DNA from: a virus
Length of the DNA: 64,000 nt
Strand: one strand, 5' to 3'
Virus record (IMG/VR): IMGVR_UViG_3300042090_000646
Coordinates: 1 to 64,000 of that record
Made by a program: the position numbers and the translations under genes. Positions 1 through 64,000 of the stretch are shown here, piece by piece (the stretch's first letter is position 1; each line of letters begins with the position of its first letter). Below the pieces are notes generated by a model, which was not told the origin of the DNA, ran no database searches, and saw only the letters and a program-made list of their open reading frames with translations.

Positions 1-97
1 GGTCAGGCCCTCAGCGCTGGTCAGGCCGGAGAGGCGCAGGGATCCGCCCACGGACTGCGGGAGGGTCAGGCCCTCAGCGCTGGTCAGGCCGGAGAGG
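1..97. repeat. 63-bp period coding repeat
   Basis: ggtcaggccctcagcgctggtcaggccggagagg is identical at 1-34 and 64-97. Confidence 0.9.
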
Positions 98-390
98 TCC
101 AGATTAACGTTCCTTCCCCCTTCGGCGATCTGCCGTAGGCATTCGTTGATGCAGAGGATGCGCCGGGGATAGAGCGCCAGGATGGCACTCCAGAATTCGG
201 CGCGGTCCTCACCGGGCAGCACCCGCACATTCAGCGACTCACCGCCGTCCTCACGGGTCCACTCCCATTCGCGGTAGGTTTCGGGGGCGATCCTGAGCGC
301 GTTCACTGTCGCGTCATGGCTGGTGAGGTTCTGGCACAGGATCCGGGGGTGCTTCTCGATGGTCACGAGTCCGGACAAAAAATCGCACAT
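1..390 (-). CDS. Leucine-rich 21-aa repeat protein (3'-truncated by window)
   Basis: Not in ORF track. ATG at 390 with AGGAG upstream; manual translation MCDFLSGLV...LDLSGLTSAEGLTLPQSVGGSLRLSGLTSAEGLT, open to base 1. Confidence 0.8.
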   Translation of the reverse strand, partial: MCDFLSGLVTIEKHPRILCQNLTSHDATVNALRIAPETYREWEWTREDGGESLNVRVLPGEDRAEFWSAILALYPRRILCINECLRQIAEGGRNVNLDLSGLTSAEGLTLPQSVGGSLRLSGLTSAEGLT

Positions 391-460
391 AGCTGCTCCT
401 TGAGGGGATGTTGTTCAGGCCGAAATGGCCGATTGCTCGATAGGTGGCGAGTGTGTATTC

Positions 461-838
461 TCAGGACCGGTCCCGACTGCCCTTGAATGCAGGGTTGGTG
501 AGAAATTCTCGGAAGGTCAGGTCCGGAGCAACGTCGGAGGCGTTCAAGAAGGCCCGGTAAACCCGCTTCCCCTTGGAGAGTTGGATAGTTTTGAAACTGG
601 CGATGGCCGCCGCCGTCCCCGCCTCGGTGCATTCGTAATAGATCAGGTCCCAGCGGGTGCCCGTCATCTTGACGGCTCCCAACCGCTCCAACTCGGCCAT
701 GTGCTCGTCGCCGGGGTTCGCGGCGTAATAGTTCCGGTAGGGTTTGGGGACGGCCAAGCTTGGGTCGGTGATCCCCAGCATGTGGCGGAGGGTGTGGAGC
801 TGGTCCGGAGAGAGGGAAAGGGTATCCTGGTTCGTCAT
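461..838 (-). CDS. Phage hypothetical protein
   Basis: ATGA overlap with upstream gene; plausible composition. Confidence 0.75.
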   Translation of the reverse strand: MTNQDTLSLSPDQLHTLRHMLGITDPSLAVPKPYRNYYAANPGDEHMAELERLGAVKMTGTRWDLIYYECTEAGTAAAIASFKTIQLSKGKRVYRAFLNASDVAPDLTFREFLTNPAFKGSRDRS

Positions 839-1440
839 GAGGCCACCGCTTGGGTCCGGGGATCCGGCACTTCCTTGATGGCCCAGGCCGCAAGAGACGA
901 CGTCTTGACCCGCTTTCGCTCACCCAAGGCAAGAGACGCGGTATGGTTGGGAGTGATGATGCCGCGGTCAACGACCTCGATAAGGGCCATCTCGGCGGTC
1001 TGGTGAAGGACATGGCGGATCTGGCCGCTGGGGCCTTGGTAGAAGCCATCTTCGTGTATCAGGTGCAGCTTCATGGCGGCCTCCTCAAGCTTGGACTGTG
1101 TTCGTTCTGCCTTGGATGTGTTCTGCTGCTCGGCACATGCGCCGCACCGGCTAGCGAATCCGGTCGGGCTGGTAGTGCTGGGCTCGGCCTGGCGGCATCC
1201 GCAGATTTGACAGATGCCCAACTTCTTTAGGGCCGGGCGCAGCCTGGAGGCCGACTCATGCGTCCGTTTGGCTGCGATCCGGGCGCAGGCCACACACCGG
1301 CTTGCCAGCCCGGTTGGACTATTTTTGCTGGGCTTGGCCGGGTGCTTCCCGCAGACCTGGCACTTGCCCTTGCGCTTCCTGTCGGCCCGTTCTTTGGCCT
1401 TGCGCTTCCGGTCGAGGGCCCTTCTGGTTTGTGGGGCCAT
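835..1440 (-). CDS. Protein with two tandem Cys4 zinc-ribbon-like repeats
   Basis: CQVC..SPTGLASRCVAC and CQIC..SPTGFASRCGAC; GAGG RBS. Confidence 0.75.
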   Translation of the reverse strand: MAPQTRRALDRKRKAKERADRKRKGKCQVCGKHPAKPSKNSPTGLASRCVACARIAAKRTHESASRLRPALKKLGICQICGCRQAEPSTTSPTGFASRCGACAEQQNTSKAERTQSKLEEAAMKLHLIHEDGFYQGPSGQIRHVLHQTAEMALIEVVDRGIITPNHTASLALGERKRVKTSSLAAWAIKEVPDPRTQAVAS

Positions 1441-1442
1441 GG

Positions 1443-1688
1443 CTACCTCGCCAGGGGAATTTTTGGGTAGCCAAAGCCCAGCTCGGCCGCCTTCTTAGCG
1501 GTGTCCATGTCAGTGTAAGGGCCATGCACGGGAGGAGTGGTGTTGCGGTCGGGTGCCTCGCACATGAGGGACATCCAAGCTTTGCCGTGGGAATCCCAGA
1601 CATGGGCCAGGACCAGCCGGCCCTTCATGAGGTGCTGGCCGATGGATCCAGGAATGCCCATCCAGCTACTGGTCGTTGGCTTTGCCAT
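1443..1688 (-). CDS. Hypothetical protein
   Basis: GGAGG RBS; tight operon packing. Confidence 0.65.
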   Translation of the reverse strand: MAKPTTSSWMGIPGSIGQHLMKGRLVLAHVWDSHGKAWMSLMCEAPDRNTTPPVHGPYTDMDTAKKAAELGFGYPKIPLAR

Positions 1689-1860
1689 GGCTTGCCTCCT
1701 TATATGCCGAATGGTCCTTAACCGCCTTGTCGAGCTGCCTGTCGGACCAGATATTGAAAAGCATGAGGACGGCCAGGAGTGCGCCCAGGATCAGAAAGAT
1801 TTTTGCCCGGATGGCAGATATCTCGTCGTCGGTGAAGGGAGGAATCGCCTCGAAGCTCAT
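1666..1860 (-). CDS. Small membrane protein
   Basis: Start at MSFEAIPP (ATGA overlap); hydrophobic stretch IFLILGALLAVLMLFNIW. Confidence 0.6.
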   Translation of the reverse strand: MSFEAIPPFTDDEISAIRAKIFLILGALLAVLMLFNIWSDRQLDKAVKDHSAYKEASHGKANDQ

Positions 1861-2075
1861 GCTGCGGCATCCTTCCTGGCCAGCTCCTGGCGGATGGCCC
1901 TCCGCTTGGCCCAGTCTTCCAATTGGGCGAAGAGGATGATGTCCTGCATTCGCCCGGAAGTAACGCGGGGCATTCGGGGAACCCGGTGGGGGTGATGGAT
2001 CAGCTTCAGAATAATTGCGAGCATCTCGGCTCCGGAAATGGACGGGCCCCCGGAGGGGCCCGCGGTTGCGCTCAT
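1857..2075 (-). CDS. Hypothetical protein
   Basis: ATGA overlaps at both ends. Confidence 0.55.
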   Translation of the reverse strand: MSATAGPSGGPSISGAEMLAIILKLIHHPHRVPRMPRVTSGRMQDIILFAQLEDWAKRRAIRQELARKDAAA

Positions 2076-3133
2076 TGCCCCCTGGAGACGAGGGACGTCC
2101 ACTCGGAGCCCTGGAGGGCCATGATGTCTCCGCCCATACCCTGAAGCTCAATGGCGCGGTCGTAGGACGGGTGCGCGTTGGCGACCTGAGTCATCGCATT
2201 CGCCAGTCCCCATCTGGTATGGTCCCGCTCTCCCAGGTAGGAATACAGAACCGACTTCTTCTCGGCCTCCCGGAGCTGGAAGCGGCTGGCCACTTCCTCC
2301 ACCACGAGTCCAGGATCGCCGGGAACGGCGTCGTTGGCCTTCTCGCGGATGTCCTGGAGGATCTTCTTGAATCCTTCCTCACTGGTCAGGGTGTTCAGGT
2401 GGTCCCGCATTTCCAGCCAGAACGCCTGGTTCTTGGCTTGGATGGTCTCATCCTTCAGCACAGTGAAGGAGTCGTCGTTGCCAAGGAGACTTCCGCCAAG
2501 ATGGGCCCGCTTCTTCCCGTAGTCGAACCCCATCATGCCGTTGGTGCAGCGGAGCCGCTTAAGGAAAGGATCAATCTCGATCTTGCCAAGGCCGATCTCG
2601 GAATTTTTGATGATGAAGCCGCCCTGGATTACATCGCCCACCCGGATCTCGCCGGTCAGGGCCGGGGTGACCACCTGGACGTAGAGAGCCTTGTCCGTCA
2701 CGGTGGCCGACTCGATCTGGAACTGGGGCTGATCCAGGATGACCGGGAACAGATACTCGGCCACTTCCTCGTTCTCGTAGAGCCCGAAGCGGTTGGAGAG
2801 GATGGCTCTGGTGTGGCCATTGAGGGTCCGCACCAACCGCTTTTCGTTCTGGTGGTTGTCCAGGAGGCGGTTGACATTAACGGAGATAAGGTCCGGGGCG
2901 TTCTCCCGGAGCTTCTGCATGAACCCCCTGGGGATGCCCAGGTAGTCGGCGAGCTGATTCCTGGCATGGTCGCTAGGCTCGGTGACGACTGGGCCGGCGG
3001 CGTTCATCCAGGTCAGTTCCTGGTCCTCGGTCATGCGAAGGGTCGTGGCGGGGATGATGTAATCCCGCTTGTTCTTGGCGTTGTCCAGAATGGTCTGGAC
3101 GAGGGTAGGAATGGAGTCGCCTTTGATGGTCAT
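2072..3133 (-). CDS. DUF932-like phage/plasmid protein
   Basis: Motifs RLVRTL..RAILSNRF, NSEIGLG, RLRCTNGM, TRWGLANAMT resemble the DUF932 family. Confidence 0.8.
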   Translation of the reverse strand: MTIKGDSIPTLVQTILDNAKNKRDYIIPATTLRMTEDQELTWMNAAGPVVTEPSDHARNQLADYLGIPRGFMQKLRENAPDLISVNVNRLLDNHQNEKRLVRTLNGHTRAILSNRFGLYENEEVAEYLFPVILDQPQFQIESATVTDKALYVQVVTPALTGEIRVGDVIQGGFIIKNSEIGLGKIEIDPFLKRLRCTNGMMGFDYGKKRAHLGGSLLGNDDSFTVLKDETIQAKNQAFWLEMRDHLNTLTSEEGFKKILQDIREKANDAVPGDPGLVVEEVASRFQLREAEKKSVLYSYLGERDHTRWGLANAMTQVANAHPSYDRAIELQGMGGDIMALQGSEWTSLVSRGQ

Positions 3134-3143
3134 GTGGTGCCTT

Positions 3144-3416
3144 TCAGGCAGGGAGTTGCAGCTCCCGGTTGGGGTTGACGGCCTTGTTGATGCGCTCGTT
3201 GGCGCGGTGGGCCTTGTTGAGCATGGCGATGGCTTCGTTCAGGGCAGAGAGCTGGAGTCCACGAGGAATGTTCTCGCCTCGCTCCCAGCGCCCCGGTGTG
3301 GCGGGGGATACCCGGATAAGCCGGGCGAACGCCGCCTGACTCAATCGGGCGCCCTTGCGGACGGAGCGGATCTCTTGCGGGGTGGGCACTACCGGCCCGG
3401 AGTCAGTTCGTTCCAC
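3144..3416 (-). CDS. XRE/HTH_3 DNA-binding protein
   Basis: IRSVRKGARLSQAAFARLIRVSPATPGRWERGENIP. Confidence 0.8.
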   Translation of the reverse strand: MERTDSGPVVPTPQEIRSVRKGARLSQAAFARLIRVSPATPGRWERGENIPRGLQLSALNEAIAMLNKAHRANERINKAVNPNRELQLPA

Positions 3417-3688
3417 GGGGATGCCTCGTCCTTGCGCTGGAGTGCCAGCATGATGGTGGGGGCGCCGAACTCGATCTTGGCAATTGCGATCCCGGGGGCG
3501 ACCTCGACCTTCTGGACGCCGGTAGGCTCAAGAGAGGTGATAACGATGTCGGTTACACCCTCCCGCTCCTTGTAACGGTTGAGCCATTCCCATAGCTCAT
3601 TCAGGTCATCGGTCTGCCGGTGACGGACCAGCTCACCTGGGTTCCCGGCCTTGAGGTCATAGAAGGAGGTCGCAAAGGATACGCTCAT
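3389..3688 (-). CDS. Hypothetical protein
   Basis: ATG 2 nt after upstream stop; globular-looking translation. Confidence 0.6.
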   Translation of the reverse strand: MSVSFATSFYDLKAGNPGELVRHRQTDDLNELWEWLNRYKEREGVTDIVITSLEPTGVQKVEVAPGIAIAKIEFGAPTIMLALQRKDEASPWNELTPGR

Positions 3689-3690
3689 GG

Positions 3691-4155
3691 TTAGCCGACC
3701 TTCACGCCAAGGTCTTTGATGATGAGGTTGACCAGCCGGGTCAATTCCTTGAGAGCCGCGGTGGTTTCTTCCTGGTAGACCATCAGGCCGCCCAGTCTCG
3801 CATCCAGGCCCTGGACCTGCTGTTCGACGGTGAGGGGATCCAGAGAGGCAACAACCACCTCCGGCTTGGATGCAGGCTTGCCTTGAAGCACCCATCGCCA
3901 GTTTTTGCTGTTCGCCTCGGTGGGGGTGCCCTGGACCAGGCCCACCCCTTTCATAGCCTTCAGAACGCCGTGGATCGACGCCTTGGGCGCATCATACTGG
4001 ATCATGGTCTCAGGGATGGCGTCCGTGAGCAGAGCGAAGATTTCCTTCTCGGTGTATGTGCCGGGACGAAATCCCTGAATCGCCTCCATGAGCCTTCTGG
4101 GCCGCTTGCCATGAAAGGGCGTTTCAGGAGTGGGAACGAACTTCTTGCGTTCCAT
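3691..4155 (-). CDS. First gene of leftward early operon; possible winged-helix plus coiled coil
   Basis: AAGGAG RBS; directly downstream of a predicted promoter. Confidence 0.7.
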   Translation of the reverse strand: MERKKFVPTPETPFHGKRPRRLMEAIQGFRPGTYTEKEIFALLTDAIPETMIQYDAPKASIHGVLKAMKGVGLVQGTPTEANSKNWRWVLQGKPASKPEVVVASLDPLTVEQQVQGLDARLGGLMVYQEETTAALKELTRLVNLIIKDLGVKVG

Positions 4156-4216
4156 CTTGTTGTCTCCTTGCAGGGAGGTTGGAGGGGAGTCACCGTGCCC
4201 GTATCAGGCATACCCC

Positions 4217-4245
4217 AATGTAGCTCCTTGACTGCTGCAAGTCAA
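4217..4245 (-). promoter_or_regulatory. Sigma70-type leftward promoter
   Basis: Minus strand TTGACT-17 nt-TACATT; the -35 lies in the inverted repeat ttgact-gctgca-agtcaa (4228-4245). Confidence 0.7.
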
Positions 4246-4274
4246 TACGTTTTGCTACAAAAATATTTCTTTTG

Positions 4275-4499
4275 TTACTTTTGTGTCGCAGCGACAATGC
4301 CGGCGGCCTCACGGCACCAGGCGTCCACGTTTCCCTCGTTGAGCCCTTGGTGCCGGGCCCAATCCAGGCGCTCCCGGAAGTGGTCAGCTCCGGATGTCCG
4401 AAGTTGTCGCAATTTGTCTCTGTTCTCTCTTACGTCGGCCTCGATCCCGGCGAGGAGCAGCCGGGCCTCCCCAATGGGGTCTTTCTTGGGTTCAGCCAT
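4275..4499 (-). CDS. Hypothetical protein
   Basis: GGAGG RBS immediately after the giant gene. Confidence 0.65.
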   Translation of the reverse strand: MAEPKKDPIGEARLLLAGIEADVRENRDKLRQLRTSGADHFRERLDWARHQGLNEGNVDAWCREAAGIVAATQK

Positions 4500-4509
4500 G
4501 GTCGCCCTC

Positions 4510-7500
4510 CTATGCCGCTTTGTTCTGCGCCGCCCTAGCGCGAATAGCTTTTAGATCCCCCGCTAATCCTGCATCATCCAGGTAGTCGGTGGGGTCCTGA
4601 AAAATCTCGCCCAAGACGCCCTTGTGCTTGACCCGCTCCATGTTGTTTTTTTCCCAGGGCGAGTCCGCCATGAGGGTGATACTCTCCACGTTGTCCTTCT
4701 GCCCCACCCGCCAGATCCGGGCCGTCCGTTGGTTGTGGCACATGGCGGTGGCGGGAAGGTCGTGATGGATCAGGCACTTTCCATGCTGGAGGTTCAGGCC
4801 GGTGGCCCCGGCGTCAGACATCACGATGACGTCTGCCTGGCCGCTGTTGAAGGCGGTCGCCTTCGCCGCCTTGTCCTTGGAGCTGTCCTTGCCAGTGAGG
4901 CTAGTGGCCTTGATCCCGGCCTTTTCCATGGCGGCCTGGATGGCTCTCACGGCCTGGAGGTTGTGGGAAAAGATCACGACGGGCTTGCCCTGGGCGATGC
5001 GCTCCTTGGCGATGCGGACATGTTCCGCCATCTTGCCGCCCTCCGGGTCCAGGTTGATGATCCGGTTCATGGCGGATTCCCGCATGGTGCCGACCGCCTT
5101 GCGGACCCTCTCGGCGATGGCGGCGTGGTCCGCCTCCGGCTTGCCCTCGAAACTCTTGGGCGCCAGGATCCGGGCCCACTTCAGGGCGTCGGGCGCCCCC
5201 GTCCGGAGTTTTCCGGAGGCCAGCTCAACCTGGTCGACGGCGGCCTTCTGCTTGTCGGTGAGCGGGACGTCGAGGTTGCTCTTGTAGCAGTCCTTTCCGG
5301 GGTCCACGCGCCCATTGAACCAGTAGCGGGACAGCTCCTGGGCCATGGACTTCTTGGCCAAAGGGGTGTTGTTCTTGAACCGGCGCAGGAACTCGTCCTT
5401 GGACTCGGGCGGGTAGCGGTGCGGGTCGATCTTGTTCAGGTTGGACCAGACCTCGGAGACATCGTTCTTGAGTGGGTCACCGGTGGCCATGGTGACGTAG
5501 TCCGAATTGTGGGAGTGGGCATCCATGACCTTGGACAGGACGCTGTCCACCTTCCCTTCCCTGTCCAGGGCGCCATGAGCCTCGTCCACCATGAGGGCGT
5601 TGAAGTCGATCCCGGCCTTGGTGAACGCCTCCTTTACGGCAGCGGCGGCCTCCTTCGGAGGGGTGTTCATGAGGAAGTCCCTGGCTCCCTCGGGCCCCTT
5701 CCCCAGGTGGTCGCCCAGGATCTGAAGGGTGTCATCCCGGAGGGTCTGATGGGTCACAACGATGGCGTGTTGGTCCGGGTCTCGGTATGCGGCCAGGCGC
5801 TGCTCGTAGGACTCGCCTGGACGTGCATGGACGTGGAAACCTGTGGACGGGTCCACGAACCGAATAGACTCCGCCCCGAATTGCCCCTGGACGACACTGG
5901 GGACCGCCAGGATGGCCTTCTTTAGCTTGCCGTCGTGGTGCAGGGTGGTCAGGGCGCCCAGCATGATTCCGGTCTTGCCGCTATTGTGATTGACCAAACC
6001 CTGCGCAATATATGTGTGGGAATCTGGAACGGTGATATCGAATACTACCTGGAATCCTGCACTTTCAACAGAAAGGACCGAGACCCATGCCAAAAGGCCG
6101 ACCATGCTCGAAGGTTCTGATTTCAGACGAGGAACTTCGTCGCCTCTATCACGATGTAGGGATGAGTTCGACCCAGATTGGACGGCTGTTTGATGTGGAT
6201 GGCTCAGTGATTCTTTACCACCTGAAGCGTCGTGGGATCCCTCGTCGTGAGCCTTCTGCATGTCTGGGCAAGTTGAATGGGTCCTGGAGGGGGGGGCGCA
6301 TTCTCGACAAGAACGGGTATGTCCTGCTCCATACCCCAAATCACCCCGATGCGAACTCTGGGGGGTATGTCCGGGAACATCGCCTTGTGATGGAGGAGAT
6401 TCTTGGCCGTCGCCTTGGGCCCCAAGAGGTTGTCCCTCATCGGGACGGAGACAAGCAGAACAATTCCCCTGAAAATCTGGAGATATATGGCAAAAACTCT
6501 GACCACCTTCGAGAGGAACTGATGGGACGCATCCCAGAATGGACCCCAGAAGGGCTTGCTCGAATCCGTCAGCATATCCCAGCTCCGATGGTATGGACGC
6601 CAGAGCGTCACGAAGCCGCCCGGCAACGAATGAGGGATCGGTGGGCGAAAGGGAAAATTCCTGGACGGGTATGGACGCCGGAGGAGCGAGAGAAACAGGC
6701 AGAGCGAACCCAGAAGCGGGCACGCAAACCGGATGGATCATTCGAGTGATCTGGTCCAGCGTTTCATCCCGGGTTGTATCGCCCCCTTCGGGGGCACCCA
6801 TGATCCTGGATCCACAGATGAGGTCGCCAGCGTGAACCCATCCTGTCACACCCAGGAATAGGTGGCGTGGGGTCACGAAGATTTCAGACCCGTTGCTGCA
6901 TCTGATCCGGAGCATCTCCTCGTATCCCTTGACGAATACGGGCGAGGCTTTCTGTGTGACGACCTGACCATCCTCAGCCATGGATGCAACGACGGGACGC
7001 TCCCCGCTCAACCACCAGTCAAAGAACGTCCTATCCTGCCCTGTGACCTCGCAATGGAGGCGGGTTCCGCCATAGACGCACCCGGCTCCGTAGAAGAGGC
7101 CCATGCGCTTGAGCTGGGTGATCGCCTTCACCGCCCGCTGCTGAGCGGCATACTTCCCGCTCATGTGGATGCCTTCGTCCACCTTCACGGTTCCCTTACG
7201 CCCGGCGAATGGAGCGGCGGCGGCGGGCATGAGGGAGCGGATCTGGTTCTCCAGGGCGGTTCCCAGGCCGGTGCGCTCCCCGACCTTGGCGGTCTGGAGC
7301 TGGCGTCCGGTGACGTGGTGGTAGTGGTCCGCGAACCCTTCGTTGAGCGTGCCCTTCATCTGTTCCTGGATCGCGCCGAGGGCGCCCTTGGTTCCCTGGT
7401 GGTCCTTCACGAACTGGTCCCAGGCGGTCGGCTTGTCGGCGCTCTCCTTATATTCGGCCTCCAGGGCGGCCCGCTGGGCGCTCCACTTCGTCCATTCCGG

Positions 7501-10434
7501 GCTGTCCCCGGCGTCCCCGTCCTCCGGGGCGATCCCGGCGCCGAGGTTGACCGTGGCAATCTCCGGGTCAATCTTGGGCGGCTCGGGGCCCAGCTTGGAC
7601 AGGGCGGCCTCGAACTTGGCCCGGTGGCTGTCGCCCTGCTGCTGGTGCCAGAAGTCCTTGAGCCCCTGGACGTGGCTATGGGTCAGCTCCCCGACCGGAA
7701 TGTAGGCGGCCTGGAGGCGGGGATCCTGGGCCAGGGCCCGGTGCATTGCCTCATGGAAATTGGGATCCTCTTGCACCCGCTGGCCCTGAAGGGTCTGCCC
7801 GGACTCCTCGGGGTTGGCCTTGAAATAGCCGTCCATCATGGGCGCCAGGTAACCGGCCAGGTCGTCGGCGTTGGCGGCAACTCCGTCCTTGTGCAGGGGG
7901 ACCAGCTCGGCCAGAACCTGGTGCAGGGCCTCCGGGTCGGCGACCTGAGTGGAATAGGCGCTGGCCACGATGTCCTCGGGTCTTTCCCCATCGGCGAGCC
8001 GGGCTCCCATCCAGGTCTTGAGCTTGACCTTCATGGCCTCGGGGCCGTCCCCGTCCTGTATGCCATGCTGCCGCTGGAACTCGGGCAGCTCCAGCTCGGG
8101 GTTGGAGTAGCGGTCGGCGAGCCGGTTGGCGAACCCCGGTGGAATCCAGTTCTCCTCATCCTGCTGGCCACCCTTGATGGACAGGGCCGCCTCCCGCTCG
8201 CCCAGGGCCGCGCAGTCGACCGGATGGATCAGCGCGTCCATGGCTTCGCCTTTGGCGGTCAGGATCGCCTCGCCGTCCTCATGCTCAATGGTGTAGCTGC
8301 CCTCGGGCATCCCCAGGGCGGCGGCGGTGAGGATGGCCTTCTCCGGGGTCATCCGGCCAAGGGGGATGCTCTGCTCGTTCCGGGGGGTGCCCTCGAGGGC
8401 GGCGATCAGGGCGGCGCGGGCTTCCAGGCGCCCCAGGGCGCCCCCCAGCATCCGCCGGGCCTCCTCTAGGGCGCCCACCTTGTTCTTCTGGATCTCGACG
8501 GCGGTGGGGAGGTCGTGGGCCACCTCCACCAACTCCTGGTCGTATTCGGCGGCCTTGGCGCGGAGGGCCTGGGCGTCCTCGGTTACCTTAGGCAATACCT
8601 CCTCCTGCTCCTTGAGATGGTGATGCTCCAGGGCCTCCAGGACCGCTTGCTGGTCCTCATGGCTGAAGTTCTGCCGGATGCCCCTGGCGACGATCTGCGC
8701 GGCGGCCTCCGGCCCCAGGCACTCGACCACGTCCCGGTCGATCAGGCCCTGTCCCAGGGCCGCCAGCCCAACATCGTGGAGGAGGTCGAAGGCCCCGGCC
8801 CCCCGGCTCTGGTGCATCCCTTCCAGTTCATTGCTTTTGAATGGGTCGATCTCGCTGTTCTCTGGCCACCGCTCGCCGACCTCCTCCAGGAATCCCCGGA
8901 CATGGTCGGTCAGGAGCTGTTCGTGGAGGGACTGGACCAGGGCCTCATGCTCGTCCGGGGTGGAGACTGCCATCTGGTAGCCGGGCTCGAAGGTGATCCC
9001 CTTGCGTTTGGCGAGCTGCTCCTTGTAGACGCCCCGGAGGGCCTGGCGGGCCTTCAGGATGCGGGCGTAGTCCTTGTTGGCATCCAGGGCGGCCTTGACC
9101 GCCTCCACGGCGGCGGCGGTCTTCTGCGCGGCCAGCTCCTTGGTCGCCTTGTGAACCTCCATGTTGGCTGCCAGGGCCTCCGGGGTCTGCCCGGCCTTGG
9201 CGCCCTTGGGCGCCTTTCCCAGGAGCGCCCGGACCTCATCCACCTTGGCCATAAGCTTCTCGGTGGTCATCCCGGCCTTGGCCGCCCGCTCCGCCAACTT
9301 CTGGTCATAGCCGGGGCCGCCCTTGGGACCGGCCTCGGCCAGGATCTGTTCCAGGTCCATGGGCGCGGAGGAGCCCACCACAGAGAGCCCTGCGGCACCC
9401 CTGGCCTCGGCGTCCAGCATGACCTTCTTCTCGACGTCGGCGGCGACCTTTTTGGCCTCCCGGAGGAGGGTCCGGTGCAGCTCGGCCTGGGCCTTCGGGT
9501 CCTCGGCCTGGCCGTCCTGGGCGGCCTCGGGGCCCAATGTCTCCTTGATGAAATCCTTCTCGGCCTTTCTGCGCTCCGCCCGGCCGCCCTCGGTGGCCTC
9601 CTTCTCCTTGGCCAGCTCGTCCGGGGTCAGGCTGGCCTTGCGCTTCATTTCTGCCTCGCGCCTCATCTTGGCGTTGGCCTTGGAAGTCTCCTTCCACTTA
9701 GCCGGGTCCAGCTTGTTGAGTCGGAGCCCGTTGAGCTTCCCTTTGGCCCCGCCGATCACCCGCGCAGTTCCATGGCTGCCGGGGATCATGTGGATCAGGA
9801 CCGGGGTGGCCTTGCCGTCGCCGTGGTGCATGGCGATCCAGTGGTCTCCCGGCTGGAGCGGGGGATGGTCTCCGCCCTTGGCGATGGTCCGGGTGGAATT
9901 CTCGTCGGAAAGCCATTCCTTGAATTCATCAATCGAGTGTTCGGCGATAGAGCCCAGCCCGCGCCAGCCCGGAGAGTAGTTGTCCAGGTAGCCACCGGCC
10001 GCCTCGGGCGCGGAGTCCCAGCCAAGCATGACCTTGTGCTCATCAAATTCGCCAGAAGTGGGGTCCACTTGGTTGACGATAAACACGCGGTCGCTAGCCG
10101 TATTGGGGCCGATGAAGACGTCCACCCCATCCCCGTCCGCCCCAATCCGGCGTTCGCAGAATCCGTAATGATTGACCATTCTTACGGACCATTTGGTCCC
10201 GTTTGGATCCACCCCGCTCCGGATACTCCCAGCGGGGTTCTCAATGGCAATGGGGATACCCTGAACGACCAGGTGCCCCCGTTTGCCGCCCTCCCATGGC
10301 TCGGCCTTGGCCGCCTGGGCGTCGATGTCCGGAGAGGTGAATGGCTTGGGCTTGATCTCCGGGAACCACCCCACCGGCATCATCCAGCCGGTCTCTCCGG
10401 TGTCCTGGTCGGTGAAGGCGATGCCGGTGGTCAT
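4510..10434 (-). CDS. Giant polyvalent protein: inorganic pyrophosphatase-like domain plus intein-interrupted SF2 (SNF2-like) helicase
   Basis: IENPAGSIRSG..HYG..GADGDGVDVFIG..FDEHKVMLG (PPase-like); Walker A YGAG/SGKT split by intein; DEAH; ATG motif III; QRTARIWRVGQ motif VI. Confidence 0.9.
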   Translation of the reverse strand: MTTGIAFTDQDTGETGWMMPVGWFPEIKPKPFTSPDIDAQAAKAEPWEGGKRGHLVVQGIPIAIENPAGSIRSGVDPNGTKWSVRMVNHYGFCERRIGADGDGVDVFIGPNTASDRVFIVNQVDPTSGEFDEHKVMLGWDSAPEAAGGYLDNYSPGWRGLGSIAEHSIDEFKEWLSDENSTRTIAKGGDHPPLQPGDHWIAMHHGDGKATPVLIHMIPGSHGTARVIGGAKGKLNGLRLNKLDPAKWKETSKANAKMRREAEMKRKASLTPDELAKEKEATEGGRAERRKAEKDFIKETLGPEAAQDGQAEDPKAQAELHRTLLREAKKVAADVEKKVMLDAEARGAAGLSVVGSSAPMDLEQILAEAGPKGGPGYDQKLAERAAKAGMTTEKLMAKVDEVRALLGKAPKGAKAGQTPEALAANMEVHKATKELAAQKTAAAVEAVKAALDANKDYARILKARQALRGVYKEQLAKRKGITFEPGYQMAVSTPDEHEALVQSLHEQLLTDHVRGFLEEVGERWPENSEIDPFKSNELEGMHQSRGAGAFDLLHDVGLAALGQGLIDRDVVECLGPEAAAQIVARGIRQNFSHEDQQAVLEALEHHHLKEQEEVLPKVTEDAQALRAKAAEYDQELVEVAHDLPTAVEIQKNKVGALEEARRMLGGALGRLEARAALIAALEGTPRNEQSIPLGRMTPEKAILTAAALGMPEGSYTIEHEDGEAILTAKGEAMDALIHPVDCAALGEREAALSIKGGQQDEENWIPPGFANRLADRYSNPELELPEFQRQHGIQDGDGPEAMKVKLKTWMGARLADGERPEDIVASAYSTQVADPEALHQVLAELVPLHKDGVAANADDLAGYLAPMMDGYFKANPEESGQTLQGQRVQEDPNFHEAMHRALAQDPRLQAAYIPVGELTHSHVQGLKDFWHQQQGDSHRAKFEAALSKLGPEPPKIDPEIATVNLGAGIAPEDGDAGDSPEWTKWSAQRAALEAEYKESADKPTAWDQFVKDHQGTKGALGAIQEQMKGTLNEGFADHYHHVTGRQLQTAKVGERTGLGTALENQIRSLMPAAAAPFAGRKGTVKVDEGIHMSGKYAAQQRAVKAITQLKRMGLFYGAGCVYGGTRLHCEVTGQDRTFFDWWLSGERPVVASMAEDGQVVTQKASPVFVKGYEEMLRIRCSNGSEIFVTPRHLFLGVTGWVHAGDLICGSRIMGAPEGGDTTRDETLDQITRMIHPVCVPASGFALPVSLAPPASIPVQEFSLSPTDPSFVAGRLRDALASIPSELGYADGFEQALLGSILGCVPSVPLEGGQSFCHISPDFQGNCSACLRPDEGQPLGAQGDGQESPPSQGDVPGHTPQSSHRGDLGYGAGHTRSCRECAPPSRTHSTCPDMQKAHDEGSHDASGGKESLSHPHQTAVQSGSNSSLHRDRGDEVPRLKSEPSSMVGLLAWVSVLSVESAGFQVVFDITVPDSHTYIAQGLVNHNSGKTGIMLGALTTLHHDGKLKKAILAVPSVVQGQFGAESIRFVDPSTGFHVHARPGESYEQRLAAYRDPDQHAIVVTHQTLRDDTLQILGDHLGKGPEGARDFLMNTPPKEAAAAVKEAFTKAGIDFNALMVDEAHGALDREGKVDSVLSKVMDAHSHNSDYVTMATGDPLKNDVSEVWSNLNKIDPHRYPPESKDEFLRRFKNNTPLAKKSMAQELSRYWFNGRVDPGKDCYKSNLDVPLTDKQKAAVDQVELASGKLRTGAPDALKWARILAPKSFEGKPEADHAAIAERVRKAVGTMRESAMNRIINLDPEGGKMAEHVRIAKERIAQGKPVVIFSHNLQAVRAIQAAMEKAGIKATSLTGKDSSKDKAAKATAFNSGQADVIVMSDAGATGLNLQHGKCLIHHDLPATAMCHNQRTARIWRVGQKDNVESITLMADSPWEKNNMERVKHKGVLGEIFQDPTDYLDDAGLAGDLKAIRARAAQNKAA
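5983..7080 (-). mobile_element. Intein (366 aa) in helicase Walker A
   Basis: Cys1 (CVYGGT), block B TPRH, block F VFDITV, terminal HN then Ser+1; removal restores GAGSGKT. Confidence 0.93.
6087..6749 (+). CDS. HNH homing-endonuclease-like protein, antisense and nested in the intein
   Basis: AAGGA RBS; N-terminal HTH (MSSTQIGRLFDVDGSVILYHL); GYV..HP..GYVREHRLVMEEILGR..EVVPHRDGDKQNNSPENL; three WTPE repeats. Confidence 0.9.
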   Translation: MPKGRPCSKVLISDEELRRLYHDVGMSSTQIGRLFDVDGSVILYHLKRRGIPRREPSACLGKLNGSWRGGRILDKNGYVLLHTPNHPDANSGGYVREHRLVMEEILGRRLGPQEVVPHRDGDKQNNSPENLEIYGKNSDHLREELMGRIPEWTPEGLARIRQHIPAPMVWTPERHEAARQRMRDRWAKGKIPGRVWTPEEREKQAERTQKRARKPDGSFE

Positions 10435-10525
10435 GGGTGCCTCAAAAATTAGGCTTGAAAATTCAGGGGGGAGATAGCATCCTTCTGGTCAGGGAACCCG
10501 GCCTGAAGACTAGAAAAACGCCGGG

Positions 10526-10602
10526 CTGGTCGGGAGGGTCACCCAAGGGTGGCTATTCTATGTGGGGGAGCCGGAGGTCGATCCGGGTTGGCGTCCCACC
10601 AG
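10526..10602. other. Predicted multi-stem RNA structure just past the PBECR-like stop codon
   Basis: Closing stem ctggt(c)ggga/tccc-accag encloses hairpins gtcaccc/gggtggc and ccgga/tccgg. Confidence 0.45.
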
Positions 10603-10604
10603 GT

Positions 10605-11174
10605 TCATGGGTTCCCACTGATTTTCAAATAACGCCCAAGGTTGAGCGTAGTTGAATCGACCAAGCCGCCGCTTCGGAGTGAGTTCAGGGTGCCCATACC
10701 TTTCTCCGTGAAGTTGACCCGCACCACGAACTTCTGCCTGACGGTGTCACCTGCCTCGTAGACATAGATCAGGCTGGGATCTTCCTTATCCCACAGGATG
10801 GCCTTCGGGTTGGCCAGGGTTGTAGGCAGTCCCTTGATGGCCTCCAGTCCGACTCCACGGCCTTTGGACGCCTTCCATTCGCTCAGGATATGTTGGATCC
10901 GGCTCCTGGTTGCCACAATGTCATTCGTGGCCAAAGGGGCCTTCTTGTTATTGGCCATCCAGGAACGGACAATCTCGTTCACTTCTCCGATCACCGCTGC
11001 GTCTTTCATGCCTGCCGTCCCGGTGGCAACCTGATCTACCCATCTTTCCCATTCGGCTTGGTGCTGCGGAATGGTGTGGTGGGGCTGGACCTTGTTATGG
11101 ACCCAGACGATGGCTCCGCGTCGATGCTGGGTGTAATCCGACTTGGCCACAGGTCGGCTACCTGTGGATGACAT
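10605..11174 (-). CDS. PBECR-like (barnase/EndoU/colicin E5-D/RelE-like) nuclease
   Basis: LANPKAILWDK..LIYVY..KFVVRVNF..NSLRSG pattern; GGAGG RBS at 11174 (alternative start 11222). Confidence 0.65.
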   Translation of the reverse strand: MSSTGSRPVAKSDYTQHRRGAIVWVHNKVQPHHTIPQHQAEWERWVDQVATGTAGMKDAAVIGEVNEIVRSWMANNKKAPLATNDIVATRSRIQHILSEWKASKGRGVGLEAIKGLPTTLANPKAILWDKEDPSLIYVYEAGDTVRQKFVVRVNFTEKGMGTLNSLRSGGLVDSTTLNLGRYLKISGNP

Positions 11175-11221
11175 GTGCGCCTCCGTGGCGAGCTGCCAGA
11201 GCAGGAACCCTGCCGGTTCCA

Positions 11222-11776
11222 TCAGTCCACCAGGTCGGTCTTGGGATCGACTTTCCTCCGCTTGGGTTCGTCGTGCCCCGGGAGAGTCAGTTCCTTGCCG
11301 GGAAGCCTGAAGCCGTTTCTCTTGTGGGGGACGTCGGTGCCCTGAGAGAAAGGTGGATCGTCCCCCTCCTCCAGAAGGCCCTGGCGCGTGGCCTGCCCAT
11401 AAGCATCCGTGGCCTCCTGCCAGTTAAGAAATCCGTCCGGCATCTTGCCGACCCGACCCGGAGTTTCGGGGTCCAGGATGCTGGCCTTCAGGATGGTGCG
11501 CTCGGACTCGGGGACTGGACGACCGTCGTCCATCCATTCCAGGAGCCGGGTAGCCATGGCACGGCCGCGCTTGCTGTCGCCCTGGCTGGACTTAAGGATG
11601 GTGCGGAGACGGTCCATGGGCATCCCTGCCATCACGGCGCCATGGATGGCCTCGGCGGCACCGGCACTCTCCGGGAGGTCCTGGAGGGCCTTGAGCATGG
11701 TCCTGGGCGTTTGGGTAGCCATGGCCAGGGCGCGAATGGCTGCAAGAAATCGGATTTCGAGAGAACGGGTATCCAT
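11222..11776 (-). CDS. Hypothetical protein with repeated LK[A/S] sites
   Basis: GGAG RBS; MLKA, ILKS, ILKA. Confidence 0.7.
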   Translation of the reverse strand: MDTRSLEIRFLAAIRALAMATQTPRTMLKALQDLPESAGAAEAIHGAVMAGMPMDRLRTILKSSQGDSKRGRAMATRLLEWMDDGRPVPESERTILKASILDPETPGRVGKMPDGFLNWQEATDAYGQATRQGLLEEGDDPPFSQGTDVPHKRNGFRLPGKELTLPGHDEPKRRKVDPKTDLVD

Positions 11777-11806
11777 GGTGTCTCCGGATGCTGCGGGGCT
11801 GCTGGC

Positions 11807-12331
11807 TTAGAAGGTGGAGCAGGAGACCCTGTGCCAGAGGTTGGTTCCGTAGCAGAAGTAGAGGTAGCTAGCGTCCGCCGCCATCTGCCCCCTCACTCCC
11901 GAGGAAGTGGCCGTGGTGGGGGGAGTGGTGAGGAAGGAGACGGTGGCCTGCTGCCACGTCCCGGAGGACTGATAGGTCATCTCGGCACCGATGTCCTGGA
12001 CGTAGAACTGCATCCCTACCTTGGGCATCACGAAATCCCATTCATTCTGGTAGGGGCAGGGCACACCATCCTTGACGATGGCCGGATTGCAGATGGCCAG
12101 ATTCCCGGCCTGCCCGGACCAGACGCCCGTGGCACCCGTGGGGACGATATACATATCGCCCTGGTTGGGACCGACGGGGGGAGTGACGGTTGAGGCACTC
12201 TTGGGGCCGCCGTGCAGGATGGCGTCCAGGAGCATCATGGCGGAAGAGATGTCGCCGTTGGCTCCGACCATGGTGGGGAGTTTCAGGGAGGGAGTGACCT
12301 TGTTGGGGGTCTGGGTGGCAAGAATAGGCAT
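11807..12331 (-). CDS. DUF2793-like virion protein
   Basis: TPPVGPNQGDMYIVPTGATGVWSGQAGNLA; AAGGAG RBS. Confidence 0.8.
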   Translation of the reverse strand: MPILATQTPNKVTPSLKLPTMVGANGDISSAMMLLDAILHGGPKSASTVTPPVGPNQGDMYIVPTGATGVWSGQAGNLAICNPAIVKDGVPCPYQNEWDFVMPKVGMQFYVQDIGAEMTYQSSGTWQQATVSFLTTPPTTATSSGVRGQMAADASYLYFCYGTNLWHRVSCSTF

Positions 12332-12421
12332 GGGCGGCTCCTTGGCGGGTTCGGGTCCTAGAATCCTCACCGTGCCAGGGAGTCCGCCCTGTTCCGTGTC
12401 TGGCCCAGCCCTATCCGGCCC

Positions 12422-12814
12422 CTATCGCCGCATAAAACTGCCCTCATCCCATTCATCCCAAGGGAGAAACTCGGCACCGGCCGAGGGACTGGGAAACAGC
12501 CTCGATCTCTGGAGGGCGTTCATTGCGGACCAGCATCGCAGATAGGCATCGTGGCGATCACCCTCCCGCACACTCGATTTAAAATTGCAGTAATCGATGT
12601 TCATGACTTCCTCAGCCATGACACTGGCGATGATCTTGCGCGGAATTAGACTGCGGAATCGGTAATCTCGGTTGGGTGTCTCCTTCACCCTGGCCTTTGG
12701 AAACACGCGCTCGATATCTCCCTTTACCCGCGCCCGCACCAGGAGTCTCCCCTTGGGGTCCGGGATCGTGGTCTCCACGATAGATAGGAACGCTCGATTA
12801 AGACACACCCACAT
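12422..12814 (-). CDS. Conserved-looking phage hypothetical protein
   Basis: GGAGG RBS; LLVRAR..DYRFR..IDYCNFK; TTGACT-16-CATATT upstream. Confidence 0.75.
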   Translation of the reverse strand: MWVCLNRAFLSIVETTIPDPKGRLLVRARVKGDIERVFPKARVKETPNRDYRFRSLIPRKIIASVMAEEVMNIDYCNFKSSVREGDRHDAYLRCWSAMNALQRSRLFPSPSAGAEFLPWDEWDEGSFMRR

Positions 12815-12942
12815 TCACACCTCCACAAAGCGGTTGCAGCCGCACAACCAATATGTGCCATTTGGCCCTAAAGTCAAGGGGTTGATTTAGAGGCTTGCCA
12901 GGGATCACCCATGGGGGATCCTGTCCTTTTCGGAGGTGTCAC

Positions 12943-13113
12943 ATGCTGAACTTCTTCTATGGTGTCATCGCTGGCCTGGTCGTGGGCATCCCTGCCGGCG
13001 GCTTCATCTTGCGCCGGAACCCGGCCAAGGCCGGTGCGGTCCTGACTGGCATCCAGGCAGCCGGAGCCCAGGCCCAGGCGGATACCGCCAAGATCGAGGC
13101 TGCCGCCAAGTAG
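12943..13113 (+). CDS. Small single-TM protein (56 aa)
   Basis: GGAGGT RBS; hydrophobic N-terminus; followed by a terminator. Confidence 0.7.
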   Translation: MLNFFYGVIAGLVVGIPAGGFILRRNPAKAGAVLTGIQAAGAQAQADTAKIEAAAK

Positions 13114-13157
13114 ATCACCGGGGCGTCTGCCCCATTCCCCGCCAGAGGATCTCTGGT

Positions 13158-13185
13158 GCCCCTGGGGCTCTACAGGGGCTTTTTT
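13158..13185 (+). terminator. Intrinsic terminator
   Basis: gcccctg-8 nt-caggggc followed by tttttt. Confidence 0.75.
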
Positions 13186-13189
13186 ATGC

Positions 13190-14317
13190 CTAGAACCCCA
13201 GTTCCTCCCACCAGTTGGCTGGTTCCGTGAAGTCACCGGAGGAAGTGCCCTTGGGTAGTGGGATGGTCCATTTCGGTTTGGGCGCGGGCCCGGCGCCAAG
13301 GGCCTCCGCGAGACCATAATCTGGGTCCTTGTGCAAAACGTTATAGAGCAGACTTCGGGGCACCAGGGAAACGGCCTGGGTTTCCCAGCCACAGTCGGAG
13401 GGGGTCCCTCCAACCCGCTTGGCTGTGTAGTATCGGGCGGTGGTGGTGGAGCGTTCCACATCCATGAGCCAGCCGGTGATCTGGACCTTCAGGCCGCTCT
13501 CCTCGAAGGCTTCACGGATGGCGGTTGCCTGGAGTGGGTCGTCGGCATCGACATGGCCCTTGGGAAATGTCGCTCTATATCCCCCAAAGCCGTTGGAGGG
13601 GTGGATGATCCAAATCCGACCATCCGGTTCTTCGATAATGACTCCAGCAGCGGGAGCCTTCTTGGCGTCAAGGGCCGGCTCATCCAGCCAGGGGTCCTGG
13701 CCGTCGACTTCAGCCCATGCCTCGTCTGTGGTGGGATGGTCCGTCCAAGGAGCCAGCTTCACCTTGTTGAGGGTCTTGGGCGCGTCTCCGCCAGGAAGGA
13801 AGGTGGCAATGGCATCCTTGTCCTTCCAGGTATCGTCTCCGGTGGCTTGTGAAGGTTCCCTGATGTAGGCGTCGTTTCCGTGTTCGTCCTTCTTGGGGTG
13901 CAGCTTGGCATGGGGGTTGTTTTTCAGAAACAGATCCAGCTTCTCTTCGTGGGTCAGTTTGGGAAGAAGGGGCGCTTGGGAATGGTCTTCCTTGTGCCAG
14001 ACCCAGGGCTTCTTGGGAGCGGGCTGGGCCGGGGTTTCGCTCACCTTGCCGTATTTGTTGGGCGCCTTGAATGGTTCAGACCAGGCTCCCGGTTTGGTGG
14101 TGCCGAAATGGTTGTCCTTCCATGGCTGATCCGGATGATGGTGAATTTTGTCGTCTGGGTTCTTGATGACCGGCACGGGCCCGGGGTTGATTGGCTTGAG
14201 CTGCTTAGGGGCGTTCTTGAGTGGCTCCGGAGCGGCTGCTGCCCGCTTGTCATCATGCTCCGGAACCCACACCCGCTTGCCATTGAAGTTGCGAAAGAAC
14301 CCTTTGACTTCCCTCAT
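13190..14317 (-). CDS. Nudix hydrolase with Pro/Lys-rich N-terminal extension
   Basis: Nudix box GHVDADDPLQATAIREAFEESGL; TGATG coupling to upstream gene. Confidence 0.88.
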   Translation of the reverse strand: MREVKGFFRNFNGKRVWVPEHDDKRAAAAPEPLKNAPKQLKPINPGPVPVIKNPDDKIHHHPDQPWKDNHFGTTKPGAWSEPFKAPNKYGKVSETPAQPAPKKPWVWHKEDHSQAPLLPKLTHEEKLDLFLKNNPHAKLHPKKDEHGNDAYIREPSQATGDDTWKDKDAIATFLPGGDAPKTLNKVKLAPWTDHPTTDEAWAEVDGQDPWLDEPALDAKKAPAAGVIIEEPDGRIWIIHPSNGFGGYRATFPKGHVDADDPLQATAIREAFEESGLKVQITGWLMDVERSTTTARYYTAKRVGGTPSDCGWETQAVSLVPRSLLYNVLHKDPDYGLAEALGAGPAPKPKWTIPLPKGTSSGDFTEPANWWEELGF

Positions 14318-14775
14318 CACCCCTCCCCAGTCAGGAGGAACTTCACAGCACTCTGGGTCACCGTCTGGAGCTGGGCGCCGACCTGGCCCTTCCAGGTTCC
14401 GGTGTGGAGATCGTTGGCGGCCTGGATGACCTGGGTGGAGAGCCAGAGGAAAAACGCTTCTCCAGGATCCTGATTGCCGTTCTCGAACTTGACGGCGGCC
14501 CGGATGTGGGCGCCCAGGCGGTTGGGGGAGTTCCATTCGGTAACGTAGTAGGCTGGGTCGTTGCCCATAAAGGCCCGGCCCAGGGCTGTGGCCTTGGCCC
14601 GGATGGCGTCCATGGATGCCTCCCTGGTGGCCTCCTCGCGCCCGAAGGCTTCGTAGTCCTTTAGAACATCCATGATGAATTTCTGGACCAGGACGGTCAC
14701 GTCACCAAGGGTGCAGAGTGCGACCTTGCCCCCGGGTTCGTGCTGGAAATTGAGCCCTTCGCGGAACTCGCTCAT
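14317..14775 (-). CDS. Hypothetical protein coupled between kinase-ART and Nudix genes
   Basis: ATGA and TGATG overlaps. Confidence 0.75.
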   Translation of the reverse strand: MSEFREGLNFQHEPGGKVALCTLGDVTVLVQKFIMDVLKDYEAFGREEATREASMDAIRAKATALGRAFMGNDPAYYVTEWNSPNRLGAHIRAAVKFENGNQDPGEAFFLWLSTQVIQAANDLHTGTWKGQVGAQLQTVTQSAVKFLLTGEG

Positions 14776-17753
14776 GCGGCTTTCCCCTTCTTGTGCTGGT
14801 CCACTGATTCGATAAAGGTGGGATCAGGAGGAAGCATTAGCAACTCCAGTTCCATTACGCCATTATATGCCTTCCCCTTGTTGAGAATCATGAACCGTTG
14901 CCCAGGAAGGGTGGTTATCTCGCCCTCGGATCCGACCAAGTGGCCAGACCCGAAGGTATCCACGGCCTTCGCGCCATCGGCATAGTGAATCTTTAAGAGG
15001 AGATCGTGGCCGAAATGGGTATGTTCGTTCCACTCAGGTTTCTTGGAGCAGCACATGGAGTCGGTGTTCTGGAACACCAGCCCCGGCTCAGCCTGTTCAA
15101 GTTGCTTCTTCATGGTGCTGGGGATATCCATCCACCGCCAGAGGCGCGTCCCCTCCGGCTTGGTGACGGCATGGGCGTAAGCCTGCTTGACTGCGTCCTT
15201 TATGTTGACGTTGTAGTACGTCTCGTCGTTTCCCTTGAAATGATGGTTGACGGCTCCATCCCCCTGAACCTGACTGATGTAGTTTTTGAGGTTCTGCGGC
15301 ATAGTGAGGTATAGATCATGCGCCTTTGCGGTGTCGGCGCTGGTCACATTGCGCCCCGCGTTCTTCGGCGTGAAATCCTGCGGATTGCCGACGCTGCCCA
15401 GGGTCATGAAGTAGCCCAGCACCTCGGAACTATCGATATTCTCAGTATTCTTGCCAAATGGTTTGGAGGGAAAGGCTTCCGACAACCCCGAGACGTCTTC
15501 GGCGGTGGCCAGAGAATAGGTTTTAAGCTTCTCGGAGCCAGGATTGGCGACCACGTTCAGGTAGCCGACTAACCCGGACCAGTATTGTTTGACGTGTGTG
15601 CTGGGATGTTCCTTGATGGGGATCAGCTTGGATTCCCCTGTATTTTTGTCGATCTCATGGACCTGTAGATTCTCCAGATCCACCAGATCCCCGCGCATGG
15701 CTGCCTGGTGGACTTCCTCGGCGGCGGCTTGGTTGGCCTGGTTGACCTTCTCGTTGCCAGAGAGACCTTTGCCCTGCCCATTCCAGTCCATGAAGTTGGG
15801 CGGCTGTGGGATCTGCGCCTTGTCGACAGGGAGGTGCTTCGGGTCCGGCTTGGGCGGATGGACGATGGCCTCTGCCTCCGGGAACTGCTTCGCCAGATAG
15901 TGTTTTCTGGCGATGAGCTTTGCAGCCAGCGCGTTCTTCTTGTTGTCATCGCCGGGGCCGAACATCTGGACGGCCTTCTGGATGATGTCGTCGGGCAGTT
16001 CCAGGACCGGGATCATGCTCTTGCTGATTTCATCCTGGGTCATGGTCCCGAATACGGAGGCCGCCTGGGGGTTCTTGGATGCGTCCCGAAGGGTATGGAT
16101 TTCGGATACGGCATTGCCGAAGGCGTCACCCTTGAGTCCACCCTGGGCCCGGTAATCGAGGGCACCTCCGGGGTCGATGCGCTTGGCCTTCCCATCGTTG
16201 CCTACGAGGAGGTTGTCAAAGCCCAGGCCCACCACGTCCCAGTTGGCCAGCCATGCATCCGCGCCGAATCCCTCCTTGACCCCATCCTGCTTGGCCAGAA
16301 GGCTACCGTCGGTGACCTTGGAGAGCCCTTCCTGGTAGGCCGAGGCAATGCCCAGCTTGCCGTCCTTCATGACCATCTTGGTCTTGGGCGCCCCGACCCC
16401 CATGAGGTCATAGAGCTTGGCCGCCAACATCTCGCTCTTGGCCTGGTCCTCATCCGCGGGGAACTTGATATACCACTTCTTCCCGAAGGCGTCCTCGTAA
16501 AGACCGCCAGGGTTGGATCCGCCCTGAGGCCCGATCTGTTTGAAAGGGAAATTCTTGGGGAGGGACGGCGTAGCTACTTTGGGTGCCGCCGGCTTCTTCT
16601 CCTCCACCAGCTCCCAGTGGTGGTTGGCGTTCAGGATATAGGTCTTGCCGTTCTCGACCTTGGTATCACCAACTTTGAGGCCATCTGGTCCCGTAGCCAT
16701 GCCTGTGAACTTGAGCGCGTTCTTCCACGCTTTCCCGTTCCAGCTCTTTGGGGTGGTAGAGAGCGTATGCCCGCCAGGTTCCTCCATGGTGAGCCAGCCA
16801 TCCGGGGTATTGGGCAGCATCGTGTAGACCTTCCCGTTGTAGCCAAACTGCATCCCTTCCTTGACCTGAGAGAAGGGCGGATGGGAACCCACCTCCGGGA
16901 TCTTGAACTTGGGTGCCTTGGGCAGCGGGCCTTTGCTGATCTGATCCAGGACCATGGCCAGCTTTGCGTCGTCGCCGCCCTTCACCAGGAACGCCTGTTG
17001 CTTCTTCTTGTAGCCCGGGGGGTGCAGCTCTGCCAGGACCTTCTTGGCGGCGGCATTCAGGGGGACGCCGTCGTTGCCGGTCTTGTTAACCATGAAGAAG
17101 CCTCCGCTGGACTTGGAGACATGGATGTTCCCGATGTCCGCGCTTCCCCAATAGCTCATGTTCTGGAGCTTGGTCAGGATGTCGCTGGCGGAATCGCTGG
17201 TTGGAGTGAGTGGCGCTGCCGGTGCTTCCGTGGCAGGTTCCTCGGGACTTCCAGGTCTTTCCATGCCCGCATAGAGCAAGGACTTCTGGTCATTCCACAG
17301 CTTGCTGCCGAAGTCCTTCAGGCTGGTAGTGCCATCTGCGGCGTAGGTCTTCAGGAGGTGAACGCCGTCGCCGTTCGTGGAGATCGCCTTGAGTGTGTTC
17401 CCGGATGGATATTTGAACACCATGCCTGGCTTGAGCTGGTCGAATGGGACCTTCTGGCCCTCAAGTGGTCCGACACTCTCTGTTTTGGGCGCTTCCCCGA
17501 ACATCTTGTCGAACTCCCGATCCACCCCCGAGAGGTCGTATTCGGGGGCTGCCGCAGGGGCGTGGGGTGCGGGTTCGATCTTGGCCGGTGCGGTGGTGGC
17601 CGGTGCGGTGGTGGCCGGTGCGGCCTCCGGCGCCTCCTGGGACCCACCAAAGAGGTTGTCGAACTCCCGGTCCACGTTGTAGGTGTGCCCGCTGGTGTGG
17701 ACCAGCTTGCCGTTGACAACCCGGTAGTAGTCCTTTGAATGCTTGGTGGTCAT
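14772..17753 (-). CDS. Polyvalent effector: PI3/4K-HipA-like kinase plus C-terminal ADP-ribosyltransferase-like domain
   Basis: GGSNPGG..YIK..E..DAWLANWD..N..RIDPG (kinase); LWR..SMCCS..EGEITTLPGQRF (R-S-E ART). Confidence 0.8.
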   Translation of the reverse strand: MTTKHSKDYYRVVNGKLVHTSGHTYNVDREFDNLFGGSQEAPEAAPATTAPATTAPAKIEPAPHAPAAAPEYDLSGVDREFDKMFGEAPKTESVGPLEGQKVPFDQLKPGMVFKYPSGNTLKAISTNGDGVHLLKTYAADGTTSLKDFGSKLWNDQKSLLYAGMERPGSPEEPATEAPAAPLTPTSDSASDILTKLQNMSYWGSADIGNIHVSKSSGGFFMVNKTGNDGVPLNAAAKKVLAELHPPGYKKKQQAFLVKGGDDAKLAMVLDQISKGPLPKAPKFKIPEVGSHPPFSQVKEGMQFGYNGKVYTMLPNTPDGWLTMEEPGGHTLSTTPKSWNGKAWKNALKFTGMATGPDGLKVGDTKVENGKTYILNANHHWELVEEKKPAAPKVATPSLPKNFPFKQIGPQGGSNPGGLYEDAFGKKWYIKFPADEDQAKSEMLAAKLYDLMGVGAPKTKMVMKDGKLGIASAYQEGLSKVTDGSLLAKQDGVKEGFGADAWLANWDVVGLGFDNLLVGNDGKAKRIDPGGALDYRAQGGLKGDAFGNAVSEIHTLRDASKNPQAASVFGTMTQDEISKSMIPVLELPDDIIQKAVQMFGPGDDNKKNALAAKLIARKHYLAKQFPEAEAIVHPPKPDPKHLPVDKAQIPQPPNFMDWNGQGKGLSGNEKVNQANQAAAEEVHQAAMRGDLVDLENLQVHEIDKNTGESKLIPIKEHPSTHVKQYWSGLVGYLNVVANPGSEKLKTYSLATAEDVSGLSEAFPSKPFGKNTENIDSSEVLGYFMTLGSVGNPQDFTPKNAGRNVTSADTAKAHDLYLTMPQNLKNYISQVQGDGAVNHHFKGNDETYYNVNIKDAVKQAYAHAVTKPEGTRLWRWMDIPSTMKKQLEQAEPGLVFQNTDSMCCSKKPEWNEHTHFGHDLLLKIHYADGAKAVDTFGSGHLVGSEGEITTLPGQRFMILNKGKAYNGVMELELLMLPPDPTFIESVDQHKKGKAA

Positions 17754-17756
17754 GGC

Positions 17757-20375
17757 CTATCCTTTCTTTGCCAGGGCGGCCATGCCCTTCTTCGCTTGTT
17801 CAGCCCAGCTCTTGGCGATGTCCTCCCAGGGAGTATCCCCGTTGTCGAAGGTGCCCATCCCGGCTTTGCTCTTATGCATGGCCACGACGGCTAGGTGCTT
17901 GGTTCTGGCCACGAACTCCTCCAGATCCTCCTTGGAGACATCCACCGTGTGACCGCTGTTCACCGCAGCCTTGACTGCGCCCATCTTCCCAGAAATAACC
18001 TTGGTGGCTATGTCCTGGAAATCATGTTCATGCCATGGCTTCTTGGGCACCTGGGGCTTCGGCACCTCATCCTTGGGGGCTGCATCCAGCTTGGAAGCCT
18101 CCGCCAGGTGCCATTTGGAAAGGTGCGCATGACCCTTGGCTGCCCAGGCATGGGCCTCCTGAAGGTGGGACGGTGCCGGGGGAGGCATCAACTTCATGAC
18201 GTCCTCGGGGAGGGTATTCCCAAGCTGACCATGAATAACAGTGGCCTTGGCATGAGCCGCGGCTGCCTTCTTATGGGCCTCGGCGCTCCCATCCGGACCT
18301 CCTGACCCCAAGGAGGCGTTCTCTGCGCCAATGCTTTGCAGCGCAGCCGTGTGGGCCTGGGGGTCTTCCCCGGCGTGGTGGAGATCGATCCCCATGGAAT
18401 GATCGGTCAGGGAGTGGGCGAGCGCACCGGCAGAAGCTTGGGTCGCGCCACCCTTGAAGCTCCGAATGGACTCTTTGATGTCATGGGTCATAGCCTGGAC
18501 CGCGGCCGACGCCTTGGGCTCATATTTGGCAGCCGGAGCTTCCGGTTCGGCCATGGTCTGCTCGTGCTCTGCTCCCCACTCCTTGGCCTTGGCCTTGATG
18601 CCCTCGATCACCTTGGGTTCTGCCGTCACATATATGCCTTCCGTGTGGATCTGCTGGTCCTTGTAGTCATACCAAGCCTTCCCTTTGAATGCAGATTTGG
18701 GTAGGCCCGTGTCGGGACAGAACTGTTCCAGATCATTGAAATAAATCCGGTGCTTCCCGTTCTTCTCCCACTCCTTGCCGCCGATGCCGACCAGCTCGGC
18801 CACGGTGGGCATGGAGCCGGTGCTTTCGGACCCTTTGGCCTCATTCTCGCCCGGCTTATCGTTGTGCCAGCGCCCGTCGTGGAAGGTGAGGCCATCTTTC
18901 AGATCGCCTTCCTTGGGACCATCCTCGGGGACCCGGGAGGCGAGGTTCGCCTCAGTCCATCCCTTGGTGTATGCCGCCAGGGCCAATTTGATTTCGCTTC
19001 CGGTCTTTCCAAGGAGGTGATCGTGACTGAATTTCGTGTTCATCAAGGGCGCACTCATTTGCCCATTTTCGTGAGCCTCTTTCCCCATCTCGTAGGGGGA
19101 TTTAATGCTGGCAGCAGCCTTCATCTCCTTCAGCTCGCCGCCCTGGTCTTTGATCTCCTCCGCCACCTTATCCGGGGTCGGATGTTCCAGCGTATCCACC
19201 AGCTCCTGGTGTTCCTTGGTGGCGGCAGGAAGGGTCATCTCAACCCCGGACGGGGTAATGGACTCTCCTTTTTCGGCATTCTCGCCTTCCAGGGACTTCT
19301 GCACCGGATACATCCTGTGGACCTCAGCCAGCACCTGGACTGCCAGCTTCTTGGCGTCCTCGCCCTGGCCGAAGAAGATGTGAGGAAAGGAGCCCTCCTT
19401 GCCGAAGTGGTTGGAGGCGCCGATTTTCTCGGATGCCGGGGCCTCGTCTCCGGTGATGTTGTGGTAGGCGCCCCGGATGATGTTGGCGTGGGCGGCGTTG
19501 GTGGCCCGGAGATACCATCCCTTGTTCTTGTTCTCACCCAGGGCGACCTGGTGCCCCACGGAGGCAAGGTGGGCCCCGTCGGGGGCTTCGCCTGGAACGT
19601 ATTTGGCTTTCCCTTTTTCCATGGCGAAGTGGCCACTGCCCTTCTGTGGACCGCCATGCAACTTGTCCGGAGAATGCATGGCTTCGATGGCGCCGTCGTG
19701 GATCCCCTCCCAGTGCTTCTTGAGCATCTCCATATGTTCGAGTCCTGGGGAGTAGTCCGCTCCGGGCTTGCCATCCGCCTCGGTGGCGTGGCTGTGCTTC
19801 ATAAGGTTGATAGAGGTCTGGACGGCGTGGATGGCGTCCTTGGCATATGTAGCCTGAACCGACGGGTCCTCTCCGTTGACGGCATTGAGATCGCCATAGT
19901 CGGCCAGAGCCTGGGAGGTGACTACTCCAGCCTCATCCATGGCGGCGTCGGAACCGGCGAGGTGCTGGGGGCCAGGCAGCTTCTTGGTGTTGTATTGACC
20001 AATGACGATGACCTTGCCGTTCTTTAGAGTCCGAGTATGGGTGTGGACGTAGGACTTCATGAGGCGCCGCTCCGGGTTCTGTCCCTCCATGACCGTGCCG
20101 TCCGCCAACTTCTTGACTGGCCTGGTGGCAAGGGTGGCAGCCAAGGGCCCGGCCATGGCGCCTCCCATGGCCCCGGCGCATTTGCAGATCAGGCTGGAAC
20201 CATCATCGGGGTCCATGCCGTCATCGACCGCGTCGTCGAAGGCTTTCAGGAGGTCGCGCCCCTCATCCACATCCTCGGGCTTCTTGCAGAAATTCTTGGG
20301 GTGACTCTTGGCCCTGAAGTAAGCCGATGCGGTCCTGACCAGAGCATCCGCATGGGCCTTGGCGATACGAGACAT
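17757..20375 (-). CDS. Large multidomain putative head-internal protein
   Basis: GGAGAGG RBS; IAKA/LLKA/LMKS sites; HTRTLKNGKVIV motif; His/Ala-rich helices. Confidence 0.75.
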   Translation of the reverse strand: MSRIAKAHADALVRTASAYFRAKSHPKNFCKKPEDVDEGRDLLKAFDDAVDDGMDPDDGSSLICKCAGAMGGAMAGPLAATLATRPVKKLADGTVMEGQNPERRLMKSYVHTHTRTLKNGKVIVIGQYNTKKLPGPQHLAGSDAAMDEAGVVTSQALADYGDLNAVNGEDPSVQATYAKDAIHAVQTSINLMKHSHATEADGKPGADYSPGLEHMEMLKKHWEGIHDGAIEAMHSPDKLHGGPQKGSGHFAMEKGKAKYVPGEAPDGAHLASVGHQVALGENKNKGWYLRATNAAHANIIRGAYHNITGDEAPASEKIGASNHFGKEGSFPHIFFGQGEDAKKLAVQVLAEVHRMYPVQKSLEGENAEKGESITPSGVEMTLPAATKEHQELVDTLEHPTPDKVAEEIKDQGGELKEMKAAASIKSPYEMGKEAHENGQMSAPLMNTKFSHDHLLGKTGSEIKLALAAYTKGWTEANLASRVPEDGPKEGDLKDGLTFHDGRWHNDKPGENEAKGSESTGSMPTVAELVGIGGKEWEKNGKHRIYFNDLEQFCPDTGLPKSAFKGKAWYDYKDQQIHTEGIYVTAEPKVIEGIKAKAKEWGAEHEQTMAEPEAPAAKYEPKASAAVQAMTHDIKESIRSFKGGATQASAGALAHSLTDHSMGIDLHHAGEDPQAHTAALQSIGAENASLGSGGPDGSAEAHKKAAAAHAKATVIHGQLGNTLPEDVMKLMPPPAPSHLQEAHAWAAKGHAHLSKWHLAEASKLDAAPKDEVPKPQVPKKPWHEHDFQDIATKVISGKMGAVKAAVNSGHTVDVSKEDLEEFVARTKHLAVVAMHKSKAGMGTFDNGDTPWEDIAKSWAEQAKKGMAALAKKG

Positions 20376-20389
20376 GGCCTCTCCTTGTG

Positions 20390-21643
20390 CTATTTGAGCT
20401 GGTCCCGCAGGGCGTCCTGGCGCATCTGGAGGGCGTCCAGGGCAATCTTGTCGCCGCCGACCTTGCCCTTCTGCTGCTCGATATGAGAGATATGCCGCTC
20501 GATGATGGACTTCTGGATGGCCCGGCCCTCCTCATCCATGCTGGCCTGGGCGTCATCGTATTTCTTCGCTTCCCCAAGGTGATACTTGGCTTGGGTGGCA
20601 TGGGTGGCAGACGCGCCTCGTCCCTCATCCATCCCTACCTTGTGGGCAAGGGCTGATTTCGACGCTTTGCTGTGGGCCTCGGCAGCCTGACGGTGAAGTT
20701 CGGCTTTTTCCCCATAGGTGGCGACGGCGTTGGTTGCTTTATAGCTGGCAGCCGAAGCTTGTGCCCTTACCGCTTCGTGCCCTTCCTCGGGCTGTGCGCC
20801 CTTGTCCAGGGGATCCTTGCCATGTTCATCTCCGCTCGGCTGGCCAGCATCTTCACCCTTGTCGGGCCATTCCTCGTTCTTGTGACCCGGGTCCGAGGCA
20901 ACCTTTCCCGGGTCAACCGGCTTCTTCTCGCGGGCCTCGACGGGCAGCTCAGGGGGAATCTCGGAGCCGGCGCCCTTGTCGGGTTGGGTCATGTGGGGGG
21001 CCAACCGCTTGGCTTCGGCTCCGTGCGCGGCCGACCATTTGCGGTGGTAGTCCTCCGCCTCCTGATACTTCGGCTTATCGGCGTGGCCCTCCGGGAGGGA
21101 TTCGTGGTGGCGCTTCATCACGTCAGCCGCCTCCTGGTGCAGCCCTTCGGCTTCCTTGTGGGCCTTGAACTGCGCCTCATGGCCCATGACTTGGTGAGCC
21201 CTGACCGTCGCCTCGGTGGCCTTGTTGATGGTCTCTGCCTTCCGGGTGTCATGTTCTCGCACCTGGACTAGCTTCCCGTTTACGTTCCTGACGTGGCCCT
21301 TGACATGGCCCTTGAGAAGCTCGCGCTGTTCCGGGTCCAGGGCGGCATGGACCATAGCTGCCTCCTCAAGAGTGGAGGCGTGGAAGTGATCGTAGGCTCC
21401 GATGCGCCCGAAGTGGGCGGCCCCCGCCCTACGCTTCTGGAGTGGAATGCCCAGTTCCTGGGCTGCCTTGCAAATCATGCGGCCGTCCTCTGCGTCCGTG
21501 GCACGGAGGTAGCTGGAGCCGTCGCGGAACTTCCCGATTGCGGTGCGCTCGCGCACTCCGGCTTCCGGAGCATCCGCAGTGGAGGGGTCGGCGACGTAGA
21601 CGGTCTTGCCATTGATGACTCGGTAATGCGGATTGGCGGTCAC
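20390..21643 (-). CDS. Putative head-internal protein, partly paralogous to 17757-20375
   Basis: GTG with AGGAGG RBS; YLRAT..HFG..G shared segment; HVRNVNGKLVQV motif. Confidence 0.75.
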   Translation of the reverse strand: MTANPHYRVINGKTVYVADPSTADAPEAGVRERTAIGKFRDGSSYLRATDAEDGRMICKAAQELGIPLQKRRAGAAHFGRIGAYDHFHASTLEEAAMVHAALDPEQRELLKGHVKGHVRNVNGKLVQVREHDTRKAETINKATEATVRAHQVMGHEAQFKAHKEAEGLHQEAADVMKRHHESLPEGHADKPKYQEAEDYHRKWSAAHGAEAKRLAPHMTQPDKGAGSEIPPELPVEAREKKPVDPGKVASDPGHKNEEWPDKGEDAGQPSGDEHGKDPLDKGAQPEEGHEAVRAQASAASYKATNAVATYGEKAELHRQAAEAHSKASKSALAHKVGMDEGRGASATHATQAKYHLGEAKKYDDAQASMDEEGRAIQKSIIERHISHIEQQKGKVGGDKIALDALQMRQDALRDQLK

Positions 21644-21771
21644 GGGGTCCTCCTGGATTCCCCGATTGGAACCAGGACACAAGCCCTTGTCCGTTCAACG
21701 CATAGCAATAGGTGGCAGGTAGCGCCATGCCCAGGCCCTTTTGGAAGGGGCCGGACGGAGATTCTCACGCC

Positions 21772-22647
21772 ATGGGCACGTCGGTCCTCACTCCCGGATT
21801 GGAGACTCGCGGCAGCGGGGGAGCCCCAGTCTGCCTGCGTTTTGACCGACCCATCTTCAAGGCCCAGGCCGAGACAGAGGGTGGCCAGAGGATCGTGTAT
21901 ATGGAGGCGTCCACAGAGATCCGGGACGTCCAGGGCGACAAAGTCCTGCTCTCTGCCCTGGAAGCCTCCATCCCCTACTTCCTGAAATATGGTCGGCTCG
22001 ACCTGGACCACGCCTCTGTGCTGGGCCAGATCCGGGGCGCCAAGGTCAATCCCTATGCGTTCGAGATCGGAAAACCCCTGGCCGTCAAAGTCCAGGACAG
22101 CTCGGTCTGGGTCAAGGCCGCCATTTTCTCCGGGACCGAATATGACTTGACCGGGAAACGCAACTCCTTCACCGAGGCCGCCGACCTGTTCTGGGATTCG
22201 CTTCATACCACCCCACCGGTCATCTGGTTTCCCTCTATCGCCGGTGACGTCTATTCCGAACAGACCACGTCCGAGAACGGCCTCCCCACCCAGGAAGTCC
22301 GAGGCATACGCTGGCATTCCATCGGCCTATCGCGGACCCCCGTGAACATGAATATCGGCGCCGTGACGACCATGCCTGTGCGGGCCTTCGCCAAGGCGTT
22401 CTCTGGGCTCGCGGACCTCAAGGACACTCTTGGGGAACTGGCCCCGAGCCTGCCCCAGAGGGGGTTCCCCGCGACCATTCAGGTCAAGGGAGCCGAAGAT
22501 CCTATGCTCCTCCGTCTTGCCATGGACGCCCTTCTGGAAGCCCAGGAGGAGGGCGGCATTGATGGCTACCTGACCCTCGCCACCGAGCGGGGAGTGCCGG
22601 CCGATGTGGCCATGGCCCTCCTTGTCGTCCTTCTCTCTCGCCGTTGA
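21772..22647 (+). CDS. Prohead (capsid maturation) protease
   Basis: EASTEIRDVQGD..LDLDH..PSIAG..LSRTPVN; lies before scaffold and capsid. Confidence 0.8.
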   Translation: MGTSVLTPGLETRGSGGAPVCLRFDRPIFKAQAETEGGQRIVYMEASTEIRDVQGDKVLLSALEASIPYFLKYGRLDLDHASVLGQIRGAKVNPYAFEIGKPLAVKVQDSSVWVKAAIFSGTEYDLTGKRNSFTEAADLFWDSLHTTPPVIWFPSIAGDVYSEQTTSENGLPTQEVRGIRWHSIGLSRTPVNMNIGAVTTMPVRAFAKAFSGLADLKDTLGELAPSLPQRGFPATIQVKGAEDPMLLRLAMDALLEAQEEGGIDGYLTLATERGVPADVAMALLVVLLSRR

Positions 22648-22661
22648 AAGGAGACCCTCCC

Positions 22662-23483
22662 ATGAGTGTCTTGTCTACCCTCCAAACTCAGGTGCGCCTC
22701 CTGCTCAAGGCGGCCACCGAGGAGAAGCCCGCGAAGGGCAGGAAGCCTGCCGTCCCCACTGATCCCGGCGACCCCGACGAGCTTCAGCCGGATTACCGGG
22801 TCGACGGCGCCCAGCCCTCCAAGAAAGACCTGGCCGATGACCCCGACGGCGATGGCGACAAGGATGGCAACGAGGTCGAGGCCGACGAGGAGGACGGGGG
22901 TGCCCCCCCTGAGACCACCGGAGAGGAGGAAGAAGAGGAGGACGAAAAGCCTACCGTCGACGAGGAGGAAGGTGCCGACAGCCAGCGCCCCATGGCCAAG
23001 TCCTTCGACGATTTTGGCAATGCCGACCTGTCCGCCGAAGAGACCCGAAACCTCCTCAAGGCCCTGGACTATGGCGTCACGCCGCCCATGGCCGAGGACA
23101 AGCTCCTGGATGGCGGAGACGACCTCAAGGGAATCCTGGACGACATCCTGGTCCTCCTGACGCACACCACGCAGAAGCAGGAGCGTCAGGACGCCATCAT
23201 GAACGAACTCCTGACTGAGATCGACCGGCTCAAGAAGGGGGCAGCCAAACAGGATCGGGAGATCACCAAGGCCATGGCCGCCCTGGGCGATCCCACCCGC
23301 GCACCCGCCGCTGCGCCTCGGGCCATCTCCAAGTCTTTCGTCAACCCCGGAATCCCTCCGGAAGTCGCTCCCGTCGTCGACGGGGGGGCCCTGGCCAACG
23401 AAATCTTCTTCGCCCTGAAGGCGGGAAAGATGACGCCCGCCGAGGCCACCCAGAAGTGCCGTGCCGCTCACGCCTCCGTATAA
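22662..23483 (+). CDS. Scaffolding-like protein
   Basis: Acidic low-complexity region, coiled coil, repeated K[A/S] sites; between protease and capsid. Confidence 0.75.
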   Translation: MSVLSTLQTQVRLLLKAATEEKPAKGRKPAVPTDPGDPDELQPDYRVDGAQPSKKDLADDPDGDGDKDGNEVEADEEDGGAPPETTGEEEEEEDEKPTVDEEEGADSQRPMAKSFDDFGNADLSAEETRNLLKALDYGVTPPMAEDKLLDGGDDLKGILDDILVLLTHTTQKQERQDAIMNELLTEIDRLKKGAAKQDREITKAMAALGDPTRAPAAAPRAISKSFVNPGIPPEVAPVVDGGALANEIFFALKAGKMTPAEATQKCRAAHASV

Positions 23484-23543
23484 CAGCCCCTCCACCAACC
23501 CCACCCCTTTCGGCCGTTAGGCCCTATCAAGGAGGTCCATCAA

Positions 23544-24983
23544 ATGGACGTCATCTCGATCCTCGGCCAACTCGCCGAAACTTCTGCGGATCCTCGAATC
23601 CGCACCCTGGTCAAGTCCCTGACCAGCACCCAGGCGGGCACCAACCTCTCTGCCCTGACCGGTGGCGGGGCGATGCGCGTGGAAGCTCTGGAACCGGAAC
23701 TCGCAACTGCGACCGTCCAGAACCCCCATTTCGTGCTGTTCAACCTGCTGTTCCCCAACCGGCATACCTCCTGGTCCCTGATCGACCAGCAGGTCGTTCA
23801 GGACGGCATCGGCGGCTACCCGGGCTCCGCGATCTCCAACGAGACCGGCAGCAACCTGAACCAGAGGAACGGTGCCTATCACCGCGCCATCACCGAGCTG
23901 AAAGTCATGGCTGAATTCGGTGGCGTGACCGTTCCCACCGCCATGCAGGGCGCCCTCCAGCAGGCTGCTGGGGCGGCCGACTTCAACTCGGCGGAACAGG
24001 AAATCTTCTCCGCTCTTTCCCGGGTCCTCCAGACCATCGAGTGGCAGCTCCTCTATGGTGATCCCACGATGACCAATCTGGAGTTCCAGGGCCTGATCCC
24101 CGGACTCCTGGCCAACAGCCCCAACATCACCAACCTGGGCGGTATCGCGCTCAATACCGGAGCCGCCGTGGCACCGATCTGCGCGCGCCTTGCCGGCTTC
24201 GGCAACTGGGGCTCTCCCGACGCCCTGATCTGCTCTCCTGCGGTCAAAGCCGATTATGACGGGCACTTGGAGGCCGGGTATCGCGTGAACCTAGACGCGA
24301 ATGTGCCGAACACCACGCTCGGCGCCCTGGTGAAGGCCATCAAGTACAACGGCCTGGGCGTGGGCAATGGGGTTCTCGACCTCTATCCCCATCCCTTCCT
24401 GGACGAAAACATGCGGCAGCCGGTGGAGAACTACGCCCCGACTGAAACCAGCGGCTCCGCCCCTGGCGCCATCGCTGGCGTGGCCTCCGGGACCACCGGA
24501 TCGATCCCTGCGGGGACCTATTTCTACCGGGCTGAAGCGGCTGGTCCCGGCTTCGTCTCCACCTCTGTCGCCTCGGCCTCCGTCACCGTGGCGGCCACCA
24601 ACATCGTGACCCTGACCATCACTGCCTCCGGCGGCCAGGCCGAGAGCTACTACAACATCTACCGCAGCTCCAAGAACGGTGCCGTCACCTCAAGCCTGAC
24701 CCGATTCATTACTCGCGTGGCCAGGACCGGTGGCTCCACGACCTTCGTGGATACCAATGCCAGCATCCCCGGCACCTCAAGCGCCCTCATCCTGACCACG
24801 GCGCCCCAGTTCGACGCCCTGCGCCTGGTCCAGATGGCGCCCCCCAGCAAGATCCCCCTCGCCATGACCCAGCTCCAGTACAACTTCGCGGTCATGTATA
24901 TCGCGTGCCTCCGGCTTTCCCTGCCGAAAAAGCACGCCCTGATCACCAACATCCTGCCCTCCAACGCGACCTGGCTGCCCTGA
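23544..24983 (+). CDS. Major capsid protein with inserted Ig/FN3-like segment
   Basis: LVKSL..GT..LTGGGAMRVEALE N-terminus; LLYGD..LEFQGL; AAGGAGG RBS. Confidence 0.85.
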   Translation: MDVISILGQLAETSADPRIRTLVKSLTSTQAGTNLSALTGGGAMRVEALEPELATATVQNPHFVLFNLLFPNRHTSWSLIDQQVVQDGIGGYPGSAISNETGSNLNQRNGAYHRAITELKVMAEFGGVTVPTAMQGALQQAAGAADFNSAEQEIFSALSRVLQTIEWQLLYGDPTMTNLEFQGLIPGLLANSPNITNLGGIALNTGAAVAPICARLAGFGNWGSPDALICSPAVKADYDGHLEAGYRVNLDANVPNTTLGALVKAIKYNGLGVGNGVLDLYPHPFLDENMRQPVENYAPTETSGSAPGAIAGVASGTTGSIPAGTYFYRAEAAGPGFVSTSVASASVTVAATNIVTLTITASGGQAESYYNIYRSSKNGAVTSSLTRFITRVARTGGSTTFVDTNASIPGTSSALILTTAPQFDALRLVQMAPPSKIPLAMTQLQYNFAVMYIACLRLSLPKKHALITNILPSNATWLP

Positions 24984-25047
24984 GCCCTGACGCAATCCGG
25001 TCCAGGTGGTCTTTCGGGCCACCTGGACCTTTTTGAAAGGAGATTCC

Positions 25048-25449
25048 GTGGATCAGAAGATCATAATGTGCCACACCGGACGCCCCTGCGATCCGCCCAT
25101 CATCAACATGCCGCACGGGGACCCCATCGTTTTCGAGCCGAACCCTAATGGCGGCCCACTCTGGATCGCCTACTGCACTGCCGAACAGGTGGAGGACATG
25201 GCCAGGTTCGACTTCTTCCGGAAGTTCACCGAGGAGCTTCCGGAGGAAAAGATCGAGAAGGGGAATATCCCCGACGAGACCTGGACCCGCGCCGGAATCG
25301 CCGAGTGGGCCCTGGAGGAGCTGGATATCGTCATCGACCTGAAGCTCAAGGCAGACATGCTCGCCGAGCTGAATGCTGCCGTCGCCAAGGCCGAGGCCGA
25401 GAAGGCCAGCCTGCCTCCCTTCGTTTCGGGTGAACCCGTCACCGACTAA
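25048..25449 (+). CDS. Hypothetical virion-associated protein
   Basis: AAGGGAG RBS before GTG; position after capsid. Confidence 0.65.
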   Translation: MDQKIIMCHTGRPCDPPIINMPHGDPIVFEPNPNGGPLWIAYCTAEQVEDMARFDFFRKFTEELPEEKIEKGNIPDETWTRAGIAEWALEELDIVIDLKLKADMLAELNAAVAKAEAEKASLPPFVSGEPVTD

Positions 25450-25460
25450 GGACTACGCTC

Positions 25461-26234
25461 ATGCCGTTTGAGGTCACCCCAGACTATCTCCTGGCCACCT
25501 ATCTGTCTGGGCTAGTGACGCGTCTGCCTCGGCTTGCGGAATCCCCCTGCGCTGACTTCCTTGTGGATGCCATCGCAGAGGGATCCTGGAAGGTCCAGCG
25601 AGACCTTGGGACCCGTTTCGTGCCGACGACATTCATTCCCCAATTCGACACCGGAAACGACGGATATCCTCCGCAAACCTCGGGCCCTGCTGAATTCGAG
25701 CCATATTACCAGTGGCCCGGCGTCCTCCCGGGGGATGGATTCCCCCTTCTCAAGACCCGCATCCGCCCCATCCAGCAGATTGTGTCCCTGGTCCTGACGG
25801 TGCCCGGCACGATCATCTCCCAATTCACCTTCGACAATTCGTGGCTGCGGACGGATCGGAAATCCAACCAGATCATGATCTCCCCGACGGGATCCAATGC
25901 TATCTATGCCCTGGCCTATGCCATGGGCGGATTGGCCTGGCGCACCGCCCAGTCGGCGGCCCTGACCTATCTGGCCGGACTCGACGCGCAGAATCCGGAC
26001 TGGCCCAAGGTCAACCGGCTTACGGCCATGCGGTCCACACTGGCCCTTCTCCCCATGCTCTCCGGGTGGCTCAATCCCACCGCCCTATCATCAATCTCCG
26101 CGGACGGCCTGACCCAATCCCGCAAGACGGGATATGTGTTCTCCGACTGGGCCGAGACCTTGGAAAAGGATTGCGAGAAGCTTACCAACGAGCTGCTGGG
26201 CGCCTGGGACGGCCCCGGTCTGTTCGTCCTGTGA
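25461..26234 (+). CDS. Head-tail adaptor/neck protein
   Basis: YLAGL..SSISADGLTQS motif and position. Confidence 0.65.
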   Translation: MPFEVTPDYLLATYLSGLVTRLPRLAESPCADFLVDAIAEGSWKVQRDLGTRFVPTTFIPQFDTGNDGYPPQTSGPAEFEPYYQWPGVLPGDGFPLLKTRIRPIQQIVSLVLTVPGTIISQFTFDNSWLRTDRKSNQIMISPTGSNAIYALAYAMGGLAWRTAQSAALTYLAGLDAQNPDWPKVNRLTAMRSTLALLPMLSGWLNPTALSSISADGLTQSRKTGYVFSDWAETLEKDCEKLTNELLGAWDGPGLFVL

Positions 26235-26246
26235 TGGGAGGCATCC

Positions 26247-27779
26247 GTGTCTCTCCATGACGTCGCCTTCTATACCTTCGAGATTTGGAAGTCCGATCTG
26301 TCGCAAAAGGCAGATTATGGGGATGTTGTTGACCTATCCTCGATCTCGGCCACCTTGCGCTTGGCGCCCCAGGCCCTCACCATCGAGACCGGCTACCGTG
26401 CTGATTTTGGTCTGGATCTTAATGGGGATCCGGTGATCGCCGAAGCCGGGTTTGGGCCGGGCCGGTGGACCATTCGGGGCAACTATGGCGTCGGTTCCCA
26501 AGGACTGAAGACACTCGCCAACAACTCCGACCAGGGCATGATCACCCTGGGCCTAGACAACCGCCTGGCCATCCTCGCGGTCCTCCAGAACTATGCCGAT
26601 ACCAACGCTTTCAACCTCACCTATGGCAAACCCCTCCTGAAGTTGGTCTTCAAGGTCCTGTCGGGGGGTCCCAGCGAGTTCAAGAACCAGGTTTGGTGGA
26701 TCCTCCCGCTAGGAATGCCCACCGATGAGCGGAGTGCCACTCGTCCCCTGGACTGGTCCTATAGCATGACCTTCTGGGCCCTCAAACGGGTGGATCAGCA
26801 GGTATCGGCGACGGACATGCTCAACGGGCTCTCTCTCACAAGCTTGATGGCAATAATCAGCCAGATTAAGGGCGACATTCAGGCAATCCAGCAGCTCCTC
26901 AACTTTAGCCAGTGGCCCATCGTCCAGACGATTCAGGGCGTCATCACGGGGGTCCAGTCTGCGGTCAACTCGGCCAATAACCTGGTGGGCATGGTCAATG
27001 CCGATTTCCAGGGCGCCTCGGACCTCCTGCGTTCTGCCAGTTTTGCCTTGACCTCCCTGATCGGGACGGTAGAGGCCACTGCTAACCTCCCGGCTCAGGC
27101 CCAGCAGGACCTCATCCAGTCCCTGACTTATGCCCGGGTGAGCATCGGCCAATCCCTCCTGTCGATCACTGCCAATGGCGAATTGACCTCCACGCCTCCG
27201 GCCCCGGCGCCGATTCCGGTCATCCCAAACCGCGATCTCCGCATGATCGCCGCTACGGTCCTAGGGGACGCATCCCTGTGGACCACTATCGCCGCGCAGA
27301 ATGACCTGGTCTACCCGTTCGTCTCCTGGCCTGCCGGTGGCCCAGCAGCCTCTCCAAGCGGTTTGATCCCAGGGACGGTCGCAGCACCCGGCGGCTTACT
27401 CACGGCAACCCCTGGAGCCTCGCAGGCCATCCTGGACCCCGCCGGGATGGATCTCGACCCCAGCGGTGGGGACTTCCTGGTGGGTGGGATCCAGAATATC
27501 GTCAACGCCCTTAACCGGCGGTTGAACACCCCCTTGGGCTATCTACCTCAGCACCCCAATTACGGGTCCTCCCTGAACAAGTGGCTGGGCGAGCCCCTTA
27601 CGGTGGACAACGCCCTGGCCATCCGGGGGGAAGTCTCGCGGGTCCTCCTTTCAGACCCTAGGGTGACAACCATTACCGCCATCACCCTGGAGACGGATGG
27701 GGAGCAGTCGGTCTCGGTCAATGCCATTGCCCAGACCATCCTCGGCCCTGCCGCATTCGCTGTTACCGGAGGCTCCTAA
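26247..27779 (+). CDS. Baseplate protein (LysM-like plus gp25-like C-terminus)
   Basis: DLRMIAATVLGDASLWTTIAAQNDL; RLNTPLGYLPQHPNYGS..DPRV. Confidence 0.75.
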   Translation: MSLHDVAFYTFEIWKSDLSQKADYGDVVDLSSISATLRLAPQALTIETGYRADFGLDLNGDPVIAEAGFGPGRWTIRGNYGVGSQGLKTLANNSDQGMITLGLDNRLAILAVLQNYADTNAFNLTYGKPLLKLVFKVLSGGPSEFKNQVWWILPLGMPTDERSATRPLDWSYSMTFWALKRVDQQVSATDMLNGLSLTSLMAIISQIKGDIQAIQQLLNFSQWPIVQTIQGVITGVQSAVNSANNLVGMVNADFQGASDLLRSASFALTSLIGTVEATANLPAQAQQDLIQSLTYARVSIGQSLLSITANGELTSTPPAPAPIPVIPNRDLRMIAATVLGDASLWTTIAAQNDLVYPFVSWPAGGPAASPSGLIPGTVAAPGGLLTATPGASQAILDPAGMDLDPSGGDFLVGGIQNIVNALNRRLNTPLGYLPQHPNYGSSLNKWLGEPLTVDNALAIRGEVSRVLLSDPRVTTITAITLETDGEQSVSVNAIAQTILGPAAFAVTGGS

Positions 27780-29081
27780 ATGGGCTCATCCCTCGGCTTC
27801 CAAGTCCGTGATTGGACCAGCTACACCCAGACGATGGCATCCTGGATCGCCTCCAACCCCTCCTTAGTGCCAGGATTCAATCTGCCCAGCGACATGATCG
27901 AGGGTTCCTTGGAACGGGCCCACCTTGAGGCCCTGGCCATGGTCATGGAGGACTATGACATCCGGGCCCAGAAGGCCGTCGACTATGCAGCCAACAACGC
28001 GGTCTACAATGCCTTTGGCTTCCCCTACCTTTCGGCGAGCCCGTCCCTGGGCCAGGTGACCTTTACCGCTCTGGTCGCCCCGGCCGCCAATATCGACATC
28101 CCCACGGGAACCAAGCTCGGGACCAGCACCGGGGTCCAGTTCGTCACCACCCAAGACGCCACCTTGGAGGCCGGTTCCTTCACAGTGGTCTCCGTCCCGG
28201 TTCAGGCAGCAACCACCGGAACTGCCACCAACGTCCCGGCCTCGTCCATCAGTCGGATCCTCTACCCCATCGCTGGGGTGGACCAGGTGACCAATCCCCA
28301 GGCAACCTGCGGCGGGACTGATCCGGAAACTCCTGCCGCCCGTCAGACCCGGTTTCAATCCTGGGTCAATACCCTGACGAGGGGGACCCTTCAGGCTCTG
28401 GAATATGCGTCCGTTTCGGTCGCCCAATGCGGCGTGATCGATGCCCTGGCGGTCGAGCCGTTCAATATGACTCCTCCGCAAGGCTCCGTGGGTAACGTGT
28501 GGGTGTTCCTGGACAACGGACTCGGCTCGGCAGTCGTGCCGGGTGCCATCGCCTCAGCTATCAACGGGACTGGCGGGGTCGGCGGGGTCATGAACGGCTA
28601 TCCTGGTCCCAATAATACCTTCGTCCCTGGCTGGGCCGCCGCGGGGATACAGGTGATCCTGAAGCCGGTCCTCTATGCCAACGTGTTCTTGACGGCTGCC
28701 GTCGTCACGAATTCCCACGGGAAAGGCCGGTTCGGTGATATCCAGGCAGCTCTTTCTGCCGCCGCGACCACCTATTTCAATGCCGTGACCATCGGCCAGC
28801 CGGTGATCTATCACGAGTTGTTGGTGGCCCTCTCCCTGGCCGACCCGGACATCCAGAGCATCACGCTCCAGATGGGTCTGGAATCGACCCCTGGCACCCT
28901 CGCAAGCCTGATCTGGAACCCATCCGCGGGAGGAATGGACAACACCGTCTATGCCACCCTGGCGAGCCACCCAATCCTATTTGGCTCTGACTTCACCTGG
29001 AACCAGAATGACCCGGTCCAGGTCGGTTCGCGGTATGTCCTCCAGAACGATGCCACCTATCCCATCTGGAACCTTTCATGA
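27780..29081 (+). CDS. Baseplate J-like wedge protein
   Basis: GQVTF..IPTGT..GGTDPET..R..LTRGT. Confidence 0.85.
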   Translation: MGSSLGFQVRDWTSYTQTMASWIASNPSLVPGFNLPSDMIEGSLERAHLEALAMVMEDYDIRAQKAVDYAANNAVYNAFGFPYLSASPSLGQVTFTALVAPAANIDIPTGTKLGTSTGVQFVTTQDATLEAGSFTVVSVPVQAATTGTATNVPASSISRILYPIAGVDQVTNPQATCGGTDPETPAARQTRFQSWVNTLTRGTLQALEYASVSVAQCGVIDALAVEPFNMTPPQGSVGNVWVFLDNGLGSAVVPGAIASAINGTGGVGGVMNGYPGPNNTFVPGWAAAGIQVILKPVLYANVFLTAAVVTNSHGKGRFGDIQAALSAAATTYFNAVTIGQPVIYHELLVALSLADPDIQSITLQMGLESTPGTLASLIWNPSAGGMDNTVYATLASHPILFGSDFTWNQNDPVQVGSRYVLQNDATYPIWNLS

Positions 29082-31120
29082 CGACTCATTATGGCATCCA
29101 GGTCCGGGTCTACCTGGATTCAGTGGGTCCAATGGTCCAGTCCGGGGTCACCCGGACCTATTCGGTCAAGATGCTGGAGACCGGGACTATTTTCAATGAC
29201 CTGGCCAACAGCAAGGTCTATACGGACCCCATCGGCATCGTCGCCATCGAGACAAGCGAGACAATGCGTGGGCACTCGGGGGCACTGAGCCTCCTGGTCG
29301 GGGCGGTTGGGGCGATCCTCCGCACCCGGATAGAGGCGCAGGACTGCCTACGAATCGAGGCCAATACCGGAAGTGGATGGCATTGCCTGTTCGACGGCTT
29401 CGTGTCCCTCGTCTCCTGGTCCCGGTTCTCCTCCGTCCGGGGCTTTTCCTGGCGGCTTCAAGTCCATGCCGAAGGGCTCTCGCGGATCTTCCAGCAGGCG
29501 TGGCTGAACTGGCGCATGGCGGTCATGCAGGGGCCGATTGCCGACTTGATGACCGCCAATGGCCGACGGATCATGAACAACCTGTCCAGCAACGGCGGCT
29601 ATTTCACTGATCCCCAGCAGTTCATCGGGATGCTCTTGAATTTCGGGGTGAGCGACATCATGGGGCTCACGGGTAGGGATGGAATACCCATTGCCATCAA
29701 CGATTATTGGCAGATAGGGAATTTGGGCTCAATGATTGGGGATCAGCCGGATTTCGGCTCATGGGCGCCGAATTGGCACAATGCCATGGGCCTACAAGTC
29801 GGGGCGGCATTGGACTCTTATCTCCAGATGGAGGGCCCGCTCATGCAGACCATCACCTCCATCTCGGAACCGACCTTGCATGAGTTCTTTATCACATATC
29901 AGGTCAAGGGCGGGATCGAAGGGAACCCTGAAATTCCGACCGTTGTTTTCCGGCCCATCCCTTTCCCAGGACCTGGCATCGATCCCGCTCCGCTCCGGCC
30001 ATCGGCTCCCGGTGTTTCCTATCCAGACGATACCGAATGGATGGCATTGCCGGTCCTTAAGCTCGGAAATGCCAATAACATGCCGTCCCCAGTGAGCATC
30101 TCCGCCAGCAAAAACGACGGCGAACGAAAAAACATGTTCGTGTGGGCCATGTCCTCTGCCTTGGATGGGAGTCCGGAATCGCTCATGGGATCCAAACAGA
30201 GGATGGGGTATTGGCTGGACATGACCTCCCTCCAGCGGTATGGCTATGCCACGGAGCAGGTGACCACCTCGGTTTTCAACCGCCAGAACACGGATTGGAT
30301 GGAGGATTTGATTCCGCGTGTTCTGGGACGGGTCGCCTTCCAGAAGGCGGCCGTGCCTTATTTGTGGAACCATCAGCGGAATTATCCCCTCCTGCTAGGC
30401 TCTCACCCGGGCATGGTCCTCCAGGATTCCACAGATGGGGCCTGCGGCTATATCAATGCCGTATCTCACCAAATCCAGGCCGGAGATCCAGGTGTTTTCC
30501 GGGCCGCGACCACCATCCAGGTTGAACGGGTTGTGGAAAACGCTTCGAGTCCTGTCACCCAGGAGAGCTATCCGGGCAGTGTCCGATCCTATCTGTTCGC
30601 CCTTCAACACTACTTCCCGGCCCCCGATCAGAACCTGGCCCTGGAAACCATCCATACCGCCATGCATGGGGTTCCTCCGCCTGCAAGCGGGTTCGTTCGG
30701 GTCCAACCTTGGACCGGGGCGATGGTCGAAACTTCGGGCATCGGAGCCACCCGGAGGTGCGGGGTCCACAAAGCCGTGGATTATGCTCTGGCCGTTGGGA
30801 CCCCGCTGGTTGCTCCATGCGATGGGAAATTCCTTTATCAGCGGACCCAGGTGGATGCATTGGGCCACGTCGTGGGAGCTGGCAACTATGTCAAATTCCA
30901 GGGAGACGATGGTTCCGTCCATATGTTCGCCCATCTCTCGTCCTTCCCATATCCGGCCCTCGCGGTGAATCAGCGGATCCGTGCTGGCTCAACGCCAATG
31001 GGCGTCACTGGCATTTCTGGCCATACCACCGGACCCCATCTTCACTGGCAAATTCTCATGGGCAAAGATCGAATCCTGGACCCCCAGGTATGGATCGCCA
31101 ACGGAGGGTCACCGCTATGA
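29078..31120 (+). CDS. Baseplate hub-like protein with C-terminal M23 peptidase
   Basis: HKAVD (HxxxD), FAHL, GHTTGPHLH (HxH). Confidence 0.8.
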   Translation: MTTHYGIQVRVYLDSVGPMVQSGVTRTYSVKMLETGTIFNDLANSKVYTDPIGIVAIETSETMRGHSGALSLLVGAVGAILRTRIEAQDCLRIEANTGSGWHCLFDGFVSLVSWSRFSSVRGFSWRLQVHAEGLSRIFQQAWLNWRMAVMQGPIADLMTANGRRIMNNLSSNGGYFTDPQQFIGMLLNFGVSDIMGLTGRDGIPIAINDYWQIGNLGSMIGDQPDFGSWAPNWHNAMGLQVGAALDSYLQMEGPLMQTITSISEPTLHEFFITYQVKGGIEGNPEIPTVVFRPIPFPGPGIDPAPLRPSAPGVSYPDDTEWMALPVLKLGNANNMPSPVSISASKNDGERKNMFVWAMSSALDGSPESLMGSKQRMGYWLDMTSLQRYGYATEQVTTSVFNRQNTDWMEDLIPRVLGRVAFQKAAVPYLWNHQRNYPLLLGSHPGMVLQDSTDGACGYINAVSHQIQAGDPGVFRAATTIQVERVVENASSPVTQESYPGSVRSYLFALQHYFPAPDQNLALETIHTAMHGVPPPASGFVRVQPWTGAMVETSGIGATRRCGVHKAVDYALAVGTPLVAPCDGKFLYQRTQVDALGHVVGAGNYVKFQGDDGSVHMFAHLSSFPYPALAVNQRIRAGSTPMGVTGISGHTTGPHLHWQILMGKDRILDPQVWIANGGSPL

Positions 31121-32100
31121 TGGGCGCCAATTTCGGAGTCGTTTATGCCCAGGTCCCTACTAGGCACGGGGTCCAGGTTGAGTGGCGCAACCTCCAGTTC
31201 CAGGGGGCTCCAAACCCCACAGAGGATGGCTATGGCTTTTGTCGGGTTGGGTCCCGGAGGGCCCACCCTAGCCTCGGGATGGAGACCGACCTCCCGGCAG
31301 TTGGAGAACTTGGCCTGATCATCTCCTTGGATGACGAGGTGAACGTCTGGGTGTGTTCTATTCCGTGGCAGGACATCAATGCGATCATTCCTGGCTTGAC
31401 ATTGAAGCGGCATGACTCTGGTGTCACCAGCCAGATCAACGCCGATGGCGAGTGCCAATTGGACTTTCCCGGGGGCTCCAGGATCCGATATACGATCAAT
31501 GATGAGCCGATGGCGATTCCGGCAGGACAGCCGAACATCAACGCTCTGGGCGCCCGGGAGGTCAATTGGATGTGCCTTGATCATGCCAGCGGACTCACGC
31601 TCAAGATCAGCCCCCTGGGCGACCTCACCATCAGCGGGGCCAATACGGTGGGCCTGACCGCCGTTGCGCCTATCTCCATCCAGGGCTTCGGGACCTTCAA
31701 CCTTTCCACTCTACCCATGACGGACAACCCAACTGCGGCGCAGGATTGGGGCCCCCTCTATGGCCTGAACCCGCAGCCCTCCCTTGACATCAACATCAAC
31801 GCCGGAGCGGCGGTGAGCGACCCTGGTGCCGGGGAATCAACCATGAATGTCAATATTACGGCCCAACAGAACGTGAACGTATCGGCTCCGGACGGAACGG
31901 TTACGATTTCGGGCCAAAATGTCCAAATCCAGAACGGCTCCAATGGAGCCCGGTTCTGCATGGAGAGTCTGGTCACCTGGGCCAAGAACCACACCCATAC
32001 CAGCGCCGCCAGTGGTTCGCCCACCTCCGCCCCCACGGTAGATCCAACCGGGCAACCCTCGAACTATTCCCCATCCACTCTCCTGGGCCAACACGGATGA
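31117..32100 (+). CDS. Baseplate spike (gpV-like)
   Basis: LPAVGE motif, beta-helix-like repeats, terminal NHTH metal-binding motif. Confidence 0.75.
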   Translation: MMGANFGVVYAQVPTRHGVQVEWRNLQFQGAPNPTEDGYGFCRVGSRRAHPSLGMETDLPAVGELGLIISLDDEVNVWVCSIPWQDINAIIPGLTLKRHDSGVTSQINADGECQLDFPGGSRIRYTINDEPMAIPAGQPNINALGAREVNWMCLDHASGLTLKISPLGDLTISGANTVGLTAVAPISIQGFGTFNLSTLPMTDNPTAAQDWGPLYGLNPQPSLDININAGAAVSDPGAGESTMNVNITAQQNVNVSAPDGTVTISGQNVQIQNGSNGARFCMESLVTWAKNHTHTSAASGSPTSAPTVDPTGQPSNYSPSTLLGQHG

Positions 32101-32936
32101 GCGAATTCTTTCTGACGCTGCCAGGTGGCATCATGGATGACCTCAAGGCAGAGGTCCTGGCCATTGCTACCAAGGTTCCGGACGAATTCAAGAACCTGGG
32201 CCATGCCGTCGGAGTGACGGCCTACGAGGCCAAGGATCTCTATGAGGGATACCTGGCAGACCAGCCCATCCCGGGCAGAGGCCAGCTCAAGAAGCCTGCC
32301 ATCCTAAAGGGCCAGACTATCTGCCGCCCGTTGAGCGCCCTGGCTTGGGCTATTGGCCATGAGGACGACGCCGCCAAGCGAATCGAGGAAGGATCGCCCG
32401 CGCATGACATGAAGCAGGACCTCCGCAAGGCGCCCAAGGCTAGGAGAAGCAAGGACGGGAGCCTCTACCTGATTATTCCGTTCCGGCATAGTAATCCCAA
32501 GGCCCGGGGCATCCAGGCCATGCCCAAGGAGGTCTACAAGCTGGCCAAGGCGATGAGCTTCAGCCATCACCAGGGCGTGATCGGCTCGCGCATGTCGGCA
32601 ACGGGCCATTCGGTCCCATTGTTTGGTTACCAGTGGGGTGACCGTCTTGGCAAAGGCTTAGCGCCCAAAGCCAAATCCTGGCATGTCACCGACTACTACC
32701 AAGGGATGTATCGCTTCCATGACGCCGGGACTACCAAGCAGCAGAAATCTGCCGGCTATATTACCTTCCGAACCATGTCACAGAAATCGGACCCAAGGAG
32801 CTGGATCCGACCGGCGCAGCCCGGACTATTCCCCTTGGACACCGCCATGACCGAGGCATGGAACGCCAATGTCCCGTTCCTAGATGCCGCCCTGTGGGAG
32901 GACATCCAGGTCATGTGGGCCGGAATCAAGTCTTGA
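32097..32936 (+). CDS. Neck/tail completion-type virion protein
   Basis: IEEG..HDMK..YLIIPFRH..YITFRTMS..SWI. Confidence 0.65.
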   Translation: MSEFFLTLPGGIMDDLKAEVLAIATKVPDEFKNLGHAVGVTAYEAKDLYEGYLADQPIPGRGQLKKPAILKGQTICRPLSALAWAIGHEDDAAKRIEEGSPAHDMKQDLRKAPKARRSKDGSLYLIIPFRHSNPKARGIQAMPKEVYKLAKAMSFSHHQGVIGSRMSATGHSVPLFGYQWGDRLGKGLAPKAKSWHVTDYYQGMYRFHDAGTTKQQKSAGYITFRTMSQKSDPRSWIRPAQPGLFPLDTAMTEAWNANVPFLDAALWEDIQVMWAGIKS

Positions 32937-34137
32937 TGATGTAGTTGAAGGTCTGATAAGGGGGCATGTTGTTGTGGGCTGTTCCGCCCCCCGTGTTGCG
33001 AGAAACGTTCGCCGCTGCGTCAGGAAGACCTATGCCGTTATAGGTCATGTTTCCGGTGACAGGGAACGGGCCCTGGACATACTGGCCAGTATTGCTTTCC
33101 ACTGTTCCACTGCCACTGATCCAGACTCCATCGATAAGGTGGCTATGGGAAGGCATTTCAGTGGGTGCCAGGGTGTGGGTTGCCTCACCGACATATCCCG
33201 GAGAACCTGCCGTCTGTGCCAACTGGTAAGGTCCGGTCGTGGGGGCCGTGAAACTGGATGCCCCAAGCGGGAACACCCCTTGCATGTTAGGAAGATTGAA
33301 TGTGGTGCTGCCATCGCCAACCCCATAGGAGGTCCCAATGGCGGCGAACAATGCCGCCGTGGCGCCAACCCTAGGGACCGCCGCACCATTGCAGAATAGG
33401 TATCCTGCCGGAAGGGCGCCCCCGGCAAAGGGGAACAAGACCCCCGTAGGTATGGCGGCAATGCCGGAGAGACGTGTATTCAGGTCAACCTGACCGCCCC
33501 TGGCGTTGAATATTTCCTGGAAATAGCCATAGATGGTGGCCCATCGGGCATCCGTGGGGGTCCATGGGATGATCGTAGGCTGGGCACCCCCGGCGGCTGG
33601 GACATAGACGGCGGCCAGGATTACCGGGGCGCCTCCGGTGCCACTGGGGCCCGAATAGGAGGTGGCCGGAGTGGGGACGCCATTGGCGCCGATTGTGGAC
33701 ATGGGCGTGGGAGCCAGGATCCCTGCGGCAGGGGTGCCCTGGACCACCGTGTAGTACGGGTACATGCTAGCGTCCATGGTCCCATTGGGTTGGCCGGAGG
33801 TCATGCATCCGGGGATCAGCGATCCGTCCACCCATTGGTGGCAGCCCACGAGAAGGTCGATACGGGGATTACTGGCGTTGGCGGCGGCGATTGTGAAGGT
33901 GAGAGGGGCATCCTCCTGAATGGTCATCCGCCCTTGGCCCTCGCTGCCGACCTCGCGCCAGACGATCAGGTCCCGGTCACCGCCAGGGTTGAGAGATACG
34001 GTCCAGGGCCCGCTGCCAGAGAGTGGTGATATGGAGGGGGTGCCCATCTCGAAGACGCCGGCCGGGAGGGCTACCGCATGATGGACAGAGCTGTCAGTGA
34101 TGACCTCTCCAAATTGGACGCTGACTCTGGTGGCCAT
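32926..34137 (-). CDS. Tail fibre with collar domain
   Basis: PTGVLFPFAG..PAGYLFCNG..LFAAIGTSYG.GDGSTTFNLP; ends HNNMPPY..NYIIKT. Confidence 0.88.
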   Translation of the reverse strand: MATRVSVQFGEVITDSSVHHAVALPAGVFEMGTPSISPLSGSGPWTVSLNPGGDRDLIVWREVGSEGQGRMTIQEDAPLTFTIAAANASNPRIDLLVGCHQWVDGSLIPGCMTSGQPNGTMDASMYPYYTVVQGTPAAGILAPTPMSTIGANGVPTPATSYSGPSGTGGAPVILAAVYVPAAGGAQPTIIPWTPTDARWATIYGYFQEIFNARGGQVDLNTRLSGIAAIPTGVLFPFAGGALPAGYLFCNGAAVPRVGATAALFAAIGTSYGVGDGSTTFNLPNMQGVFPLGASSFTAPTTGPYQLAQTAGSPGYVGEATHTLAPTEMPSHSHLIDGVWISGSGTVESNTGQYVQGPFPVTGNMTYNGIGLPDAAANVSRNTGGGTAHNNMPPYQTFNYIIKT

Positions 34138-34149
34138 GGTGACTCCCTG

Positions 34150-35004
34150 CTACAAGGTCTGATTGGGGTAATCGTTCCGCTCTGCCACCTGGAGCGAGCT
34201 TTGGACGGTCACGGTGAGGTTGGCCGTCACCAGGAAGGCGGGAATCTCAAGGGTCTCGAAATCCTCGCTCTCCTTGTAGGTTGCGACCGGGTCCGCCCAG
34301 CCAATGGCACGGGCCGCATCAAGCACCACCTCCATGGCGCCCCCGAGCCATGCGCCCAGGGCTGACCGTTCCTCAGGGGTGGCACACCACGCGACGATGG
34401 AGAGCTGGAGCGTCCAGAGCTTGCCCTTGGTGAGGCTGGTTTGGAAGTTGCCGCCCATGACTCCCTGCATCATGTTGCCGATGAAGGTGGAACATGGGTT
34501 CAGGCCGTCAACCTGGACATTGATGGCGGGCCAAGCGTGGGTGTCGCGGGGGAAGGCACGGGTCACCCGGACAACCTTGGACGGGAGAGGCTGGATGGTC
34601 GTGGCGACGTCCTGGATCCGGGCCACCACCCAATCGGCGTCCCAAGGGAACTCCCATGAGAAGGCGGCCTGGAGGTTGAACCCGGAGAGGCTGACTCCGG
34701 TGTCCCAGACCCCGGAGGTTTTGGTGAAAACGGTCAGGACCAGGCCGGCGGTCATTGGCGCCCCGAAGAACCCTGCCTGGGTTGTTCCGCCGGTCGGCTC
34801 GTCGCCCCAGGGCGGCGCTGCGAAGGTGGGAAGGGGGAGCGGAACTTGGACCAGGGCCGGGTTGGGGTCGTTGTAGGCGATGGCCGCGTCTGGGCCGACA
34901 AAGGCGGTGATGGCCTGGACCATGGCCGGGAGCAGAACCTCCACGATCCCGGCGCCGCCGATGGCGAGGGGAGTAAGGGTGATGGCGGAGGCTGGAAGGC
35001 TCAT
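34150..35004 (-). CDS. Virion structural protein (tail terminator-like)
   Basis: Context and composition only. Confidence 0.55.
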   Translation of the reverse strand: MSLPASAITLTPLAIGGAGIVEVLLPAMVQAITAFVGPDAAIAYNDPNPALVQVPLPLPTFAAPPWGDEPTGGTTQAGFFGAPMTAGLVLTVFTKTSGVWDTGVSLSGFNLQAAFSWEFPWDADWVVARIQDVATTIQPLPSKVVRVTRAFPRDTHAWPAINVQVDGLNPCSTFIGNMMQGVMGGNFQTSLTKGKLWTLQLSIVAWCATPEERSALGAWLGGAMEVVLDAARAIGWADPVATYKESEDFETLEIPAFLVTANLTVTVQSSLQVAERNDYPNQTL

Positions 35005-35873
35005 TCATACCCCGCGTCGTTGCTGGCATAGATGTCGAGGCATTGGGTCCCGGCAGCCTTTAGCCGATTGATCATGGCAAGGAGGAAGGCGTTGGTGACG
35101 TGGTTGGGGCCGATGGTTCCGTCGCCATTCCGCGTCAAAGGAATGTTGACGATGAAACAGCCCGCCAGGCTGCCGTTGCCAGAGGAGAAACCAGAAGCAC
35201 GGGCATCGGAGGACGGCGTGAAGTTGGCATTGCCGACCCGAAGGGTTTGGCTGCCTTTCTGGTCGTATCGCTTGTATGTTGCGGAGGCCGCATTCAGCAC
35301 CAGGACATGGGTGCTTGTTCCGTTGAGCCCAAAAAAACAGTCGAGGATCGCCGCCATCCCGAAATTGGTAATCGACGGCCGAGCGATGGTGGAGATCAAC
35401 CGCACAGCGTAGGCTGGGTCAGTCTCCGTGGTCCATACAGGAGGGGTGACGGTTGTGTTCCAGAAACTCCAGCGGGCATTGCCCAAGACGCTGCCCCAGG
35501 CATCCAGGTAAGGTCCGGCGGCCCCGGATGCGGTGGAACTGCCAGTCCCGAGGGTGGCCGGGGGTGGGACCAAAGCCGGTGCGGGGTCCAGGCCGGAGGG
35601 GTCGAAAGCCGTCCAGAGCGCGAATCTAGGGTCTGGGTTGGGCGCAGCGTAGGTCGGGCTGGAGGGCGCCTGAAGAGCGGGGGGGACCTTGGCGTTGACG
35701 CAAGCGGCACCTACGAAGAGTTGTTGCTCCAGCGTGGTCGCCTGTGCGTCCTGCCAGTCTCCAAGGAAGTAACTGGCAGCGGTGAGTCGAGCCAGGGCAA
35801 GCCCCGAGGTTGGTTCCGGAGGCGGAATCAACCGGAGGAGCCTGCTTAGGATCAACTGCTGCCCACTCGCCAT
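35001..35873 (-). CDS. Baseplate wedge (gpI-like) protein
   Basis: GPYLDAWG..R..ETDPAYAVR..INRLKAAGT. Confidence 0.7.
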   Translation of the reverse strand: MASGQQLILSRLLRLIPPPEPTSGLALARLTAASYFLGDWQDAQATTLEQQLFVGAACVNAKVPPALQAPSSPTYAAPNPDPRFALWTAFDPSGLDPAPALVPPPATLGTGSSTASGAAGPYLDAWGSVLGNARWSFWNTTVTPPVWTTETDPAYAVRLISTIARPSITNFGMAAILDCFFGLNGTSTHVLVLNAASATYKRYDQKGSQTLRVGNANFTPSSDARASGFSSGNGSLAGCFIVNIPLTRNGDGTIGPNHVTNAFLLAMINRLKAAGTQCLDIYASNDAGYE

Positions 35874-36000
35874 GAGCCTTAGCGTCGGGGAGGTGGCCAC
35901 ATGTTGGGCCAAACCCCCAGCAGTAGGTGGCCCCTATCCCTGGGCCTGCGAGTCTGCGCCGGGCGTTACCTGCGAAACCTGGACCATCAACGGAGGCGCT

Positions 36001-37785
36001 ATGCCCGGCAACATTGGTATTACCGTGGGCGGGACCCAGGTCGTGCGCCCCTCAGTGGTCAGCCAGATCAACACCTCCGCCATGGTCCCCACCAGCATCG
36101 GATCACCACAGATTCCTGGTGTGATCGGGGCTTTCGATGGTGGCATTCCCGGAATCGTCTACAACTTCACCAGCTACACCCAGGCGGCTGCCACCCTACG
36201 GGCTGGACAGGCTCTCAGCTACCTGAGTCGAATCTTCAATCCTGGTGGCGGCAAGCCAGGGGCCTCTGAGGTCTATGTGGTCAGGGCGGGCACCCCGACC
36301 CAGTCCACCCTGGTTTCCGGGTGCGGGATTACCTTCACCTCCCAGGACTATGGGATCCATACCAACGGCATCTCCATTACGGTGACCGGGGGATATTCAA
36401 CCCCTTGGACCGTCACTGTCGCTAAGCCTGCCGACAATTACCTGCGGACCTATAACGTCGGCAATGCCCTGACCCTGACTTCCTCTGCTGTGCTTCCGGT
36501 TCTCACCTTCAACCACGCGACCTGCCTCGCCACCATGACGGAGAATGGCGTGACGGTATCGACCCTGGCCTATCCCCCGGGAGCAGGCGTGACGGTCGCG
36601 AACCTGGTGTCATGGATCAGTGCCCGTGCTGGATGGACGGCGGTCCTTGCCCCGGGTGCCGATCCCACCATGCCTGTGCAATACATGGATAACCCGGTGG
36701 CCGGGTTCTCCATCCTCAGCACGGCCACCCAGGTCACTGCCTCCCAGGGTATGGCGATCTATGAAATCAATACCAACGACCAGCAAGTCACTGCATCTCT
36801 GACTACCGGAAGCATCTTCGGAACCCTCTCACCCGAGCCCTCGCTCCCCATGGCGGGAGGCACCGGCAACTCCATGACGGCTCTGGCTGTCAGCGGCGGC
36901 GTGACGGGAGGAGGCGATTGGGGCAATGCCCTGGCGGTCATGGATACCGTGGACTGCGCGGCCCTATTCTTTTGTTCATCTCTGGCTGCGGTCCAGGCCC
37001 TTGGCTACAACGATTGCGTCACGGAGCGGTCAATCACGCGCAAGAAATACCGGATCCTCTATACCGGGTCCGCTCCTGCTGGAGGCGTGACCGAGTCAGT
37101 CAACGTGGCCGCTACCACAGCTGAAGCTCCGCTCCTGGCTGGCCCGGTGGTCTATGCCTGGAATGGAACGGCAGGAATCAACCCCATGTCGGGTCTTACC
37201 GAACAGCTCGGCGGTCTGGGAACCGCGGCCCAGCTCTGCGGCCTGGCCTGCGGATCCGGTCCAGCCCAATCCCTGACAGGGCAATACATTTCCTCTTATG
37301 GGTTGGAATTTCCCAACCCTTCCGATCCCGACATCAACACCCTACTCCTGGCTGGCATTACCCCCATTGCCACCGATCCCACCACCGGCAACGCCGTGGT
37401 TGTCCAGGCGATCACTACCTATCAGGGGGGCTCCAATGTGTCCTTCCGCACCCTCACAGGTCTGCGGGTCCAGGACGCCATCTCGCGGATGTTCAACAGC
37501 ATCCTGACCCCCTTTGTCGGCTATCCCCTTGATCTGGTCACCGGCCAGCTCATCTATAGCGCCGCGCAGAAGGCTCTGGATGCCGCCACTGTTTCCGCTC
37601 AGAACCCGGACGGCTTCCTCACGCCGGGCTTCGTGAATGGCGGGGAAGTTCCCTCATGGACCAACCTGACCGTCACCACCGACGGCCTCCAGACCTGGTT
37701 CCTGGCCGTCCAGGCGCATCCGGTCTGCGAATCCGACTACATCAGCGTCCAGGTCAACCTGACTCCCGTCCCCATCAATTTGTGA
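36001..37785 (+). CDS. Tail sheath protein
   Basis: GGAGG RBS; RPSVVSQI N-terminus; SLT..LLLAGITP..VVQAITT. Confidence 0.85.
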   Translation: MPGNIGITVGGTQVVRPSVVSQINTSAMVPTSIGSPQIPGVIGAFDGGIPGIVYNFTSYTQAAATLRAGQALSYLSRIFNPGGGKPGASEVYVVRAGTPTQSTLVSGCGITFTSQDYGIHTNGISITVTGGYSTPWTVTVAKPADNYLRTYNVGNALTLTSSAVLPVLTFNHATCLATMTENGVTVSTLAYPPGAGVTVANLVSWISARAGWTAVLAPGADPTMPVQYMDNPVAGFSILSTATQVTASQGMAIYEINTNDQQVTASLTTGSIFGTLSPEPSLPMAGGTGNSMTALAVSGGVTGGGDWGNALAVMDTVDCAALFFCSSLAAVQALGYNDCVTERSITRKKYRILYTGSAPAGGVTESVNVAATTAEAPLLAGPVVYAWNGTAGINPMSGLTEQLGGLGTAAQLCGLACGSGPAQSLTGQYISSYGLEFPNPSDPDINTLLLAGITPIATDPTTGNAVVVQAITTYQGGSNVSFRTLTGLRVQDAISRMFNSILTPFVGYPLDLVTGQLIYSAAQKALDAATVSAQNPDGFLTPGFVNGGEVPSWTNLTVTTDGLQTWFLAVQAHPVCESDYISVQVNLTPVPINL

Positions 37786-37793
37786 GGTGACCC

Positions 37794-38210
37794 ATGGCCA
37801 ATCTGGCTACGCAGCAAGTTCTTGGTGGCCATACCGCCCGCATCCTCCTCAATGGAGTGGACGTGGGCTTCTGCCAGGGAGTCACCTGGAACGTGGATGA
37901 TGGCGTCCAGGAAGTTTTTGTGCTCGGTTCCGTCGAGGCCCAGGAACACCAGCAGACCCACTATTCCGTCAGCGGGGAGATTAATCGTTACTATATCCGC
38001 TCCAACATTGCCGACAGTTCCGCCCTTGGCGCCAGGACGGCTGCTGACCTGATCCGCACCGGAACCTTCGACCTACAGGTCGTGGACTCCACCAGCGGCC
38101 AGACTGTCGTCACGCTGGAGAGCTGCACCCTGGGGTCTCAGGGCAGCGGGATGCAGGCTGGATCCCTGGTCTCCCAGCGGTATTCCTTCCGCGCCCTTAA
38201 GACGAGGTAA
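37794..38210 (+). CDS. Tail tube protein
   Basis: 138 aa after sheath; GVDVGFCQGV..VLGS..EH. Confidence 0.85.
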   Translation: MANLATQQVLGGHTARILLNGVDVGFCQGVTWNVDDGVQEVFVLGSVEAQEHQQTHYSVSGEINRYYIRSNIADSSALGARTAADLIRTGTFDLQVVDSTSGQTVVTLESCTLGSQGSGMQAGSLVSQRYSFRALKTR

Positions 38211-38213
38211 TCC

Positions 38214-38621
38214 ATGGAAGAGATCACCGATCCCATCCTCCGCGAGGCCGCCGGCCTGGAACCCCTCCTGGCCGGAGTGGCCAAGGTGGGCGACAAGGAC
38301 CTCGTCAAGGCTCCCCGCTTCGAGTCGGACTTCGCCAGCCCTGCCTTCCCGCACCTCGACGGGCGGGTGACAATGCGCTATGCCAATGTGGGAGACACCC
38401 TGGCTATTGAGGCTCTGTCTCTCAACGGGGGGCGGTTCGCTGAGGCCATCGCCACGCTCCAGGTATGCATCGAGATCGCCCCGGCCTCCTGGTATCGGGC
38501 TTCTGTGGGAGGGGGGGTTCCCGTCCTGGATCTGTCCAAGATCCAGGACGCCGAAGCCCTGGTCGATCTCTACCAGGCATACTCCGGCTGGAGGGCCACC
38601 TTTCGACGCGGCGGTAAGTAG
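38214..38621 (+). CDS. Tail assembly chaperone (G-like)
   Basis: Position after tube; ends TFRRGGK at a candidate shift site. Confidence 0.7.
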   Translation: MEEITDPILREAAGLEPLLAGVAKVGDKDLVKAPRFESDFASPAFPHLDGRVTMRYANVGDTLAIEALSLNGGRFAEAIATLQVCIEIAPASWYRASVGGGVPVLDLSKIQDAEALVDLYQAYSGWRATFRRGGK

Positions 38622-38871
38622 GCTGATCTGGGACGAGCCATCCCCCCGCCTCCGAATGCTGTGGGAGGGCTCCAGGGCCCTGGGCCTTCACCCGTGGCAC
38701 CGGGAAACCCTTTCATTGGCCCCGCACCAGCTCTGGTGGGCCATGGTGCAGGCCCGCGAGGAGAAGGGGCTTGACCCCCGTCGGAAGCATAAGGAAGCCG
38801 TGGCTGACGCCAAGGACAAAGCGGTAGGCGGACTTCTCGCCTGGGCCGACACCCATATCTCCAGGAGGTGA
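38602..38871 (+). CDS. Chaperone extension (T-like), probably made by +1 frameshift
   Basis: +1 frame is open from ACC_TTT_CGA; internal ATG at 38656 lacks an RBS; stop overlaps the next start. Confidence 0.6.
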   Translation, partial: FDAAVSRLIWDEPSPRLRMLWEGSRALGLHPWHRETLSLAPHQLWWAMVQAREEKGLDPRRKHKEAVADAKDKAVGGLLAWADTHISRR

Positions 38872-39491
38872 CCATGTTCGATGCCCTGGCCTTCGACCAA
38901 CTTCTGGGTACTGCCGATTCTGGTTCTAGGCTTCGATGGGCTCAGGCCAGGCGGTGTGTGTGCTTCGACCAGGACGGTGGCACCAACCCATCCTGTCCGG
39001 TATGCAACGGCAATGCCTATGTCTGGGATAGTTGGAGCAAGGAATTCCGAGCCGGAGTCCTCGGGTTGACGGGTAGGCAGATTGAGAACATTTCTCAGCG
39101 TTTCGGGCCTGCTGCGGTGGGGGATGCCACTATCTCCCTGCCTCACACCTGTCCCCCATACCACACGGTCACCCAGCGCGACCGTTTCGTGGCCCTGGAC
39201 GCCACCGACACTGCCGAATGGAGCATAGTCCCCGGTGTGATTCTGACCCTTCCCTTCCAGGCAGTTCTGCTTGAGGCGCGGGTGATGTCCCTCGACGGCC
39301 TCTCGATTATCCCGGCTCCGGTCCCAGTGGCCGATGCCAACTCCCGCATTTCGGTCACCCAGGCTACCGTGGTCCGACTCCGGGCTCCCCGGCGCTACGA
39401 GGTGATCTTCGACCTTTCCCAGACGCGGGCCATCATGCCAGGGCTGCCCCGAAAGATGATGCTGAAGCTGGTCGATCTGAGTTTGAGGTGA
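38868..39491 (+). CDS. Head-closure/neck-type protein with Cys cluster
   Basis: CVC..CPVCNG; AGGAGG RBS. Confidence 0.65.
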   Translation: MTMFDALAFDQLLGTADSGSRLRWAQARRCVCFDQDGGTNPSCPVCNGNAYVWDSWSKEFRAGVLGLTGRQIENISQRFGPAAVGDATISLPHTCPPYHTVTQRDRFVALDATDTAEWSIVPGVILTLPFQAVLLEARVMSLDGLSIIPAPVPVADANSRISVTQATVVRLRAPRRYEVIFDLSQTRAIMPGLPRKMMLKLVDLSLR

Positions 39492-39494
39492 GCC

Positions 39495-41291
39495 ATGGGT
39501 GAATTCGTAAGAGATCTGAACGTCATGCTCCACATGGACGCCGATGTCTCGGAGGCCGAGAAAAAGGTCAAGGGTCTCCAGCAGCAAGCCAACCAGGGGC
39601 CTCTCACCTCGGCCTTGGGTGGCCTGGGGAATACAGCCACGAATGGAGGCGCCGGAGGCATGACCCAGGAATTGGCCAATGGCCAGATGCGGGATATGTT
39701 CCGGGACCTGATTAAGACCATGAGTGAGTTATCTAGCTCCATCAAGGGCAGGACGGCGAGCGGCGGCGGTGGTGGAGGGACAGGTCCAGAGGTGGAACCA
39801 TCTGGGCCATCCGGCCCGATTGGCGACCTTGGGCTTCCGGGATTGACGGGGAGGAAACAGCTCCAGGGATGGGAAGTCCAGCGCATGATCAACAATCCAG
39901 CGGGTTCCCTCTGGGGAATGGCAAATGCGGGCTGGATGGCCAAGGCCGGACGCTTGGCCATGGGCGAAGCAGGAGAAGGACTTGCCGGGCTTGGCTTGTT
40001 AGGGAGTGCCGCTGTAGCAGGAGGAGCCCTGGTCGGGGGACTGAAGATCGGCGACATGGTCAACCATGGAACTCTGTCGTCGGGGGAAATAGAGGTCCAA
40101 AAGAGGCTGCGGGACGCATCGCTTTCTGCCTCGGTGGGGCTGGACTTCCGTGGCCTAACCTTCAGCGATGACCGACTTCACCCTGGGTCCGGACTCGGCA
40201 CCGACTTCAACTACGAATATGCCCGTAATGGCCTCCAGGGGCTTGGCGTTCATCTCGGCGACATGGCGGATTCCGACCGAAACGGGATGCCTGGATTCAT
40301 GTCGAACATGGGCAGATGGTCGAATCGCATGGGCGTTTCCCAAGAAGGCGCAGCCGGTTTCATGGGACAGCTATGGGCCTCGGGGGCGGGTCCCAAAACC
40401 CTTGAAGGAGGCAATGCCCTCCTGAAAAATATTGAAGAGGCCATTAAGGTTGGGCATAGGATCGGGATTTCTGGCAATGAGACGATGCAGTCCGTTGCCG
40501 CGATGCTCCATATGGAGCAATCCAGGACAGGGACAGTATCGGGATCGGCCTTGAGCCATATTCTCAGCATCCAGGGTGGCCTGGGGTCAATGGATAAGCA
40601 TCTTTTCGGCGGCAGCAAATCCAATGATGTCATCGCCGCCGTGGGCACCAATAAGAACAGCATCCAACGGGCCGGGCTGATGGCCTATCTGATGGGAGCT
40701 GGAAAGGGAGAATGGGAAAATTTCAAGCATAGCCCTGCTTTGGATGGCCTAAACCTTACCGACTATGACAAGGCCACTATTATGGCCGATTCGCCAGATG
40801 TGACCAGGACGTATACCGACAGAATGCTCAGGGGTGACTGGAAAAACATGCCTCTCAGTGCTCAATCCTGGCTTTCTGGCTTGAATTCTGTCGACTCGAT
40901 ACAGAAACGATATGGATATATTGCAGGAGCAAGAGGACAGTTTAGGCATCCAGGTGGAGGTAAAGATGACCTTGGATCCAACTTTGATTCAGAACAGGCT
41001 GCTAGCGAGAACCTTACGGCATTTGGAGGTCAGGTGAAGGAGTATGCTGGATCCGGGGCCAGCACTGAACGACTTATGGGATTACTGCAAGCCGAAGCAG
41101 AAAAATCCAAATTAATCCTAGATGCAAGTATTAATTTCAATAAAGCAGTTCAAAGTTTCGCCAATACTGTAGGAGACTTGGTATTCGGCAGTTTCGTAGA
41201 TAGGGGCAAGGCTTTCTCTGCTATTGCCAATCCAGGAACCACCGTTGCAAATTTGGTAGCAGAGCAAGTGAAGGCGAAGCTGCTTAAATAA
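39495..41291 (+). CDS. Tape-measure-like protein
   Basis: Gly/Ala/Met-rich helical 598-aa protein after chaperones. Confidence 0.7.
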   Translation: MGEFVRDLNVMLHMDADVSEAEKKVKGLQQQANQGPLTSALGGLGNTATNGGAGGMTQELANGQMRDMFRDLIKTMSELSSSIKGRTASGGGGGGTGPEVEPSGPSGPIGDLGLPGLTGRKQLQGWEVQRMINNPAGSLWGMANAGWMAKAGRLAMGEAGEGLAGLGLLGSAAVAGGALVGGLKIGDMVNHGTLSSGEIEVQKRLRDASLSASVGLDFRGLTFSDDRLHPGSGLGTDFNYEYARNGLQGLGVHLGDMADSDRNGMPGFMSNMGRWSNRMGVSQEGAAGFMGQLWASGAGPKTLEGGNALLKNIEEAIKVGHRIGISGNETMQSVAAMLHMEQSRTGTVSGSALSHILSIQGGLGSMDKHLFGGSKSNDVIAAVGTNKNSIQRAGLMAYLMGAGKGEWENFKHSPALDGLNLTDYDKATIMADSPDVTRTYTDRMLRGDWKNMPLSAQSWLSGLNSVDSIQKRYGYIAGARGQFRHPGGGKDDLGSNFDSEQAASENLTAFGGQVKEYAGSGASTERLMGLLQAEAEKSKLILDASINFNKAVQSFANTVGDLVFGSFVDRGKAFSAIANPGTTVANLVAEQVKAKLLK

Positions 41292-41411
41292 GCACATAAA
41301 AAGGTGCAAAACGAGCCGAAAAGGGCAGACCAAGCAATATCGGCCTGATAACCCTTGAGGGGATGCCCTGCTCGACTCTCTGATCCATCAAGGTTGGGGC
41401 TGGAGGGGCCC

Positions 41412-41906
41412 ATGGCCACCATCGAACTGGCAATGCCGTTCCTGAAGAAACACGAGGGGGGATGGTCCAACCGGCGCCAGGACCGAGGTGGACCGACGAT
41501 GGAGGGCCTGACTCTGGCCGTCGCCCAGCGATATGGCATCATGACCGAAGAAGCCCTCCGCAACATCTCCGATGCCGACCTGATGCGGATTTACCGGGAC
41601 GGCTACTGGAAGTTCGACGGGGTCAATGACCAGCGTGTGGCCACCAAGATGTTCGACCTTTGTGTCAACTTCGGGGATGGCACAGAAATCAAGATGATCC
41701 AGGTCATCGTCGGCGTGAGCGCGGACGGTGTCTATGGCCCCGCGACCGAAGCTGCAATCAACGCCATGGATCCGGACCAGCTTATCCAGGATATCTCTGA
41801 TGCCGCCGTGGCGCGGTATGAGGAGATCGAGGGCCGGAACCCCAACGACGAGGAATTCATGCGCGGCTGGCTAATCCGCGCCAAGGATGTGCCCGATGCC
41901 GCCTGA
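41412..41906 (+). CDS. Endolysin, glycosyl hydrolase 108-like
   Basis: HEGGW..DRGGPT..IYRDGYW..FDLCVNFG..DGVYGPAT..FMRGWLIR. Confidence 0.9.
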   Translation: MATIELAMPFLKKHEGGWSNRRQDRGGPTMEGLTLAVAQRYGIMTEEALRNISDADLMRIYRDGYWKFDGVNDQRVATKMFDLCVNFGDGTEIKMIQVIVGVSADGVYGPATEAAINAMDPDQLIQDISDAAVARYEEIEGRNPNDEEFMRGWLIRAKDVPDAA

Positions 41907-42246
41907 GACTGATCCGTGTGCAACCCCGACGATTACCTCGACGACCCCTACGGTTACGGCTGGCCCTGGCCTGATCTATCGGATCTACGACGCCATCCGT
42001 GCTGCAATCCTGGGGATCCGAACCGGGTTCCGAACCGCGATGACGGAGCGGGACAATGTGACCCACGATCCCGCGAAGTGGAGCTGGCTCATCTCGACCC
42101 TCTCCGTCCTGGGGCATGATTACTACCAGCTCATCCACAAAGTTCCGGTCAATGTCAAGGATCTAGCCATCGCTCTGGCCGGCATTGCTGCCGCCCATGG
42201 CTTTGCCATCGGGGCAAAATCTTCCAGCGATCATCCACAGGGGTAG
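41896..42246 (+). CDS. Holin candidate
   Basis: Between endolysin and spanins; two hydrophobic segments. Confidence 0.5.
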   Translation: MPPETDPCATPTITSTTPTVTAGPGLIYRIYDAIRAAILGIRTGFRTAMTERDNVTHDPAKWSWLISTLSVLGHDYYQLIHKVPVNVKDLAIALAGIAAAHGFAIGAKSSSDHPQG

Positions 42247-42248
42247 CC

Positions 42249-42605
42249 ATGCTTCCGCTTAACGTTCTCCTCGCCAACCTCAAGACCTACGCCAATATCA
42301 TTATCGGAACGGTGGTGGTGCTGGCGGTGGTGTCCACCGGGGTCTACATTGCGGTACTCCGGCATGAGCGCAATATGGCCCGCGCCAAGGAGGCTGTCCT
42401 CCAGCAGGTAGTGGCCGGCTATGTCGCCGCATCCAAGGCCCTCCAGGTCAAGCTGGATGCCGCGGATAAGGCCCTGGATGATGAGGACGTTGAAAACAAG
42501 AAGCTCCTGGCCGACCTACAGGCATCCGTCCCCAAGAACCCGGCCGAGGCGAATGCCTGGGCCATTGCCGCCGCCCAGAAGATCGGGAAGGAGGCTCAGA
42601 GGTGA
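42249..42605 (+). CDS. Inner-membrane spanin (Rz-like)
   Basis: N-terminal TM followed by coiled coil. Confidence 0.75.
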   Translation: MLPLNVLLANLKTYANIIIGTVVVLAVVSTGVYIAVLRHERNMARAKEAVLQQVVAGYVAASKALQVKLDAADKALDDEDVENKKLLADLQASVPKNPAEANAWAIAAAQKIGKEAQR

Positions 42606-42608
42606 ACC

Positions 42609-42866
42609 ATGCGCTTATCCGTCCTGATCTTGTCCCTTTCCCTCCTAGCTGGGTGCAGCAAACCCCCGGTGGTATTTCCGTGTCCGCCCCCTCACCCCGT
42701 GACGCGACCTTCCCTGCGTGTCAACGCACTGACTGCCCAAGCTGCCCCAGATGCGGTCCTGGAGGCGTATGTGCTGGACCTCGCCGATTGGGTGGGCTAT
42801 TCCAAGGAGCTGGAGACGCTCTTGGACGCCTATCGCCCAGCACCGACCGTCGCACCCGCAAAGTGA
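42609..42866 (+). CDS. Outer-membrane spanin lipoprotein (Rz1-like)
   Basis: Signal peptide, lipobox LAGC, Pro-rich. Confidence 0.8.
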   Translation: MRLSVLILSLSLLAGCSKPPVVFPCPPPHPVTRPSLRVNALTAQAAPDAVLEAYVLDLADWVGYSKELETLLDAYRPAPTVAPAK

Positions 42867-43063
42867 TCGAATGCCCGGAGGAGACCCCAGCGGTTCCCAT
42901 CCGGGTGCTTCTGGCGGCCTCCTATCACGGGGCCGCATTGGAGGCATCAATGGCGATGCCCAAGGTCTCAGAGGTGGGGCTTGAGGCTGCTGTAGCGGCA
43001 ACCCTGAACTTCGCAAGGGGACTTCGGGCCCGCATGGAGGCGGGAATTGTCCGGGGAGTGTGA
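42863..43063 (+). CDS. Hypothetical protein
   Basis: GTGA overlap with o-spanin stop. Confidence 0.45.
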   Translation: MIECPEETPAVPIRVLLAASYHGAALEASMAMPKVSEVGLEAAVAATLNFARGLRARMEAGIVRGV

Positions 43064-43079
43064 GAGGGAGCACCAGGAA

Positions 43080-43625
43080 ATGCGCCAGGCCGCGACCGCT
43101 ACCCAGGTGGCATTAGCTGGCATGGGCAAAGAATTGGAGATGGTTCGCTCTATCCTCTCGGGCATGACCGGCATCCTCCAGGAGAATCTGGTCACCGTGG
43201 CCAGCCATGATAAGGCATCGCAAGACTGGCGGGAGACGCTTTTGGCCAAGGCTGAGAGTGCAGTTGCACGCATTGACCAGATCGAGCAGTCCCTGGTGGA
43301 AAGCAACCGCTTCCATGAGGAACAGGGGACCCTGGTAAGGGGCCTCCTTGGCCTGGAACAGGTCTCTAATCCCACTCCTCTAGCTCGGGACATTAAGGAA
43401 GTCCTGGCCATCGTTCGGGGAGCAAACGATCTTGACCCGGATACCGGTCGGAACACCTCCGGCTGGACATGGTGGGCTCCACGGTTCAAGGATGCCCTGG
43501 CGCATGGCGTAGCTCTGGCCGTGTTGGCCCTGGCTATTAATCTCCTCTTGCCGTATTTGAAGGAGGAGATCGGTTCGGGTCCCCATTTGGCGGTCCCAAC
43601 GGTGGCAAGTCCTTCTTCTCGGTGA
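43080..43625 (+). CDS. Coiled-coil protein with C-terminal TM
   Basis: ALAHGVALAVLALAINLLL; start uncertain. Confidence 0.6.
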   Translation: MRQAATATQVALAGMGKELEMVRSILSGMTGILQENLVTVASHDKASQDWRETLLAKAESAVARIDQIEQSLVESNRFHEEQGTLVRGLLGLEQVSNPTPLARDIKEVLAIVRGANDLDPDTGRNTSGWTWWAPRFKDALAHGVALAVLALAINLLLPYLKEEIGSGPHLAVPTVASPSSR

Positions 43626-44043
43626 TGCCAAGGGCATCTAGAGCATCGACAGTATCTTTGAGCCGATGTGAGTAGTCAATGGCTTTGGCAAGCTGACCAA
43701 GGGTAATTTCATTAGCCGTGAGAACTTCCCAGCCAACTATTAGATTGGCTAGGTCCCTGGATTGGGACAACAGGTGTTCCATGGCGTCCTCTTGGTCGGG
43801 AGCGATTTCATCCAGGAGACCGGGCGGGCCACCCAAAGATCCCGTCTCTCCTGTGAGAACAGAGTATTCAACTTTTAAAGCGTCGGCAATGGCATAAAGG
43901 GTTCCTTGATTGATCGGGTTCCCTGTTTCGAGCCGTGCGATAGTTGCTCGATGTTTTGATGTTGCAGCAGCAAGATCGTCCTGCGTCATGTTGCGACGAG
44001 TTCTCGCTAGCTTCACTTGTTTTGAGACATATTTCCAATCCAT
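43537..44043 (-). CDS. XRE-family repressor (CI-like; no S24 peptidase domain seen)
   Basis: VKLARTRRNMTQDDLAAATSKHRATIARLETG..IADAL; AGGAGG RBS; divergent from early operon. Confidence 0.85.
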   Translation of the reverse strand: MDWKYVSKQVKLARTRRNMTQDDLAAATSKHRATIARLETGNPINQGTLYAIADALKVEYSVLTGETGSLGGPPGLLDEIAPDQEDAMEHLLSQSRDLANLIVGWEVLTANEITLGQLAKAIDYSHRLKDTVDALDALGITEKKDLPPLGPPNGDPNRSPPSNTARGD

Positions 44044-44054
44044 CCTCGCCTCCT

Positions 44055-44130
44055 TGTGGCATAAATGTGGCAATGTGAAAAATAAGTTGTTGCTTTGTGT
44101 CGCATTGTGCTTAAACTTGTCGGTGTAGCA
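44055..44130. promoter_or_regulatory. Divergent promoter/operator region
   Basis: AT-rich; TGTNGCA at 44055, 44066, 44098, 44124; TTGCTT-16-TAAACT on +. Confidence 0.6.
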
Positions 44131-44219
44131 CCTGTAACAGTTCCCCATTGGTGGCGGGACATTGTCCCACGAAAGTCCCCCGCCGTCGCTCTGGCGGTTA
44201 TGAAGCCGCCTCAAACAAC

Positions 44220-44249
44220 AAAAAAGCCGCCCCTCTGCAAAGGGGCGGC
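44220..44249 (-). terminator. Intrinsic terminator, minus strand
   Basis: 9-bp stem gccgcccct/aggggcggc followed by T6 on the minus strand. Confidence 0.6.
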
Positions 44250-44268
44250 AACTACAAGGAGGTGTTTG

Positions 44269-44535
44269 GTGACTCCACTGAAAGAATACAGCAAGGACAA
44301 GGCTCCGGCAAGGGGAGCCCGCAAAAGAGGTCCGGTTTTCGCTTCTCGCCAAGGTGTCATTGGCGTCGAATACGGATGCGGCCATTTCGTTCCTGGCCCC
44401 ATCTCTGGTGAGGCAGGCGCCCGAGTTAAGGACACTTTGGTCCGCATGTCGCGTTGCCCGGTTTGTTTCCCGGGGGGTGCCCATTTCCACAAGGAAATGC
44501 TGGATCTGGCGGTTCTTCCTGAGCCTGCGATATGA
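44269..44535 (+). CDS. Small Cys/His protein, first rightward early gene
   Basis: AAGGAGG RBS; CGH..CPVC. Confidence 0.6.
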   Translation: MTPLKEYSKDKAPARGARKRGPVFASRQGVIGVEYGCGHFVPGPISGEAGARVKDTLVRMSRCPVCFPGGAHFHKEMLDLAVLPEPAI

Positions 44536-44783
44536 CGAGTGCTGCCCTTCTTAAGCTACTGGAACGTGCTACCAAGCGATTCCAGAACTTCCGGGGCATT
44601 GGAGAGCAGGCTGCTGCCATGAAAAGCGACGTGGTGCTGCATCCGCTCGAATGGTGGGAGCCCGAGGATGAGGCCCTCCTGAAAGAAATGACCCAGGCCA
44701 TCAACCAAAACCGGGGGTGCGAACCGCTCCCCCTTGAGGCGGCTGCAACCGCCGATGACGATGAGGAGGCAAGCAATGAGTGA
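44532..44783 (+). CDS. Hypothetical protein
   Basis: ATGA overlap. Confidence 0.6.
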   Translation: MTSAALLKLLERATKRFQNFRGIGEQAAAMKSDVVLHPLEWWEPEDEALLKEMTQAINQNRGCEPLPLEAAATADDDEEASNE

Positions 44784-45600
44784 ATCCGTCGAGGGCACGT
44801 CTGCCCTCAACCAAGTGTCCTCCGAGGGGCCGGAGGTCCTGGCCGCCAGCAAGGTGGCCCTGGTGGAAATCCAAGCCTTGGAGGTCATCAACGCCCCGAA
44901 GATGGTCATCCGCACCGACGCTGAATACAAGGCCGCCGGGGCCCAATTTGCTCTCATCAACGAGCGGCTCAAGAGCCTGGAAACCGAGCGGGATGGTCTG
45001 GTCAGGCCGCTCAACGGCGTGGTGGACCGCATCAATGCCCTTTTCCGGGGAGCCAGGGAACAACTCCTGAGGGCCCGGTCTTTCCCCGAGGCGGCCATGA
45101 AGGGGTGGGTCACCGAACAGGACCGGCTCCGCAAGGAGGCCCTGGAGAAGGCCCGTCAGGAGGCCGAGGCTGAACGCCTGCGCCTCGAAAAGGAACGCAT
45201 TGAGGCTGAGGCAGAGATGCAACGCGTCAAGGATGCACAGATGGAGGCCGAGCGTCTGGCCCAGGCTGAGACCAACCCATTTATGCGGGCCATTCGACAG
45301 GCCACCGTGGTCCAAAATGCCACCGCCGCGGCCGAAGTCACCCAGGCGTGGAAGGGGACCGTCCTGGAGGAGCGGCGGCTGGAGGCTGCTGTCAACAACG
45401 TCCCCATCCCATTAGTTCGCGCCAGCGGGACCAAGGTCAACCGGCCTTGGAAATGGCGTTATGTGAACAAGGCCATCATCCCGGACCAATACAAGCTCAT
45501 CAACGAACAGCTCATCAGTGCGACCGTCCGCACTCTGAAGGGCGATACCAAAATCGACGGGATCGAAGTCTACCAAGACATCGCCATCGGAGGCATGTAA
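44776..45600 (+). CDS. Coiled-coil recombination-module protein
   Basis: GAGGAGG RBS; long coiled coil; WKW..IPDQY..IDGIEVY C-terminus. Confidence 0.75.
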   Translation: MSESVEGTSALNQVSSEGPEVLAASKVALVEIQALEVINAPKMVIRTDAEYKAAGAQFALINERLKSLETERDGLVRPLNGVVDRINALFRGAREQLLRARSFPEAAMKGWVTEQDRLRKEALEKARQEAEAERLRLEKERIEAEAEMQRVKDAQMEAERLAQAETNPFMRAIRQATVVQNATAAAEVTQAWKGTVLEERRLEAAVNNVPIPLVRASGTKVNRPWKWRYVNKAIIPDQYKLINEQLISATVRTLKGDTKIDGIEVYQDIAIGGM

Positions 45601-45604
45601 AGCC

Positions 45605-46681
45605 ATGTCCACGGAACCTAACTCCCAACTCCCCGCCAGTATCCCCCCTCCGCAAGAGGTTCGTATGTGCATGGACACCGTCCAGGGCATGGAGGCTCTT
45701 CAGCGGGGTGGGAACTTACTCTCCAGCTCCAGCCTCGTCCCCGAGGTCTACCGTCGCTGGAAGGTAGAAAAGGACGGCACCCGCTCTGAGAACCCCTCCG
45801 GGCTCGCCAACTGCGTGGTCGCCCTCAATATGGCCACCCGTATTGGCATGGACCCGATCATGTGCATGCAGAACCTTAATGTGATCGAAGGGCGTCCGAG
45901 CTGGTCCAGCGTGTTCATCATCGCCAGCATCAACCAGTGCGGGAAATTCAGCCCCCTTCGGTTCGACCTCTCCCCCCTTGGGGATGAGACCGAGGCCAAC
46001 TTCAAATACACCGAATGGGAGCCTAATCCCGCCAATCCTGGCAAGAATCGCCCTGTAGAGAAGACAGGCACCCTCAAGGTGAAACATCAGAGCTGCCGGG
46101 CGTGGGCAATTGAGAAGGCCACTGGTCAGCGTTTGGATGGCCCGGAGATCACCATTCAGATGGCATTGGATGAGGGGTGGATCCAGAAGAGGGGATCCAA
46201 ATGGCGGACCATGCAGGAAGTTATGCTTCGCTACCGTGCTGCCAGCATGTTCGGCAAGCTCTATGCCCCCGAGTTGCTCTTGGGGCTCCAGTCCGCCGAA
46301 GAGGTCCAGGACGTCGTCGACGTCGAGGTAATCGAGGAGGATGAGCCGCGCCAACGTCCGCCCCAACGCACCACCAAACAGGCAAACCACACCGGATGGA
46401 CCATTGAGGCCATGGAGGCGTGGGACGGCCTCATGGAGAATGCCTATGGAGCCTTCAAGGATGCCGGATACCAGGCCGAATATCAGGCGTTCCATGACAT
46501 CTGGCATCCCAAGCGGGGCAAGAGCCTGGCGGAGCCCGCCATTGCTGAGCTGAAGGCTGCTGTGGACGGTCTGGTTGCTGCCGCTGCCGACTCCGACTCC
46601 AAGAACAAGAAGGGCCCGGCACAAGAACAGCCCACTGGAAAGAATCCCGACGAGAAACTTCGTTCCCAGGTCGCTGAATGA
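45605..46681 (+). CDS. Single-strand annealing protein (RecT-like)
   Basis: NCVVALNMA..MQNL..GRPSW..SKWRTM..MLRYRA..PELLLG. Confidence 0.75.
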   Translation: MSTEPNSQLPASIPPPQEVRMCMDTVQGMEALQRGGNLLSSSSLVPEVYRRWKVEKDGTRSENPSGLANCVVALNMATRIGMDPIMCMQNLNVIEGRPSWSSVFIIASINQCGKFSPLRFDLSPLGDETEANFKYTEWEPNPANPGKNRPVEKTGTLKVKHQSCRAWAIEKATGQRLDGPEITIQMALDEGWIQKRGSKWRTMQEVMLRYRAASMFGKLYAPELLLGLQSAEEVQDVVDVEVIEEDEPRQRPPQRTTKQANHTGWTIEAMEAWDGLMENAYGAFKDAGYQAEYQAFHDIWHPKRGKSLAEPAIAELKAAVDGLVAAAADSDSKNKKGPAQEQPTGKNPDEKLRSQVAE

Positions 46682-46902
46682 ACGCCATCAATGATGCCGC
46701 CAGGGTCCTCGGCCTGATCCGTCAGGCTGGGTCCCTGGGGGCTACTGCCTCAGAACTGGCCGGATGGACCGGTAAGACCCTGACCGGGATCGAGACTCAT
46801 CTCCGGACGCTCAGGCGCCAGGGCCTCATCACTCGAACCAAGGTAACCCGGTCCACCGGCAACGGAACAGATTCCCCCGTCTACCAAGAGAAGGGCGCAT
46901 GA
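46678..46902 (+). CDS. Small winged-helix protein
   Basis: TASELA..HLRTLRRQGLI. Confidence 0.7.
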   Translation: MNAINDAARVLGLIRQAGSLGATASELAGWTGKTLTGIETHLRTLRRQGLITRTKVTRSTGNGTDSPVYQEKGA

Positions 46903-47297
46903 GTCACGACGAAAACACCTATGAACTGACTATCTGGCGGTTCAATCACCCCCTCCACGCCACCAAGACCATTTCCTCCATTGTCCCGATCACCGAGGCC
47001 GGGGCCCGTGCCGCAGCTGCCCGCAAGGGCTGGAACGTGGAAGGCTGGATGGCCTCGTCCGGGACCGAGAACGTGGCCGTGCTTCCCCCCGAGGCTCCAG
47101 CGCCCGACGGCGAGACCCTCCACCTGTTCGCCGTGACCCTATTGCGGATACAACGAGGCGAGATTGAAGTGGAGGCAGTGGACGAGGGAGAAGCCACGAG
47201 GATGGCCTTGGACCAAGTCCACAAGGTCGACTGGATCGAGTTTGACCCCGCCGAAGTTGACGAAGTCCGCGACGATGGCCTCGTCGAGGGCACCTAG
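46899..47297 (+). CDS. Hypothetical protein
   Basis: ATGA overlap; EVEAVDEGEA. Confidence 0.65.
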   Translation: MSHDENTYELTIWRFNHPLHATKTISSIVPITEAGARAAAARKGWNVEGWMASSGTENVAVLPPEAPAPDGETLHLFAVTLLRIQRGEIEVEAVDEGEATRMALDQVHKVDWIEFDPAEVDEVRDDGLVEGT

Positions 47298-47306
47298 GAG
47301 CCAACC

Positions 47307-47612
47307 ATGAACACCGCCGACGAAGTCAACCCCCTCATTCCCAAAGCGAAGACCCTGAACCTGGCCCGGCTCCGGCTGGCCCTGGCGGACTACCTGCCGC
47401 GGACTCCAGGCTACCGGACCATCCTGGCGGCCATTGAGGCCGGGATGCCCTATATCCCCGATCCCCTGGGCCGGGAGCGGTTCCGCACCTTCGAGTTGGA
47501 CAAGGTCCTGAACTGGTGGTTCACCAACCGGGCCCCCAAACCCCTTCTCAATTCCGCCACCGATGCCGCCATCCGGGTCTCTCGCGCCCGGCGGAAGCCT
47601 AAATCCGCTTAA
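47307..47612 (+). CDS. Xis/Nu1-like DNA-binding protein
   Basis: AGMP..G..F.LDKVLNWW; AGGAG RBS. Confidence 0.6.
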   Translation: MNTADEVNPLIPKAKTLNLARLRLALADYLPRTPGYRTILAAIEAGMPYIPDPLGRERFRTFELDKVLNWWFTNRAPKPLLNSATDAAIRVSRARRKPKSA

Positions 47613-47627
47613 AGGAGCCCCAGCAAT

Positions 47628-47918
47628 ATGTGCCCCATATCGCAAAGCGCGTCCAATAACCACGAAAACGGCAGCAATACCCTGGTCTCTCATTCCAAGG
47701 AGAACCCCTTGATTGAGGACCCCTGGCTCAACACCGCCTTGCTCTGCCGTGCCATGACCGACCATTTCGGCGGCCGAAAAATCTGCCGTGACTCCATCCG
47801 GAAGGCGGTCAAGATGGGCCTCCCCCACCAAATCAACCGCTTGAACGGCAGGAAAGAATTCCAACTCACGGTCGTCCTTTCCTGGTGGATCAAGTCACCC
47901 CTGGCCAAGGCGTCCTGA
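47628..47918 (+). CDS. Xis/Nu1-like DNA-binding protein (paralogue)
   Basis: MGLP..NG..F.LTVVLSWW; AAGGAG RBS. Confidence 0.6.
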   Translation: MCPISQSASNNHENGSNTLVSHSKENPLIEDPWLNTALLCRAMTDHFGGRKICRDSIRKAVKMGLPHQINRLNGRKEFQLTVVLSWWIKSPLAKAS

Positions 47919-47976
47919 CCTCCGTAACCGCACCATTCAAGGTGGGCCGATGGGCCCGCCGTCCGTAAGGACTGCC

Positions 47977-48159
47977 ATGAACCGCCTGGTGATCAAATAT
48001 TCGCGTTTCAACGACCTTCTCCGGGACCTGGCATATTTCGCAGGATCCATGGCCTACATTGGCCCCAGGTCCGACCTGTTCATCTCTCGATTCACCCTTG
48101 AGAACTTGGAGTCCGTGCCCCGGTCGGCTCGGCTGTTCCGTCCCAAGGCGGTAGCCTAG
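47977..48159 (+). CDS. Hypothetical protein
   Basis: AAGGA RBS; abuts next gene. Confidence 0.5.
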   Translation: MNRLVIKYSRFNDLLRDLAYFAGSMAYIGPRSDLFISRFTLENLESVPRSARLFRPKAVA

Positions 48160-48597
48160 ATGGTCTGGGCTCTCACCATTCACGCCTATCCCCAATCGGG
48201 CAACGTAACGATGAGGATGCACTGGACCCGTTACAAGGCCCTACTCAAGGTTTGGTTCTGGCTGGTCCGCACTGCACCTGGCTTCCTCGCTGTCTCCAAA
48301 CCGAGCGGGCGGCGCCGCGTGACGATCCAGCTCCACGGTAGCCGGGCCATCGATAAGGTGAATCGCTATTTCGCTGTCAAACCAATTGAGGACGTTCTAC
48401 GCCCTCCCAAGCATGAAACCGGAATCTATAAAACCGGCAAGAAAAAGGGCCAGCCCTGGAAACGGGATCGACTTGGCCACGGTTTGATTCTGGAAGACAA
48501 CGACCCCAATGTCGACCTTCAAGTGCCGCCCGTCCTGAAGTTGGGAAAGGGCGAATCTCCCTTCATCGTCATCACTCTTGAGGACATCGCATCATGA
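48160..48597 (+). CDS. RusA-like Holliday junction resolvase
   Basis: PQSGN..DKVN...VKPIEDVL..GLILEDND. Confidence 0.55.
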   Translation: MVWALTIHAYPQSGNVTMRMHWTRYKALLKVWFWLVRTAPGFLAVSKPSGRRRVTIQLHGSRAIDKVNRYFAVKPIEDVLRPPKHETGIYKTGKKKGQPWKRDRLGHGLILEDNDPNVDLQVPPVLKLGKGESPFIVITLEDIAS

Positions 48598-48842
48598 AAA
48601 TGGTCAAGCGTTACGTCTGCTCCTTCTGCTCCGCTTCCCCTCTCGCCAAGGCTCACGCCTACGCCAAGCCCGCGGATGCGCTGGCTCATGAGGGAAAGTG
48701 CTTCTACAACCCGGAGACGCATTCCTGTGGCACATGCGCCTATCTGGGCCGCCAGCGGAAGACCTGTTCCGCGCCCAAGCCTGGCCCCGGTCGCCCCTTC
48801 ACCACCAACTGCAAGCATTGGAAACTGCGGGGCTCGAAATGA
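48594..48842 (+). CDS. Small zinc-finger protein
   Basis: CSFC..HE.KCFYNP..CGTC. Confidence 0.65.
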   Translation: MKMVKRYVCSFCSASPLAKAHAYAKPADALAHEGKCFYNPETHSCGTCAYLGRQRKTCSAPKPGPGRPFTTNCKHWKLRGSK

Positions 48843-48973
48843 TGGCCCCGGATGAGGTCGCCGCTGCCCTAAAGGCCATATCCAAGGCCCTGGACGGGTC
48901 GCCTACCGGAGAGACGGTCTATGGCTGCCAGATCCTCCTGGAGTCCCTTGCAGCCGCACAGGTGGCCTCCTAG
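48839..48973 (+). CDS. Small hypothetical protein
   Basis: ATGA overlap. Confidence 0.4.
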   Translation: MMAPDEVAAALKAISKALDGSPTGETVYGCQILLESLAAAQVAS

Positions 48974-49065
48974 ATGAGCTTCCGGACCTTCATCCTCCTC
49001 GCTATGGCCACCCTGACTACCCTGAACCTGGCGGGTGGAATCCATTGGCTCATCAAGGAGAAACC

Positions 49066-49557
49066 ATGGCGATAAATCCTGTCGCTGTCTCCGGCATCTC
49101 TCCCTGGGAAATCCTAGGATTGCACCCTGGCGCCTCTCCGGAGGAGGTATCCGGGGCAAAGCGGATCCTGGCCAAACTGGTTCACCCGGACGTCCTGGCC
49201 AGGGGGAAAGCCATCTTCCAGATCGTTGAGGCAGCGCCAGAGGCTTGCCTAAATGGCGGCCGGTGGCCTGATGGGGTGAACTTCCAGGCCATTCCTCCGG
49301 GCTCATTCACCCCTTCCCCGCCACCACCGCCCCGGCCGTCACGCCCTCAGAATGCGGGCTGGTTTAAAACCAAGAAGGGCGGCTGGAGCCGGCGAATTGG
49401 GGCGACTTCCTGGATCAACGTCTACTTCGCCAAAGATGGCTCAGGTTGGCGGTTCCTGGGCCCCGATGCCAATGGAATGACCTACTTCGATACCGAGAGC
49501 CACCCTACCCCTGAAGATGCCATGGCGGGGGCCGATGAATATTTCCGAGGCATGTGA
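49066..49557 (+). CDS. J-domain (DnaJ-like) protein
   Basis: PWEILGL..AS.EEV..AKRILAKLVHPD; AAGGAG RBS. Confidence 0.8.
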   Translation: MAINPVAVSGISPWEILGLHPGASPEEVSGAKRILAKLVHPDVLARGKAIFQIVEAAPEACLNGGRWPDGVNFQAIPPGSFTPSPPPPPRPSRPQNAGWFKTKKGGWSRRIGATSWINVYFAKDGSGWRFLGPDANGMTYFDTESHPTPEDAMAGADEYFRGM

Positions 49558-50501
49558 TGGCTACTACTGCGCTGGGCCCCTTCGTTGCTCTCTATTGCCG
49601 GGAGATCCTGGGGGACCCCGACATCGCATCGCTTAATGACGACCAATTTGGTCGTCTTGTGCGTTACTGGTTAGTTATGTCGGAGATGGGCGGTAGATTG
49701 CCCGGAGATCCTCAAGAGATCGCCAAGAGATCGAGGCTAGATGTCAGGAAAGTAAGACATGACGTTCTATGGTTTCCCCGGTTCTTTGTAAAGGACATCT
49801 TCGACGGTTCGTGGCGGTCGGAAAGGCTCGAAAAGCAGGCGGCCAAATACAGCAGAAAGATTGATACCGCAAGGCAGAACGGGAAATTATCCAACCCCGA
49901 AATGGGGGAGTTGCCCCCGTTGGATTTGACCCCCGAAATGGGGGGGATTATTCCCCCCGAATTAGGGGATGGAGGGAACCCCCATATCGGGGATTACACG
50001 CGCGGATCTCAAACTCAAACTCAAACTCAAGAAAAGAGTACCTCCCCTACCCCTCCGCAAGCGGAGGGAGGGCAGCGGGGGAAGGGCAAGAAGCCCAGGA
50101 CATCTCGCAAGTCCAAGGCCGAAAATGCGGACCCGTTCGTGGCCTACTCGCTTGAGGTATCCAGAGCCACCATCGAGGTCGTCAATGCCTGCCCCCTGGA
50201 GGACTATGCCGACGGCCGAAAGATCACCGTGGATCCAGGGAAAGTCGCTGATCGGATTGACGGGATCTTGAAGGCTCACCCCAAACTCGACGGCGCCATC
50301 CTGGTCGAAGCCTGGAAGTCATACCTTCTCCGGAAACCCAAGCAGATCAAGGCTCCTCAGTATTATTTCGGCGCCTTGGAGCATCAGTCCAACGGCGAGG
50401 GTGCCAACTGGCTACCCGACGTCAGGCTACTGTGGCACCTGAGGCAGACCCACCCCCCACCCCAGGAGCCCGAATCCAACTCGGACCCTAAAGCCTCGTG
50501 A
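49557..50501 (+). CDS. Replication initiator (DUF1376/YdaU-like N-terminus)
   Basis: Directly upstream of DnaB; internal iteron-like repeats. Confidence 0.7.
   Translation: MATTALGPFVALYCREILGDPDIASLNDDQFGRLVRYWLVMSEMGGRLPGDPQEIAKRSRLDVRKVRHDVLWFPRFFVKDIFDGSWRSERLEKQAAKYSRKIDTARQNGKLSNPEMGELPPLDLTPEMGGIIPPELGDGGNPHIGDYTRGSQTQTQTQEKSTSPTPPQAEGGQRGKGKKPRTSRKSKAENADPFVAYSLEVSRATIEVVNACPLEDYADGRKITVDPGKVADRIDGILKAHPKLDGAILVEAWKSYLLRKPKQIKAPQYYFGALEHQSNGEGANWLPDVRLLWHLRQTHPPPQEPESNSDPKAS
49893..50030. repeat. Putative origin iterons
   Basis: Four CCCC-N5/6-GGGG boxes, then (tcaaac)x3. Confidence 0.6.
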
Positions 50502-50515
50502 ATGGAAGGAACCCA

Positions 50516-51907
50516 ATGAATTCTCGAATCCCTGAAGACATTGAATCCGAACGGTCCCTGCTGGCAACTCTGGGCGCCTCTGGCACCCTGGATCCTGGCA
50601 GCGAAAATGCCGACGCGCACCAAGCCGTGCTGGACATGCGCCCCGAGTTCTTCATCCACCGGGGCCACCAGGCAGTCTGCAAGGCCATCCAGGCGATCTA
50701 CGCCGAGGGAGGCGACTTCAGTTCCATCACACTGAAGGCCAAACTGGAAGCACAGGGAACCCTGCATCGGATCAATGGTCTGACCGGCCTGATCGAGTTG
50801 TTGGGCGCCGAGGAGGTCCACCGTCCCACAGCCCTGGTCACGAGGCTGGCCGACCTTTGGCGGGCCCGGCAAATCATCCGACTTGGAGCCACCGCCCAGC
50901 GCCTGGGCCAGGACCCGATGGAGCCAGTGGCCGACGTGATCTCTGCCCTGGCCACCGAACTGTCCAACCTTCAAACAGGAGCCACGGCGATCCGGCTTCG
51001 CAAAGGGACGGCCATCCTGGACAAGCTCGTCTCAGGGCTGGCCTTCCGTGACCCCATCCACGGCGGGGCCAAGCTGGTTCGATTCGGCCTGGATGTGATG
51101 GATGAGGTCCTGGAGGCTTCGGCTGGCCACGTCATCACCATCGGGGCCCGTCCTGGCGTGGGCAAGACGGCACTCCAGGTCCAGGGCGCTTGGAAGACGG
51201 CCCAGGCTGGCCAGCGTCCGTTCCTGGCTTCCCTGGAACTGGACGAGGATGAGGTCGACGCCCGCCTCGCAGCATGGAAGACCGGGGTGCCCTACAAGGT
51301 TTTCCGGGAGGGCACCTGGAACGCCCAGGCAGTGACCGACATGATTGGCGAAGCTGCAACCTTGGAGCGCATCACCACCTGGAGCCATGCCTCCGGTGTG
51401 GCTTGGGCCACCATTGAGGCCGCGATTCGGGATGCCGTCCGTGTGGAGGGCTCCACCAGCGCCTGGATCGATCATGCCTTGCTGGTGGGCAAGCCTGTCC
51501 TGGGAAAGAACACCACTGATGCAGCGGCTTGGGCCTCCCTGTCTCATGCCATCAAACGGCTTGCCCAGGAGCTGAGAATCTGCATCGTGGTGTTGATCCA
51601 GCTCAACCGGGTCAATGCCGTTGGCGAACCCAACCTGTCCGACCTGAAGGAGTCCGGGGCCTGGGAGGAAGATGCCAATGCCGTATTCCTGCTCTGGGAC
51701 AAGAACCAGGCTTCCGAGGAAGGCGCCCTCGCGGAAACCAAGGAAGTCTACGTCAAGGCAGCCAAGATGCGCTCCGGTGCTTCCGGGTGGAAGCGGCTCT
51801 TGGAGTTTCGTGGCGCTCTGAATCGCTTCCGGGTGTTCGTCAATGAGACCGAAGGAACCTCCTCCGACGGAGTCCCAATTGGGGTTCAGGGTCGCTTCCA
51901 CATGTAG
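50516..51907 (+). CDS. dnaB: DnaB-like replicative helicase
   Basis: ESERSLL; GARPGVGKT; SLEL; QLNR..P.LSDLKESGAWEEDA; AKMRSG. Confidence 0.92.
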   Translation: MNSRIPEDIESERSLLATLGASGTLDPGSENADAHQAVLDMRPEFFIHRGHQAVCKAIQAIYAEGGDFSSITLKAKLEAQGTLHRINGLTGLIELLGAEEVHRPTALVTRLADLWRARQIIRLGATAQRLGQDPMEPVADVISALATELSNLQTGATAIRLRKGTAILDKLVSGLAFRDPIHGGAKLVRFGLDVMDEVLEASAGHVITIGARPGVGKTALQVQGAWKTAQAGQRPFLASLELDEDEVDARLAAWKTGVPYKVFREGTWNAQAVTDMIGEAATLERITTWSHASGVAWATIEAAIRDAVRVEGSTSAWIDHALLVGKPVLGKNTTDAAAWASLSHAIKRLAQELRICIVVLIQLNRVNAVGEPNLSDLKESGAWEEDANAVFLLWDKNQASEEGALAETKEVYVKAAKMRSGASGWKRLLEFRGALNRFRVFVNETEGTSSDGVPIGVQGRFHM

Positions 51908-52115
51908 CCGAGAACCCGATCCGCTGGTCCTTGGCGGCCGGGGAACGGGTAGCCCCGGCATGGTTCCATGACCGCGGTTTACTTCCTGCCCTTAAACTGC
52001 GAGAATCTGTCGCAAAAATAACATTTAGCACAAGATGTTCGGCTCGATTTCCAGACCAGTTTCAAAGCACGTCAAAGCACGCCAAAGATCGTTGAAAATA
52101 GCGTGAAATAATGCC

Positions 52116-52559
52116 TTGAACCTAAACACCCCCGGCAGGAACCTGCGGTATCGCCGAGGTATTCCAGTGGGTCAACCGATCAACAGGTCCATCGAGCTGC
52201 TCCTGGGAGCCTGTGAGGACGCCAGTGGGATCAGACCGGATGCCGCTCGTTTTTTGGGCGCTCTTATTACCCGGTGTGAAGAAGCTGGTATTCAGTCTGA
52301 GTATCTGGCCATCGCCATTGGATACCGACGCCTCAAGGTGAGCTATGCCAGAGCCCTGAATCTTGCTCTGGCTCAGGGCGTCTCCCGATGGGCTCTCCGG
52401 GCTTTGGGCCCCGACGCACCGTTACGAGAGTCCTACCCCCTCTATCGCCGACTCGCTGAAGCCCAAGGGATCACGCCCTGGGGCTTCGTCTGGTATCAGA
52501 CCCACGCCTACGGTGGGGGGCTCCTGAAGCCGACCCCTACGCTGGAGGCTGGGGCATGA
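52116..52559 (+). CDS. Hypothetical protein
   Basis: Stop overlaps next ATG; start uncertain. Confidence 0.5.
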   Translation: MNLNTPGRNLRYRRGIPVGQPINRSIELLLGACEDASGIRPDAARFLGALITRCEEAGIQSEYLAIAIGYRRLKVSYARALNLALAQGVSRWALRALGPDAPLRESYPLYRRLAEAQGITPWGFVWYQTHAYGGGLLKPTPTLEAGA

Positions 52560-53233
52560 AGACTACTCCGCTGCGGCGCAAGAAGCCGCTGACACACCAC
52601 CCTGCACCGAAGCGCAAGACCCCGCTGAAGGCGTCCTCGTTCGTTTCCAAGGCGCACCTGATTGCGACCTTGGCGGGGGCGCCGCGGCGGGCACCCATCA
52701 AGCGCAAGCCCCGGCCCAAGCACTCCGTCGGGGACCAGGACCACCTGGATGCCGTGGCCGCCCAGGGGTGCATCGCATGTCTCATGGATGGCAACCCTGG
52801 CGTCACTTCCTGCATCCACCACGTCAAACGTAGGCCCGATGGTCAGAAATACGGTTACGGGCAACGGTCCATCCACAAGCGGGTCCTTCCCCTTTGCGAG
52901 GGTCATCACCAGGGCCAACTGGACATCTCCAAGGTGGCCTTCCACAGGAATCCTGGAGCCTTTGAATTCCGGTATGGAAGTGAGCTTGGGCTGCTTGTCT
53001 TGGTAGACGCTCTGCTTGCCCGTGGGAATGCGAATGAAATTCCCGCTTGGGATGACTGCGACCAATGCGCCGAACTGTTCTGCAACATCCACGGCTGCGA
53101 CGTAGGCGACCCTCACTGTCTTTGCCCCTCTATTGAATTCTGGGAGTCCGTCGGTGTGGACCCCTACTTCGGGGGTGCCCTGATGTCGCCCCTCGACCTT
53201 ACTGATCTGGAAAGGATGGCTCCCAGTGCATAA
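52556..53233 (+). CDS. Ref/DUF968-like HNH-fold protein
   Basis: GCIAC..IHHV..VLPLCEGHH..FH..FEFRYGSE. Confidence 0.7.
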   Translation: MKTTPLRRKKPLTHHPAPKRKTPLKASSFVSKAHLIATLAGAPRRAPIKRKPRPKHSVGDQDHLDAVAAQGCIACLMDGNPGVTSCIHHVKRRPDGQKYGYGQRSIHKRVLPLCEGHHQGQLDISKVAFHRNPGAFEFRYGSELGLLVLVDALLARGNANEIPAWDDCDQCAELFCNIHGCDVGDPHCLCPSIEFWESVGVDPYFGGALMSPLDLTDLERMAPSA

Positions 53234-53525
53234 ACCCAAAAACGAATTGGAAGCCCGGGCCGCTGAATGGATGGCCAGCAACCCCGATGCCATGCTCCAC
53301 CTGGAACGCATGGCCCTCCAGCTTTGGCGAGATGGCAAAAAATTCGGAGTCAAACGACTGGTGGAACAGATTCGCTGGGACCTGTGCGGGATCCAGAACG
53401 CGGCCATGTTCAAGATCAACAACAGCCACACCGCCTATATCGCCCGCGAGCTGCTGCTCCGCCGCCCCGTCCTCCGGGACTTCATCGAGCTGCGGGTGGT
53501 CAAGTGCGAGAAAGTGGCAGCTTGA
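53226..53525 (+). CDS. Hypothetical protein
   Basis: EQIRW..FKINN..AYIAR. Confidence 0.65.
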   Translation: MHKPKNELEARAAEWMASNPDAMLHLERMALQLWRDGKKFGVKRLVEQIRWDLCGIQNAAMFKINNSHTAYIARELLLRRPVLRDFIELRVVKCEKVAA

Positions 53526-53566
53526 GCCATCCCAACTATGCATGGCCAACCCCAAAGGAGACCCCT

Positions 53567-53860
53567 ATGAAATCATCTTCTCCTCTCAAGAATGCCAACG
53601 TCTGCTGCGACGACTCTGGCAAATTGCAGGTCGACCGCGAAATGGAGTTTCTTGAAGGGGCGATCCGAAACCTGACCGGCACTCTCCAGGTTCTCCTCTC
53701 CCGGATCCAGCCCGTCCTGCGACCTATTCCTCCCGATGGTAAAGAAGAGGTTCCTGAAGATTTCCTTGTGCCCCTCGCTGACTCAATCCGTGCCCGTCGA
53801 TGGGGAATAGAGGCGATCAATAATCGTCTTAACGTGGTCCTGGATCACCTGGAAATCTGA
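53567..53860 (+). CDS. Hypothetical protein
   Basis: AAGGAG RBS. Confidence 0.6.
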   Translation: MKSSSPLKNANVCCDDSGKLQVDREMEFLEGAIRNLTGTLQVLLSRIQPVLRPIPPDGKEEVPEDFLVPLADSIRARRWGIEAINNRLNVVLDHLEI

Positions 53861-54540
53861 TGGCCAAGCATCCCACCTCCGGGTCCAAAGTGCCCCCAAC
53901 CCTCGCCGAGCCGAAGCTCATCCGACTCAAGGTTTCCGAGATCCTCCCCTTCAAGGAAAATCCTCGATCCCATGGTGCCGAGCAGCTCCGCCTCCTCCGA
54001 AAGTCCATGGAGCATTATGGACTGGTCTCGCTGCCTGTGGTCCAGGCTGGCACAAGGCGCCTGATCGCCGGTCATGGGCGGATCGATGCGCTCCGGTCGG
54101 CAGGGTTCAAGGACAGGGAAATCCCCGTCCTTGAAGTCGAAATGAACGACCAAGACGCCCTGGCCTACACCGTGATCGACAACCGCACAGTGGACTTATC
54201 TGCCTGGAAGATGCCCGAACTGAAGTCGGCCATGGCCGAACTGGACGACGGTGCCTTCGACATGGAACTGACCGGATTCGATGCTGATGCCATCTCCGAG
54301 ATGTTTCCCTTGGAGGAAGGTCCGGTAGACCTAGAGAAGGAGCCCAAGCCGAAGGATCCCCAGACCCAGATCCGTCCAGGCGACATGATCCTGCTTGGGG
54401 AGCATTGCCTTCATATCGGCGAGGCCACCGGAGTCGACGACCTGGACCGAGTGGCCACCTGGGTTGGAGAGTGGAAGGCCGTGGGTGGCTCCAAGCCCAA
54501 AGTCCTCCGGTCCGGCAAGGAGGTGAGCTGTGGCCTTTGA
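53860..54540 (+). CDS. ParB/Srx N-terminal domain protein
   Basis: NPRSH..IAGHGR..DNR..W..LTGF. Confidence 0.85.
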   Translation: MAKHPTSGSKVPPTLAEPKLIRLKVSEILPFKENPRSHGAEQLRLLRKSMEHYGLVSLPVVQAGTRRLIAGHGRIDALRSAGFKDREIPVLEVEMNDQDALAYTVIDNRTVDLSAWKMPELKSAMAELDDGAFDMELTGFDADAISEMFPLEEGPVDLEKEPKPKDPQTQIRPGDMILLGEHCLHIGEATGVDDLDRVATWVGEWKAVGGSKPKVLRSGKEVSCGL

Positions 54541-54838
54541 GCGGAATTTCCCTGGCGGCCTTCCCCACGATGCCCCTGGCGTCAACCCCCGCGACCCCCT
54601 CCTGTCCCTGTTGGCTATCGCGGTCCAGCAGGCTGGGGGCCTGATCCAGGTCACTGAACGGGAAATGGCAGAAGCCCAGGATCTCCGGCACTCCCTGACC
54701 ATCGAGCGGTGTCCCTCCATCTTCGGATGGGCTCTCCATCTGGGCAAAGCCACTCCTCTCGCAGGGGACGGCGTCCTTGACGCCGAAATGGTCCCTGCGG
54801 CCAAGTCCACCCTCACAGCCAAGCCAGAACTGTCATGA
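54530..54838 (+). CDS. Hypothetical protein
   Basis: AGGAGG RBS. Confidence 0.6.
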   Translation: MAFERNFPGGLPHDAPGVNPRDPLLSLLAIAVQQAGGLIQVTEREMAEAQDLRHSLTIERCPSIFGWALHLGKATPLAGDGVLDAEMVPAAKSTLTAKPELS

Positions 54839-55068
54839 AGCACTCTTTCGCTGCCCTTCACCGCAACATCCTGGTTGCCGAGGCTCACGGCCTGAACGTG
54901 GTCGGCATTGAAGTGGGGAAGAATGCCTCGAAGGATCTATTGGCCGAATGCGAGGGTATTGCGGCCGATTCGAAGGAGGTGCTTTATCCCACCCGCCTCC
55001 TGGACCTCCCGGTAACCCTGACCCACCAGGCGGACGCCCTCCACCTCATCGTCGACTTTCCGGAGTAG
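54835..55068 (+). CDS. Hypothetical protein
   Basis: ATGA overlap. Confidence 0.6.
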   Translation: MKHSFAALHRNILVAEAHGLNVVGIEVGKNASKDLLAECEGIAADSKEVLYPTRLLDLPVTLTHQADALHLIVDFPE

Positions 55069-55070
55069 CT

Positions 55071-55346
55071 ATGAAGAAGTCCGAGCGTATTGCCGCCCCG
55101 GAGCGAAACGTCAAACGGCTTGAGGACACCGTCCTCCGCCAGAGTGCCGACATCGACTTCCTGATTCAGTTCATCAAGGCCGACAGGATCACCCAGGATC
55201 ACCTCCTTGAGGGATACCTGGCGGCCCGTGAGATGGCAGCGAAGCTCAAACGCGACATGGAGGACACCATGTTCCGAGTCTCTGCCTGGTCCCATCTCAA
55301 TTCCTTCACCGGCCTCACCCCAGGAGCCTCGCATGGCCAATCTTAA
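55071..55346 (+). CDS. Hypothetical protein
   Basis: GGAG RBS. Confidence 0.55.
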   Translation: MKKSERIAAPERNVKRLEDTVLRQSADIDFLIQFIKADRITQDHLLEGYLAAREMAAKLKRDMEDTMFRVSAWSHLNSFTGLTPGASHGQS

Positions 55347-55590
55347 AGACCTTCCTCCGACTATGGACTATGCCCTCCCGACTGGCTCGACGGAGGTCGA
55401 CCTCCGTGCCGAGGTGGTTGCCCTCCGTATCCTGATCGCCACCCTCGTTTGGAAGGCGGGCGGACACGTCGACGTCTACCAGGGGGACGTGGAGCTGGCC
55501 ACATCCTCCTGCCAGCTCCATGCCATCCCACTACCCACTGGCAACGGAACCCGCTGGTTCGTGGACGAGGAGGCCAAGGGCCATGGCTGA
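55333..55590 (+). CDS. Hypothetical protein
   Basis: AGGAG RBS. Confidence 0.55.
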   Translation: MANLKDLPPTMDYALPTGSTEVDLRAEVVALRILIATLVWKAGGHVDVYQGDVELATSSCQLHAIPLPTGNGTRWFVDEEAKGHG

Positions 55591-56485
55591 AATGTTCCGC
55601 CTCATGGCGGGAGACGCCCTTGCTCTGCTGCCTGACCTCCCCGAGGCCAGCATGGACTGCATCGTGACATCGCCGCCCTATTTTGGCAGACGGAACCGCA
55701 ACTACGGCCCCGGGGTCTCCCTTGGGATGGAGCCCGACCCGGACGATTACATCTTCCTGCTGGTCATGATCATGAGAGAGGTTCTCCGCGTCCTGAGAGC
55801 GGAGGGAACCTGCTGGCTGAACATAGCCGACAGCTTCCTGCACAAGGAGCCATTGGGCATCCCCTGGAGGGTCGCCATGGCCCTCAAGCGTTCCGGGTGG
55901 CACATCCGGCAGGAATGCATCTGGGCGAAGCCCAACCCCCTCCCGGAGCCCGTGAAGGACCGCTTTGTGCGCTCCCATGAGTCCCTCTTTCTATTAACGA
56001 AGGGCCCGAAGTATTTCTGGGACCATGAGGCAACCCGCGAGCAAGGAGTGACTACTTCTGCCGGATCGGACCAGAGGGATACTCGGCTCACCCATGAGGC
56101 CGGGGGTGGCAACGGCGGGCTGAATGCTGCCAAGGCCAAGATGCGGGAGCAGCTCGCCGAGCAGGGCTTCGTCACCAGGACGCGCCGAGACGTCTGGACC
56201 ATCCCTACCCAACCTGGTGGTGGACACTTTGCCGTGATGCCCGAGGCTCTCGTGGAAGGTTGCATCCTACCCGGCTGCCCCAAGGATGGCATCGTCCTTG
56301 ACCCCTTCATGGGGTCTGGCACGACTGGTGCCGTCGCCATTATGCATGGACGTCGGTTCATAGGGATCGACCAGAACCCTTCCTATGTCGACCTCGCAGG
56401 AGAGCGCCTGGCCGTTCTGGCCAAACAGGTCCGCGCCGTCCCCTTCCAACACCCTGCCCTTTTCCCGGGTGAGGTGAGCGCATGA
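55583..56485 (+). CDS. Orphan beta-class amino DNA methyltransferase (m4C or m6A)
   Basis: TSPPY before DPFMGSGTT; no adjacent restriction gene. Confidence 0.92.
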   Translation: MAEMFRLMAGDALALLPDLPEASMDCIVTSPPYFGRRNRNYGPGVSLGMEPDPDDYIFLLVMIMREVLRVLRAEGTCWLNIADSFLHKEPLGIPWRVAMALKRSGWHIRQECIWAKPNPLPEPVKDRFVRSHESLFLLTKGPKYFWDHEATREQGVTTSAGSDQRDTRLTHEAGGGNGGLNAAKAKMREQLAEQGFVTRTRRDVWTIPTQPGGGHFAVMPEALVEGCILPGCPKDGIVLDPFMGSGTTGAVAIMHGRRFIGIDQNPSYVDLAGERLAVLAKQVRAVPFQHPALFPGEVSA

Positions 56486-56703
56486 CCGCCATGAACCGCT
56501 TCCGGCGCAGAAGAATCTACAAAGAGAACACGCCGGATCCTCGGATCATGCGGGGCTGCCCCCAGCGGAAATTGGGGTATCAGACCAAGGCCGTGGCCAA
56601 GAGCGCCGCCGCCAAGGGACTCCGATTTGGAGCCCTGCCGCTTTATCCCTACAAATGCCCCTATTGCAAATATTGGCATTTAACTGAGCAGGTGCAGGGA
56701 TGA
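56482..56703 (+). CDS. Small zinc-binding protein
   Basis: YKCPYCKYWHLT. Confidence 0.65.
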   Translation: MTAMNRFRRRRIYKENTPDPRIMRGCPQRKLGYQTKAVAKSAAAKGLRFGALPLYPYKCPYCKYWHLTEQVQG

Positions 56704-57404
56704 GGAAGAAGGCCGTCAAGCGGCTCATCCCGGTAGCCTCCAATGTTGAATCTGGTAAACCGTCCAAAACCAGGAAGATAACGGTTAAACCTGCCGAGAA
56801 GCCTGCATCCAAGAAGCGGATTCTGGCGAAGAACCGACGCACTCCAAAGATTGCATGGAATATCGTTAGAGACACTTACGTCCAAGGATTTTTTGACGAG
56901 AACGCTGAAAACCCGCAACCGCGCCGTTGGCTGAACAACGCCGAAATTGCGAGGATGTATAACATTCATGAATCCAGCGTTTCCGTGCATGTGCGCGATG
57001 AAAAATGGGCGGCCCAGCGCGAGGCATTTCAGAAGGACCTCAGGGCCCAGGAGGACGCCCGCCTGGCCTCCGAACTCGCTGACCGCCGGGTCCGTTCCCA
57101 GGTCGCCTTTGCCACCGTGGGACAGAACCTCGCCTCCCAGGTGCAGGCCCATGTTCGGGTCGCTCAAGAGAAGCAGCGTCCCATTGACCCCAAGAGCCTG
57201 CGGGCCCTGGCCGGGACCCTCCGCACCTCCCAGCAAGTCGTCGAGGTGGCCTTTGGGAAGCCTGCTGATGGGGAAGGTTCCGTCCATGTGGACTGGGCTG
57301 TATTCCTGACACCTCCGCCACCCCCTGTCCGCGAAGCCTTGCCCGACATTGACGCCGACGCTCCCGAGTTTGGCGGCGTCGTCACCCCTCCCAGGAGCGC
57401 CTGA
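56700..57404 (+). CDS. Terminase small subunit candidate
   Basis: HTH AEIARMYNI..V....EKW...R followed by helical oligomerisation-like region. Confidence 0.55.
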   Translation: MRKKAVKRLIPVASNVESGKPSKTRKITVKPAEKPASKKRILAKNRRTPKIAWNIVRDTYVQGFFDENAENPQPRRWLNNAEIARMYNIHESSVSVHVRDEKWAAQREAFQKDLRAQEDARLASELADRRVRSQVAFATVGQNLASQVQAHVRVAQEKQRPIDPKSLRALAGTLRTSQQVVEVAFGKPADGEGSVHVDWAVFLTPPPPPVREALPDIDADAPEFGGVVTPPRSA

Positions 57405-57405
57405 G

Positions 57406-57609
57406 ATGCATACCGAGCCCAACGATCCCCGCCAGGTATGGGTCGCTGACGACCCCAACGACTTCAATGGCTGGGAGATTCTCGCCATGGAGTTGGTCAA
57501 GGACGGTGTGGGTCGGGTTGACTGCCGCCGGCATCTGCCCGAAGGGAACGGCATGGTGTTCCGCCAGATTTTCTGCTCTGTCGACGTCTTCAACCGGATA
57601 GGTGCCTAG
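57406..57609 (+). CDS. Hypothetical protein
   Basis: AGGAG RBS. Confidence 0.55.
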   Translation: MHTEPNDPRQVWVADDPNDFNGWEILAMELVKDGVGRVDCRRHLPEGNGMVFRQIFCSVDVFNRIGA

Positions 57610-58212
57610 ATGCTCCGTGGAACCATCATCCCCCGCTTCCCCTGGGGTATCCCTCCTGACGCCATCAAGGGCGTCCCAGGAGCCCCCTACCTGGCCCCGA
57701 TCCCCCTTCCTCCTGTCGCCGAGGAAATGGAGCCGGTCACGCTCTGCTGGTCGTGCGCTCTGGCCCACCTAATGGCCCTCCATTGCCTCTACATCCACGC
57801 GGGCCACTCCAGGGTTACCGAGCGGCTCCTGGAGATGGCCCGTGAGATCGCCAACGTCCTGGTGAGGCGTGACATGCCCTTTGCGGGCCCTCCCCTCTGC
57901 GGCGCCGCAGCCACCGCGGCCACGGCCATCTATGAGGAGCGGGGGCCCATGGTCGCCACCTCAGAGGCGGGTTGGTGGGCCGTCGCCGCCCAGGCCAGCT
58001 TTGCCCTCTCAGCTTGGTATGGGCTCAACCACGAAGACCATTCCGATGAGGCGCCTTTGGCCACCAAGCTGCACCGATCCATTCGGGCCGGGATGGTCTG
58101 CATGTATGGGGACGCCCCCGCCTCCCGGCTTCTGGACTTCGCCACGGGGGACGGCGCCGGGGACCTCCTGAAGATGATCGCAAAGGTGCATGTTGAGCTG
58201 GAGAGATCCTGA
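57610..58212 (+). CDS. Hypothetical protein
   Basis: Abuts both neighbours. Confidence 0.55.
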   Translation: MLRGTIIPRFPWGIPPDAIKGVPGAPYLAPIPLPPVAEEMEPVTLCWSCALAHLMALHCLYIHAGHSRVTERLLEMAREIANVLVRRDMPFAGPPLCGAAATAATAIYEERGPMVATSEAGWWAVAAQASFALSAWYGLNHEDHSDEAPLATKLHRSIRAGMVCMYGDAPASRLLDFATGDGAGDLLKMIAKVHVELERS

Positions 58213-59267
58213 TGCCCAAATTCCGCCCCCTCAATACCATGAGCCTTGATGACGCCGTTGACGAGCTGGCTGGTCTCATGGACGCCAAGCCCGCCCAGGA
58301 AGGTGACCCGGTGGACCTCCTGCACTGGAACCAGGACTTCTTCGTCCGCTGCCAGGAGTTGGAAAACCGGATCCGCTACCTCCAAAGCCAAACCCACCAG
58401 GGGCCCATTATGGATCCTGGCTCCGACACCCCCATGGGCGCCCCAGAAGCCGCTCCAGAAACGCCCGCGCCCAAGACCATGGCGGAGCGCATCCAAACCC
58501 GGACCGATGCCTTCCGCGACCTCCTGCGGCGCCTCCAGACCAATCCGCACGACCGGAGACTACGGAAGAACACCCAAACCACTCGCTGGCACATCCAGAC
58601 CATGGCTCGGGAAGGCGGCTTGCCCTTGCCCGAGCTGCCAGAGCTTCCGCCGTTGCCGGGATTTGTTCCCAAAACTTCCGCCGGGCCCGTCGCCGTCCTA
58701 TCTGCCGAAGAGGCCAAGCGCAAGGGTATCCCTCTACCGAAAGGCGCTACTGGAGCCTGCCTCTATGGCCAGGTCCCCCCAGGTCTCATGCCCGACGCCA
58801 AAGCAGCCCCGCACAGGTGCTGCAAGACCGACAATGAGAAGCTCCAGACGCTCAGGGATCGCTACCTCTTGATGCTGGAGGTGCTGGACAAGATGCCCAA
58901 TGATCTAAATGCCAGGCAAAACGCCAGTAAAGCTCATGGGAGGCTCCGGGGTGCCTATGAAGCCAGGCATCTCCCTATCGACTTCCCGCCCTTCCCTTAT
59001 CGTAAAGCCAATTGCGGAGAGGGACAGATCCTGCCTCTGCCAAAGCCTCCGGGTACTACTTGCCCCGCCATCGAGGCGGCGAAGACTCAAGGCGAGACGC
59101 TCCCTGTCCTGCACCGCAAGATCATCAGGGTGACGGTTGCCGCGCACGGCCGGGACTGCGAGGTGGTCCTGGACGACGGTTCGGTAATCATCGGCCTCAC
59201 TAGTATTTCGGCCGAGGCCAACATGAAAGACCTTGCCTCGTTTTCCCTCATGGGGAGGCTGGCATGA
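58212..59267 (+). CDS. Hypothetical protein with an internal helical repeat
   Basis: Two similar segments (QTRTD..NPHD..LPELP and QTLRD..MPND..FPPFP). Confidence 0.65.
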   Translation: MPKFRPLNTMSLDDAVDELAGLMDAKPAQEGDPVDLLHWNQDFFVRCQELENRIRYLQSQTHQGPIMDPGSDTPMGAPEAAPETPAPKTMAERIQTRTDAFRDLLRRLQTNPHDRRLRKNTQTTRWHIQTMAREGGLPLPELPELPPLPGFVPKTSAGPVAVLSAEEAKRKGIPLPKGATGACLYGQVPPGLMPDAKAAPHRCCKTDNEKLQTLRDRYLLMLEVLDKMPNDLNARQNASKAHGRLRGAYEARHLPIDFPPFPYRKANCGEGQILPLPKPPGTTCPAIEAAKTQGETLPVLHRKIIRVTVAAHGRDCEVVLDDGSVIIGLTSISAEANMKDLASFSLMGRLA

Positions 59268-59455
59268 GCGGAGAGATCATCCCCTTCGATATGCACGACG
59301 ATGCTCATCCCCGCATCCATCACTCGGATGATGATGAGGTGGACATGGACCGCCTGCTCCAGACCATGAGCGACTGGTCCGCCACCTTCCACTCCATCGC
59401 CAACGGACCTGAGCCCCTGGCTGCCGCCCTGGCACGGGAGGCCCTGACCCGATGA
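59264..59455 (+). CDS. Hypothetical protein
   Basis: GGAGG RBS; ATGA overlap. Confidence 0.55.
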   Translation: MSGEIIPFDMHDDAHPRIHHSDDDEVDMDRLLQTMSDWSATFHSIANGPEPLAAALAREALTR

Positions 59456-59691
59456 TCGCGTTCATCTTCTTTACGAGATTCCCTTTGCCTTTCATCCCGC
59501 AAATGGCTCGGCTGGTGAGGCCAGCCTACGCCCGCGTTATGGAATGCAGGGAACCATTATCCCGGGACGATGGGCCGTCCCGTGACCCCCGCTTCAAGGT
59601 GGATTGGCTCGCGCGGCGGGAGGCCGCCTTGGAGTGGGAACGCCCACTCCAGGGCAGGAGGCATACGGAACCGCAACCCCTCCTGTCCTGA
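59452..59691 (+). CDS. Hypothetical protein
   Basis: ATGA overlap. Confidence 0.45.
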   Translation: MIAFIFFTRFPLPFIPQMARLVRPAYARVMECREPLSRDDGPSRDPRFKVDWLARREAALEWERPLQGRRHTEPQPLLS

Positions 59692-59760
59692 TCTCCTGAA
59701 ACCCGTGTGGGGAGGGCGCCCTTGCCCTCCCTGCTTTCACCACCACCCGAGGACACCGCC

Positions 59761-60171
59761 ATGCAAGAAGTCACTGTCGGCACCCGCGCATTGATTGCCA
59801 CCATCCAAGCCAACCGAGAACGCCACTCCAGCGCCTTCGGCGAAGCCACCATCGGCTACCAGAACGCCGTCAAGGACCTCCTGGAGAAGTGGGACGAATG
59901 CCTGAACCATCACCGCTGCAACAAGAAGTCCCCCCTATTCGGGCGCCCCCCGGACTCCGACGCCTTCTTCTCTGAGGCTGTCCGGGAGATCGGTGAGCTG
60001 CGGGCGCCGAAGCACCACCTAGACGAATACGACCGCGCCCTGGCCATGCTCCAGATGAGCGTGAACGCGGAGGTAACTCTCCAGGAACACGAATTCCAGC
60101 AGCTCGTCATGGACGAGTGGGGCTGGAAGCGGGAGTTCCAGGCCATCACCTCCAGCTATGGCGTGAGGTAG
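59761..60171 (+). CDS. Conserved-looking phage hypothetical protein
   Basis: EYDRALAMLQMSV..EFQQLVMDEWGWK. Confidence 0.7.
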   Translation: MQEVTVGTRALIATIQANRERHSSAFGEATIGYQNAVKDLLEKWDECLNHHRCNKKSPLFGRPPDSDAFFSEAVREIGELRAPKHHLDEYDRALAMLQMSVNAEVTLQEHEFQQLVMDEWGWKREFQAITSSYGVR

Positions 60172-60174
60172 GCG

Positions 60175-60525
60175 ATGTGCTGGTGTGACCCCAATCTCCG
60201 GGATGGATGCTGTGGCAAGCTGGGATGCTTTCCCAAGGAGGCAGGGCTTGCCGATATGCTACGTCATATCACTGCTTCCAACCCGTCCACTGTTCCTGAG
60301 CTGCCCAAGGGTATCACCGTTTGTATGGCCTTAGACGAAGCCACCGAGTTCACGAGGCTTTGGAAAGAAACCGAGGGCAGGCCCACGGAGCCGCCCGTCA
60401 CCCTCATGGGTATGGAGATAAGGGTCAGCTTCGCCGTCCCGCCCAACACCGTCTTCATCAAAAATGCGGCCGGCGCCACCGTCGGCATGGTTACCAACAT
60501 CTCGCTGAATGGAGAACTGGCATGA
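60175..60525 (+). CDS. Hypothetical protein
   Basis: GAGG RBS. Confidence 0.55.
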   Translation: MCWCDPNLRDGCCGKLGCFPKEAGLADMLRHITASNPSTVPELPKGITVCMALDEATEFTRLWKETEGRPTEPPVTLMGMEIRVSFAVPPNTVFIKNAAGATVGMVTNISLNGELA

Positions 60526-60770
60526 AACGCTTCCTTTTCGCCTCCGCCATCCTCCTCGCTCTGGTCGGCTGCACCCGCGAGGACGCCACCCGCCGGATCC
60601 TGATCCAGTCCGGCTACTCCCAGGTGGAGATCACCGGCTGGCGCCCCTTCGCTGCCGGGAAGGACGACACTTTCAGCACCGGCTTCCGAGCCAAGGCGCC
60701 CAACGGCCAGGTTGTCACCGGTGCGGTGACCTCCGGGCTGCTCAAGGGCTGGACTGTGAGGCTCGACTAG
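60522..60770 (+). CDS. Small lipoprotein
   Basis: MKRFLF..LVGC lipobox. Confidence 0.75.
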   Translation: MKRFLFASAILLALVGCTREDATRRILIQSGYSQVEITGWRPFAAGKDDTFSTGFRAKAPNGQVVTGAVTSGLLKGWTVRLD

Positions 60771-60771
60771 C

Positions 60772-61131
60772 ATGGAACCCACGTTCCAATTCACCCGACT
60801 AGGGGACCAAGTGGTCCCTGGGAAGCTCTGGCTCCGGGCCAGCCGCACCCCATGGCGGATGTACAACGAGATAGAACTACGCCTGGCCGTGGTGGACGGG
60901 GAGAAGGTGACCGTGGCCACCAACCTCTGCCTGACCACCCAGGACCAGAATGCCAATGTACCTCCGCTCATGTCCCTGGGCTTCAACATGGCCCAGCAGC
61001 TCATGGATCAGCTCTGGGACTGCGGGCTACGGCCCTCCGAGGGCGCCGGGTCCGTCGGGCAGATGGCCGCCGTCCAAGCCCACCTCGCTGATATGCGGGC
61101 CCTTGTGCCCGGCCTGAAAGGGAAGCCATGA
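60772..61131 (+). CDS. Hypothetical protein
   Basis: AQQLMDQLWDCGLRPSEG. Confidence 0.65.
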   Translation: MEPTFQFTRLGDQVVPGKLWLRASRTPWRMYNEIELRLAVVDGEKVTVATNLCLTTQDQNANVPPLMSLGFNMAQQLMDQLWDCGLRPSEGAGSVGQMAAVQAHLADMRALVPGLKGKP

Positions 61132-61613
61132 TCGCCATCCACTGCCGCTCCAATACCCCCAGCTCCTGGCTGGTTCGGTTCTTCTGCTGGTCCCCATGGA
61201 GCCATCTGGTCCTCCTGCACCCCAACGGGATCGACACCTACGAGGCTGTCTGGCCTCGGGTGAAGCGGTCCACCCTCCTGGATGTGCTTGAGCGGAACGG
61301 GACCTGTCATCCGGTGGACTATGAGTGCAAAGACCCCGAAGCGGCCATGGCCTGGTGCGCCTCCCAGCTTGGCAAGCCCTATGACCTGTCCGCGCTGTTC
61401 GGCTTCCTGATCCATCGGGACTGGCATCATGCCGGCAAGTGGTTCTGCACCGAGTTCGGCGCCGTCGCCTTCGAGATGGGGGGATCGCCCAAATTCCGTC
61501 CCGAGGTGGACGACAGGATCACCCCATGGGACTGGTGGACGCTGCCCGGCCAGGACGTAACCCTCCAATCGCTCATCCGTCGGGCCATCAATCTCCCAAG
61601 AAAGGAATTCTAA
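61128..61613 (+). CDS. Permuted papain-like (YiiX/NlpC-P60) enzyme
   Basis: WSH..GKPYD..KWFCTE. Confidence 0.8.
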   Translation: MIAIHCRSNTPSSWLVRFFCWSPWSHLVLLHPNGIDTYEAVWPRVKRSTLLDVLERNGTCHPVDYECKDPEAAMAWCASQLGKPYDLSALFGFLIHRDWHHAGKWFCTEFGAVAFEMGGSPKFRPEVDDRITPWDWWTLPGQDVTLQSLIRRAINLPRKEF

Positions 61614-62065
61614 TGGACCCCGAAGCCCAGGTTCCTGTCCCAATGCGCCGCCGCCTTGCGGATCGACGCGGCAATCCGACCATCGACGCAGGCCCTCTGC
61701 CGGTGGACTTTATGAGCCATCCGCCCGAGATCGACCCCAATGGCATTGGCCAGCACGAACCAGGAGCCAAGCTGGACGCTGGGAAGCTCCGGCCCTGGCT
61801 CTGCATCGGTGGCTTCAGCCGGGCCCTGGAGGAGGTGGCCAAGGTCACCACGGTCGGGGCACGGAAGTATTCCCCCAATGGTTGGAAGGCAGTCCCCGAC
61901 GGCAAGGACCGATACATGGACGCTGCTGTGCGCCATATGATCAAGTGCGGCCAGGGCGAGAAGGTGGACCGGGACACCGGATGCCTCCACCATGCCCAGG
62001 TGATCTGGAATCTCCTCGCAAGCCTTGAGCTGGAGCTTCAGGAGCGAGAGGAGAAGGCTGGATGA
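61613..62065 (+). CDS. dATP/dGTP diphosphohydrolase-like (DUF5664)
   Basis: GAKLDAGK..GARKYSPNGW..YMDAAVRH..D.DTG..H. Confidence 0.85.
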   Translation: MDPEAQVPVPMRRRLADRRGNPTIDAGPLPVDFMSHPPEIDPNGIGQHEPGAKLDAGKLRPWLCIGGFSRALEEVAKVTTVGARKYSPNGWKAVPDGKDRYMDAAVRHMIKCGQGEKVDRDTGCLHHAQVIWNLLASLELELQEREEKAG

Positions 62066-62373
62066 GCCGCCTTCCGAAGGCCCAGGTCCAGCGCCACGCC
62101 CGCGCCAAGGCCCGACGTGTTGCTGCCGCCCGGGCATCAAAGTGTGGCCTGCTCGCCATCCTGGGGCGGATCTGCGATGGGGTCCGCATCCCCCTGGTCG
62201 GGGATCCCGCATCGCCTTGGGTCGGCACCAGGACCCCGATGGCTCATGGCCGGGTCCAGATCACCGTGAGCGGCCCATATGGCCTTGGCCCAGAAATGAC
62301 CTGGATCGCTCCCTACGACGGATACCCCTATCGTCCCTGGATCCCCAAGAGAAGGCGGAGAGGCCGGTTATGA
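62062..62373 (+). CDS. Hypothetical protein
   Basis: ATGA overlaps at both ends. Confidence 0.5.
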   Translation: MSRLPKAQVQRHARAKARRVAAARASKCGLLAILGRICDGVRIPLVGDPASPWVGTRTPMAHGRVQITVSGPYGLGPEMTWIAPYDGYPYRPWIPKRRRRGRL

Positions 62374-62696
62374 AGAATCCCAACGCTGCCCCGGGCTACG
62401 TGGCCATGTATCCCATCCTCTGCGAGGTTGCGAGGGCCCACGGCTACGCCCTTGCGATCCACGGCACCGTCCAGCGCGACCTGGACCTGGTGGCCATCCC
62501 ATGGATGGAGGAGGCCGCTGCGCCCGAGATGCTGGTGGCAGCTCTGCGCAAGCGGTGCCAGTTGTTCCTGTTCGCCCCAGACCACCCCATCATGCAGCCC
62601 ATGGAGAAGCCCCATGGCCGACGTGCCTGGACCATCCCCCTCATGGGTGAGACCTTCATCGACCTGTCTGTCATGCCCCGGAGCACCCATGAATAG
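62370..62696 (+). CDS. Minimal nucleotidyltransferase-like protein
   Basis: HGT..RDLDLVA. Confidence 0.55.
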   Translation: MKNPNAAPGYVAMYPILCEVARAHGYALAIHGTVQRDLDLVAIPWMEEAAAPEMLVAALRKRCQLFLFAPDHPIMQPMEKPHGRRAWTIPLMGETFIDLSVMPRSTHE

Positions 62697-62958
62697 ACCA
62701 CTCTCCTTGCATGGGGACCTAAACCGGCATGGGCGCAAGGCCATCCAAATGAGGCTGAAGGCGGCCATCAAGGAATCCCTCCGCCCTTTGATAGGCCAGG
62801 AAATCAACCAGAGCCTCATCCAAAACATTCGGGAGTGCCTGGATCCCAGATGCACGCTGGAGGTTGTTGGCGATCAAATCCACGTCATGGGCCCTCCGAT
62901 CCCCTACATCAGCATCAGCTACGTCCTCACCCCGGACCCCGACCATGACCCTGCTTGA
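62689..62958 (+). CDS. Hypothetical protein
   Basis: GGAG RBS. Confidence 0.5.
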   Translation: MNRPLSLHGDLNRHGRKAIQMRLKAAIKESLRPLIGQEINQSLIQNIRECLDPRCTLEVVGDQIHVMGPPIPYISISYVLTPDPDHDPA

Positions 62959-64000
62959 AGACCAGACAGCCCGCGCCGCGGCCATCCTGGCGCCCCTGAA
63001 TGCCCTGGACCGGGACTCCCGTATCCAGATGCTTGGGGCTCGCCTAGACCTGTTCGCGGCGGCCACACTGAAGATCCGGACCAAGCAGGGCGGCCCGCTC
63101 CTGCCCTTCGCCGTCAACCCGATCCAGATGGACTACCTCCGAACCATCCGGAGGCGCCATGCCGTAGAGAAGGGGATCGACAAGTTCCGAGGGATACGGG
63201 ATGCCATCGTCAAGCCGAGGCAGCTTGGCTTCTCAACTTTTATTGCTGCTTTGTTTTTCATGGATGGAATCAAGAACCCTGGCCGCGTCACGGTCGTCTT
63301 AAGCCACGACAAAGACATTTCTGAGATTCTCCTTGAAACATATCGATTATTTTTCGAGCATCTCCCGGCAAATCTCCAGGGAGCCCTGACCCTAGAATCC
63401 GATACCAAATATGAATTCGAGGTGGTATTTCCTGGGGATCAGGCGGTCAACCCGCCGTCTAAGTTCATCATCGACACCGAGGCCGGGCATCCCTGGCGCG
63501 GCGGGGTGATCCACAACCTCCACGCATCTGAAGCCGCCTTCTACCGCAACTTCCCAGGATTCATGGCCAGCTACGTCCAGGGCGTCGGCGCCGATGGGAA
63601 CATCCTGCTGGAAACCACGGCCAACGGCCAGAACGACTACTACCGGTTGGTCATGCAGGCCATGGAGGGTGCCAGTCCCTACGACGTTGTCTTCTACCCA
63701 TGGTTCAGGCACCCTGAGTATCGGCTGCCCTGGACCAGCGACCAAGCTCCGATCCAATGTCGAAACGAGATGGAGCGAGGGCACGAGGAAGAGTCCGAGC
63801 AGGCCCTAATGGAGCGCGAGGGCCTGGACCTCCAGCAAATCGCATGGCGCCGGAACAAGATGAAGGAACTGGGAGACCTGTTCATGCAGGAATACCCAGA
63901 GAGCCTCCTGGGTGCCTTCCTATCGACCGGCAGGCCGTTCTTCGATGCCAAAATCGTCAACACCCAGATGGAAGCTGCCCGCAAGCTGCCCCGCCCCCAA
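62945..64000 (+). CDS. terL: Terminase large subunit (3'-truncated)
   Basis: Not in ORF track. Manual translation gives KPRQLGFST (Walker A), LHASEAAF (Walker B), ETTANG, FYPW, QEYP..AF..TG. Confidence 0.92.
   Translation, partial: MTLLEDQTARAAAILAPLNALDRDSRIQMLGARLDLFAAATLKIRTKQGGPLLPFAVNPIQMDYLRTIRRRHAVEKGIDKFRGIRDAIVKPRQLGFSTFIAALFFMDGIKNPGRVTVVLSHDKDISEILLETYRLFFEHLPANLQGALTLESDTKYEFEVVFPGDQAVNPPSKFIIDTEAGHPWRGGVIHNLHASEAAFYRNFPGFMASYVQGVGADGNILLETTANGQNDYYRLVMQAMEGASPYDVVFYPWFRHPEYRLPWTSDQAPIQCRNEMERGHEEESEQALMEREGLDLQQIAWRRNKMKELGDLFMQEYPESLLGAFLSTGRPFFDAKIVNTQMEAARKLPRPQ

Follow-up and report, generated by a model that had tools for sequence, protein, structure and literature searches.

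Organization of the helicase precursor gene and its intein

The window analyzed herein is a 64,000-nucleotide stretch of viral DNA (IMG/VR record IMGVR_UViG_3300042090_000646, positions 1 to 64,000), in which a long gene on the minus strand encodes a helicase precursor interrupted by an intein. Its parts are as follows.

4510..10434, minus strand: precursor gene, 1974 aa (ORF list and Pfam)
7081..10434, minus strand: N-extein, aa 1-1118, with the C-terminal end ...LFYGAG (junction mapped)
5983..7080, minus strand: class-1 intein, 366 aa (precursor residues 1119-1484)
6766..7080, minus strand: N-terminal splicing lobe, intein aa 1-105
6091..6765, minus strand: intein-frame linker ("filler"), intein aa 106-330, which arises by reading through the HNH gene (described below) in antisense
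5983..6090, minus strand: C-terminal splicing lobe, intein aa 331-366
4510..5982, minus strand: C-extein, from SGKT (the rest of Walker A) through the SNF2/Helicase_C core to the stop codon

According to the Pfam matches, the precursor consists of an N-terminal InPase domain (1.5e-46) and a long helical middle, followed by an SNF2-like helicase (SNF2-rel_dom and Helicase_C, the latter at 2.3e-13) that is interrupted by the intein (Intein_splicing). The insertion site is the Walker A motif (GAG/SGKT) of this phage SNF2-like helicase portion, the intein starting with a Cys right after GAG and ending with His-Asn right before SGKT. All the class-1 residues were present, namely Cys1, block B T70-P-R-H73, block F/G ...VFDITVPDSHTYIAQGLVNHN, and Ser at position +1; the C-terminal intein motifs read VFDITVP...VNHN and thus include the block F Asp and the terminal His-Asn, and C1, H73, D348, and N366 were invariant among 27 related inteins. 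The Pfam Intein_splicing profile matched the intein with an E-value of 5e-11 (43 bits against a cut-off of 35.8), and its positions 29-155 were stretched across residues 36-366, indicating a large insertion. The preliminary description, made from the letters alone, had placed a complete intein inside the helicase Walker A at 5983-7080; these coordinates proved exact, in agreement with both the junctions and the profile match.

In the AF2 model, the N-terminal lobe (pLDDT 78-98 over aa 1-100), which is conserved in the 27 related inteins, and the C-terminal lobe (pLDDT 92-97) were predicted with high scores, while the filler between them scored about 35-66, with a middle of around 40. A Foldseek comparison of the modelled lobes with the Mtu RecA, Ssp DnaB, and Npu DnaB mini-inteins gave E-values of 6e-8 to 4e-7 (prob 1.00); the mini-intein core looks splicing-competent. 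Judging from these motifs and from the need of the helicase for an intact Walker A, the intein presumably splices and joins GAG to SGKT.

An HTH-HNH gene on the opposite strand

Between the two splicing lobes, opposite intein residues 111-332, the plus strand carries a gene of its own with the following features.

6087..6749, plus strand: gene for an HTH-HNH_3 putative homing endonuclease, 220 aa, starting at an ATG and ending at a TGA of its own (Pfam HNH_3)
6072..6077, plus strand: Shine-Dalgarno-like AAAGGA, 9 nt 5' of the HNH ATG and antisense to the intein codons for V-L-S
6126..6230, plus strand: helix-turn-helix DNA-binding module, HNH protein aa 14-48 (weak Pfam HTH_38/HTH_20)
6291..6530, plus strand: nuclease core of the HNH (beta-beta-alpha-metal) type, aa 69-148, structurally aligned with residues 30-105 of I-HmuI

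The 220-aa product matched Pfam HNH_3 with an E-value of 4e-8 (33.2 bits against a cut-off of 24.8), had 96 homologues with identities of up to 82%, and was modelled by AF2 with a pLDDT of 89.4. The preliminary reading of this strand as an HTH-HNH protein with its own ribosome-binding site, ATG, and stop was thus upheld, the HTH part being backed by weak profile matches as well as by three helices in the model that matched the folds of HTH DNA-binding domains with Z scores of 4-5. The structural aligner found I-HmuI (PDB 1u3e) as the best solved structure for the nuclease core (Z 7.0, rmsd 2.7 Å over 73 residues, 26% identity), followed by I-PpoI at a clearly lower Z of 4.2, and Foldseek on the HNH model returned I-HmuI at E 0.14 (prob 0.97). 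PDB sequence searches with the HNH profile or the core gave only HTH proteins or chance matches and no residue alignment to I-HmuI. Among 86 HNH sequences, H118, N126, and N130 were invariant, as were E97 and H98 in the HNH relatives, and N137 and H140 were conserved among the nested HNHs, i.e., those lying antisense within an intein; the window copy retains all seven.

On the opposite strand, the coding sequence of the C-terminal splicing lobe extends across the start codon and the ribosome-binding region of the HNH gene. Shine-Dalgarno-like motifs preceded the HNH starts in 12 of 36 related loci, as far as crude start calls allow, and a promoter scan found no sigma-70-like promoter 5' of the gene, although the host's promoter type may differ from sigma-70. 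Starting at its own ATG, the HNH protein would be made separately from the plus strand.

Codon phase and selection in the two frames

Codon position 1 of the HNH gene lies opposite codon position 1 of the intein. The spurious antisense ORFs elsewhere in the precursor gene (4624.., 6862.., and 8515..) occupy the codon-aligned mirror frame, and mapping of the phases agreed with the initial observation that the HNH frame is offset from it. Across the HNH gene, the intein frame had zero stops, whereas the remaining two antisense frames had 3 and 7. When synonymous codons of the HNH ORF were resampled as a chance test, the intein frame was open in only 0.08% (own codon usage) to 0.6% (extein usage) of the trials, with 4-5 stops expected; the stop-free run of about 220 codons noted at the outset therefore has a probability of about 0.001-0.006 under chance. 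Furthermore, 41 unique related viral loci had 0 stops in the intein frame against a mean of 6.7 expected.

The two frames also differed in their substitution patterns. In 12 pairs of related loci, the dN/dS of the HNH frame was 0.09-0.37 in the nine pairs with finite values, dS being saturated in the other three, whereas that of the intein frame over the same bases was 0.84-4.4 in all 12. For the window itself, the per-frame comparison was made with L165, a locus with the same helicase and the same intein that is more distant than the closest relatives (P0001-P0006). In the HNH frame, the amino acid identity was 57% and the pN/pS 0.39, with 69/63/135 differences at the three codon positions; in the filler, the identity was 26% and the pN/pS 1.5. 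These results support that the HNH frame is under purifying selection while the intein frame there is neutral and merely stop-free; the arrangement of an intein with an antisense HNH gene is real and maintained by selection.

The filler as a functional domain was rejected in view of its low pLDDT and a dN/dS at or above about 1. Its earlier description as motif-free holds only in part, since it contains shadow motifs that are conserved; SPPSQGDVPGH, for example, is what YVREHRLVMEE of the HNH protein gives when read in antisense.

A family of nested loci in P-loop inteins

The nested layout was found in 45 of the best 80 viral loci and in 58 metagenome loci, all in the same phase; the two sets overlap and together comprise about 100 nested loci. 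It also occurs in the complete genomes of two cultured phages, Pectobacterium phage Ymer and Pseudoalteromonas phage PHS3, and in a MAG contig with the same helicase. One candidate, L048, was excluded: its ORF is AT-rich and of low complexity, lies in another phase, and is accompanied by no intein motifs. The closest relative, the contig of P0001 and P0097, has the same helicase and intein, with 82% identity in the HNH and 85% in the C-extein (P0097), and 22 of the last residues of the C-terminal lobe are near-identical in P0097. P0097 was the only match when proteins of similar length were searched with the intein and short flanks; gene callers omit the read-through frame on short contigs.

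The inteins of the family occupy the P-loops of terminases, which host most members, and of helicases, an SbcC-like ATPase, an AAA_34 helicase, and an AAA_25 ATPase. In the HNH tree, all the nested HNHs fell on one side of a single branch (SH-aLRT 84, one change) with the non-nested relatives outside, which moderately supports the view that they form a single group; the nested lineage is probably old and single. The preliminary description had proposed that a free-standing HNH invaded a mini-intein backwards. The placement of the non-nested relatives outside the nested group fits such an invasion, but the event would have occurred in the ancestor of a large family and not at this locus. On balance, we lean slightly towards regarding the antisense nuclease as a fixed design of an old, single P-loop-homing intein lineage that is mobile among unrelated ATPases in environmental phages, and not as a rare accident. 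The fixed phase, with position 1 opposite position 1, would let the synonymous sites of the nuclease absorb all of the stop-avoidance, and convergent transcription could couple the expression of the nuclease and the host gene.

Intein-free alleles and mobility

The intein is distributed sporadically, and intein-free helicase homologues read ...LFYGAGSGKT... without interruption. P0099, P0100, P0102, and P0103 read G-A-G-S-G-K-T/S at the intein site; the first of these, an intein-free allele with 84% identity, has GAGSGKT. The intein was present in 8 of 102 helicases, a pattern that takes no fewer than 7 gain or loss events on the extein tree. In particular, the exteins of P0126 and P0139 were 100% and 99.6% identical, and the two proteins differed by precisely a 369-aa intein; such near-identical flanks indicate recent mobility. 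P0126, the intein-bearing member of this pair, appears to carry the antisense HNH, as suggested by the shadow motif in its protein sequence.

Pro117 in the window copy

The window HNH lacks a His or Asp directly before the catalytic His.

6435..6437, plus strand: CCT, Pro117 of the HNH protein; His (81) or Asp (4) in the 85 relatives compared

This position presumably corresponds to the metal ligand beside the catalytic His in the I-HmuI structure (Asp74-His75), so that the window nuclease may be impaired. The window may hold a decaying copy, although we are somewhat doubtful of this, in which the His117Pro change would have killed the nuclease and left the intein splicing, corresponding to an immobile stage of the homing cycle; the intein would still splice because the helicase needs it, and the HNH ORF would still be intact because the mutation is recent. 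Pro117 is unique among the 86 sequences (81 His, 4 Asp, 1 Pro), and the closest relative, P0001, retains His-His. The overlap does not force the change, since neither His nor Asp codons at 117 create a stop in the intein frame. The same base was found in contigs of a DNA run and of an RNA-library run; contigs of four runs contained no variant at codon 117, but contigs cannot show rare alleles. Against decay, however, all the other conserved residues are intact and the ORF has neither frameshift nor stop, and some beta-beta-alpha-metal nucleases tolerate the loss of one ligand. We consider it somewhat more likely than not that the window copy is still active.

Proposed mechanism and alternative explanations

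Taken together, the locus is very probably a composite selfish element consisting of a class-1 intein and an opposite-strand homing endonuclease gene. In the proposed mechanism, the helicase precursor would be translated from the minus strand, and the Hint lobes (intein aa 1-105 and 331-366) would fold together while the read-through of about 225 residues loops out as a disordered linker. Protein splicing would excise all 366 residues and join GAG to SGKT, restoring the helicase Walker A. The 220-aa HTH and I-HmuI-like HNH protein would be made separately from the plus strand with its own start codon and, in a mixed infection, would cut or nick an intein-free helicase allele, with the GAG/SGKT codons as the presumed target region; recombinational repair would then copy the intein and the nuclease gene together. 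Selection preserves the protein sequence of the nuclease, and by way of its synonymous sites also the stop-free state of the intein frame. The element belongs to an old, probably single lineage of P-loop-targeting inteins with the HNH antisense in the same phase.

It is unlikely that the HNH is not the homing enzyme of the intein but a free-standing endonuclease that occupies the linker as a safe-harbour loop and cuts elsewhere, or a packaging-accessory HNH. Genes for HNH proteins that help cos cleavage are known beside terminase genes (Kala et al., 2014, as cited in PMC10694778), and most family members do lie inside terminase genes. Packaging, however, does not explain why the same HNH group is nested in helicases, including the SNF2-like one in the window, in an SbcC-like ATPase, in an AAA_34 helicase, and in an AAA_25 ATPase, and a helicase as the host gene favours a homing role for the nested HNH over that of a packaging accessory. 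The confinement of the nested HNHs to one side of a single branch, always in P-loop inteins and in one phase, likewise speaks against a non-homing role, as do the divergence of the intein and the HNH in step with the extein and the presence or absence of the intein as a complete unit.

It is very improbable that the helicase gene is fractured and its intein split, so that two polypeptides would trans-splice and their coding sequences would flank a free-standing endonuclease gene (Dassa et al., 2009). Gene callers do split such loci; P0097 as called begins within the C-lobe, and in PHS3 the terminase annotation falls into two pieces around the HNH gene. These splits are annotation choices on unbroken sequence, however, and the window and 41/41 unique loci all have an uninterrupted intein frame devoid of stops, far beyond chance.

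It is extremely improbable that the layout is artefactual, whether through inversion of an ordinary intein with its HNH in frame during assembly or through a random antisense ORF of the kind that the GC-rich genes here yield at lengths of, e.g., 535 and 645 aa, given that the HNH frame differs from the mirror frame of the spurious ORFs and has an above-cut-off Pfam match, 96 homologues, and a confident fold, that contigs of other libraries cross the junctions without differences, and that the same layout recurs in about 100 independent contigs and two complete cultured-phage genomes.

A group I or II intron was also rejected, there being no Rfam match at E-values of up to 1 over 5500-7600. The region was covered in two RNA libraries, which is not proof of transcription; one RNA-library contig was unbroken across 6039-7913, strand being invisible in contigs and DNA carry-over being possible. 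Contigs of the four runs contained no joint skipping the intein.

Considering these results, an intein and a homing nuclease can apparently persist for a long time as two opposite-strand genes on the same bases, and such persistence supports the "splicing first, nuclease invades later" origin of mobile inteins. The overlap also offers a clean natural example of double coding, in which selection acts on the encoded protein in one frame and solely on the absence of stops in the other. Because gene callers routinely break the host genes or miss the nuclease, terminases and helicases are mis-annotated in phage and metagenome records, and in phage Ymer the HNH is unannotated; the shadow motif of the HNH core can serve as a protein-level marker for finding further cases.

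Comparison with known systems

Like I-HmuI (PDB 1u3e), the HNH nicking endonuclease of Bacillus phage SPO1, the window HNH combines an HNH_3-type motif with separate DNA-binding modules. I-HmuI, however, is encoded in a group I intron, and the window HNH in an intein; the DNA-binding parts differ, that of the window HNH being an N-terminal HTH, and only the window copy has a Pro next to the catalytic His. As in canonical in-frame HNH inteins (Dalgaard et al., 1997; also known from actinobacteriophages), a nuclease of the HNH superfamily fills the slot between blocks B and F, but the canonical nuclease is a domain of the intein, whereas here it is a separate opposite-strand protein and the intein polypeptide has none. 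The ShiLan element in a mycobacteriophage methylase, an out-of-frame and actively homing HNH insertion (PMC11855218), similarly has a hidden HNH ORF overlapping a stop-free host frame; it lies on the same strand and without a splicing domain, in contrast to the present antisense HNH within a complete intein able to remove the read-through peptide. Fractured genes, whose split-intein arrangement has been proposed as an evolutionary intermediate, also have a free-standing endonuclease gene between the N and C intein coding parts (Dassa et al., 2009, PMC2677866), but their endonucleases are of the GIY-YIG or VSR-like types instead of HNH_3, and the continuous frame here indicates a contiguous intein.

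The closest parallels are the non-canonical inteins. According to citations in bioRxiv 10.1101/2025.01.02.630785, antisense endonucleases inside inteins go back to Gorbalenya (1998) and Gogarten (2002); the antisense or out-of-frame cases attributed to these two reports are the Synechocystis DnaX and Chloroflexus SpoVR-like inteins. Later additions are antisense genes of the LAGLIDADG or VSR-like type in inteins of actinobacteriophages (bioRxiv 10.1101/2025.01.02.630785) and a +2-frame LAGLIDADG in a cyanobacterial dnaX intein (bioRxiv 10.64898/2026.09.14.751524). The initial remark that no description of such an architecture was known does not hold for antisense intein endonucleases in general, such cases having been reported in 1998 and 2025; a literature search for an antisense HNH in an intein found no paper, and this type alone appears undescribed, LAGLIDADG and VSR-like being the types reported so far. 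The present locus shares with the non-canonical inteins (bioRxiv 10.1101/2025.01.02.630785 and others) an endonuclease ORF that lies between the splicing blocks in a frame other than that of the intein, an open intein frame forming a disordered loop, purifying selection on the endonuclease frame, a sporadic distribution with signs of continuing transfer, and a proposed origin from a mini-intein invaded by a free-standing endonuclease. The layout and the conservation of the frames thus agree with those of antisense-endonuclease inteins (Gorbalenya, 1998; Gosselin et al., 2025, preprint), and the nuclease type does not, as HTH plus HNH_3 (I-HmuI-like) is not among their antisense types. Finally, in contrast to the handful of cases known among non-canonical inteins, the window locus belongs to a large one-phase family that extends across several P-loop ATPase families.

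Intein and antisense HNH gene within a helicase precursor

The source virus record (IMG/VR; 78.5 kb, completeness of about 56%) contains a single intein, which interrupts a helicase precursor in the following arrangement.

4510-10434, minus strand: precursor open reading frame (ORF), 1974 aa
5983-7080, minus strand: intein, 366 aa, precursor residues 1119-1484
6087-6749, plus strand: HNH gene, 220 aa, matching Pfam HNH_3 above the cut-off
9 nt upstream of the HNH ATG, plus strand: the sequence AAAGGA

In the precursor, a long helical segment connects an N-terminal inorganic-pyrophosphatase-like domain to an SNF2-like helicase (SNF2-rel_dom and Helicase_C). Since Cys1 of the intein directly follows ...LFYGAG and its end, ...VNHN, is followed by SGKT, the Walker A motif of the helicase is split as GAG|SGKT (the bar marks the junction). 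Block B (T70-P-R-H73), block F/G (VFDITVPDSHTYIAQGLVNHN), and the +1 Ser were all present, and the Pfam Intein_splicing profile matched above the cut-off while being stretched across residues 36-366, indicating a large insertion inside the intein. The HNH ORF overlaps intein residues 111-332, and thus occupies the slot between the splicing lobes usually taken by an in-frame endonuclease; its product additionally gave weak helix-turn-helix (HTH) matches in Pfam. With the splicing blocks and HNH_3 found on opposite strands, the intein with an antisense HNH gene noted in a preliminary description from the sequence alone was confirmed, and the structural interpretation given there was supported. 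Protein splicing of the helicase intein is predicted here, and the separate expression of the HNH protein and the cleavage target of the nuclease are likewise presumptive. The GC content of the intein region (0.56 vs 0.64 in the host gene) was lower, as expected for an immigrant.

The intein region matched no Rfam family, and a group I intron was rejected on this ground; the promoter scan detected no sigma-70-like promoter upstream of the HNH gene. The intein region is covered by contigs of two wetland RNA libraries. One of these contigs spans 6039-7913 without a break, including the junction of the intein with the N-extein, which is consistent with excision from the protein rather than from the RNA; none of the contigs compared skipped the intein. 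Contigs identical to window positions 5000-8000 occurred in two wetland metatranscriptome libraries, with 90% of the sampled words present in one of them. The phage may thus have been active in that wetland, but such contigs show neither strand nor true transcription, and DNA carry-over is possible.

Properties of the two overlapping frames

Codon position 1 of the HNH gene lies opposite codon position 1 of the intein. Elsewhere in this GC-rich gene, long spurious ORFs on the antisense strand follow the mirror frame, which the HNH frame does not, just as had been claimed. When the HNH protein was held constant and synonymous codons were resampled, the intein frame remained open in 0.08% of trials with the codon usage of the HNH ORF, in 0.085% upon permutation of its own codons, and in 0.6% with extein codon usage, 4-5 stops being expected; the other two antisense frames contain 3 and 7 stops.

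The HNH frame, modeled with an alignment of 46 homologues, gave a mean pLDDT of 89.4. The best solved match of its core (residues 69-148) was I-HmuI (1u3e; Z 7.0, rmsd 2.7 Å over 73 residues), and structure comparison matched its N-terminal part to HTH DNA-binding domains. The lobes encoded by the intein frame (aa 1-100 and 331-366; pLDDT 78-98) matched the mini-intein structures of Mtu RecA, Ssp DnaB, and Npu DnaB, and the middle of about 225 residues between them had a pLDDT of about 40.

Selection on the two frames differed as predicted, the HNH frame being constrained and the intein frame not. Among 12 pairs of related loci, dN/dS of the HNH frame was 0.09-0.37 in nine (dS was saturated in the remaining three), and that of the intein frame over the same nucleotides was 0.84-4.4 in all 12. 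Between the window and L165, a related locus described below, the HNH frame showed 57% amino acid identity, a pN/pS of 0.39, and 69/63/135 differences by codon position, vs 26% identity and a pN/pS of 1.5 when these bases are read as intein; the exteins were 59-64% and the splicing lobes 48-59% identical. The read-through between the lobes is not quite the motif-free filler initially described, as it contains conserved shadows of the HNH core. The intein-frame string SPPSQGDVPGH (window 6363-6398, intein aa 228-240) is the antisense of the HNH motif YVREHRLVMEE; its P230 is invariant across 27 related inteins, and similar strings occur in related linkers (HSPSRVGAHGHT in P0101 and VSVPSQDGAQAHT in P0126). 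Such a shadow peptide could help to recognize antisense-HNH inteins from protein sequences.

Active site of the nuclease

The HNH motif of the window's copy reads VVPHRDGDKQNN. Its Pro is found in the window only, the position being occupied by His in 81 relatives and by Asp in four, and the Pro-codon base was identical in contigs from a DNA run, possibly of the source sample, and from a metatranscriptome library. Going by the I-HmuI structure, in which Asp74 lies beside the catalytic His75, this position is a presumed metal ligand. The overlap does not impose the Pro, since a His or Asp codon here would leave the intein frame open. All remaining conserved HNH residues are intact. The nuclease of this copy may therefore be weakened or recently inactivated. 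The possible loss of activity leaves the identity of the element unchanged.

Occupied and empty alleles of the helicase

The same element recurs in related helicases. P0097 and P0001, the latter an HNH protein 82% identical to that of the window, are encoded on one 3.4-kb ENA contig, P0097 beginning within the C-terminal splicing lobe and continuing into a C-extein that shares 85% identity with that of the window. L165 (JBGAST010000089.1), a contig binned with a Holophagaceae MAG, encodes this helicase too (52% identity over 947 aa); its intein, of 365 aa, occupies the same site, and a 57% identical HNH lies on the opposite strand. The closest organism-labelled relatives, L165 and P0115, lie on contigs binned with Holophagaceae or Acidobacteria MAGs, a hint that the host of this phage group is acidobacterial.

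Many intein-free relatives emerged when the helicase half was used as the query, and an uninterrupted G-A/P-G-S-G-K-T/S was found in P0099 (84% identical), P0100 (78%), P0102 and P0103 (73-74%), and P0104 (66%). On a C-extein tree of 102 proteins, the intein at the window's site, present in eight, must have been gained or lost at least seven times, which is no improvement on shuffled labels. P0126 (1886 aa) and P0139 (1517 aa) share N-exteins 100% identical over 1023 aa and 99.6% identical C-exteins, and differ by exactly a 369-aa intein, a pattern that would be expected of an element mobile very recently, by homing or precise loss; the antisense HNH of P0126 is a putative one, read from the shadow motif of its linker alone. 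In P0148 and P0174, the neighbouring GK|T site is occupied by a different intein, which has a LAGLIDADG_3 domain and ends ...THN|T; one Walker A motif is thus the target of two unrelated inteins in this helicase family.

Family of nested antisense-HNH inteins

The protein collection contained 96 HNH homologues of at most 82% identity. A long antisense ORF spanned the HNH gene in 46 of the best 80 viral-contig loci; one (L048) was rejected because its antisense ORF was spurious, and the remaining 45 all share the window's codon phase, each with an intein in a P-loop at one of two sites, x|SGKT as in the window or GK|T. Stops in the intein frame, which would have spoken against the proposal, were absent from all 41 unique loci (2.3-11.9 expected, mean 6.7). 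Scanning metagenomes yielded a further 58 nested loci, all in this phase, although several of them duplicate the viral set.

Pectobacterium phage Ymer (OP748252, 1098-3362) and Pseudoalteromonas phage PHS3 (KX912252, 1161-3287) have the same layout, which their public annotation conceals. In Ymer, the HNH ORF (232 aa, antisense) lacks annotation, and the terminase-like CDS of 754 aa is labelled hypothetical; in PHS3, the HNH is annotated and the 708-aa terminase frame is open, the terminase being annotated as two CDS, "large subunit" and "small subunit", on either side of it. In Campylobacter phage vB_CcoM-IBB_35 (PMC3322345), a candidate nested-HNH intein might have been read as two elements.

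Most of the host proteins are large terminase subunits, the others being a DNA helicase (L022), an SbcC-like ATPase (L042), SNF2 helicases including another giant SNF2 protein (L096), a Strawberry-notch-like AAA_34 helicase (L090), and an AAA_25 ATPase (L148). The occurrence of one intein lineage in these five loci suggests that the host gene may have been switched repeatedly via the common GxxGxGK[ST] sequence. In a tree of 86 HNH proteins, the nested ones all lie beyond a single branch, one change being needed, with the GK|T-site subgroup forming its own starred group and the non-nested relatives outside. The topology fits the capture of one free-standing HNH gene in an ancestor and its later spread among P-loops; at an SH-aLRT support of 84 for this branch, and with no rooted test, a single origin is taken as no more than likely.

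Comparison with known systems

Only in its nuclease type does the architecture appear undescribed: the literature searched, which was largely open-access, contained no account of an HNH gene on the antisense strand of an intein, and Gorbalenya (1998) and Gogarten (2002), both cited in bioRxiv 10.1101/2025.01.02.630785, already reported antisense-strand endonuclease genes in a Chloroflexus intein and in the DnaX intein of Synechocystis. The window contributes the helicase host and recurrence of the element in that family, a copy whose active site deviates, and intein-free alleles, one of them from a near-identical pair. The citing preprint proposes the same origin, invasion by a free-standing endonuclease, and lists HNH as an in-frame domain only. 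The same-strand hidden HNH of PMC11855218 involves no intein, in contrast to the antisense HNH within the intein of the window. The overlapping-frame LAGLIDADG in cyanobacterial dnaX inteins (2026 preprint) shows the same per-frame selection pattern as that of the window.
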